NCBI GenBank assembly: GCA_002104945.1
Contig: MCFH01000004.1
Coordinates: 992,001-1,056,000, forward strand
Direction: 5' to 3'
Length of the DNA stretch: 64,000 nucleotides
Source of the DNA: Piromyces finnis finn
Taxonomy: Eukaryota; Fungi; Neocallimastigomycota
Shown: piece after piece, positions 1 through 64,000 of the stretch
Layout of the letters: each line of letters begins with the position of its first letter
Numbering within the stretch: position 1 is the stretch's first letter
Position numbers and translations under genes: made by a program
Notes under the pieces: generated by a model
Database searches by the model: none
What the model was told of the DNA's origin: nothing
The model's input: only the letters and a program-made list of their open reading frames with translations

Positions 1-2757
1 TTTAACATATTATATGAATTTTATATTATAAATATCAAATTATATATTTTTTTATGAATTAAAATAATTTACCTGTTAGTTGCACCACCTGGGTATAATT
101 TAATGGCATTGATTAAAGTAGCAGTTTCCTTAACAGACCATGGTAACTTTTTAGTCTTTTTCTTATTTTCTTCCTTAATCTTTAATTCTCTAGAAGCCAT
201 TTCTCTTTCCTTTTCTTTAGCCTTTTCAACTTCAGCATTATACTAAATATCATATAACATTATTTCAATTTTTAACATATTATTACAATAAAAGGAGTTA
301 ATATCATCAATTTTTGTAAAAAAAAAAAAAAATAATAATAATAATAGACATAAAACATATATAAAACACATACTAATTCATCAAGATAGTTAGATGCTTC
401 GCTGACATTAGACTTGATTTTTTCTTCAAATTGTTTACTAAAGTCAGTTAAATCTTCAAGAGACATGTTATCCATAACTCTTTCAATTTTGGTAATTTGT
501 AAATCAATATCATCAATAGTGGCTTCCTTTTCACCCATAACATAGTTGGAATCCTTTAATAAGTTTCTGACATTCTTTTTTTCTTTTTTAATTAATTTCT
601 TTTGTTGTTCACGCTTCTTTTTTTCTTGATTTTGCTATAGATAGATAGATTCATATAATTTATTAAAATCTCTTTTAAAAAAAAAAGGACAGTATTACAA
701 GTATATACAATAATAAAAGAAAATAAAATTTACCAATTCTCTTTCTTTTTCTTTTTCTTTTTCATCCGCTAATCTTTTAGCTTCTTCTTTCTTTCTTTCT
801 TCTTCTTCAGCTAATCTCCTAGCTTCTTCCTTTTCCTTTCTTTTAGCTTCCTTTGCTAACTTATCATCATTTTTAAATTTCTTTAATCTTGGATCTGATC
901 TTGAAGCATTATCTATATATATAATTAACAAATAGATAAATTAATAACCCAATTCAAAAAAAAAAAAAAAATGCTTGAATATCAAATTTTTTATTTTTTT
1001 TTTTTTTTTTTTTTGCACCTTCTATACTAAAAAAAAATCTTAAGTATATGAGGTAGAAAAAGGTATAGATATATATATAAATTGTATGTATAGATCATCC
1101 TTCCCTAATGTCTAGAGAATACTTACCAACTAATCTAGTGATACGTTGATTATCTTCCTTCTTCAATTTAGCTCTAGCAGCCTTATTCTTTTTATCGTAA
1201 TAACGTTTATCATAACGACTATTCCAATAATAATGATAATAATAAAATAAATACACGAATGATAATTTTAGCATAATGTTTTAATTATATTGATCATTTA
1301 AAATTTTCGATTCTTGCTTTGAATTAGATGTATTTAATAATAATGATGATGATAATGATAATATATATATATTTAGTAATTACTTTTCAAATCCTTCTTT
1401 TTCTTCTTCATCCTTATATTCAAATGATCTCCAGGAATCAAAGTTATACCAGAATCTATAAAATTCTTCAACTTCTTGACGTGGTGTATTTTCATCACCT
1501 AAACTTGGTACAGGTTGAATATTACTGAAACTATTTATTATTATGGTGGTGTTTTTATAATATTTATAATTTGAACAAAATAATAATATTAATACAATGA
1601 ATCCAATGTATTATTATCTACGATTAAAATAGTTTCACATAATAAATAACATTTTCTTACCGAGCATTATTATCAAAAGTTACTCTAAATTCGTCATAGA
1701 AATCTTCTGCATCACACTTATCTGGAACATATTCATCAAAGGTTGGATCAACAGAATCAAATTGACGACGTCTAACTGGATCACCTAAAATTTCCCAGGC
1801 TAAAAATAGAAATAAAAAGAAATTGCTATAAGTATTGACTTTTTCTTTTTCCAAGCGTATTTCTTCAACATACAAAACTCTTTTTCTTCAACATTTAATA
1901 TTCATCAAAATATTATTTTTTATTCAAATCGTATAAAATAATATCATACCCTTTTGAATGCATTTAAAGAAGTTATCATCGTTGGTATTACCAGAAGAAG
2001 CTTTTTTATCAGGGTGGTGCTTTAAAACCTTTTTTCTGTCTATATATTATATAGAATTGAATATGTGTATGTACATATATATAAAAGATATTTAATAAAT
2101 GTTGATTTTTTTAATTAAAAAAAAAAAAACTCTTTTTTATTGAAATAAAAATGCATACAAGCTTTTTTAATTTGTTCTTCAGTAGCTTTGTAACGAAGAC
2201 TTGAAATACCCAAAACTAAATAGTGATCTTGTTCCTTTTTTTATATTAAATGTAATATCAATTTTTTTTAAAAATTTTTTTTAAAATATAGAAATAAATA
2301 TTTATTTATAAATAATGTATATATATATATATTTAATGTTAATATTATAAAGTAATTAATTTCATTAATCGGCTGTTTTTAAAATTATAAAAAATAGTTT
2401 TAAAATATTCAAACTACTCAATATTTTAAAACTTATTAAAATTAAAAAAAAAAAAAATCTTTGTGATTCTTTAAATAATACCTTCCAATCTTTTGGATCT
2501 AAAGTAAATAAAATGTCTGGTTCTTCTTCACTTTCAACATTGTCATTTTCTTCAACGGTTTCCTTTAAAACACTTTCAATTTGTAAATCTTCAGAATAAG
2601 TACGCTTATGCTTCTTTCTTCTAATATAACCAAAAAGTGATTCCCCGACAGGTTGAACATTTTTTTCTTCAACATTTTCAAGTTTTCCTAAAACAACCTG
2701 ACTTTTGTCGTTATCCCAGTCATCTGGTACTGAAGGTAAAGTAATGGATAAAACCAT
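1..2757 (-). CDS. ZUO1: Zuotin / DNAJC2 (MPP11)-type ribosome-associated J-protein; multi-exon, 3' end runs off the window start
   Basis: Exons encode [11 protein letters not shown]..., [30 protein letters not shown], a J-domain with HPD (LKHHPDKK), [49 protein letters not shown], a KE-rich linker and the start of a SANT/Myb domain ([20 protein letters not shown]). Confidence 0.9.
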
Positions 2758-3364
2758 TTTCTTTAGTGATTAATGCAATTATATATGGATTTCATTGGTA
2801 TAATAAACATATTCAAAAGTATATATTTTATATTCAATATTTTATTATTTTAAGGTAATACATAAACAAAATAGATATAATAAAAATATATATATATAAT
2901 TAATGTTTTGTTTTTAAAAAACATAAATCATTAAAAAAAATATCAATAATATCCATATTTAAAGAAATTCACCAAATTTCATTCTAATCATAAATGGATT
3001 ATCATTTATTTAAAAAATAAAAATTCTAATTTCATTTATTATTTATTTCATTTTACTAATTTTATACAAAAAATCTTTTTTTTTTTTTTTTTTAACAATC
3101 TATTATTATAATAAACATTTATTGAATAATATTATTGATAATTGATATTTAATATTTAATATTGATTTTTCTATTATAAAATATATATTAATATTAAATT
3201 TTAATTTAAAAATAAAATTAAATATATATATATATATATAATTATTTATATTTCATCTTTTACAGTTATATAAATTCTTTACATGTATAAAACATATAAA
3301 TATTTATAACATTTAAATCTCAAAAAAGTTTACCTTTTCAAAATTTTACAATTTAAAACTATTG

Positions 3365-3366
<2 letters not shown>

Positions 3367-3415
<49 letters not shown>

Positions 3416-3947
3416 TTCCGAGTGCATTTCTCCCATCGATCAGAGTTAGCTCCAATGGTGGTTCTTAGAGAAACGTTGGCTCATTCCTATTGCTAGGTGG
3501 TTGTGACCCTCCTGGTCTGTCATACTGTTTCTTCAGCTTCGACGCTCACTTAATCCATGTACATTAGATGCATGTCGTTGTACGATATTTCACAACTACA
3601 ATGCTAAGCCTCTTATAGTCAATTTGATCACGTGTCAACCGCCCCCTAATGTTTACACTTAAATTGATTAAGGAATATTATGTGTTTTTGGCATAGCCTA
3701 AGTCACCACTTATTAAGTTCTAATTTGGAATGTACCATGTACACTAGACCCTCTCAGGCCGGCTAGACGAGTGTTATTATCATAGTAGTAAATTAGAAAG
3801 TTCATTTATACTTACCTGAATATCATAACCCAACCCATGGCAAACCCAGTGGGAAAATCCACAGGCACTGACATCTGCGGGGTCGAACCAGAAGCCTTAT
3901 GTATGCTAAGGAAACGCCTTAACAACCAGGATAAAAACTGGAACGAC
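3367..3947 (-). mobile_element. tRNA-head SINE-like retroposon (element A), ~535-nt body plus poly(A)
   Basis: GC-richer island in AT-rich DNA. T47 at 3366-3412 is a poly(A) tail on the minus strand. A 13-bp direct repeat TAAAACTATTGCT flanks it (3354-3366 and 3948-3960). The head contains a B-box-like GGTTCGACCCC and is 61/69 identical to 9396-9464. Confidence 0.85.
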
Positions 3948-4626
3948 TAAAACTATTGCTTATTAAGAAAATTATTGAAAAAAGAAAATTTTTTAAATTT
4001 TTTTTTTTTTTTAATACACTTTTTAATAAAATTTTAATCAAATAATTTTAAAGATTTCATTACATATAAAAGTTTTGTATACATTTTAAAAGGTATGAAA
4101 ATAAAGATTTCCTTATTTAACTAGTTTATTAATTAATAAATATAGATGATGCATCGTATCCTTATCTATATTTATATAAAAAGAATTACAATTGTTTTCA
4201 ATAAAAGAAAGTATGATTTATCTACACACTACAATAAAAAAAATAAGTTTATTTTTTTTTTCATAATTATTAATATATTTTTTGTTTTATTTTAATTCAT
4301 TTTATTTTATTTTTCTATTTATTTTTTGTATTTGTTTTTTTGTTTTTTGTATAGAATAATAACAGTATAATATTAATATTTGAGTATTATTAAATACGTC
4401 CATGGATTGATCTTAAATTTTTCAATACTGTTATTAATTAAACAAAATAAAAATAAATAAATAAATAAAATAGAGAGCTTCTTGAAATATTAAGATATGT
4501 TTAAATTATATTATTGTGTGATTTGAAATCTAATTTTTTACATGATATATGTAGAATCAAAAATAGTTTGTATATTTCTTTATAAAAATAAACATAGAAT
4601 AAAATTGTTAAAACTCAACAAGTATA

Positions 4627-4658
<32 letters not shown>

Positions 4659-4958
4659 GTTATATTATTTGCTTTGTTTTTGTTTTCTATTCAATCACCT
4701 GCGTATTATATAATTATTGGTAAATTTCTTTTTTATTTTTTAATTTTTACTTTTTTTTTTTTTTATTATTATTATTATAATGAACTTTTTTTGTTTTTGC
4801 TTTTGTTTTTATTTTTAATTTGAGTTTTATTTGTAATTAAATGATATCATCTCCAATAAAAATCTATTATCTTTGTTGTTGTTAGTATGATTTTGTGGTA
4901 TATATTCATTAAAGTTTTTTCAAAATTTACCGTTCCATTATATCAATTAACAATACAG

Positions 4959-6041
4959 TTAATTACTAGAACCATGAATATCATGAATAGATTCTATGGT
5001 GATATTTTCAATACTATTAGATTTAAATTGAACTGCGCTTTTAATATTTGATATATTAGCATTTATACTAGCAATATCATGACGAGAATTACTCTTTACA
5101 ATTCCACTACCACTGTAATTTGAAATCGTATCTCTTACTGGTTCAAATGTTGATTGAGCAGGTTGTATAGGTGAAATACCTTGACTATTAACAATTGAAT
5201 TTGAATTTTTGTAATTTTTAGAATCTGCGCTTGTATACGAATCTATACTTTTATTGGAATATTCATCTTTATTTACTTTTCCTATTGAAGGTGGTAAAGC
5301 AGGTAGCATTGTTGGTGATTGAGTTAAAGGATTACCAAGACTTATATTTTGATTTATACTTGAAGCAGATGACATACTTATATTGTTACTAGATGCATAA
5401 CTACTTCTATTTAAAAATTGTGGTATATTGTTATCACTGTTATTGCTTAGCAAACTTGTTAATGAATGATGTTTATATATTTTAGTACCAAAGGTAGGTA
5501 ATAAATATTTATCTTTTTTTGTTACTTCTTCTATAAATGGTTGAACATCTACTATGTTATTTAATGATGGATTTAAATTAAGATTTGATATATTATCTAT
5601 CGATGTATCGGATAACACAGAATTTCTCTTATAAATTTTTTCTTCCTCAGTTAAATAATCATCTTCTTCATCACTATTTTTATTAAGTTTCTGTGAGTTT
5701 ACCTTTTTTTGATGTTCTTTATTCATTTCATAAAGCAATGTTACTTCATTTGCAGGACTTCCTGATTCAATATCTTTAATATTATCAGCAGTATCAAACT
5801 TTTGAATATTTGATATATTTACACCATCTGTGATATTACCTGGTGCAAGTACATTTTGATCTATAATTAAATTTTGCATATAAACAATAAAAATTAATAT
5901 TGACAAATGAAAACTTTATAAATATATAAAATATTTTAATCTATGATAATTTTGTAAATATAACTTTTTGAAATTATTAAAATACAGATAGAATTAGATT
6001 TCCAAAATTATTAAAATTCCTATCGTATTTTTACATTACAT

Positions 6042-6075
<34 letters not shown>

Positions 6076-7143
6076 ATCAATTATTTAAAGACTTACCATA
6101 GGCAATAGGTAAAGAATCATGATCATAATAAAATGGATCATCAAAATAATTTATTATAATTCCCCACCATGATCCTCCTAATTGTGGATTTTTTACAGCC
6201 CAATGATATATAACCCAAGCCATTGACGAGAAAATGAAAGCACACAAAACATCAATACTATAGTGATATGAAGACATAATTAATGTAAACATACCCACAA
6301 CATTAAAAATTGTAACTATAATATTAATCCATGTTTGTTTACAATAATACCAATATTCCATAATAATTAATGTAAACATAATTGTGTGACCACTATTAAA
6401 AAAAATATTTATTAGATAATTAATAAAATGGAATTTTTAAAATATATATATATTTATATGTATATATTTTGAAAGTATTAACTATCTTTTTCTTTTCTTT
6501 ATACATAATCAAATAACTATTTCTTTTTTTTTTTAATTTCTTATTAATTTCTATTTTTGGGTTTTATCTCTTACCTAAAGAATACGTCACCACATGCTAC
6601 ACGAAGTTGCAATTCTAATAAAAGTGCATCTAAAAATATATTATCATCATCTTTATAAGTTTTTTCACATGCAACCCATGGAGTAGGTAATACTGTCAAT
6701 GGAATAAAACAAGCACGTAATAGATATACAAATCCCATAACTAACAAAATTCTTCTAGCCACCGTAAATGAGTATTCTTTTAATGTAATTGCTCTTATAA
6801 TAATAAATGCACTTGTTGTACGAACCATTAAATCGGCAATATCTCTAGGTATCCATTCATTTTCAAGATAAAATTTATGAGCAAATTCCAATATTATATC
6901 TGGTGCTACATAATCATTATTATTACCATTAATAACGTTGGTATTGGTTCTATCCGCATATGAATTTGCTAAACAAACAACATATGTACAAAAGAAAAAC
7001 CAGATAGCTGCATATAATGTAAATACTATATCTCTATTATTTCTATATATTATCAAATATGGTTTTATCTTTTTAAACAGTGTTTTTTTATTATCATTTA
7101 TAATAAGCGTATCAGATACTTTTTCTACTGTTTCCTGTTCCAT
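4959..7143 (-). CDS. Sphingomyelin synthase family (SMS/PAP2-like) choline/inositol/ethanolamine phosphotransferase with a long Ser/Asn-rich C-terminal tail
   Basis: Three exons (7143-6575, 6392-6098, 5860-4959) joined in frame by GT-AG introns. They rebuild the SMS motifs CGDVFFSGHT and HYSIDV, with several hydrophobic TM segments and an upstream TVLPTP...C motif. Confidence 0.85.
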
Positions 7144-8971
7144 TTTAAAGAAATTCTATTTTTCTACTCAAAAAAAGATATTTCTTTTTTTTTTTTTTTT
7201 TTTTTTTTGAAAAAATGTTTTACTTATTTAAATATAAAAATATATAAATATGTTTGTTTTTTTTTAATATACAAATTATTTGTATTTAAGAAATAACTTT
7301 TAAATAATATTAAACTTGATATATATCTTAAAATACAATATTATAATAAATACAAAGAATTTAATATATGAAATAGTTAAGATATAATGTATATATAAAA
7401 TTTAATTTGTTTAAATATTTTAATTGATTATATGTTTTCTTTTGATATGTTACAATATATTATATATTTAAAGATATAATATTTTTATAGGTTATACTCT
7501 ATATTTCAAAAAAAAAAAAAAAAAGAAATTTGGATATAAATATATTAATATGTTATTTTTAAATCAATGTTTAGAAACTTACTATCTTACTATTATATAT
7601 ATATATTTTTTGAGATATTTTGATAATTTTATAATCCTTTAATATTACATATATTTAATCAATATAAAAATATTTATTTATTTTTTAGTTTAGTTTATAA
7701 GATAGTCTTCTTTCTTTATTACATATAATTGAATTTTTTTCTTCATATAGTTTTTTTTTTTTTTTAATTATTACTTTCTCAAAATTTTACTGTTTTTTTT
7801 TTTGTTTTTTATGATTTAGTAAGTTGATTTGCGTAATAAATAAAACAAAAAAAAAAAAAAAAAGATAACACAGTTTTTGATTATATATATATTTCAATTT
7901 TCCGTTATTTTTGTTTTTCTATTTGCATTTAATGATTAGATATTACTTAAACTTGTTGGTTATCTAATTAAAAAAATAGAGAACTATTTTTATTGTATCA
8001 AATATTTCAAAATTCTTATTTATTATTTAAACTATTTTTCATTATAGAATGGTACTTTTTTTTTTTTTAATTTTAATATTTATATTTGTTTTTCAAATGA
8101 AGCGTTATATTACACACTAATAATTTTATATTGGTATAAAAGATATGTTTTTTTTTATTATCACTTTTTTTTTTTTTTTAGTATTTTTATATTTTTTAAT
8201 CTCTTTTATTTTTTTCTATTAATTTTAAAATAATAAAAAAAAAATCTTTTAAAAGAAATCTATTATTTTTTTTTCAAAAAAAAAGGAAAAAAAAAAAGTT
8301 GCGTAAAACTTTAATAAAATATAAACAAAAAATATTTGTTATTTGTGACTAAAAGTTAAATTTTCATATTCCACAATAAAACAATAGCTACAAAATAAAA
8401 ATAGCTAATCCTATTTGACTTATATAAAAAAAATATTCTACAGCATTTGTAACCTATAGAATGATGGTAGAATTACAAATAAGAATGGTAAAACAATTCT
8501 GGGGGATAATAAAATGTATTACGATGAATTTTTATCTTTTTTGAATATCTTACATACTATTATGCATATTATATCATAGGAATATAATTCTTATTGAAAT
8601 ATAAATTAACATATGAAACAAATAAAGGTGTTGATGAGTTACAAAATTATAACTATTAAAGTTTATCTATATAATATATTATGTTTTTATTCCAATATAT
8701 TACATTAATTATTTAAATAAATCTTTTAAAAAAATCACCATCATGTACATTTTTGATATTGAATTATATATTTCAATATAATAAATATATAATAAATAAA
8801 ATTATTATAATCATAGTTGATTATAATATATTATTAATATATTATTTAACTAAAATGTTATTTTTTTGTTTTTTTTTCCTATTGGTTGTTTTTTCATCAT
8901 TTAAAAGTTTAAAAATTATTTACTTTTTGAATAAATAAATAAAAAAGTGACAACTTTATCTGCGATGGAAT

Positions 8972-9941
8972 AAAGTTTGGTTAAAAGCTTGTGTTTAGGG
9001 GTAAACAGACTTAATGAATTTAAATAATATTTTATAAAATAATCATAATTCTTTTGTTTTTTAAGCTTATTTATTTAATAAATGAATAAGCTGTAAAAGA
9101 ATAAATTTTATTATATTATTTAAAGGTCATTAAATAATAAAAATTTTTTTTAATTTTTATTTAACTCTTGGGAGGGTCTGAGAAAAACCCGCAAAGTGTC
9201 CTTGAGGGACTTCGTATTAACAAATTCATAATTTATTATGAATGTATACGAGTGGATCACCAGAAAGCGAAAAATTGGAATAGGATCTACGGGTGTAATG
9301 CTGGAAGTTCAATACGCAAGACATTTAATAATTTTTTATTATTAAATGAAACTCAATTCAGACTACTCTTTGACCAAATTTTTTCAAAAAAGAAAGTCGT
9401 TCCAGTTTCTATCCTGGTTGTTAAGACCCCCGCTTAGCATTCATAAGGCTTCTGGTTCGACCCCCGCCATTGACAGTTCTTTAGCGATTTTCCTGTTTCA
9501 GGTTTGCGCTTAAAGTATAGGGGTTAAAGGTCAATTCAGGTAAGTATAACTATACCACCGGACTCTACCCTAAGCAGTTAATTCAGATTGGTAGTTTTCT
9601 CCGTATCAAGCGGTTTTCCCACTGAAGTTTAGAGTATATGTAGGAAGGGGTATCAATTAATTCACAGATTACTAACTATGATCTTTGAGGGTTGTTCTCA
9701 TCGTTAATCATCCTTCGCCAATAAAGGTTCAGGAGATCACTGGTGTTGGTAGCTCGGTCTTTGTGTGATAGGATCGTTAAGAGCAATAAGCCATTCCATA
9801 TTAGCCCTGCCCAGAGGGATGATTGTGCCGACGTCGTTCTGATATGGCAATGTACAATAATGTACAATCACATACCATATATAACTCAGGGGGTTAGATG
9901 AGGATATATGGAAGTCTAAAAAAAAAAAAAAAAAAAAAAAA
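8972..9941 (+). mobile_element. Composite SINE-like retroposon (element B): ~424-nt 5' extension, then tRNA-like head at 9396, body and poly(A)
   Basis: Poly(A) at 9918-9942. A 14-bp direct repeat ATCTGCGATGGAAT lies at 8958-8971 and 9942-9955. The head at 9396-9464 matches element A, with B-box GGTTCGACCC at 9454. Confidence 0.8.
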
Positions 9942-11851
9942 ATCTGCGATGGAATGGTGATGGTTGTTGAATAGCATCCTTATTAAGAATGAAAATAGTA
10001 GAAAAAAAGGTAGAAAACATCAGTATAATAAAAATATGATGTTAATACTAAGTAATTATTAAAATGATAAAGATAGAATTAAGCATTGTCCTACACTCTA
10101 ATGCCATCATTTAGATGTAACTTTAATATGCCAATAATGGACTGTCATCCATAGGATTTAAATAATGATAGAAAAAAGTATAATTCATTGCAGGAATAAA
10201 CAAAAAAAAAATTAAACTTTGAAACAAATGAAATATAAAATTCTAATTTATTTTAATTTTAATAGTACTATCTTTATTTTCTCTTTCAATATTTCATTCA
10301 CCTTCCTTCCACTTTAAGCAGCTGTCATTTATTACGAATTTACCTTTCCAGTTGAAATTTAACAATATAAAAAACTTTATGTTGTATGCCAACCTTATTA
10401 TTTTTATTGTGTTAAATTACAAGTTATGATTTCTATTGGTCAAAGTTTAGAAATGTATACATTACTTTATACACCGATGCAACATAAAAAATTTTAATTT
10501 AAAGTTGACGATCACCACGGAATATTCGATTTAATTCCATTTTTATAATTTTTAATTTAATAAAAAAAAGGGAATGATAATATTTTTAATTAAATTTTTT
10601 GGGTATTTTTTAAAATTAGTTAAAAGAGATATTTAGTAGAATAAAGTATATTATTTTATAATACCTATCTTTTTAGCTTCTTCATACAGTATGATAGTTA
10701 ATACTCTTTTTTATCTATTATTACTTATAAAATGGTTTATACCCTTGCAAATCTTGATGTAAGATGATTCAAACAAAGGATATTTAAACCAATGACTATA
10801 AACTATTTTTTATCTTAATTTATATTATATTAAAGCATAATATATAAAACAATACTTTTTTTTTTTTTTTAATTTATTTTAATTGCTTAAAAGAAAAAAA
10901 TTATTAATTAAAATTTATTATTAAAAACCCATATCACCACCACATCTGTAAAATAAAATATTATTTGAAAGGGTAAAAGGATGCAGAAAAATAAAAAAGA
11001 TCTAATATAATAATAACAATAAATAGAATAATAATAATAATAATGATAATTAGAATAATAATAATAATAATAATAATTGTACTATTTTAACTATTTTTAT
11101 TTTTAATAAAATAATTAATGACTTGTTAGGCATAAATATTATTGTATCATAGAAAATGCTATAATAAATAAATGCAACTAATCAAATCAAAGATGATCAA
11201 AGAATTATATTAACAAGAATATTCCATAAATTAATATTTAAATATTCTTATAAATGATATCTTTAACATAATATTTAAATATATTTAAATATAAAAAAAA
11301 AAACACATACACACAAAAATATGTAATGGTTTGCTAGTTTTGAGTTATTGTTGTTGCTGTTGTTGTTGCTGTTGTTTCCTATATAAGCATTCCTATTATT
11401 TTAAATTTATTTTTTGTAAAAAAAAAAAAAAGTTGTATTGATGGCTATAGAAAATAAAAAAAAAAAGTTCATTCTTTTTTTTTCTTTTCTTTTTTTAAAT
11501 TTGTAAGATTGAGTCTTTAATTAATTTATATGGAATAGAATAATGCTTTATTTATCTTTTATATAACCCACCCACCATAAATATATTTTTGCAATCCAAA
11601 AAGTTTAAAGCTTTTACCCATTGAAATATGTAACAAAATATATATAAAAAAATATAGCATTAAAAATATATAAATAACTTTTATAAAATGTTACTTTTAT
11701 TAACCTGAATTAATGGTTTTTTTTTTTCTATTCTGAAAATTAGATTTATTTATGAATTTTAATACATAAATTATGGTTGACGTTTTAAACTATAATATTA
11801 GAATATGTCAAGTCATGTATTATTATTTGATTTGATATTACTAATAATAGT

Positions 11852-11911
11852 TTTATAAAATATTGTAGTATAAATTACTAATATAAAATTTATACTACAA
11901 TATTTTATAAA
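11852..11911. repeat. Perfect 25-bp inverted repeat with a 10-nt spacer (hairpin/cruciform)
   Basis: TTTATAAAATATTGTAGTATAAATT (11852-11876) is the exact reverse complement of AATTTATACTACAATATTTTATAAA (11887-11911). Confidence 0.9.
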
Positions 11912-12309
11912 TGTGTGAATATGTAAATGAAAAAAGATGTAAATGTATGATCCATAGAGTTCTTGGATAATAATTGAATAATTAGTTATTAAATCACTAT
12001 TATGGTAGGAATAATCTAGATAATATTTAGTACTGAAAAGATTCTTTTTGGTTTAAAATTTAGATAGTATATGACAATGTGTTGAAATGCTATAAATATT
12101 AAAATAAAATAACAATTTTTTTCATAAAACTAACCCATATCAATGAGGTGATCATGTGTTTTCAAATGAAAGGTTAATTAATTTCTATGCTTTCTAACCA
12201 TAAAAGTATACTTTAACATTTAATAATACTACAGAGGCTTTTTTTTTTTTTTTTTTTTTGTTCTATATATTACAGCTATTGTTGTTTTTATTGAATTATA
12301 TTTTATAAA

Positions 12310-13363
12310 ATGGAAGAATTAAAAACACATTATGACTATATTATATTAGGAACAGGAATACAAGAATCTATACTTGCTAGGTACTTAAAATAATAAAAAG
12401 CTATATATATTTATTCTATGTACATTACACTTTGTAAAATAAGAAGCATTAAACATTTATTAATAACCTATAAATATAATTAATTTAAATTATATCATTT
12501 ATATATATAACATAATTATTATGTATACCTATGCTTCACTTATATTTTTAAAATAAAAATATTTATATAAAAGTGCTCTAGCAAGAAATAATAAAACAGT
12601 ACTTCATATTGATGGAAATCAATTTTATGGAGGAAATGAATGTTCCTTTAATTTCAGTGAATTTTTAGAATGGATAATGAATGTACAAAAAAATGACAAT
12701 AAAGCAAAACAATGTATATATTCTATATAATATTACTATTAATATAAATGTTATAAATATAATTCCTTATAGTAATAATTATTAAAATTATTTTTTTCTC
12801 AAATTGGTTTATTGTAAAAAAAAAAAAAAAAAAAATGAAAATTAAGCAACAACAACCAATGATATAAATAAATTCTATGATTCTTATCATGATATTGATA
12901 TAAAAATTCTTTCAGGATATGATATTCCAGATAATGAACCTGAAATTACTAATAGATTTGCACTTCAAAACAATAAAATTGCAGAAGAATTTCTTAAACA
13001 AACCCAAACTTCAGTAGAAAAAGATAAATTAGCATTATTAAAGGATTTAATAAAAGATAATCGTCAATTTTACATTAGTCTCTTACCTAAAATGGCTTAT
13101 TCTCGAGGTCCATTTATTGATTTATTAATTAAAGCAGACCTTGGTAATTATTTGGAATTTCGTTCCATGGAAAAAACATATATATACAATAACGATGTAT
13201 TTGAAAATGTAAAGTATAAATATAATTTTTATCCTTTTTATTTTTATTTTTTAAGGGGAAATAAAAAAAAAAAAAAAAGTTTGGCATTATTATTACATTA
13301 TTATAACAATAATAATTTGTATATTTAATTGATTTAACGAAACTATCTTGATAATTTTTTTAA

Positions 13364-13394
<31 letters not shown>

Positions 13395-15418
13395 GTATTT
13401 GCATAAAATAATGTCATAGCATTAATATTCAATATTAATATTTAAATTTATTATTGTAGGTTCCATGTACAAAGGAAGACGTTTTCAACTCAAAACAAAT
13501 AAAGGTTATAGAAAAAAGAAAATTAATGAAATTCCTAACATTTGTTATGAATTATAGATTAGAAAAAGAATCCTATGAAGGTTAGTATATTGATACTATC
13601 ACATTTAAATATTATACTTTTTGTTCCTTCCATATATATAATTTTTAGACTGATGGCTCTTCAATGGATATTAGATAATAAGAAATTTATTTATTACTTA
13701 TTAAACTTACTTTTTTTTTTTTTTTTTTAATCTTTATCAACGCTATTTATTTTCATAAAAATTTTAACTTTTATAGAATACAAAGATAAGCCTTATTCTG
13801 AATATATAAAAACTTATAAATTAAATCCAGAATTACAACAAGTCATTCTTCAAGCAATTAATGACTCTGAAGAAGGATTAGAAGATGGTAGCTTTCCTTT
13901 TTTTTTAATAATCCTATTATTTAAATTTAACAATAAGGTTTTAATATATATATTATTTTATACATTTATCTTTTTTGTATGACAGCTACAACAGAAGAAG
14001 GTCTTGCTTCGACCTATAGATATTTAAAATCTCTTGGTAAATGGGGTAATTCACCTTTAATTTGCCCATTATATGGAGGTGGTAGTGAAATATCCCAAGC
14101 TTTTTGCAGGTAAATAATTCATATATATTATAGTAATACAAATAGTGAAGGGTTAGTCATTTTCATAAATCTTTCTATTCTTATGTAAATTCATTTAAAA
14201 TATTATTTTTTTTTTATGATAGATCCTGTGCTGTTTATGGAGGTGTTTATATGTTAGATCAAAAGATTAACTCATTAGAATTTAAAAATAATCAATATCA
14301 TTTGGATTGTGAACTTAAATTTACTGGGGATCACTTAATCTCTTCAATTGACTATTTACAAGATCAAAGCAATATAGAGTAATTATCTTATTATTTCTTC
14401 TTTTAAATTATATCATTTTGAAATGATAATCTATATTTAATTGGTTTAATAATAAATATATATATATATTTTATTAAATATAAAAAGAATTACAGATTAT
14501 CATAAGGCAATAATAATTACTGATAAACCACTTAAGAAGAATATTGATATTAGTATTTACATTATTCCGCCAAACACAATTAATAATAATAAAAATAGAA
14601 TAATGCTTATTCAGCAAGGTTATCAAGCAAACTGTTGTCCAAAATCTAAATGTAAGATATATTATAAATGTGTATAATTTAAAAAAAAAAATTAAAATTT
14701 TTGTTAAACATTTTAACATTTATTTATTTATTTTGTTGCTTTATAGATATTATTTATATTTGTACAAAAGCTACAGATACTTCAAAAGAAGAAATTAAGA
14801 ATGTTATTCAACAATTATTTGAAGATAAAAGTAATATATATATATATTCTTTTTTAGTTTTATTACTTTTTTTTTTTTTTTTTTTTTTAACTTTTCTTCA
14901 ATCATATTCAAAATGTACTAAACTATTTATACATATATTCATAAAATAAAATAGATGATATATCAGAAAAAAATAAATTAGATGAAATGGAGGGAGAAAA
15001 TAATGAAAATATAAAAAAAGATGAAGAAGCTAATGATAATAATAACAAAAATGATGATGATGATGATGATGATGATGAAGAGGAGGAAGAAGAAGAAGAA
15101 GAAGAAGAAGCATCAAAACCAAAGGCATATATTTCTGTTATTTTTAAGCAATCCATTAGAAAACAAAAATCATTGGAAACTAAACTCGATAAAACCACCC
15201 TAACCATTATTGATGATATGCTTCCAGGTATTTCAATGGAAACTCCAGTAGAAAATGCCTTATCCATTTTCCGTCAATTGCATCCAGAAATTGAAGAAAT
15301 TTATAGTAAACCTCAAGAAGAAGAAGAAGAAAAAGAAGAAAAACAAGAGGAAGGACAAAAAGAGCAAGAAGAACAAATAACTAATGAAAACGAAGCTGTT
15401 GAAGAACAAACTCAATAA
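12310..15418 (+). CDS. MRS6: Rab escort protein (REP/CHM/Mrs6; GDI superfamily), multi-exon
   Basis: MEELKTHYDYIILGTGIQESILA, VLHIDGNQFYGGNECSF, an insert typical of REP, [89 protein letters not shown], and an acidic C-terminus. Confidence 0.85.
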
Positions 15419-17064
15419 ATAGCAAACAAAATAGTAAAAGGAATTTATCTATTACTAAAATTGTTATATATTTCCTATTTCCTTTTTAAAATAATAAAAA
15501 AAAAAAAATAGAAATAAATAAAAAAAAAATTAAATATATAAATAATAAAACTTTATGTATACTCATTGAATCGAAAAGTAATAATTATAATATGTTACTA
15601 CTTATTTAATTGTATTATTGTAATGCTTATGTCGATGATGATATTGTTTTATTAGAAAACTTTGATTATGATTTTATAATTGTGTACTCAAATAAAATAT
15701 ATGCAAATTATATGTATTTCTATGTATATAAAGAATAAATGAAAAGGTTTTTTACGATTCTATTTTAGTAAAGACATATATAATTGGAATTATGTAAAAA
15801 AAAAAAAAATAAAAAAATAAAAACTATTGGGACTTTATATTTTTTTTTTCCTTTAAAATATAATTAAATATTCCTATTCACTATATTTTATTTTATAATT
15901 ATAATAAAATTTTAAAAAAATATATATATTTGGGCATTAACACACTAATAGACAAACACAAACTAAAAAAAAAAAAAAGGATCAAGTTAACTTTTGATTA
16001 TAATACCATTAATATTATTTAATGATTATTTATATATATTATAATAATGGGAAAAAACTATAAAATTCATTATCATTCTTTTTGATTAATAATAACTTTA
16101 TTTTTTTGTACCAAATTTTAAATATAAAAAAATAAAAAGACATGTAAAGTAGTACAATAATATATAAAAAAAATTAAAATTTTCCTTTACATCGTAGTAT
16201 GCAATTTTTTAAAAATTTATTTATTAATAAACTTTTTAGATAGAAAAAATAATAATAATAATAATAAAAAAAAGGAAATTTTATAAAATAACACAAATAG
16301 TCTTCTTTTATAAATTTAACCTTTTTTTTTTCTTTTACTTAATTAAAATATATATAATTCATATTAATAAATTTTCAAATACTCTTTTAAAAGTGTTTTT
16401 TTTTTTTTTTTTTTTTTTTCAATATTTCATGAAATCAAAGCATCTTTTAATTAATAATTAAAATTAAATTACAGCCTTACGGATATTAATTAATGATTAA
16501 CAATCTTATTGTATAACCATTTTAGTAATAAGAAAAAAAAAAACTACTTTTAAAGTTTATACTTTAAAAAAATATACCTATCATAAATTTCCTTTCGAAT
16601 AAAAATTATTAAAACAATTATAAATCTATTTTTATCAATAGAAAATGTCATATTACCATAAAATATGATTTTTAGCTGTAAAAAAAAAATTGGAAAAACT
16701 AAAATTATTAGGATAATTCATTAGAATTGGAATTCCATTTTTTTTTTTTTTTTATTTATTTTTTTTTTATTTTTTATGAAAAACTATTATTAATGATTTA
16801 ATAGGATAATATTTATTTGGTTCAATTACAAACAATATTTTAGCTTTGAAAAAAAAATTTTTTTTTAAAGTCTCCTCCTCTTTACCAAAAAAGTAAAAAA
16901 AAAAAAAATAATAATAATAATGAATTTTAAAAAATATATATATAATAATATAAAACAACATTTGATAAAGCAATCTATTAAAATATAAATATTAATAGTT
17001 ATTTAAACAGATAAATAATTTAAATAGAATAAAAAAAAAAAGAAAAAATAAAATAAAAATAGAA

Positions 17065-17338
17065 ATGACGAATTGTCCATATAACATTCATTATAAAGCC
17101 TATCAAAGTCTTGAACCATGTACCAGTGTCTATCTAAAACAAAAATGGGATAAAACTGATTATGAAAAATATGTTAAAAGAGTTTTAAATACAGAGGTTA
17201 ATTTAATAATACATAATGTATAATATAAATTAAATATTTTTTTTATTATTACTAAATATTTTAAATATTTTTACTACTCTATTATACTGTCATGTATAAT
17301 TATCTTCAGTATGTCATTGGTAATACTAATTATAAATA

Positions 17339-17382
<44 letters not shown>

Positions 17383-18984
17383 TTTTTTTATCATCGAAAT
17401 TTTTTATAATTTTTATATACGTATGGAATAGATGATTCACCGCCTTATGCCTATCAACATATTACTCAAATAAAAAATAAAGGTTTGACTATTCTATATA
17501 AATTTCAATAAAAAAAATCGGGCAAAATAATAAATTTACATTTTAATATTATTTTATACTTTTTTTTCCCATCATTACAGAAAATAAAAGTAAAACGAAT
17601 AGCAAAAAAGTAGTTTTCTTAAAACATATAACTATATATAAAATTTTTGATCCATTTATTAACTTTTTTAAATATATATAATTTATAATAAAATGAAATT
17701 AAAAAAAAAAAAAAAAAAGCAATTAATAATTTTGAATCAATATGATTATAATTTAAAAAAAGCTGTAGAAGAACAATATAAAAAAGATCAATTAAATATT
17801 ATGAATCAAGTACTTTTTTTTTTTTTTTCGATAAAATATTTTATATTTCAAAGAAAATTTTAAATTAAAAAAATTATTTTTTCTTTTTTTTTTACTTATT
17901 TTTGGTATTATTGAATAATTTTACAATATGACCCTTTTTTAAATATTTAAAAATACACACTCTTATAAAGAACTTATTGCAAAAACTAAAATATATGGCA
18001 AGAGAATCAAATTATGGAAAAGATAAACTTTTAAAAGAAAATAAAGAACATGATAGATTATTAAAAAGTATTTCGAAATATCCTCCACCTCATACCCAAA
18101 TCATAAAGCATAATAAAAAGAAGACAACAAAAACTACAACAACTACTACTAGAAATGTTAAATCAACTAAAGTGGGATCAATCTCTTCACAGAAAAAATA
18201 TATAAAAACAGTTCCTAAAAAGTACATTAATAGATAATATATATATATATATAATTTCTTTTTTTTTTCATATTCATAAATAATATATTTCAATATTCGT
18301 TAAAAAAAAAAATTATTTAATAAAACTATCTTTATTATTATTATTATTATATTTTATATTTTAAATTATTAAAATTTTATTATATAAATTATTTTACACT
18401 TTTTCCTAAACCCCCTATATACCAAAATATATATATATAGAAAAGAACCCAAAACAAAAGGAATTTGTAACTACTCAAATAATATAATAAAATCAACTAA
18501 TAAGGAAATGAAGAAAGACAAAAAATCAAGTAAAAAGAAATCTACTATAAAAAAAAATATAAAGTATAAAATCAAAAGTGTGGATAGTAGAAGCGGTAGT
18601 GGTAGTTATAGTGATAGTGATAGTAGCAGTAGCAGTAGTAATTATTACAATAAAAATAATCATAGTAGAAATAGTTCATATGATAGTAGTAGCAGTCTTA
18701 TTAGTAATGACCCTAGATATTACGAAGAATTAAATACAAAAATGGAATTAATTTCATTAAACGGAAATGATTTCCCCGAGTATAAACAAATAAAAGAAAG
18801 ATTTGATCGTTTATACGATCTTCCACCTAAATCAACCCTTCCTATATTTGAAAAAGCATCAACAGGTTTTGGAGATGATAATGAAAGTATTGTTGAAATA
18901 AAGAATAAATTATTAAATGAAACTAAATTAATACAAAATAGGCAATCCTTACAAGAACTTGATTTTACCTATTTAAATATATGA
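17065..18984 (+). CDS. CFAP97-domain (KIAA1430/Hemingway family) ciliary protein, multi-exon with micro-exons
   Basis: The spliced N-terminus PCTSVYLKQKWDKTDYEKYVKRVLNTE-YVIDDSPPYAYQHI...VEEQYKKDQLNIMNQNLLQKLKYM resembles the CFAP97D pattern (PC.NKYLQQKWD...Y..H..KV....P.ID...P..Y.H...EE.....I...N..LL.K). The C-terminal part is low-complexity K/S. The 3' exon structure is uncertain. Confidence 0.6.
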
Positions 18985-19739
18985 AAAAAAAAAAAAAAAT
19001 CCAACCCAATATTATTAAATCATAATAGTGTATGTGTAATAGATGCAATACAGTATATATATTATCTATATATTATCTATTTTAATCACTCAACTTAATA
19101 TATTTACTATTTGATTTATTTCAATCCATTACACCTATATATACATATTCAACACTATAAAAAAAAATTCATCCTTTTTTTTTTATTATTATTAAATTTT
19201 TGAAAAAAATAATTAATAGATATAATAATTATATAAATACCATTTTTTTATTTCAATTTCTTAAAGAAATCAATGAGCCAAGCACAAACAATATTTTTCA
19301 ATAGTATTAAAATCATTTTAATTTATTGCTTTTTTTTTTCTTCTTCTTCTTCTTCTTCAATTGTTATTATTATTTTGGATCAATTAGTCAATAATTACAA
19401 TGGTACAATATTTAATAATATTTATTAATTTCAATCAACTTTCACATAGTATTTTATTACAATCTATATCAATTTTAAGCATTATCATTTACTTTTTCTT
19501 TTTTTATTATTTTAAATCATCAAAAAATACATATATATATTATCTTTTTTTTTTCAAATCATAAATCTAATATATTCATAATGATACTTATTCACCTTAT
19601 ATATATATTATTTTATTTTATTTTATTTATTTAAATTAATAATTTGATATATTTTTTTTTCTTTTATAGTATTACTCGTAGTTGTTATTGTATTTACATC
19701 AAGTGTACTTTATCCTCCCTCTATAGATATATGATCATA

Positions 19740-19800
19740 TAAAAATAAAAATAAAAATAAAAATAAAAATAAAAATAAAAATAAAAATAAAAATAAAAAT
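19740..19800. repeat. (AAAAAT)n microsatellite
   Basis: About 10 tandem AAAAAT units. Confidence 0.85.
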
Positions 19801-20144
19801 TATTTAATATTGAAAAAAAAAAGTTTAAATCATAAATGAAAATAATATTAATAATAGTATTACCTCTACGATTACATATTAAAAGAGTTGAATCTTTTCT
19901 ATGAATTTTTTTTTTTTTTTTTTTTGAAGGCATCAACTATTTTTAAACTTTATTAATTTAATTAAAATTATAATGCATATAATACATGTTTTAAAAAAAT
20001 AAAATTAAAAATGAAAAATAAAAATTAAAAAAAAAATAGGTTTAAATAAACACAAATGAATAAAAATTGGGTATAATGTATTCTAGTCATTTTTAGCTAA
20101 AAGTAAGAAAGCCACTATTATACTAAAGTATAATAATTGTATTT

Positions 20145-21000
20145 GACTTCTAATGAGACACTGCCGGAGGACACCGAGCCAAAGATCAAAATTTTGTCAT
20201 GGGAGCAAAATTATGATCTCCATTGGTTTACTCTGGCCCCTCCTGGCCTGTTTTACTGTTTCTTCAGCATTGACGCTCTTGGTTGTTGCTTCAAACCTTT
20301 TGAACATGGACCATTGCTGACCAATAACAAAAGATATGATTTTGGTTAGAAATTCCGCTGCTATCGTCAAAAATGGTATTCCTTCGACAATGGCAGATTG
20401 AATCTGACACTTGCAAAGTTCTTTTCATTCCCTTGAATTGGAATTGATATATTCTTAAAAACTTCTTCCCCAAAGAAGGAATTTAAATATTTTATTGTAC
20501 ACACCAGAATAATCATACACATAAATATTCATCGGAGTATTAGAACTATTACTACTATTAACTAAAATACTATCTAAATTTGAATGATTATCTTCACCAT
20601 TGTTATCATTACTATTATTACTTCTACTACTACTATTAATATTATTACTATTGGTACTATTACTATTGCTACTATAACTATTGTTACTATTACTACTATT
20701 ATTGTTATTGCTATCTCTACGGATAATAACATTTTCATTCACATTGATAGGACCGTTGAAATTACGTTGATTAAAAAAAAAAAAATTTAATAGTTGAACG
20801 ATACCATCGTAATGTTTAATTACGGATATCTCTAAATGTTGGACAATCTAATAACCAATATTTCATACTTTGAACACTACTCTTGCCACATGGACAGTCG
20901 TTAGGACGAACAAACTGGAGCAATAAATTTAGCAACTTTTGCAACTCTAGCATCTAACTTGTATACTAGGAATAAATTCCTCCAACGGTTTTGTCATTTC
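20145..21000 (-). mobile_element. Degenerate 3' fragment of a non-LTR retrotransposon (LINE ORF2 C-terminal zinc finger plus 3' UTR)
   Basis: The minus strand reads, with frameshifts and stops, YKLDARVAKVAKFIAPV / PNDCPCGKSSVQSMKYWLLDCPTFRDIR (20822-20896). This resembles the CCHC-type C-terminal finger of LINE ORF2, with His replaced by Tyr. A GC-richer 3' segment shares 36/41 nt with the tail of element A and ends in GAAGTC. No clear TSD or poly(A). Confidence 0.65.
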
Positions 21001-21784
21001 AAAATAAAATATTATAAAAATGAAAATAATTGCTAATACATCTAACACAAATGTTATTTCAAATAACATATACCTTGTTTACTTCTCCCCTTCTGAAGGT
21101 ATAAAACAAAAAAAAAAAAAAAAAACAATTATCCTATTATAAAAAATTGGCCCATCTTTAAATCATTTATACGACCATCAACATACCCAATGATTCAACC
21201 ACATTATTATAATATATATTTTTTATAGGTAGGTATATATATATAGATTTATTTATTTATTTATATTTATTTTATTTTATGCTTTATATATATATATTAT
21301 TAAACAAAAAAAAGTTTTATTTTATACTTTTTTCTCTTTAATTGTTTTTTGTTTCGTTTTTTAAGGTAGGTGTGTTTTTTTTGTTTTTCTATTTTTTTTT
21401 TTTTTTTTTTTTTTGTTTTTTGACTTTTTAATATATATATAGAATGTTAAATTGTTATTATATTATTATTATTATCTTAATATTATTTTAACATTTTCTT
21501 CTAATATTAATATTTATTCTCTTTTTTTAACTTTATGCTTTTTCTTTAAGAGTTATTTATCATTTTTATATCAATGAATTTTAAAGTATTTTTTTATTTA
21601 AATACTCTACATCTAATGTATATTAATATAAATATTTAATAAATAATATTTATCAATGTGCTTTACGTGAAAAAACTATAAAAAAAATTACAATGATTAA
21701 TTAAATAATGATTATAAATTGGAAAAAAAAAAAATTAATTAAAAAATTTATTATTATATAAAAGATAGTTTAATCTATTTAAAC

Positions 21785-24459
21785 TTAGTTGCTGGTTTCG
21801 GTTTCTGGAACATTAGCACTAACAACATTTTCCATTAATTTGTTTAATCTTCTAATGATAGTTCTTGGATCTTGTAATAAACCAGCAGAAATTAAAGCAT
21901 TATCGTATACTTGACGCATAACTTCAGAAGCAACTTCTGGCTTAGTAGTACGTAACTTGTATAATCCACAAATAACACGGTGACTAGTGTTGATTTCTAT
22001 TTTTTGTGGTGGAATTGGCATACCAGTTAACTTAGAACCTGGCATCATCATCATTAACTTTCTACTTATAGAAGCATCATGATCACGTAAGATAGCTGGA
22101 GTAGATGCAATACGGTTGTTAACAGTAACTTGAGAAACAAGTTCCTTACCTAAAGTTTCCTTAACCCATTCAATCATTTCCTTTTCTTCGGTTTCATTTA
22201 ACTTGGAAGCAGCATTTTCAACCTTACTCTTCTTAGCAATTTCTTCAGCAGCAGCTTGAGATTCAATGTTAAGAATTCTCTTACCCTTATATAAATGAAG
22301 ATTGTTCATAACAAATTCATCAATGGCTTCATGGCATAAAACAACTTCAATATCATTGTTCTTGAATGGTTCATAGTATGGAGAATCTTCAACAATACTA
22401 CGGTTTGGAGTGCAAGTGTAGAAAATACATTCTTGATCCTTTTGCATCTTTTCAACGTATTCATCAAATGAAGTAACTTCTCCCTTACCAGTCTTAGTAC
22501 TTGGGAATCTTAAAAGAGCAGCAATATCAGTCTTGAAACCGTAATCAGCACAAATACCTTCCTTTAAGAAGTTACCAAAGTTACTGGCGAATAATTTGTA
22601 CTTTTCTGGATCACGCTTAGATTCATCTAATAACCACTTAATAACACGAGTAGTTAAAACATTTCTAAGTCTAGCAATTAAGGCATTATCTTGAAGCATT
22701 TCACGAGAAACATTTAATGGGATATCTTCACTATCAACAACACCACGAACAAAACGAAGCCATTCTGGTAATAATTGCTTACATTTTGCTTGGATTAAAA
22801 CCTTTCTGGAGTAAAGACTAACACCTGGTTGCATACGACCTAAACCCATAGTTTCAGAGTGGTATTGTGGAACGTATAATAAACTAGAAATCTATTTTAT
22901 TTATAATAAAATAATAATGTTTAAAATATGTAAGATTAAAAAAAATAATCATTTTGGTTTATTTGGAAAATTATAAAAATAATTTTTTAAATAATTTATA
23001 ATTAACATTTTATATTATCTATAAACATACTTGAATTGGAGCATCAGTTTTGTATAATAAAGTGAATTGTGGTTTATCATGAGCATTAGCAATGAATCTG
23101 TAGAATTCAATGTGTTGGTCTTCGGTAATTTCATTCTTATTCATAGTCCATAAAGCTTGAATAGTATTAAGTCTCTTACCGTTTAAAACAATTGGATATT
23201 GAACAAAGTTTGAGTAACGCTTAATAATTCTTTGTACATTTTGGATATCAGCAAATTGTTTACAATCTTCACGTAAGTGAATAACAATCTTGGTACCACA
23301 AGTGACACCATCAGCTTCAGCAACATCATAGGAACCAGAACCATCAGATGTCCAGCAGTATCCCTTAGCATTCTTGTGAGCTGATTTAGTATAAACTTCA
23401 ACCTTTTCAGCAACCATTAAACAAGAGTAAAAACCAACACCAAATTGACCAATAATATTTTCCTTAGCACTAGCACTACTTTGGTCAAGCTTCTTTAAGA
23501 AAGCTAAAGTACCAGAATTAGCAATAGTACCCAAGTTATTATTAACTTCATCTTCATTCATACCAATACCGAAATCTTGGAAAATAATAGTTCTATCACT
23601 CTTGTTTATACTAAGATGGATTTCAGCTGGATTAGCAGCAACAGTTTCATCAAGAACAGTTTCATCGGTTAATTGAAGGTATCTTTTTATTCATGACAAT
23701 CAATTATATTAATTATATTAATACATGAAATTTAGCATTGATTATTATCGTATCTTTATTATTAACTTACCTGACTTTTTCTAAAGCATCACTTGCGTTG
23801 GAAATAAGTTCTCTAATGAAAACTTCCTTGTCAGAATATAAACTTTTAGCTACAATATCAAGTAAACGCTTAGTTTCAGTCTTAAATTCATGCTTAGTAG
23901 CAGTACCAATAGTTTTTTCATTAACAGAAATATTTCCTTCTTCTGGAATTTTATCTTCTTCTTCCTTATTCTATTACAAAATATTAAGAATGTTTATTAA
24001 ATATATTAATATAAAATTAATATATATCTTTTATTTAAAATTTCAATAAAAAAATATATTAAATTTATATAAATTCTTACTTCAGAATTTTCAGTAACAA
24101 GGAATCTTCTAGAAGTCTTGGAAACGCTAGCAGCTCTGTAGTTCTTCTACATAAAATTTAAAATTTACAAAAATGTTTATTTAATAATATTCTATTTTTT
24201 ATATAATTTCAATTCCTTTTAATTTATTCTTGAATTTTTTATTCCTTTTAATACAATCTTGTTATTATTTTCATATCTCTTTTTCATAATATTTGATTAT
24301 TTTATTTATTAACTAATTCTTTCTCTATTTATTTAAAAATCTTTTTTTTTTTTAAGGACTTACAAGAGACTTTAAAGAAACTCTTTCTAATTGTTGAAGA
24401 GAAGAAAGGCTTAAAGTGGCAGCTTTTGGTAAAGCGATTTTTGTAATTTGAGATAACAT
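21785..24459 (-). CDS. TRAP1: TRAP1 / mitochondrial-type Hsp90 (Hsp75), with N-terminal presequence-like segment
   Basis: [67 protein letters not shown]...LPEWLRF and LNVSREMLQ are present; there is no C-terminal MEEVD. The first exon [32 protein letters not shown] is rich in Ser/Leu/basic residues. Confidence 0.92.
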
Positions 24460-25346
24460 CTTTTATCTTTATAACAGTTTAATACATTAATAATATTTTT
24501 TTAAATATAAAATTGAATAAAATAGATATAATAATAAGTTAATTTATGAAATAAGCTTATTATAATAATAAATTAATGAGTTATTTTTTCTATTGTTAAG
24601 TTTAATTTTAATTTATAATATATATAATTAGTTCAAAACTTTTTCAAGTTAATATTCATAAAATATTGATTTATTTTTATTTTTATATTATATTATAATA
24701 TCTTTGATTATTATGTTCCCTTTATTCAATTGACATCTACCTACTAAAAGTTTATTAAAAAAAGTTTACAATTATAAAACGCAAGAAAAAAAAAAATTAC
24801 ATCTTTTTTTTTCATTTTTATATTAAATCAAAAATTCCCTTTTTTTTATAAAAGTTTATATATTTATATTATAGTTCATTTATATTATAATATATTTTAA
24901 TTATTTCAAATAATATATTTCTTACAATTAATTGTTTAGGTATGGATTTATCACCATATTAATAATTTCATTTTTTCTGCTTTTTTTTTAATAAATAATA
25001 TATAAATATTATATTAGTAATATATTATATAATATAAATTTAAGCAGTTTTTTTCTTATTTATTCTTTTTTTTCATACGAAAATAAAATTATTTAAATTG
25101 TAATATATGGTAAAGTATAATTAATATATTGTAAAAATGTAAAAATGTATGGGTTAGATTTAAAATTAAGTTAGAGATAAAGTTCGAACTTGGATAATTA
25201 AAATTTATAATATAAAAAATTAATATTCGGATATTGTAAGTAAATTTTAAATTCAACAATCAATAAAAACTTTAATTAAAATGTATATATTATCAGTTGA
25301 TTAATAATATATGATGATGTTATTATTAAAAGATCAAATATATTAA

Positions 25347-25419
25347 TTTATTTATTCATTTATTTATTCATTTATTCATTCATTCATTTATGTATGTATT
25401 TATTTATTTATTTATATAT

Positions 25420-25458
<39 letters not shown>

Positions 25459-25463
25459 TGTAT

Positions 25464-25534
<71 letters not shown>
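25347..25534. repeat. (TTTA)n microsatellite with TTCA variants at the left end
   Basis: About 190 bp of TTTA units between the divergent TRAP1 and CIA1 starts. Confidence 0.9.
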
Positions 25535-26267
25535 TATGACACGAGAATAAGAAATTACTATATTTATAAATATATAAAAGACAAAAGCTCCATAATACTA
25601 TATTTAATAGTATTGTTTTATATTATTTTACGCTATTCTATAATAATTACTTAGCAAAATATTCTTTTTATTTTATTTATTAAAAAAAGAAAATTATATT
25701 CAATTATGAAAATATATTGCTTTCATTATTTTAAAAAAAAGTATTCATTTAATACTTCATAACTTATTGCAAAAAAAAACTAAATAAAGTTATAAAAAAA
25801 AAAAAATAAAGATGCATTGATCAAATACGAGTTATATTTTAATGCTAAAAGTTTAATGTGTAACAATGTATATCTTTTGAGCTTTTTTTTATTTTATATA
25901 ATTAATGACTTTAACTACATATTATATATTGAATTGATCATACTTAATAATTTACATCACATTATTATAAAAATATTATTATATAGGTATTATGGTGATA
26001 TATATAACTTTTTCCTTATTTTTTTTTTTTTTGAAGTTTTATATATAAAATAGTTATAAATTTAAAAAGGTTAAAATTTTATTATATTCAAGTTTTTTAT
26101 AAAAAAATTTATATTAAAAATTTGTTGTGATAAAAAACCTATAAATTTTAATTTTAAAAAAAAAAAAATTTAAAAGATAAAAATATAGAAAAATAATATA
26201 AAATTCAAAATTTTAAAAATTAAAAAGTCGTTTTTTGAATTTATAAGAATTCTATAATAAAAATAAA

Positions 26268-28189
26268 ATGGATAAACTTGAGTTAGTAACCGTTTTAAAA
26301 GGTAATATATATATCATAGGGTTTTAAGTATTTTATAAATTTATCGAAATTCATTTTTCAAAATCAATGAAATTTGTTGAAATCAAATTTTTACAAATGA
26401 TTTTATATTATTAATTATAATAAACCGATATTTATTATTGAATTTTATTAATATAGTAATAATTATGTATTTTTTATATTATAATGTTATTCTGTAATGC
26501 ATTTTTTATGTTATAATGTTATTCTGTAATGGTTTCATTTTAATAAACTTAATTATTATATAAATTAAATTTATTATTAAATGAATAATAAAGGTCATAA
26601 TGATAAAGTATGGCAAGCAAAATGGAATTCAAATGGAAGTTTAATTTGTAGTTGTGGTGCTGATAAAAAAGTTTGTTTATATTCTAAGGGACCTAATGGT
26701 CAATGGAATTGTGAAGTATTAGATGAAGAAGTTCATTCAAGAACTGTTCGTTCTGTTGCCTTTTCACCTGATAATAATTTTATTGCCTCTTCAAGTTTTG
26801 ATTCAACAACTGCAATCTGGATGAAAAACAATAATGGTAATTATAAAAGAATAATTCATAAAATATAATTTATATTTTTAATAAAACAAAAATAAAAAAA
26901 TTAATGTTATAAAAAAAAAGATAATTCATTCAATTAAATTTACATTAATATTTAAATTAATGTTATATAAAAAAAGATAATTTATTCAATTAAATTTACA
27001 TTAATATTTAAATTAATGTTATATAAAAAAAGATAATTTATTCAATTAAATTTACATTAATATTTGGAAATTAAACAATTTATAAATTATTTATATTAAT
27101 ATAAAATTCAATTTTTTAATTAATTTTCAATTTTTAATCATTATTATTAAAATTTCAGAATATGAATATATCGCTTCACTCGAAGGTCATGAAAATGAAG
27201 TTAAAAGTGTTGCATGGTCTTCTTCTGGTTCTTTATTAGCTACATGTAGTAGGGATAAGAGTGTCTGGATTTGGGAAGGTATTAAAAATTTATTTTATTA
27301 ATAATTTTTAATTTTTATAGTTTTATACTAATGCTTTTATATAATTTTTCTTTTTCAGTTGAAGGGGATGATGATTTCGAGTGCTTAAGTGTTTTACAAG
27401 AACATACCCAAGATGTTAAAATGGTTGCATGGCATCCATTCGATGAAGTAAATATATTATATATTATTACACTGGATAAGTTTAAAATAATAAATTTATT
27501 AATATATATTTTAGGTTCTTGTTTCAGCTAGTTATGATGATACTATTAAAGTTTGGAAAGATAATGAGGATGATTGGTATTGTGCTGATACATTAGAAGG
27601 TCATATTTCAACTGTATGGGCAGTTGATTTTGATGCAACTGGTGATTTATTAGTTTCCGTTAGTGATGATATGTCAATTAGAGTTTGGAAATGCTTTAAA
27701 AGTAAATAAATATATTAAATTAAAAATAGGTTTTACTATTAGCATCTAAAAAATTATATTTAATAAATATAAAAGACAAAGAGACCAACGAATCAAAATA
27801 TAAACCAGTATCAGTATTAAAGGGATTCCACACAAGACCAATTTTTTCTGTCTCTTGGTCAAAATTAAATAATAAAATTGCTACTTGTGGTGGTGACAAT
27901 TATATACGAGTATTTGAATTGGTAAAGCAACATATTTTAGAATTTTATTTCTAGTAAAAATAATGATTTTGTATTAAATATTTATTATTTTAAATAATTA
28001 TTAAATATATAGGATCAAGAGAATTCAACTGAAGAAGAATTAAAATTTAAGTTAGTTGCTTCTAAACAAAATGGCCATGGGCAATCTGATATAAATAGTG
28101 TTATGTGGAGTACAGATAAAGAAAACCCAGATTTATTATTATCAGCTGGTGATGATAATAATGTTAAAATATGGAAATTAAACATTTAA
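26268..28189 (+). CDS. CIA1: CIA1/CIAO1 WD40 cytosolic Fe-S cluster assembly protein
   Basis: [131 protein letters not shown]. Confidence 0.93.
26898..27065. repeat. 56-bp minisatellite, 3 copies, inside a CIA1 intron
   Basis: Unit AAATTAATGTTATATAAAAAAAGATAATTTATTCAATTAAATTTACATTAATATTT at 26898, 26954 and 27010. Copies 2 and 3 are identical. Confidence 0.9.
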
Positions 28190-28806
28190 AATTATCAAAA
28201 TCTATTCTTAGTATTATGATTACATTTTTTAATATATATTATATTAAATACAAAAAAACAAACAAACAAACAAACAAACTACACAACATATTATGTTGTA
28301 TTTAATTACATAAATTTTTATTTCCATTTATTTTTAGAATATAAAGTATTTATTATGTTATTTATTATATCATAATCCTAAATCCGAGTATAGATAAATC
28401 ATACTGCTATCATACATGTATAGATAGCTATTAATTTTTTTTTTTTTTTAAAATACCATTTAATATTAATAGTTAGAATATTATATATTTATAGAGTATT
28501 ATATAAATAATAAATCATATTTTAGTAAATAAAAATAAAAATAATTAAAATAAGAATAATAATTTATAATATATAAATGGGTTTAAAAAAAGACTCTTTT
28601 TTAATTTCAATGTTCCATATACATATATAGCTAAAATTCAATATCAAATTTATAGCAATAATATTATTGAACTGCTGTATTAAAATTAAATTAAAGTTTT
28701 ATTAAAAATTTTTTATATATTAAGAAAATTTTAATATAAATACATTATAAAAATTTATTTGTTGGTAACTTTTATAATTTATAAAGTATATAGAAATAAT
28801 TAAGAG

Positions 28807-30673
28807 ATGGTAAGATTATAAAGGAAAAGTTTTTGTTTATGATAATCATAATTGTTTTTGTAAAAACTTATAAGTAACTAACAGACTATTTTAATGTATA
28901 TTATATATATATATGTATATTTGTAATATTTTTAAAAACAATTATATTATTATAAAAGGCAAGAAATGAGGAAAAAGCACAGTAATTATCTTAATTCTTA
29001 TTATTTTCTTATAATTTTAATTTATTAATAACTTACATCACCTTTCTTTGGGTTTATTTATATAATAAGTGAAAACAACTATTATATTGAATGATTCAAA
29101 TTATTAATATTTTTATTATACTTTTTCCATTTCAAATCAAGAAAAATTCAATGACATTTCACTCTAATTTATTTGAGATTGATAATTTTCTAATATATAT
29201 ATATATATTTTAATAATGATTAAAAAATATTCTATCAATTGATAGTAATTAAATTGAATATCAACTTAAAGGAAAATTGTAATAGATATATTTCATTCAT
29301 TCATTAACAATTAACAATTAATGATTTTAAATTTTGAAATGATTAATAGTAATATATAATGCAATATTTTAATTGAAAAACATTTGGAAAAGTGATGTAT
29401 TTGCTTGTTATGTACAAAACGATAAAAAATAAACAATACTTTTTACTTTTTGGGATAATAATAAAATTAATTTCAAAATCTAAATGAAAAAGAGCTATTA
29501 TTATAAAGATAATTTTAATTTCTATATATTAATATATATGAATTATTTTATAAAAGATCTATGCTTCATCGTTTTCGGGAAGCTCAAGCTATTGAATTAG
29601 GTTTATTGAAAAAAGAAGAAAAAAGACCTTATTTAGCTACTTTATGTGATAATGTAAAAGATTGTGAATATTGGAGAAAACAAATTATAAAAGAAATTTC
29701 AAAGAAAGTTTCGAAAATCCAAGATGGTAAATTAATTTATTTCTTTTCTTATAATAACAATAAAATTATGGAAAAGTTAATATTAACATTATTAACATTA
29801 CATATTATATAAACTATTTAACATAACGATTGTTGATTTATCAAATGGAAATTATTGAAATGTATTATTAATTTATCAGTTCAATTAACAGATTACCAAA
29901 TTAGAGATTTAAATGATGAAATTAATAAATTAATTAGGGAAAAATATCATTGGGAAAATAGAATATTAGAATTAGGTGGTCCAAATTACAAGGTATGCTT
30001 TGATGATAGTAGTTTATAAGTTTATAATTCATTTTTTTTAATGTAAGTGTTAAAATAAATAGAAAATTGGCCAGAAAACTTTAGATAAAGAAGGAAAAGA
30101 AGTTCCAGGTTCTAGAGGATATAAATATTTTGGAAGAGCAAGGGATTTACCAGGTGTAAGAGAATTATTTGAACCAGAAGGTATTTATTAAAAAGATATA
30201 TTAATAAAAATATGTTTATATCAATAATAACATTACAACTTTAAATTTACAATTTTATCAAATAATAATAGTTAGTGAAATTCGTTCTAAAACAAGATAT
30301 GAATTATATCAAAATATTGATGCTGATTATTATGGATATAGAGATGAAGAAGATGATATTTTATTAGAATATGAAACTGAGTTGAGAAAACAATGTATTT
30401 ATTATAAAATAAATATAATGATTATTCATAATTATAAAACTAATTTTATATACTTTTTTTTTTTTTTCAGATGTTGATGAAATATTAAAGGAAGAAGGAA
30501 TAGAAAATAATAATAAAGATGTGAATTATAATGAATATGATTTTGTTGAACATTTATATATTCCAAGTCAGTCTGAAGTTGAAAAATATTTAATAGAACA
30601 AAAGAAGGAAGAGTTAACAAAGAAATATTTATCAGAGGCAGCATCTCTTAAAGCAGAAATTGAAAAGCAATAA
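28807..30673 (+). CDS. ISY1: ISY1 pre-mRNA splicing factor (NTC component)
   Basis: Spliced [19 protein letters not shown], built from an ATG-only exon at 28807, a 23-nt exon at 28959 and then the exon near 29557. Also [51 protein letters not shown] and [19 protein letters not shown]. Confidence 0.93.
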
Positions 30674-32274
30674 TCAAAAAAAAAAAAAAAAGAAAACAAT
30701 TTTTTATTATAATAAAAATAGCATGTTTATTTTTTCTTTAATCCGTTTTATCGAAAGATATATTTTAGTATTTAATTAATTATCATTGTTATTATTATTA
30801 TTTTTTTTTTTTGTAGAACATCGGTATTGAGAAAAAAAAAAAAAAAAATTCTAGTTTAATAATTAATTATTATTGATTAATATTTAAAAATATTTATTTA
30901 TATGTATATATCATGATAATAAAAAATAAATTATAAAAAATTTATATTATATAATAATATATTGTAATATATCAAATGAAATATAAATTTGTAATGAAAT
31001 ATATTATATTTAATTTAATATTAGAATAATAAATTATGTTTCACTAGAATTTTTTCTTTTAATCCTTATTCAGTTATAATTATTAATAAAATAATCAAAA
31101 TTAGACAAAATTAGATTGTTGTTTTGCCTATCATCAATCTTTGTAATATATAAATACTAGTTCACTAGTTTATAATTTAGTATTTGAAATCTATAATCGA
31201 TAGACTATTGAAAAGACAAAAAAAAAAAAAAAAAGAGAACAGTATAAAAGAAATTTTTCATTCCTACCCATCCAAATATATAAATTGATATTTTTATTTT
31301 TATTTTTTTTTTATTTCAGTTAAAAAATAAAAATAAAAATAAAAATAAAAATAATAATATATATATATATATATATATATAAAAATTGTCATTTCATAGA
31401 TATAAGTAATGTCAGTTTAAGAATTGAAATAATTAACTGTATTTTAAGTTACAAACAATACAATATAAACATCATATATACCATCATTTCTTTAAAAGGA
31501 AATAAAGTAATTATTTATTATTTTAATTTTTTTTTTTTTTTTTTCTTCTTTTTCTTTTTTTTTTTTTTTAATAATTAAAAGATATTTATCAAAGTTACTT
31601 TAATAACTAAATTATTTTTTTAAAAAAAAGTTTATACATATATAATATTCTTATTTTTTAATTAATTTATTAAAATGTTTATTCAAACATTGAAAATAAA
31701 CATCCTTTTTAAATATATAAAATATTCTTAAGGAATCATATAATTTAATTAACTGGTAGAAATTATATAATGTATATATTTAAATTAAATTAAACATTTT
31801 AATATCAATGATAATAATTATATTTAAAAGTATTTTAAAAGTAATTTTAAAAAGTTAACATTTTTATTGTTTATTTAATTATACCCCTTTTAATTAGATA
31901 ACATTATATATATTCAAAACACTAAATATTATTAATATAAAAATAAGAAGGGATCAGCGATTACTTATTCATAAAAAAATAGTTAAATCGAGATTCTTTT
32001 TGAATATTTATTACATCGATTAATTTAATCATAAAAAGTAAAGATTTTAAATATATAATTTTAGAATAGCCAATAATATAAATAATTTTAATTTTAAAAA
32101 ATCATTACAATGTTTTTAGTATTGTTAATAGAAATGTAGATCATTAATATATACTATAGATAATGAAATTTATATATATTTTTTTCATTCAATTGATAAT
32201 CTTGAATTATGAAGTAAATACTAAATTTTGATAAATATATTATTTTTATCAATATAATTTATAGTTAATATAAC

Positions 32275-35200
32275 ATGGATAGAAAAAGACCTCAAACTGA
32301 TGATTCTTTATTGAATTCACCACCAGGAAAGATATTAAAAACAGATAATGAATTAGCTGAAGAGGATATAAGCAAATTAATAACCTTGGATTCTCCAGAT
32401 GTAATATATATTTAAATGTTACATAAATATAAAAAAATTAAATAAAAAAATTATTTATTAGAAATGTAAATATTAGAAGAATAAATTGAATTTATATTAT
32501 ATATATTTACATTTACATATATGCATATAATATTAAATAAATTCATATAAAAAGGATTATCTATTGGCATATCAAAAAGAGGCAATATGGAGAAGAATGG
32601 AATCTTATAAAAGTGAATTAGCTCGCACAAAAGAAAGAGTAAATAAATTACAAAACAGAGAACAGAAATATCTTGATAAGTATATGATTCTTGGAAAATA
32701 TTGGCTGAAGGTATTTATTTTTAAAGTCTTTTATTTTAATTGCCAATTTTCATTATAGATATATATTAAATAAATATGTATTATTTTATTATTTATTATT
32801 AGATTGAGGAAGAAATAAATCAATTTTTAAGCAAAACTGAAAATCAAGATATTGATAATGGTAAATATTAAATATATATTTTGCAATATTTTTTAATTTT
32901 ATCCTATTATTTTTTAAACTTTAATTTAAATAACAATAATGATAATGGTTTCTTAATTTGTTTTTTTATAGCTATTGATTCTTTGGAATTTTTGAAAAAA
33001 TTATATCAAAGTGAAGATGAAGAAAGATTAGAAGTGCTAGAAAAACCTTTTATAAATTATTTTAATAAAATAAAAAATTCACTAGATAAAATAGTAGAAA
33101 AAAAAATAGAGAAACCAATAAATGAAAAAGAATTAATAAACAAAATAGAAAAACAAAATAAAAAATCTTCTGATGAAGTAAGAAAAAAAAAGTTTATTGT
33201 ATATATAAATGATTTATGATATACATATATATATTCTAACAATCTACATGTATCTAAAATAATCACTATTTGTGTAATTAAGGTAATAACATATAAATCA
33301 AAGCTCGAAGAAGTTAATACTAAAATTAATGATTTAGAAGAGCAAATAAATGATTTTAAAGTTCAAATAACTATATTAGAAAATAAACTAAATAAGAAAA
33401 AATGCTTGACAACTTCAGCGAAATATTCAACATTAAATAAGGATTCAGCTATTGGTCATTCAAGTTTATCAGATTCAAAGGTATATAATCACTGTTTGGA
33501 ATATACTAATATTAAAGGATTATATACACATTTAGTAGTAGTAAAAGTCAAGTTTACTAATTAATAATTTAAATGATATCATAGGGTGATGTTAATGTAA
33601 CCAAATTAAGTGAAGAATTGAGTGAAATAGCAGCGCGTTCAGAAACAAGATTAAAGAAACTTAAAGAAATGGAAGAAGAAAAGTTAAAATTAGAAAATGA
33701 ATTAAATAATTATAAAATACAGGTGAATATATATCTTATATTATTTATAAATTTAAATAATGTATATCATTTTATATTTAATATTTTTGAATTTTTTTAT
33801 TTTTTTAATTTTAATAAATTTTAATAAATTATTATTAAAAGTTGGCTGATGTACCTAATGAAGAACAAGTAATGGAATCACCAACATATAAAAATTTACA
33901 AATTCAATGTGGATATTTAAAATCAGAAGCTGACAGTTCCAAGGCTCAATTAGAAAAAATAATTCGTGAATATGAAGCATTAAAATCAGAAAGACAGTCA
34001 TTTATGGATCAATTAGAACAAGAGGAACATAATAGAAGGAAATCTTTAATGTCAGATATTCGCAAATTAATGCAGGAAGTGACAAAGCTTCAATCAGAAA
34101 AAGAAGCTATTCAACGTACCTTGGAATTACGTAATTCTAAAGATCAAATAGAATTATGCCAAAATAATGAAATTAGAATTATTGCTAATACCAGAAAAGT
34201 AAGTAAATATTTTGAATAAACAGTTGATAAGTTTAATAATATAAAATGCTTATTTTTTTTCCTTTAAATAAAATTTATATTAAAATTATATATATATACA
34301 TGTTAATCTTATAAAATAATAATCGAAAAAATAATGTAATATAGGATAGAATTATATGTCTTGAAAAACAAATTCAAAGACTAAATATGAAAAAGGCAAC
34401 TGATGCAGGAGATAAAGAATTATTAGAAATGCATGATAATGCAACAGCAGAAGAAATTATTGAAAAATTGAGAAAACAAATAGAGTATGTTTATATTGAT
34501 TGATTATATGAATATAATAAAATAAAATAAAATAAAAAGAAAAATTAATTAATTTGCTTCAATAATATTGAATGTAAAATAAAAGAGAGCAAAAGAAAGA
34601 ATTAGAAGATAAAACAATGAGATTAAAGTCGTATGAGTTATTACCAAAGAATGAAAGAGAACAACAAGAGGTAATTAAAATATTCTTTATTATTATGTAA
34701 TAATTTTAACATTATAATTAATGAAAAAATAATATTTTATTTAATTATATATTAATATAATTATTATTATTTTAAATAAATAATGTAAAGATTTTACTAT
34801 CAAATGAACATTTTAAAAAAGATATAGAAACATTAAAGGATAAAATAAAGAATTATGAAAAAATATATGGTATAACAGAGAACCCAACAACAGATAAAGC
34901 TATAAGCGATATGGCAAAAAGATTAAGAGATTATGAAGAAAAAAACAAAAAATTGGAATTAAAATGTGCTAGTCAAGAAAAGGGTTATGTTAAATTGTTG
35001 GCTGAAGTTGAAAAAATTGGAATGGCATGGCAAAAGCTAGAAGAACAGAATTCAAGTAAAGTATTAAATCTTACAGAAAAGGAAGTTCAAATAGTAAAAT
35101 TAATTGCAGAGGTAAGCAAAACTTATATTTAATTTGTTAATAAAAAGTATTAATTTATTAATAAATATAATTTTTAATATTTTTACATTACTATATGATT

Positions 35201-36150
35201 TATGAAATAATTTATATATATAGAGAACAAAGTATGATCAAAAATGTCATGCATTGATGAAAGAAAAAGCAAATTCAAATAATTATATAATTGCTTTAAA
35301 AAGACAATCAGAAAAACAGTTAGAATTAATACGAAAATATGAGGATCATGAAAAAAATCTAACCAGTTTAATTGTATGTTTTTCTAATTTAAAAAAAAAT
35401 TTTAAATCTTATAAAAAATAGTTTAATAATAATTTCTACCACAATCTTATTAATTGATATAGACAATAGCAGAGAAAAACGCGGAAAATAATTTATCATT
35501 AATAGAATTACATAAAAAGAAAGCATTAGAACTTACAGAGGTTTGTGATGAGCAAAAAGAAAAATTAGAAAAAATCAATAAGAAATTTATAGAAGTAAGT
35601 TTATTTTTTATAAATTATTGATTGAGCGATTCATTATATGTAAATTATATATTGTGATTTGACAAATATATTAATTATTGATAATAATAAAATAATAATA
35701 AAATTGATTAGATGAATAATATAATAAGGGAAAAGACCATAAATTTAGAGTCAGAAATAGTAAAGAATAAACGTTTAGGAGTAAGTTTTTTTTTTTTTTT
35801 TTTTTTATTTTTTTTGTTATAACAATAGAAAAGATGAAATTAATTATTATTTAATTTATATAAAAATTTGAAATATATAGGAAGAAATAATAGCTTCAAA
35901 GAAGAGAATAGAAATACTTTCTAAATATGAAAATTCGGGTGACTCCAATTTACAAAAACAATTAGAAGAATACAAAGCACTTTTAAAATGTCCTTCATGC
36001 AATATACAATTCAAAAGTCATGTTATTATGAGATGCATGCATGTATTTTGTAGGGAATGTATTGATAAAAGAGTTGATTCTCGTCAAAGAAAGTGCCCAA
36101 CATGTGGAGAATCTTTTGGAAAACAAGATATTAAACAAATTTATCTATAA
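32275..36150 (+). CDS. BRE1: BRE1 / RNF20-40 histone H2B E3 ubiquitin ligase
   Basis: AYQKEAIWRRMESYK N-terminal motif, long coiled coil over many exons, and a C-terminal RING LKCPSCNIQFKSHVIMRCMHVFCRECIDKRVDSRQRKCPTCGESFGKQDIKQIYL. Confidence 0.92.
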
Positions 36151-36693
36151 AATACTATTAAAACTAATCATATAAATAAATTACCATTATATATAGTATA
36201 ATATAATAATACCGCAATTCAAATACTAAATATCCCAAACCCCAATTTTTTATTATAAAATATTAATTTTTATTGAATAATAATCACCTTATTATTCTAA
36301 TCTTTTTAATACAACTTTAATTATGTATTTTTATCTTAACATTTTAATTTCAATTTTTATTAATATTCATTACTTATTTCATACTTAATTTAAAAAATAC
36401 TAAAGGCAACTTAATAAAAAATGAAAAAAAAAAAAAAAAAAAAAAAAAAGAAAAAAATTTTGAAAAAATAATATTTATTTATTTATTTATTTTTATTTAT
36501 TTATTTATTTATTTATTTATTTTTTTTTTTTTTTCATAAAAGTCATATATTTATTTAATAAATTATTATTATTATTAATTCATTCATTCATTCATTCATG
36601 ATCTTTATGATCTTTATAGTCTATAGATTATACCTGTAGATATAATATTTTTGGTATTAAAAAAAAAAAAAAAAAGGATTTTATTATTCCGAG

Positions 36694-39270
36694 TTATTCT
36701 TTTAAAAGATCTTCAAATTTTTTACTAATTTTTATATTTAAAATTGAATTTAAGAATGTTTCGATATCAAAGCAATTAAAACATAAGCATTTAGATTTAC
36801 ATTTACTATATAGGGGGTTTTTCGGTTTTTCTTTTTCTTGATAATTATTGATGGTTGAAACAGAGGTATAGAAAGAGGTATTACTTCGATTAATAGAATT
36901 AGATGCGTGTTGTTTATATCTATGTTCATGACTATGTATTACTGGAGGTGGTGGCAAGATTAATTTTGAATCTGTTGAATTTTCAGTATCATTAGTTTCA
37001 TTTTCATGATTTCTATCTTCATTTTCACTTTCATTCATCATCGATGATTTTAATATAATATCTTGAGGTTGATGTTTTTGATTAAAAACTTTAATATCTT
37101 CTTCAGGTTCATTTTTAGGATTATAGCACTGACAATATTTGTCTGTATAAATGACATCATAAATGTGTAAAATAATATCAAGCGTTATGTTTAAACATTC
37201 ATCTTTGGATAAACCTTCACATTTACTTAGTAATGGTTTTTCAACATATTGTAATAAAGCAATACCTGCTTTAATTATGATTGATTTTCCTAAATCAATT
37301 TACATATATTTATATATATAAATTAATCTATTAAAATAAATAGTTTTAAAAATAGCCTATATAATCTATATCTATATCTATACCGTAATAATAAAATAGA
37401 TCCCAAACTCTTAATAAGCATGGCCAAGGTAATGTTTTTGAAAATAGACATAAAAACCACTTTTTTAATAATATTATATATAATATATTATATGTTAAAT
37501 TATTAATTTCTTTTATTTTTTATTTATATATTATTTATTATTTAATCTATAGGATTAAATAAATTATTTTTATAAATATTATAATTTACCTCTGTCGTAA
37601 ATAATATTGTATCAATTTCAAGGTCAACTAAATGATTATATAAATGTGGTAATTTTTGTTTTAAAATTTTTGAAAAAATTTCATTATCCGATTTTAATTT
37701 ATCTAAATTTTGGGAATAATATCCTGATATTCCGTAGTTTTTAATTGTACTGACTAATAACCAGAATGCATCCTAAATCATTTTATTTTTTTTATTTATT
37801 TTTTTTTTAGAATGAAATACTTTTACAATTATTATTTCTTTAAATTTATCATATTATTATGAATATATATACTTCTGCTGGAATAAACATTAATAATATT
37901 CCTGCTAAAAATCCCATTCCTTGACAATATCCTATTGATGGATTATATCGTGAGTAAGCTTTCAATACATTATATAGATTATTTTGACTTTTAAAAATAT
38001 TAATATTACATTAATAGTTAATAAATGTGGTATTATCTATTGATTTATTTTAAATATATTCTATAAATATTAATATTTGATTATACCCATAATAATTTTT
38101 ATCATTAAACATTATATGATCTATATATCATCATCATCCATTTTTTTTTTTTAATGGAATATTTAATTTTATATTAATATATATAGTTAATATCAAGGAC
38201 ATATTAAAAGAAGTAATAATGTTTTATAGATTTACCTGGGTAGCATCTTGTAATATCTTTTAGAATGATTTCATCAATTGGTAAAGGATCAGAATTACAT
38301 AAATCCTAAAATTAACAGCATCAAAAAATTTTTAATTATCATTGTTAATCAAAATTTTAAATTATATAATTATAACAAGTTTTTTTTTTTTTTTTTTTAA
38401 AATTTTACATAATAAAGATTCTTCTTTTTTATATTTTCAGTTCCTGCCAAAGTTGACCATACGTATCCTCTAAATGATTGGGGTATTCCATCACGACAAT
38501 ATTTTTCTAACTAAATAAATTTTTATTGATAATATATATATATATATTATTAAAATTATTAAAGAAATTATATATTAAAAATTAATAAGTTATATTAATT
38601 ATTTTAAGTACCTCTGGTAATTTATCACACATTCTGCATGAACTTTCTGATACTATTTTTGGTTTATAGCTGTCCCAATTACCCAATGAAAAGTTTTTAA
38701 ATAAATTAATCCAGTAATTCTCTTTTTTCTTTGTATTACCGCTCTCAATACTGATTAATATATATGTATATATATATTAATTGTATATTAAAAAAATTAT
38801 TATTTTTTTTTTAATAACAATAATTAAAATTTTATTATTTTCATTATTTATGTAGCGTACTTGTAGGTTCTTTTGTGAAATACATCATTTATTATAAATC
38901 CATATTCATCTGTTTTTAATTTTTCGTATTTAGAAGTATTGATATCATTACTGTTTTCACCTTTTTCTGAATTAGAATCTGAATTTATATCAACACTTTC
39001 TAAACTACTACTACTATAAGTATGTTTTTGATCTTCGGTAATATTAATTTCATAAAATTCTTCTTCCTCTGATAGGGCATAAACATTTTCTGTTAATTCT
39101 GTAAGTGATCCATAGGATAAAGAATTTTCATCATCTTTTCTATATAAATGTTTTTTTTGACTATAACTTTTATTTAAATTTGGCTTAAACACTCGTTTAG
39201 TTTGACTAAATTCTTTATTATTTTTTAAATTATTTTTTAAAGAAATACTAAAGGATTGTTCGAAATCCAT
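36694..39270 (-). CDS. TBC-domain Rab GTPase-activating protein (TBC1D10-like)
   Basis: DEYGFI, CRDGIPQSFRGYVWSTLAG, IDEIILKDIT, HIMFND, GYCQGMGFLAGILLMFIP (GYxQG motif), AFWLLVST, KLPHLYNHLVDLEIDTILFTT, and WPCLLRVWDL...GKSIIIKAGIALL. Confidence 0.85.
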
Positions 39271-40084
39271 TTTAAAAATATCTTTTATATCTTTTGTTTT
39301 TATCCAATAAATATAATATTTTAATTATACATAAATTGAGTAATTAAAACTAGTTATTAAAACTTTTAAAAATAGTAAGAAAAGATATTTAAAATAAATA
39401 AATAGAGAAAAAAAAACATTTCATTGTATTTTATTAAATCTAAAAACTTTATAAAATTTATAGTTTTTTCATCCACAGTTCTGTTTTAAAAAAATTGTTT
39501 TTTTTTTTTTCTTAATCAGAATTTAAAAAAAATTATTTATTTTTAATATAAAGTTTAATTATTATAAAAAATTTATTTTATTTCACAAATTCATTTTTTT
39601 TAATTTTTAAAATTTTGGTTGTTGTTAATAAATAAAAATATAAATATGTTAAGAACAAATAAACAAAGGTTTAGTATAAAGGTAAATGAATGAATAATTA
39701 AATTTAAAATATAAATTAAAGTTTTGCTGCTACTACATTCTTCTTACGTTCTAAAATGATAAAATAAAGTTTATAATTTAAGTATAGATATGAAAGTTTT
39801 TCTATAATGATAAAGTTTTTTAAATAAATATTAAAGGTATATTATTTTTATTTTTCATTGATTTTTTTTTTTTTTTTATCAAATTCTAACATTACTGTTT
39901 TAATGAAATTTAATATTTTTTTTTTATTTGAATATGAAATAAATTACAATAGTTGATATAACGTAAAGATAATAATTAATATTATTTTTTAATAATTTGA
40001 TAGGTTTAAATAATAGTAATGAAATTCCATTTAAATTAATGTTATAGTCACTTTTTAAATATTGCTAATTTAGATTTAAAAGTT

Positions 40085-41903
40085 TTAATAACCGTAATCA
40101 TTATCATAATCCCCTGCAGTATATTCAAAATTATTATAAAATCTATTTCTATTTTGTTTATATGGATAGTATGAGCCTCTAAAATCGTCATAATCATTTT
40201 CATAATCGTCGCTATCATCAGAGTCATCATCTTCTTCTGATGAATATAAACCTCCTTCATCTTCTGATGATGATGGATATTCATTTTGATAATAATCCTC
40301 AGCTATTTAAATATATAATAATTTTATATATTTAATTATAGTTAATATTATTTTCAATTATATGCATAAAAAAGATTTTGTATAATTTATAAAGGATATT
40401 TTACCATTTGAATCTTCTGAATCATAACTACTATTATCATCTTCATTATAATCATATATATTATTATCTAATTCTTCCCAAATTCTAATTTTTATAAAAC
40501 CATTTATTTATTGTTATTAAAAAAAAAAAAATAAAATTAAAATTATATAAAAGAAATTATATTTATATATATTAAATATATATTTACAAATCAGCTGCAA
40601 CATCGTTTTCTGTTAATTTGTCTGAATCAACTGGAATATATAAATCATAAACATAGTTATCTTGGGAATCATCATTATCTTCAGCACTGGTGTTATTATC
40701 ATTTGATACTTTGTGTTGATAATAAAATTATGCAACAATGGAAAATATTTAATACAAATCTTTTAATACAAATTTTGTTTAAAATGCTTAGAATACTGTG
40801 TTGGTTACCTTGTAAATATTCTTTAATCATTTTATTAAAGTTACACATAAGTTCTTCTTCTTTCTTACTTCCATAATATAGGCTGTAATGAATAAATATA
40901 TATTAATAACAATTTGGTATATATATTATATTATTATTATAATTTGATATTTTAATTATATATATATAAAATAAATACCCTTCTAAACTATCTTCTTTAA
41001 CAACATCATATAATTGATATTCATCTTCATCATTATCATTACTATAATAATGGTAAAAAAAAAATAATAGGTAAAATATAAATATTCATATTAGTTACTT
41101 TTTATTAATAACAATATTATTTAATATTTACGTTTTCATAGCTCTATTTTTTGTAATGACTTTATATCTTGCTGCTTTAGATTCTTTCTATAAATTAGTA
41201 TAAAATAAAAATAAAATAGATTTCATAAATTTTAAAAAATACTTTTAACTAATAGATAATTAAATATATATATATATATATATATATCCGCATTTATATA
41301 CTAACAATTTTTTTTTCCATTAATTCATTTTTTGCTGCTTCTAATCCACTTGATTTTTTTTCAATATCAATATTAGTTAAATGTTCCTATAATTATTTTT
41401 TAGTAAATATTGGATAATATATTAATATCAAGTTTAAAGTTTTTATATTTAAAATTATTATTTATTTAAAATACTTTTAATTTCTTTGCAGCTTCTTTAT
41501 CTCTAAATGTTTGAAAGTCAAAACTATCAGCAAGTTTGAAGACTAGTTTTAAATTTAAGATTAAACAATTTTTTAAAAAAAAAAAAATTAAGATTCATAC
41601 ATTTAATTATTAGAGCTTTTAAACATATTAATTACCTCTATTTGGATTTGCTGTTTTTCTTACTTTTTTTCTTTTTAAATCATCTTCGTTTTCATTTATA
41701 ACTATTTTTACATATTATTATATATAATATTTATTAATGTTATTGGTGAAATACTCAATTATTCTCGAGTTGCCTAATATTTATTCAATTTTCAGCATAT
41801 ATTTACTTAAAGTATTTGGAGATTCCTCGGTTCTTTTTCTTTTGATACGTAATACTGTAAAAGGTAATTCACCATTATTTTCAATTACTTTTGTACTTTC
41901 CAT
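40085..41903 (-). CDS. IWR1: IWR1 / SLC7A6OS RNA polymerase II nuclear-import factor
   Basis: N-terminal PFTVLRIKRKR motif, a YVYDLY motif, and spliced DSEDSN-AEDYYQNEYP matching the Iwr1 signature D(E)DSNAE....N(D/E)YP, followed by an acidic tail. Confidence 0.75.
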
Positions 41904-42303
41904 GTTATTTATATAATTTTAATTGATATTATTTATATTCTATTTAAATAGTTATACTTTTTTTTTTTATTATTATTATAATTATTTCAATTTTAAAGAT
42001 TTATAAATATCTTATTTAAAACTAGCTTCTTTGTATATATTAATTGTAGTACAATAAAAATAAAAAAAAAAAATAAAAAAAAAAAAATAATAATAAAATT
42101 TAAATTTTGATTTATAAATTTATTATAATATATTATAATATATTATTTATTAAATTATTTTAAAGTTTTTTTTTTTTTTTTTTTTTTAATTATAAAAGAT
42201 AAATTACACAAAATAATCGAAATAGAAATAAAATGAATTTGGAAAAGATTCTTATAAAGAAAACAGAGGGAAAAGTATTCAAAAATAGTATTTTTCTATA
42301 TCA

Positions 42304-44171
<1,868 letters not shown>

Positions 44172-44759
44172 TTATATATTTCAAAATTCTCTTTCTCTCT
44201 TTGTTATTATTATATTTAATTTTAATTGCTTTCACCATAAAAATTATTAATATTTATAATTATTTTTTGTTAAACTACCAATAAAATATTTATTATTATT
44301 AAAAATTAATTTTATTCTGTATTAGGAATATTTAAAAATATATTTTACATTTTTTTAACACTTTTATACATATATTTTATTTTTATTTATTGCTTTTTTT
44401 TTTTTTTTTATGTGTATTATTTTATTTTTATTAATTTTTTTTTTTTAATAAGTTATGGGCGCTAAAATATGGTTTATTTAAAAAAAAAAAAAAAAGTGAA
44501 TTTAAATAACGAAATTAAATACAAAATTTCATTTATAAAGTTAAAATTAAAATAATATGAAATAAAATAAAATGAAATTAAAAAATTAAAAAAGGAATAA
44601 ATGATGAAAAAAAAAAAAAGTATACATATATATATAATAGATTATGAGAATTATTATTATTATTATGTTTGAAAAAATTACATCTTGAATTAAAAAAATT
44701 CAACTTTTTAACAATACAATAGAATAAAAAAAAATTTTTTTTTTTATGTTTTATATATT

Positions 44760-47595
44760 TTACATAAATTGATTTGGTTCACTGTCACTATCACTTGTTT
44801 CATCCTCTGAATCACTGGATTCAACACTTGATTCATCACTACTGGTTTCTTCATTTTTGTTTTCTTTCTTTTTACTACACTTTGGTTTTGAAACTTTTTT
44901 AACATAATTATACAATTTATATAATGTAGCTGGATCAATCGTTTCTATATCCAATTCTATTTCTTCTTGAGAATCTTTTATATCTGGTATTGAACTTCTA
45001 ATAATATCAACAACACCACTGATTTTTTCTTCTGATAAATAATTAATCATTTCACTTAATTCTTTTTTCTGATTATATGTAATCTCAGCAACCTTTGGTT
45101 GCTTTGACTTAGCTCCTCTTCCTATTTCTTTATTCTTTCCCTTGGCTTTTGTTTTTGTTTTTCTTTCTTTTTTAAGTGGTGGATTAATTCTATTTTTCAT
45201 CTTAATAGGTATTTCTTCTCCTTGGTATATTTTACCTCCTTTCCATTTCACACCACACTTATTACAAAGTGTTCCTTTACCATTAGGACCTCTACGCCAC
45301 ATTGGAGTGTCCGTATCACCACAATATTCACAGACTCTTTTAATATCATAAGAATTTTCTTTACTAATTTCTTGGGTTCTTTTCCTTCCTTTCGTTTCAG
45401 TCTTTATTGTTCGTTTATTTACCTTTTTTATTACTTTTTGAGAAATCTTACTTTTCTTTTTTGATGTTTGTATTTCATCTTCTAAATCATCTTCTTCTAA
45501 TTCTTTCACATCTGGAATGTATGATTTATTTAATTTTGATTTACTTGACCTTCTTTTTAATAATTTATTTGTATTATTAGTTAAAAGGTTAGTCTGATTT
45601 AATAATTCCTCAATATTATCTGATTCCGATTGATAATCATAACTATTAATATTTAATGATTTTGCTAAACGCTTAGCTTTCTTTTTCAATTGTCTAGCTT
45701 TAGATTGTACTTGCAAAAGTTCCAATTGCTTTGTTACATTTTGTAAGCATATAGTTAAATTATTAATTTGTCTTTCAACTAAATCATCAACAGGATCCAT
45801 TGAATAAATTTGATCTGATGTGAGTGTTGGTATTTTTGTTAAGCTTTTAAATAATTTTGATTTAGACGATTTTTTACTTATACTTCCCGTTTGTGTTGTA
45901 ATTTTCCTAATTTTTGAATGTGAATCTTTTGATTTCATTCTCGATAATACCTTACGACTAGCCCGTATTAATGAATTTGTCTTGCGTCTTAAACTATCTG
46001 CGTCATTTTCAACAAATTCATCATCATCATCATCTTCTTCTTCTTCATCTTCGTCTTCATAATCTTCAATTTCACTTTTTCCTTCTTCTAATTGCTCTTC
46101 TGAATCTATTTCTTCTACATCATCTTCTTCAACATCATTTTCATTTTTAATTTGATTCTTTTTATTTTTTACCTTTATTGAATCTAAAATATTGGTAGCA
46201 CGTGTTGTGGCAATTAACTTTTTAATGGTGGTTTTAGTAGTTATATTGGGTTCTTCTGATTTAATAGATTTTGATTTTGAAAGATGAATAATTTCTTTTT
46301 TATCATTAGATTCATCATTTAAACTTTTACTTAAATTTTCTTCCTTTGTATCTTCATTGGTATATTTATGTACAACTTTCATTTTTTTTGGTAAATGATA
46401 TTCAGGTTCTAAATGCTGAACAGCTTTAATTTGTCTTTTGGGTCTTTTATCTTTAATATTTAAACCATTATTTTCATCCTCATTTAATATTTTAAGTGAT
46501 GCTTGAACCTCGGGTGATAATCTTCTCAATTGTTCAATAAAATAATCATTTAATGCCAATCCTGCAATATGAACCGGATTTTCGGGTGGATTATAGGTAA
46601 AACAATTATTAAACATTAGCTGAACATCACAAATATATTCATTAATATCTTTATACTTGTTATTTTTTATTTTTGCCATAATTGTTGATAAATCCATAGG
46701 ATGTTTTATTATAATTAAATAATCTGGTATATTTAATAATACAGGATCTACTGGTTTTAAAAATGGAAATGATCTTGGATGTAATTGAAGAGAACGAGTA
46801 ATATCTGTACATATATTGATTTCACTTCTTGGCATTTTATGACTTTTCTCTTTTTCATTGGGATTTACTTTATTTATATTATCAACTTTTACTATTACCT
46901 TATTACAATCAGCTTTTTGTACTTTTGAAGAATCATTATTAATTATTTCGTCTTTACTTTCATTTTCAACAAATTTTGTTGACTCGTCTTTTTCATTGTT
47001 TTCGTTTTCTCTATTTAACTTTTCTTTATCATTATTAATATTTATATTATTATTATTATTTATGTTGGTATTATTATTATTATTTTTCTCTTTTTGAATA
47101 ATTTCTTTATTTTCATTTATATTTTCACTTAAATCCTGATTGCTTTTGTTTCTATCTGATTCTATGATATTTTCTTTATTTTCAATTTTATTTATGTCAT
47201 TTGAATTATTTTCTTCTATTTCAATATTGTTTGTATTTAATTCAACTTTTGAATCCGAAATATCATTTTTTATATTTATTATTATTTCACTTGAATTTTC
47301 ACTTTTTTTATCAGGTATGTTAATCTCTTTTTATATTTTTTTAAAAATACATAATATATATATTTATAGATTAAATTAATATTATTGTTAAATTTATTTA
47401 AAAGTAAACCAATTTAATATAATATTTATTACCTTTTTTCAAATTAATCTGTGGTGTATCTGGAGGTGATAATATATTTGGTTTTATATTTTTTAAATGA
47501 ATTTTTGTTTTTTCAGGTATACTTTTTATTTGATTATCTACAGTTTCATTTTTCTCATTAGTGTTTATTGGTGTTGGTTCTTCCTCTATAGACAT
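44760..47595 (-). CDS. BET-like protein with one bromodomain, a GATA-type zinc finger and an ET/NET domain
   Basis: Exons 47595-47433 and 47326-44760 join in frame. Bromodomain: SFPFLKPVDPVLLNIPDYLIIIKHPMDLSTI...MFNNCFTYNPPE. Zinc finger C-x2-C-x18-C-x2-C: CEYCGDTDTPMWRRGPNGKGTLCNKC (45255-45332). ET: TYNQKKELSEMINYL...EIELDIETIDPATLYKLYNYV. Acidic Ser-rich tail. Confidence 0.9.
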
Positions 47596-49001
47596 TATAT
47601 ACTATTCTTATATATGAAATAAAATATATTTAGTTTTAATTAATTATAACTAAATAAAATTTGAAAATGTATTTCTTATTTATATTTATTCTAAATTTAT
47701 AGTTCAAAGAAAAAGTTTATGATCATATAACCATTTAACCCTTTAAAAATATATACATAATAAATATTATTTATTATAATAATATTTATATTGAATTTTA
47801 GTTATTGAATATATTATCATTTTATTCTAAATAAGAAAGTGATAAAAAAATGTTTTTTCTCAATCGAATTAATAATTTTTTAAATAATTATAAAATCATT
47901 TTGTGAAATTTAATTTTTCAGAAATTTTATAAACAATTTTTTCCGGCCGGTTTTATATTTAAGATTTCAATTTATTTTTTTATAATCAATATCCGAATTA
48001 TTTATATTCCTGTTTTTAATACAATATACTTTGATAATGCTATTTGAAATTTACATTTTAATTGAGAGATTTTATTTTACCAAAGAGCAAAATTTAAAAT
48101 TGAACAAAAAAAATTCTTTTTCTTTCTGCTCAATATCTTTTAATATTTATATTAATATTTTTTAAAAAAAAAAAAAAAAAAAGTGAAATTATTTGTCTAT
48201 TTATATAAAAATATATGTAATTAAAATATATATAATAATAATATAATGATAATATATAATCATTATATTGTTAATATATTTAAAATAAATTTTATTTTTC
48301 TTTAAATAAATTTGAAATTTATCTATTGTATTCTTTCAATATTAATAAATTTCCAAATGTATATTTTAATTTAATCATATTACTATGCATATTACTTTGA
48401 ATACTTTAAAAAAAAAAAAAGAATAATACCTACTATACTACTATCAATAATATGAAATTACCATGTAGTAATAGAATTTTCAGTAATAATAATGGTGGTA
48501 ATAGTAATAATGTTATTAAAAATATTATTAATAATTAATAATAACAATAGGAATAGAATTAATAAAAATATAATTTATATATCATATTTTATCAAATAAA
48601 AAGAATCAAAATTTATGGTGTTTATTAAGATAGAAAACCATAAATTTTAATGTATATTTAATGAATCTTTTTTCTTTATAAAATTGATACATTAAATACA
48701 TTATTTTGATATTTGGAATGTATGATTGGCTTATGTTGTTGTATTGATTGGAACAATTTCAAGATTGTATTAAGTTTTAATACCTGGAAATTAGAAATTA
48801 TTTAAAAAAAAAAAACAAGTTTTTAATATAAATTATCAATAATATATATACTAGTATATAATTAATATTATTTATATATATTCATATATATTTTAATACA
48901 TTAATACAAATTTAAAAAAAAAAAAAAAAATATAAAATAAATAGTTTTTCTTTTATTTTTAAAAAAGTTGATTTTTATTTAAATAATCGGTAATAAATAA
49001 A

Positions 49002-50039
49002 ATGGAAAGTCAAGATAATAAATTATTTTCTGATGTTTTCGAAATTGTCGAAAAAGATAAGGGTGGTAAAAAATTCGATAGAGGTATATATCAAATTAAT
49101 AAAAAAAAAATAAATTTACAAAATTTTTATAAAATCTTATATTTTTTTAAACAATCATTAAAATGAAGATCTTATATATTCGAAATAACAAATTAATTAT
49201 TCCAATAATAAAATCTTTACAAGATATAATCAAATAGAGTCGTTAATATTAAAGTATGCTTTTATTATAAATTAACATTAATATCATATTAATATTGAAT
49301 AAGGATATAAAAATAATCCAAATTAATTTTAGTAAAATTTAAAAAAGACCATTAGTTCAAAATTTTAAAATTTTGGTTCAATTCAAATGAATTATATAAT
49401 TCAATTATTTTATTTCATAAAAAAAAAAAAAAAAAAAAAAGCGGATAACATATCTAGTTACAAAATATAAAAGAATAAATAGTGGAAGCATACTTATTTA
49501 TTTATTAAATAATTCTTAATATTTCAAAATTTAGTATTTAGAATTTTAATAGTAATATTTTATTTAATATTCTTTATATCTTATAATTATATTAAAAGTA
49601 TCCAGAATTCAAGGTAGAAGTGAAAATTATGAAATGGATCTCACTTTAGATGTTAATACTGAAATATACCCAATTGAAATCGGTGATAAATTTGCTTTAA
49701 TGTTAGCTTCATCTTTATCCCTTGATGGTGCTGAAAAAACTGAAATTTGGAGAGAAGATTTAAAAGACAGTTTAGCTGATGATTATGAATATGTTATGTA
49801 CGGAAAGGTTTTCAAGTATGATGATTCAAATGGTTCTAAAGTGTAAGTTGAATATATTAAAGGATTTTGATGTTTTACTTCCTATAATAATAATGTATTG
49901 TTTATCTAAAATAATATATGTTTACAGTTCAATATATATTTCTTATGGTGGTCTTTTAATGTGTTTAGAAGGAGATTATCGTCATTTACAAAACATCGAA
50001 GTTGGAAAATTCATATATTTACTCATGAGAAAAAGTTAA
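49002..50039 (+). CDS. RPB8: RPB8 / RPABC3, shared subunit of RNA polymerases I, II and III
   Basis: LFSDVFEIVEKDKGGKKFDRVSRIQGRSENYEMDLTLDVNTEIYP...LADDYEYVMYGKVFK...YISYGGLLMCLEGDYRHL. Confidence 0.95.
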
Positions 50040-51094
50040 ATAGATATTAAGGAAATATCAAAATTAATATAAAAAAATTTTTAGAAAGCATTTGAAACAA
50101 AGTTTTAGTATACTAATTTATTAACATTTATTTATATAATCATTTAATATTTTAAAATTATTAAAAAAAATATGTTATTTTAAATTCAAAATAAAATTAC
50201 TATTAAAAATAAAAATATAATTTGAAATAGTGTTATTATTATAATAATTAGTGTGTTGATATTTATGAATCTTTAGAAATTTTTTATTTTATTTTATTAA
50301 TTTTTAAATTTTTAACGTAAACACGTGAATATCACTATTACATAATAAAAGTGTAGTTATTTTAAATATATGTAATTATATCATTAATATAAATTAATTA
50401 AATACAATTTTTTTTTTTTTTCAATCCTATTAAAATTGAAATTTAATTATTATCACTATATACCTTTTTTAATAAACGAAGAAGAAAAGAAAAAAGAGCA
50501 AAATCAAATAAAATATACAATTTAAAAGTGAATTTATAAATATTTAAAATAAAATTATTTAAAAAATAATAATTCCTTTTTTCATCTTTTCTTCTTTTTA
50601 ATAATTTTTATATAAATTTAATAAAATTTTTTATTTTTTTTAATTGTAATTGTTCCATCAATAAATTACTTTTAATTCAAAACTAATAATATAAAAAGGT
50701 AATTTATAAAATATAAAATTTGTTTTTATATAACACATATAGAATTATAAAATATAAAAAAAATAAAAAAATAAAAATCTATATTCAATTTTTTATGCAA
50801 TTTTATTATTATTGTTGTTGTTGTTATTTATGAAAAAAAAATTATTAAAATTAAAAAATTTAAATTTTTTTATTTAATATTTAATTTTTAAAATTTTCAA
50901 TACATTTTAACCATTTTATTATCATTATTCTTTTTAAATATATGTATATATATATATATAATTTTTATGCATACTGAATACTCTATTCATATACAATAAA
51001 TTTTTCATATCAATACTCAAAAAATAAAATGAAATATATTAAAATTATAGATCCTAAGATTTCAAAATAAAAAAAAAAAAATTATAATAAAAAG

Positions 51095-54000
51095 ATGTTC
51101 TTATATAATTTAACTCTTCAACAATCAAGTGTTATAAATCAAGCATTCATTGGTAACTTTTCAGGAAATAGAACACAAGAAATAATTGTTGCAAGAGGTT
51201 CAGTTCTTGAATTGTTAAGACCAGATTCAACTACTGGTAAAGTTCATTCTGTTCTTACTCAAGAAGTATTTGGAATAATCAGATCAATAATACCTTTCAG
51301 ACTTACTGGTGATTCAAAAGGTAAAAAAATAGATAAAAAATATTTGAAAATAAAAAACAACAATAAATTACATTTCATCTTCTAATTTCAATTATTATAT
51401 AAAAATATAATACAATTTTCACAATTTTTTTTTTATTTTATATAAATATATATATTAAAGATTATATTGTTATAGGTTCGGATTCTGGAAAATTAGTTAT
51501 CCTCGAATATAATCCAATAAAAAATCAGTTTAATAAATTACATGAAGAAACTTATGGTAAAACTGGATGTAGAAGAATTGTTCCAGGTCAATATTTAGCA
51601 GCTGACCCAAAAGGAAGAGCAATTATGTTAAGTAAGTAAAATAAAAAATAAAAATAAAAAATAAAAATATTAAAGCACTAAAATAGTGTATTATTTGCAA
51701 AATAATTAGGTGCTGTTGAAAAACAAAAACTTGTTTATATTTTAAATCGTGATTCTTCTGCAAAATTAACAATATCTTCACCATTAGAAGCTCATAAATC
51801 TCATACAATTATTTATCATACTGTTGGTGTCGATGTTGGTTTCGAAAATCCAATATTTGCTTGTATAGAAATAGATTATTCAGATGCTGATGAAGATCCA
51901 ACTGGTGAAGCTTTCTTAAATGCGGAAAAAGTATTAACAATAAAATATTAAATAATTTTTAATTATATACATCTAAACTATTAAATATTATATTTATACT
52001 TACCTTTTCACCTTTTCATAAATATAAACAATCGAAATAATTTATATATTTATTTTTAATATTGATACTACTATAATACTACTATATAAATACTACTTAT
52101 ATTTTATTATAAATTAAATATTAAAGACATTAACATATTACGAGCTTGACCTTGGTTTAAACCATGTTGTTAGAAAATGGAGTGAAGTTATTGATTCAAG
52201 ATCAAATTATTTAATTTCAATACCAGGTGGTAATGATGGACCAAGCGGTGTATTAGTTTGTTCAGAAAATTATATTACATGGATGCATCAAGATTGTCAA
52301 AGCATAAGAATACCAATACCAAGAAGACCAAATAGAATGGATAATCACCTTGGAGAAGATGAAGAAAGAGGTGTAATAATAATATCAAGTGTAATGTTAA
52401 AAATGAAACACGCATTATTTATATTTGTTCAAACTGAAGATGGTGATATATTTAAGATCACTATTAATAGTGTTAATTATGATGGTTATTCAAAAATTGA
52501 AGAAATTAAAATTAAATATTTTGATACTGTTCCAGTTGCTAGTGGTATGTGTTTATTAAAAACAGGTTTCTTATTTGTTGCAAGTGAAACAGAAAATCAG
52601 TAAGTATTTATTTGGTATTCCTTTTTTTTAAATATATATATATATATGTATGTAAATAATTAAAAGTCAAAATCTATATATCAACTAATATAATAATTAT
52701 TCATATTAATATTCAATTTTTCAATAAAATAATAAAGTTATCTTTATCAAATAGAAAATCTTGGTGATGATGAAGAAGATCAACCAGAATATTCAAGTAA
52801 TGATTTCCCACAAGGTGATATCGATGAACTTGATGATATTACAGTTTACTTCAAACCAAGAGGTTTAATAAATTTAACTGCTGTGGATGAAATGGAATCA
52901 TTATGTCCATTAATTGATTCTAAAATTATTAACATTGGAGAAGAAGATAGTCCACAATTTTATACTCTTTGTGGAAGAGGTTCAAAATCAACTTTCAGAA
53001 TTTTAAGACATGGTCTTGAAGTTTCAGAAATGGCTGTTTCGGAATTACCAGGTAATCCATTAGCAGTATGGACAGTTAAAACAAATGCATCAAGTGAATA
53101 TGATTCATATATTGTTATATCATTTATTGATGCAACACTTGTACTTTCAATTGGTGAAACAGTAGAAGAAGTAACAGATACTGGTTTTCTTTCATCCACA
53201 CCAACCCTTGATGTAGGACAACTTGGTGATAATACATTAATTCAAATTTATCCAAATGGTGTAAGACACATTAGATCAGATAGAAGAGTCAATGAATGGA
53301 AAGCTCCAGGAAATAAAACTATTGTTAAAGCTGCTTGTAATCATCGTCAAGTTATTCTTGGTTTGACTGGTGGAGAATTGGTATACTTTGAATTAGATCC
53401 ATCAGGACACCTTAATGAATACCAAGAACATAAAGAAATGGCATCTCAAATATCTTGTTTAGCACTTGGTCCAATTCCAGAAGGCAGACAAAGATCTAAA
53501 TTCATGGCTGTTGGTTGTGTGGACAATACTATCAGAATCTTTTCACTTGACCCTGATTCTTGTTTACAACCACTTGCAATGCAAGCTGTCAATTCTATTC
53601 CAGAATCATTATCTATTATAGAAATGAAAGACTTTAGTGTTGATGGTCAAAATACATTATATTTAAATATGGGTTTACAAAATGGTATATTGTTAAGAAC
53701 CGTAATTGATACTGTTACAGGGGCTTTAAGTGATATGAGAATGAGATTCTTAGGTACACGTCCAGTAAAATTATTTGAAATTAAAATTAAGGGTGAGCCA
53801 GCTTTATTAGCCCTTTCTAGTCGTCCATGGATTACATATTCATATCAATCAAAAACAACATTAATTCCATTATCTTATGAAACCTTAGAATATGGTTCTA
53901 GTTTCTGTTCAGAGCAATGTCCAGAAGGTATTGTAGCAATTACTGGAAACACTCTTAGAATTTTAACTGTTGAAAAATTAGGAAATGTATTCAATCAATC

Positions 54001-54799
54001 AATAATACCATTAAAATACACACCAAGACGTTTTATATTACACAAACCTACTAATAACTTTGTTATTATTGAATCAGAACAAAATACTTGGTGTCCATCT
54101 GAAAAGGCTAAATTTAAGGAAAATCAAATGGATACTAGTGAAGGTGATGAAAATGATGAATTACCTGTAGAACAATTTGGTTTACCAAAAGCAGAACCAG
54201 GTAAATGGGCTTCTTGTATTCGTGTATTTGATGCAACTAGTGGTGAAACTACATGTGAAATTGAATTAGATAACAATGAAGCCGCTTTTAGTATTACTAC
54301 TTGTGTTTTCCAAAGTCATCCAGATGAAACCTTTGTTGTAGTTGGTACTGCCCAAGATGTTATACTTTCCCCAAGAAATTGTACCGCTGGTTTTATTCGT
54401 ATTTATCGTTTCACAGAAGATCAAAAGGCCTTAGAACTTGTTCATAGAGTAAATATAGGAAAAATTATTATTCTCTTTTTTTAAATATTAATATTAATAT
54501 AAATTTAAAAAAAAAAAAAAAAAAAAAAATTAAATCATATTTATATATAAATATCGCATAAATAAAATTCTAGACTTTAATTGATGATATTCCAATGGCA
54601 TTATGTCAATTCCAAGGTAGATTATTAGTCGGTATGGGAAAGATTCTTAGAATTTATGATATAGGAAAAAGAAAAATGTTAAAAAAATGCGAAAATAAGG
54701 TAAATATAATTTTTTTTTTTTAAAAAAAAAAAATTATAATTATTAAATTATCTAAATTTTAAAAAGACAAAAATAATTATTAATATGTTTATTGTTGTA

Positions 54800-54833
<34 letters not shown>

Positions 54834-55538
54834 TAGCAATTCCCAAATATGATTTTAACTATTCATACCCAAGGTGATAGAATTGTTGTTGGTGATGTTC
54901 AAGAATCCGTTACATATGCTACCTATAAAAATCGTGAAAATCGTATAATTATATTTGCAGATGATACCATTCCAAGATGGATAACATGTACAACAATGGT
55001 TGATTATGATACAGTTGTTGGTGGTGATAAATTTGGAAACTTCTTTGTTGATCGTTTACCATCATCAACATCTGAAGAAGTAGATGAAGATCCAACTGGT
55101 AATCGTTTAATATATGAAAAGGGTTATCTTCAAGGTGCTCCACACAAAGTTACCCATTTATGTGAATATCACGTTGGTGAAACATTGAGTTCAATCAATA
55201 GAGCAACTTTAATTGCTGGTGGAAAAGAAATTTTATGTTATACAACAATTTTAGGAAAAATTGGTGTATTTATTCCATTTATAAATCGTGAAGATGTAGA
55301 CTTTTTCCAAAACTTGGAAATGCATCTTAGGGAAAATGCTCCACCACTTTGTGGAAGAGATCATTTAGCTTACCGTTCATATTATATTCCAGTTAAAAAT
55401 GTTATTGATGGTAATTTATGTGAACAATATAATTCATTACCTTATGAAAGAAAAGCCATGATTGCTGAAGAATTAGATAAAACAATTAGTGAAGTATCAA
55501 AAAAGATTGAAGATATGAGAGTTAGAGTTGCATTCTAA
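51095..55538 (+). CDS. RSE1: SF3B3 / Rse1 (SAP130) U2 snRNP subunit
   Basis: [10 protein letters not shown]...[109 protein letters not shown]. Confidence 0.97.
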
Positions 55539-56443
55539 TTTAGTTTTTATTTTTACCTCTTTTTTTTTTCCTTATGTTAATTATTTTCTTAAATAGAAAA
55601 ATCAATTTACTTTTTTTATAATTACAATTTAGTTTATTAAATATATTAAAATGCAAGCAAATAATGTTAAAAAAAAAGTTTAAAAGTCAACCTTTACAAT
55701 ATACAATATCTATTTTTATATAATACCATATGTCATTAATTTTGTAATTAATTTTTTTTAATATCAATTTATATATAAATAAAATATTATAATAATAATA
55801 AAAATAAATTTTGTTGAACTATTTTTATTAAATTTAATAAAGATGTTAAAAACATAATCAAAAGTAAACGTAATTGTATGTCATTTCATTATTATAAATA
55901 GGTCTTTATTATAGGATTTCAAGTAAAGTATAAATTTTACACAGTTAACATTGATTATGTATAAATAATAATTTTCTTAAAACTTTTTAAAAAAAAAAAA
56001 AGTTTTAAAATTTCATAAATCAAGGACTATTTTGCTTTTGAAGTTAAAATTATTTTAATATAATGTTTATCTTCATTGCTATTGAAAATAATATAGATAT
56101 ACTACTACTAGTTATATGTATAAAGTATATTTTTTATATTTGTAAATATTATATATATATATATATTGAAACTTTCTATTTCTTTTTAATTTTTTAATTA
56201 AACCTTTTTATGTACAAAATGAATGAATTCTTTCCTATTAAATAATTTTTTTAAAAAAAGAAAAAAAAAAAAAAAAAATTTTAATCAAATAACCTTCCGA
56301 AAATAAAATAATAATTAGACACAAAATAAAATAAAATAAAAATATTTAATATTTATTTTTATTATTTTTTTTTTTTTTCTATTACATAATATCAAAAATC
56401 AATAATGGATTGAATCTACTTTGAATAAAAATTATGAATTTTA

Positions 56444-61124
<4,681 letters not shown>

Positions 61125-62024
61125 TTCAATTTAATTAATTTAATATATTTTATTATTGTAATTGTTATTATATCTTTTCTTCTCTGTATTTATATTGATG
61201 ATATTATATAATATAATTATAATTATACTTTGGTACTATGTACATTATAAGAAAATTGAGAAGATATGAAATAAAGATATAAAATAGAAATGTTAATTTT
61301 AAATATTTTATTATTAATTTTACAAAAAAAAAATAGAAAGTAAATTATTTACTAGAATTTTAAATATTGTTATATTAATCACTATATTATAAAGGAATAA
61401 AATAATAATTTACATTATATACATTAAATAAAAGTTATATTGCTACAATTTATTCAAATACTTTAAATTTATTATAAAATAAATAGTTATATATTAAATT
61501 AAAATTTAAAAAAAAAAAACAATTTATTGATATAAATCTTATATACATATTAATACTAAATCATTAAATTTATCATTAAATTTACTTCCTAAAAATAAAA
61601 ATAAATATATAAAAGTTTAACGGTAAAAGGATTTGATAATAATCATTCAGAAATAAAATGTAATAATGGGAAATATATTAATAATTTAAAGTTTAATAAA
61701 ATTGTTTAAACAATGAATTTCATTTGTATTTTGAATAATTAATTACTTCCAAAAATAATTAAATAAAGAATTTAAAAAATCTTTTTTTTTTTTTTTTTCT
61801 CTTACTATATATAAATTTCAGATTTTAAATAATAAATTTCAATGGACAATTCTTTTAATTTTATTTCTTCAATACTTTATAATTTTATTAAAAAATAAAG
61901 TTTTAGATTTTAAAAAAAAAAATATTTGTTAAAAAATATTAAAAAATTTTTCTTATTCTCATTCCAAATAATTAAATAATAATTTTGATTATTTGGTAAC
62001 TTTCACCAAGAATTTAAAATTTAC

Positions 62025-62079
<55 letters not shown>

Positions 62080-62080
62080 C

Positions 62081-62151
<71 letters not shown>

Positions 62152-62227
62152 CTTATTTATTTATTTATTTATTTAGTTAGTTAGTTAGTTATTTATTTAT
62201 TTATTTATTCAGTCATTCATTCATTTA
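62025..62227. repeat. (TTTA)n microsatellite with TTAG/TTCA variants at the right end
   Basis: About 200 bp between the divergent FIGNL1 and importin-like starts. Confidence 0.9.
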
Positions 62228-63155
62228 TTATTTTTCTATTAATTGCTATATTTACTAATTTTAAAATAAAGTAATTGTAGCTTAATTATCGGTTAAAAGT
62301 AAATAGTAAAAAAAAAAAAGAAATATTAAATAATAGAAATAAATACCATTCTCTTCTTTATTACACTTTTTTTATTTTTACACTCATTGTAAATTTTAAA
62401 AGAAAGTTTTAATATGTTAAGTATTATCCTCCATAAAAAATTTTTCCTCTTTCTTTTCATTGGGTATAGCATAATTAATCAAGTAGCCTTTTATTATATC
62501 AATTTAACTTTACTCATTTTTGGATATTTTATATTATGTGTATGTAACATTGATTAATAAAGTATTATATAGAAAAGTAAATATTAACGTTTCGTAATTA
62601 AAAGAATGAGTTTTAATTAATACCAAAGAAAACTTGTAACATTATTTCTTAATAAAATGAAAAATTAAAGTTAAAAATAAACTATATAACTATTAATATA
62701 TGGGGAAAAAATAATATAAATTAACTTTTCAAAATATTTTTTTTATTTTTTTTTTTTTTTTTTTTGGTATAATAAATATGAATTTTTTTTTAATTTAAAA
62801 TCGTTTAATTAAATAAAAAAAAATTGTAAATAGCATTCCAGAAATTAAATACATTCTAAAATTATTTTTTAATTTAAATATAAATTCATATATAGCATAA
62901 CATAAAAATAAGATTTTATTAATATATATCATCTATTTTATCTATTTTAAATTATAATACAATTTAGTAAATTATTCTATATACCTTTAAATAACTAAAT
63001 AATATATATAACACCAACTATATCTATCATAGATATAAATACGTATATATTATTAATACATTTAAAAAGAAAAAAGGAAACATTACTATTCTAAATTAGT
63101 ATTCATTTCTAATCAAATATTTTTAAATATTTTGAGTATAAATATCTTTAACAAG

Positions 63156-64000
63156 ATGGATAATCAAATGAATGTTGCTAACATTCCATCTGTTGAAGAA
63201 GTTGAAAATGTAATTATACAAGAAAATATTTAATATCATTGTCTCTTATAATAATTGTTTATTCCATAAATTATAGTCTATTATTAAAAATATATCTAAA
63301 AGAAAAGAAAAGAAAAAGAATAATGATAATGATTACTTAACAAAAAACTGTTTTATTGAATTATATTTAAATGATTAAATATTTAAATATACTTTAACCT
63401 ATGAATTTTAATTTATATAAATAAACAAAAAATTATTAATGTTGATAATTAATGATAAATATATATAAAAATCAAAACATAATTGAAAGAGAAAATAAAC
63501 ACAAAAAGAAAAATAAGAAATTTTCTAAGAAAAATATATACATATATATACTCTCATTCTAACATTTTAATAATATACAATTAAACAATATCAAAGGTTA
63601 TAAATCAATTTTATGAAAGTTCAAACGATGAAATTAGAAAACCAGCTGAACATTGGTTACATGAACTTCAAAAACAACCATATGCATGGAGGCTTCCAGC
63701 TCAATTACTTAATTCATCTGTAATTAAACTATAAATAATAATTTTTCAAAAAAATTCAAATCATACTATATAAAATATATTTTATTCCAAATTATTTATT
63801 AATTGAAATTGATAAATTATATATATAATATGAATTGAACATTTATAGCAAGTAAGTTCTCAATTCTTTGGTGCTCATACATTTCAAGTTAAAATCTTAA
63901 GAGATTGGTATAACATTATAATATTTGTTTTATTTTATTTTTATTGAATATAAATTTCATAGTAATAGTATTAATATTTAATTATTTTATTAATAATAAT
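63156..64000 (+). CDS. Importin-beta family, importin-13/transportin-SR-like; 5' part only
   Basis: MDNQMNVANIPSVEEVEN, VINQFYESSNDEIRKPAEHWLHELQKQPYAWRLPAQLLNSS and QFFGAHTFQVKILRDW fit the IBN_N region of the IPO13/TNPO3 group. Confidence 0.65.

What the first reader, a model, noticed from the sequence alone, without database searches (positions are those of the whole stretch)
3354..9955. Candidate new modular SINE family: shared tRNA-like head, different bodies and tails
Seen: elements A (3367-3947, -) and B (head 9396, +) share a 69-nt head at 61/69 identity (GTCGTTCCAG...TGGTTGTTAAG...GGTTCGACCCC). The head contains a stem with a 7-nt loop (CCTTA-GCATACA-TAAGG in A). Looser similarity continues to about +140, after which the ~400-nt bodies look unrelated by eye. 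Both end in GGAAGT(T/CT) plus poly(A), and each has its own perfect TSD (13 and 14 bp). Established: tRNA head + Pol III B-box + poly(A) + TSD is the SINE blueprint, and few fungal SINEs are described. Inference: a recently active SINE family whose subfamilies swapped bodies or tails, in an early-diverging fungus.
Basis: partly seen in the sequence, partly recalled or inferred. Interest (0 to 1): 0.8.

Follow-up and report, generated by a model that had tools for sequence, protein, structure and literature searches.

The report
Two fungal SINE families, one head
Two young, non-coding "hitch-hiker" retroposons of the gut fungus Piromyces finnis share one front end but have unrelated middles; this is an ordinary SINE design not yet described for this fungal group, and one copy here was pasted in fused to a copy of the RNase P RNA gene.

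Summary
Elements A (3413-3947, minus strand) and B (9396-9917, plus strand) share a 69-nt head (61/69) and an invariant 16-mer at about +130. After that 16-mer their bodies are no more alike than shuffled sequence.

Both are real, dispersed retroposons with poly(A) tails, 12-16 bp target-site duplications (TSDs) and 5'-truncated copies. The genome holds about 232 heads, 284 A tails and about 40 B copies. The 40 A copies that were scored are 100% identical.

A's tail derives from the C-terminal coding end of a resident L1-like LINE. A B-like relative sits in a Pecoramyces-like metagenome contig.

The correction: B's 14-bp TSD does not flank B alone. It encloses 8972-9942, which is a 154-nt leader, nuclear RNase P RNA, a 21-nt trailer, B and its poly(A). 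The parent RNase P gene (99% identical, without B) lies on another contig. This copy is therefore a chimeric retrocopy, most likely made by reverse-transcriptase template switching.

The head's tRNA origin is plausible: the B box is perfect and a tRNA-Ala-like loop lies at canonical spacing. Rfam and ARAGORN do not support it, however.

The scan has already met this family, and the shared-head idea, on other windows of this genome (s1-185427, s1-185523). I found no paper describing it.

The parts
3354..3366 (.). TSD of element A, copy after the poly(A) (AGCAATAGTTTTA)
   Evidence: identical to 3948-3960
3367..3412 (-). poly(A) tail of A (46 A)
3413..3947 (-). SINE A, 535 nt, full length, non-coding (longest ATG-ORF 37 codons), 42% GC in a 20% GC window
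   Evidence: (40 of 40 scored genomic copies 100% identical)
3879..3947 (-). shared head of A (69 nt) with weak A-box-like TATCCTGGTTG, TTAGCAT loop and perfect B box GGTTCGACCCC
3806..3821 (-). invariant 16-mer ATTCAGGTAAGTATAA (perfect 5' splice-site / U1-complementary motif), last shared block of A and B
3413..3547 (-). LINE-derived tail of A. A 401-450 is 85-88% identical to the C-terminal coding end of LINE ORF2 (SVNAEETVRQ...). It is roughly colinear with the LINE as far as GGAAGT.
3948..3960 (.). TSD of element A, copy before the head
8958..8971 (.). TSD of the chimeric retrocopy, 5' copy (ATCTGCGATGGAAT)
8972..9125 (+). 154-nt 5' leader of the RNase P RNA precursor. Homology to the parent locus starts exactly at the TSD border.
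9126..9374 (+). nuclear RNase P RNA (retrocopy), Rfam RF00009, 72 bits, E 1.7e-19
9375..9395 (+). 3' trailer of the RNase P precursor (about 17 nt matching the parent) plus about 4 extra purines (GAAA) at the junction with B
9396..9917 (+). SINE B, 522 nt, full length, non-coding. Head 9396-9464, 16-mer 9534-9549.
9918..9942 (+). poly(A) tail of B (25 A; the last A is ambiguous with the TSD)
9943..9955 (.). TSD of the chimeric retrocopy, 3' copy
19930..20960 (-). 5'-truncated, diverged 3' end of the resident L1-like LINE: CCHC end of ORF2, then a 3' UTR with AATAAA and poly(A). It contains the segment homologous to A's tail (20238-20278).

Best explanation
A and B are two families of one SINE superfamily of the anaerobic gut fungus Piromyces finnis.

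Each family is a roughly 0.5-kb non-coding RNA gene copy built from four parts:
- a shared 69-nt head that carries a perfect B box and a weak A box, probably a decayed tRNA (tRNA-Ala-like) acting as an internal Pol III promoter;
- a loosely conserved spacer ending in an invariant U1-complementary 16-mer;
- a family-specific body;
- a tail ending in GGAAGTY plus a templated poly(A). In A this tail derives from the 3' coding end of an L1-like (APE+RT) LINE.

The resident LINE's endonuclease and reverse transcriptase copy the RNA into T|A-rich sites by target-primed reverse transcription. This leaves 12-16 bp TSDs, long A tails and frequent 5' truncation.

In this window the reverse transcriptase finished a B RNA and then continued on a 3'-extended RNase P RNA precursor, by template switching or on a pre-ligated RNA. 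The result is one insertion, leader-RNase P-trailer-B-poly(A), inside a single TSD. The same kind of jump is the likeliest source of the module shuffling between A and B.

Shown: anatomy, copy numbers, TSDs, truncations, LINE homology of A's tail, the chimera and its parent gene.
Inferred: Pol III transcription, tRNA origin, template switching, the partner LINE lineage.
For: - Copy number and youth: 232 heads, 284 A tails, 230 16-mers, controls 0. All 40 scored A copies are 100% identical over 533 nt. About 43 B candidates exist, 23 of them at 97-100%.
- Retroposition marks: 27 of 32 A copies and 15 of 17 B copies had TSDs by script, and nearly all of the rest by eye (two of those are imperfect). 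Median TSD is 13 and 14 bp; median poly(A) is 35 and 21.
- 5' truncation: 30 of 99 listed A tails lack a head, and B has truncated copies.
- Target site: the base before the TSD is T in 37 of 42 copies, against about 67% expected (p 0.0014).
- Old copies exist: A at 87% and about 68%, B at 71-89%.
- Non-coding, with no AATAAA or ATTAAA in the last 60 nt, whereas the LINE has AATAAA before its tail.
- LINE link: A 401-450 matches the ORF2 C-terminus. LINE relatives carry Exo_endo_phos + RVT_1, and the best solved match is human L1 ORF2p.
- Chimera: the TSD sits at 8958-8971 and 9942-9955. RNase P RNA is called at 72 bits. Only two RNase P loci exist in the genome. The other one, C189, is 99% identical from exactly the TSD border to 4 nt before B's head, and has neither B nor a poly(A).
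- Other genus: contig L095 has a B-like element (head 87%, body 64% against 59% shuffled, 12-mer core of the box intact). It is directly preceded by a 5S rRNA (106.9 bits) and a 16-nt purine linker. Its Snf7 gene clusters with Pecoramyces ruminantium.
- In P. finnis, three of the five 5S copies found lie 8.5 kb apart on one contig, which looks like an rDNA-type repeat.
Against: - No covariance-model or ARAGORN support for a tRNA in any of three heads. The acceptor, D and anticodon stems do not pair, and no covariation was seen.
- A has a T5 run at +11-15, which could hinder Pol III.
- The scarcity of T runs is explained by the elements' own base composition and is not an independent signal.
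- A perfect 5' splice site is an odd feature for a Pol III RNA.
- No LINE whose terminal sequence equals the A or B tail was found. The LINE family I could read continues about 230 nt past GGAAGTC.
- No LINE homology was found for B's body or tail.
A LINE-leader origin of the head is therefore excluded only indirectly.
Confidence: 0.8

Rival explanations
1. A and B are not Pol III SINEs. They are Pol II-transcribed, internally deleted derivatives of two LINE lineages. The shared head plus splice-donor box is the LINE's own leader exon, and the bodies are lineage-specific leader or UTR remnants.
For: - The 16-mer is a perfect 5' splice site conserved across genera.
- A's tail is LINE-derived.
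- Unchecked notes from this scan say the LINE leader has an intron-like stretch with a donor (s1-185467, s1-177041, s1-174044).
- tRNA models do not recognise the head.
Against: - The exact 16-mer occurs 230 times and the head 232 times. In the listed part at most about 3 of 100 16-mers lie outside SINE copies. The LINE 3' end, by contrast, has more than 1000 first-look candidates.
- By coordinates, none of about 18 LINE 3' ends on the listed contigs has a head or a 16-mer 4-7 kb upstream.
- There is no polyadenylation hexamer before the SINE tails, unlike the LINE.
- The B box matches 9 of 9 specified positions, at tRNA-like spacing from the TTAGCAT loop.
Confidence: 0.12
2. The RNase P::B unit arose by read-through (5' transduction). 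A transcript started at the RNase P promoter of a source locus that had a B copy just downstream, and the whole RNA was retroposed. No template switch was involved.
For: - The unit starts at a plausible transcription start, about 30 nt downstream of a TATA-like run in the parent.
- It includes the trailer, so the RNase P part is a 3'-extended precursor that runs past the T run.
Against: - Only two RNase P loci exist in the assembly, and the parent has no B downstream.
- B's complete 5' end sits exactly at the junction, with about 4 extra purines, as in template-switch chimeras.
- A second fusion of a small Pol III RNA (5S) to the same SINE 5' end is seen in another genus.
Confidence: 0.15
3. 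The chimera was made at the RNA level. An RNA ligase joined the RNase P precursor to B RNA before reverse transcription, as RtcB does for human U6/L1 chimeras.
For: The architecture is the same as U6/L1 chimeras, for which ligation before retrotransposition was shown (PMC6789731). The junction is sharp.
Against: - The 3' end of the RNase P part is an extended precursor followed by extra purines. It is not a processed end of the kind RtcB uses.
- No data here separate this reading from template switching.
Confidence: 0.1
4. A and B are unrelated SINE families that captured the same tRNA gene independently. The shared head would then be convergent and not a shared module.
For: Only the first 69 nt are strongly similar.
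Against: - Both share the same non-tRNA features: a 7-nt expansion in the 5' half, the same decayed stems, and above all the identical 16-mer about 60-70 nt past the head.
- The Pecoramyces-like element has the same layout.
Confidence: 0.03

Closest known systems
tRNA-derived, poly(A)-tailed SINEs mobilised by L1-type LINEs (for example rodent B2/ID, plant SINEs, and the fungal SINEs Foxy and MgSINE; from my own knowledge)
   Same: Short non-coding element, internal B box, poly(A) tail, variable TSDs of 12-16 bp at T|A-rich sites, 5' truncation, and dependence on an APE+RT LINE.
   Different: - At 520-535 nt it is at the long end for SINEs.
- The head is too decayed to be recognised as a tRNA by Rfam or ARAGORN.
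- It carries a perfectly U1-complementary 16-mer.
- The host is a Neocallimastigomycete, a group for which I found no SINE paper.
Modular SINE superfamilies with shared domains and exchangeable LINE-derived tails (CORE-, V- and Deu-SINEs; mollusc 'jigsaw' SINEs, PMC4758252)
   Same: One module (head plus short conserved box) is combined with different bodies and tails, and a tail is taken from a LINE's 3' end.
   Different: - The conserved non-head block here is only 12-16 nt and looks like a splice donor. It is not a 60-100-nt central domain.
- Only two families were seen in this genome, plus one B-like relative elsewhere.
Chimeric retrogenes made during LINE reverse transcription (human U6/L1, PMC4476161; Magnaporthe grisea WEIRD/MGL chimeras, PMC2104539; the RtcB ligation route, PMC6789731)
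   Same: A complete small-RNA copy is fused in the same orientation to the 5' end of a poly(A) retroelement. One TSD surrounds the whole unit, none lies at the junction, and the parent gene is elsewhere.
   Different: - The 5' partner is a leader- and trailer-bearing RNase P RNA precursor (and a 5S rRNA in the Pecoramyces-like contig).
- The 3' partner is a full-length SINE, not a LINE 3' end.

Membership tests
SINE (non-autonomous, LINE-dependent retroposon) | Short, non-coding, dispersed in many copies | tested here: met
   535 and 522 nt. Longest ATG-ORFs are 37 and 25 codons. 232 heads and 284 A tails on many contigs.
SINE (non-autonomous, LINE-dependent retroposon) | Marks of target-primed reverse transcription: TSDs, 3' A tail, 5' truncations | tested here: met
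   TSD medians 13 and 14 bp; poly(A) 11-60 in A and 4-49 in B; 5'-truncated copies
SINE (non-autonomous, LINE-dependent retroposon) | 3' part shared with a partner LINE, or a poly(A) tail used by an L1-type LINE | tested here: met
   A 401-450 matches the ORF2 C-terminal coding end of an APE+RT LINE, and the two are roughly colinear as far as GGAAGT. For B only the poly(A) and GGAAGTC are shared. The exact partner lineage was not identified.
SINE (non-autonomous, LINE-dependent retroposon) | Internal Pol III promoter in a head derived from a small RNA gene | tested here: inconclusive
   - The B box GGTTCGACCCC matches 9 of 9 specified positions of GGTTCGANNCC.
- The A-box-like TATCCTGGTTG matches 6 of 9.
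- The spacing of about 44 nt is tRNA-like.
- No Rfam family matches at E up to 10.
SINE (non-autonomous, LINE-dependent retroposon) | Transcribed by RNA polymerase III | not testable with these tools
   Needs small-RNA-seq, 5' RACE, or Pol III ChIP or inhibitor data.
tRNA(Ala-AGC)-derived SINE head | Recognisable cloverleaf or significant similarity to the genome's tRNA-Ala genes | tested here: inconclusive
   - For: a TTAGCAT loop (U33, AGC, A37) lies exactly 14 nt before G53 of GGTTCGA.
- Against: the stems do not pair. ARAGORN calls Ala(agc) for B only at 60% of its threshold, and Leu for A at 70%. There is no Rfam hit.
- No tRNA-Ala gene of this genome could be fetched for alignment.
Internally deleted LINE (head = LINE leader) | 5' end homologous to the 5' end of the autonomous LINE | tested here: inconclusive
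   - No full-length LINE could be read.
- Indirectly against: the head and the 16-mer have SINE-like copy numbers, and neither lies upstream of about 18 LINE 3' ends.
Template-switch type chimeric retrogene (U6/L1-like) | Two unrelated transcripts fused head-to-tail in the same orientation, poly(A) only at the 3' end, a single TSD around both, and the parent gene elsewhere | tested here: met

The most novel reading that the evidence does not exclude
The invariant U1-complementary box at the end of the shared module may be a working element and not a relic. It could be a mobile splice donor or U1-binding site through which the SINE head is joined to the acceptor in LINE leaders or to host exons. 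Alternatively it could be the preferred switch point at which new SINE families and small-RNA retrogenes (RNase P, 5S) are assembled. If so, this fungus would run a splice- or switch-coupled SINE/LINE system.
Probability: 0.1. Interest if true: 0.75.

Novelty: new member of a known kind. Interest (0 to 1): 0.45.

Why it matters
- It documents a currently active SINE/LINE pair in Neocallimastigomycota. The genomes of this group are being mined for biomass-degrading enzymes, and I found no published description of their SINEs.
- Near-identical copies with long A tails promise insertion polymorphisms that could serve as strain markers, and they are a source of new splice donors in genes.
- The RNase P::SINE retrocopy is a natural record of the RNase P precursor. 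It shows a 154-nt leader, read-through past a T run, and reverse-transcriptase template jumping in an early-diverging fungus.
- The retrocopy may also be a second, retroposed RNase P RNA gene.

Tried and rejected
- **Rfam:** scans of the region and of three heads alone at E up to 10 gave no small-RNA family for the head; the region scan found only the neighbouring RNase P RNA.
- **ARAGORN:** nothing in the window or in 60 loci, so there is no sign of tRNA-gene targeting. With relaxed thresholds the calls for A and B disagree.
- **RNAalifold on six head-module sequences:** no cloverleaf and no compensatory pairs.
- **T-run depletion as a Pol III signal:** rejected, because it is explained by the elements' own base composition.
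- **tblastn of 171 LINE-related proteins against A and B:** only A 402-452 matches; nothing significant for B.
- **Metagenome scans:** a 28-mer head pattern gave 0 hits. An 18-mer gave 29 hits, of which only L095 is related; L083 and the others are chance or bacterial.
- **LINE contigs found through distant proteins (L112-L114):** these belong to other organisms and share nothing with the SINEs.
- **Full-length LINE copies of this genome:** The look-up of the P. finnis protein P0001 is withheld for the window's own genome. I did not try to read those stretches by other means.
- **5S::SINE chimeras in P. finnis:** none among the 5S copies found.
- **The claim in earlier notes that the LINE leader carries the identical 16-mer:** my genome-wide count leaves room for at most a few such LINE copies.


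Full report
**1. What is in the window**

Read on the minus strand, 3947-3413 is a 535-nt element, A. It starts GTCGTTCCAG and ends GGAAGTT. It is followed by 46 A and flanked by a perfect 13-bp duplication, AGCAATAGTTTTA, at 3948-3960 and 3354-3366.

On the plus strand, 9396-9917 is a 522-nt element, B. It has the same start, ends GGAAGTCT, and is followed by 25 A.

The window is 19.8% GC. Both elements are 42% GC. Both are non-coding, with longest ATG-ORFs of 37 and 25 codons.

**2. The A-B relation**

| Segment | Identity A vs B | Shuffled control |
|---|---|---|
| First 69 nt | 61/69 | not run |
| From nt 70 to the box | 59% | mean 53%, max 61% |
| 16-mer ATTCAGGTAAGTATAA | 16/16 | not run |
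| After the 16-mer | 58.5% | mean 57.8%, max 59.5% |

The bodies are therefore unrelated. Small patches recur near the tails: GCCAACGTTTCTCTAAGA in A against GCCGACGTCGTTCTGATA in B, and GGAAGTY in both.

**3. It is a real, active family**

- The 23-mer spanning the B box occurs 232 times in the 56.5-Mb genome. A's last 29 nt occur 284 times and the exact 16-mer 230 times. Reversed control patterns occur 0 times.
- All 40 scored A copies are 100% identical over 533 nt.
- B has about 43 candidates, 23 of them at 97-100%.
- In 49 copies with flanks, TSDs were found by script in 42, and by eye in nearly all the rest (two of those are imperfect). The medians are 13 bp for A and 14 bp for B. Poly(A) runs 11-60 nt in A and 4-49 nt in B. 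Extra nucleotides at the 5' junction number 0-3.
- The base before the TSD is T in 37 of 42 copies (p 0.0014 against composition). This T|A preference resembles that of the L1 endonuclease.
- In the listed part of the genome, 30 of 99 A tails have no head, which indicates 5' truncation. B also has copies truncated at 41-64 nt.
- Older copies exist: A at 87% (L006 406-606, with its own TSD) and about 68% (L020 505-1020); B at 85-89% and 71-77%. The lineage is old and the present burst is recent.

**4. The LINE link**

A 401-450 is 85-88% identical to a segment of a 1-kb repeat that is also present in the window (19930-20960, minus strand).

In a better-preserved copy (L021) that segment is the last roughly 30 codons of a long ORF. 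The ORF ends with a CCHC motif, a low-complexity stretch and ...SVNAEETVRQARRAS.... The corresponding stretch of A reads SVEAEETV*, with a stop codon.

HMMER relatives of this ORF include 1351- and 1512-aa proteins with Exo_endo_phos and RVT_1 domains. A closer 936-aa relative matches human L1 ORF2p best among solved structures, at E 2e-30 against 1e-18 for R2. The closest protein is a GenBank entry of Piromyces finnis.

A's tail stays roughly colinear with the LINE as far as GGAAGT. There A's poly(A) begins, while this LINE lineage continues for about 230 nt to an AATAAA and its own tail. The exact partner lineage therefore remains open.

For B I found no LINE homology. An earlier agent of this scan reports that B carries the hairpin of another LINE lineage (s1-185427). 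I could not test that.

**5. The correction: B here is half of a chimera**

No duplication flanks B's head. The sequence after B's poly(A), ATCTGCGATGGAAT, recurs once in the window, at 8958-8971.

Between that site and B lie:
- a 154-nt leader;
- a nuclear RNase P RNA at 9126-9374 (Rfam RF00009, 72 bits, E 1.7e-19);
- 21 nt of trailer and linker.

The genome has only one other RNase P locus, C189:736681-737105. It is 99% identical to the window from exactly the TSD border (8972) to about 9391, with four differences. It has no B and no poly(A), and its flanks are unrelated on both sides.

So 8972-9942 is one retroposed unit: pre-RNase P RNA (leader, mature RNA and about 17 nt of trailer), about 4 extra purines, a full-length B, and poly(A).

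This is the architecture of the U6/L1 and Magnaporthe chimeric retrogenes (PMC4476161, PMC2104539). Template switching at the 5' end of the B RNA is the simplest mechanism. Ligation at the RNA level (PMC6789731) or read-through from a lost source locus cannot be excluded.

**6. A relative in another genus, again behind a small RNA**

One metagenome contig (L095, Ga0138317_1043819) carries a B-like element. Its head is 87% identical to B's, its body 64% against 59% for shuffled sequence, and the 12-nt core AGGTAAGTATAA is intact.

Its Snf7 gene clusters at 90% or more with a Pecoramyces ruminantium protein.

The head is directly preceded by a complete 5S rRNA (Rfam 106.9 bits) and a 16-nt purine-rich linker.

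P. finnis has the identical 5S sequence. Three of the five copies found lie 8.5 kb apart on one contig, which looks like an rDNA-type repeat, and none lies next to a SINE. The Pecoramyces-like 5S is therefore probably a second chimera. Its 3' end is not resolvable, so this is suggestive only.

**7. Origin and transcription of the head**

For a tRNA origin:
- The B box GGTTCGACCCC matches all nine specified positions of the consensus.
- A TTAGCAT loop (U33, anticodon AGC, A37) lies exactly 14 nt before G53.
- A weak A-box-like motif lies about 44 nt upstream of the B box.

Against:
- Rfam finds nothing at E up to 10 for three heads.
- ARAGORN finds nothing at 80% or more of its threshold. Below that it gives Leu for A and Ala for B.
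- The stems do not pair, and there is no covariation.

I rate a tRNA-Ala origin at about 0.6. Pol III transcription is inferred from the B box and from the lack of a polyadenylation hexamer before the templated A tail. The low number of T runs is no argument, because it follows from the elements' base composition.

**8. The 16-mer**

It is the exact complement of the 5' end of U1 snRNA, from my own knowledge of the U1 sequence. It is the last block that A and B share, and its 12-nt core is kept across genera while its flanks diverge.

I saw no spliced copies. Head-to-tail distances in A are 464-471 nt apart from three indel variants. The one deleted B copy (L029) does not use this site.

Earlier first-reader notes say the LINE leader carries the same motif. 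My count shows that nearly all 230 exact copies lie inside SINEs, and that no head or 16-mer lies 4-7 kb upstream of about 18 LINE 3' ends. An identical motif in many LINEs is therefore not supported. Its function is open.

**9. Limits**

As a result no full-length LINE, no tRNA-Ala gene, and none of the orphan or tandem heads could be read. Dfam, Repbase and SINEBase are not available here. Paper searches found no description of SINEs in anaerobic fungi.

**10. Verdict**

This is a genuine, young SINE superfamily with two families sharing one head module: an ordinary mechanism in a group where it is undescribed. The scan has already reported the family and the shared-head design on other windows of this genome (s1-185427, s1-185523, s1-173572).

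New here:
- the RNase P::SINE-B chimeric retrocopy, with its parent gene;
- the Pecoramyces-like relative behind a 5S rRNA;
- the genome-wide counts that tie the 16-mer to the SINEs.

Noticed in passing
window 19930-20960 (-), next to 21785-23561 (-): A diverged (about 85%), 5'-truncated 3' end of the L1-like LINE, with AATAAA and a poly(A). It lies just downstream of an Hsp90-family gene (Pfam HSP90, E 3e-78). The LINE 3' end has more than 1000 first-look candidates in the genome.
   Followed up: partly
window 9126-9374 and leader 8972-9125: The RNase P RNA has T8 and T5 runs in its P3 region and a T6 run in the retro-copied leader. The precursor that was copied also ran past the T run after the mature 3' end. 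This is odd for a Pol III transcript. The 154-nt leader recalls the promoter-bearing leader of yeast RPR1 (from my own knowledge).
   Followed up: no
G000 C150:542372-542614 (-): Three SINE heads in tandem, 110 bp apart, with a single 16-mer after the last one. This could be a head-monomer array or a minisatellite. The sequence could not be fetched.
   Followed up: no
G000 C1:2077038, C39:28411, C52:14312, C79:532955, C101:596743: A-type heads with the 16-mer at the A spacing, but with no A tail within 600 nt and no B body. They could be 3'-truncated copies, a third family, or elements with another tail.
   Followed up: no
L095 640-1294 (-) and 25-654 (+): In the Pecoramyces-like contig the SINE has no poly(A). 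Its antisense 3' part abuts or overlaps the stop codon of a Snf7/ESCRT-III gene. This may be exonisation or an assembly join.
   Followed up: no
G000 C153:5379, 13913, 22447 (-): 5S rRNA copies spaced 8,534 bp apart, probably inside the rDNA repeat. They are 100% identical to the 5S of the Pecoramyces-like contig.
   Followed up: no
L029 1398-1575 (-); G000 C152:600741-600938: A B copy with an internal deletion that joins position 78 to 419, and an A copy inserted into a B fragment (nested insertions).
   Followed up: no
L063 2159-3370 (-), L042 3-1154 (+): Copia-type RT (RVT_2) and retroviral-type integrase ORFs lie within 1-2 kb of SINE copies. The top RVT_1 hits in the genome are long (1300-1550 aa) LTR-element-like ORFs.
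   Followed up: no
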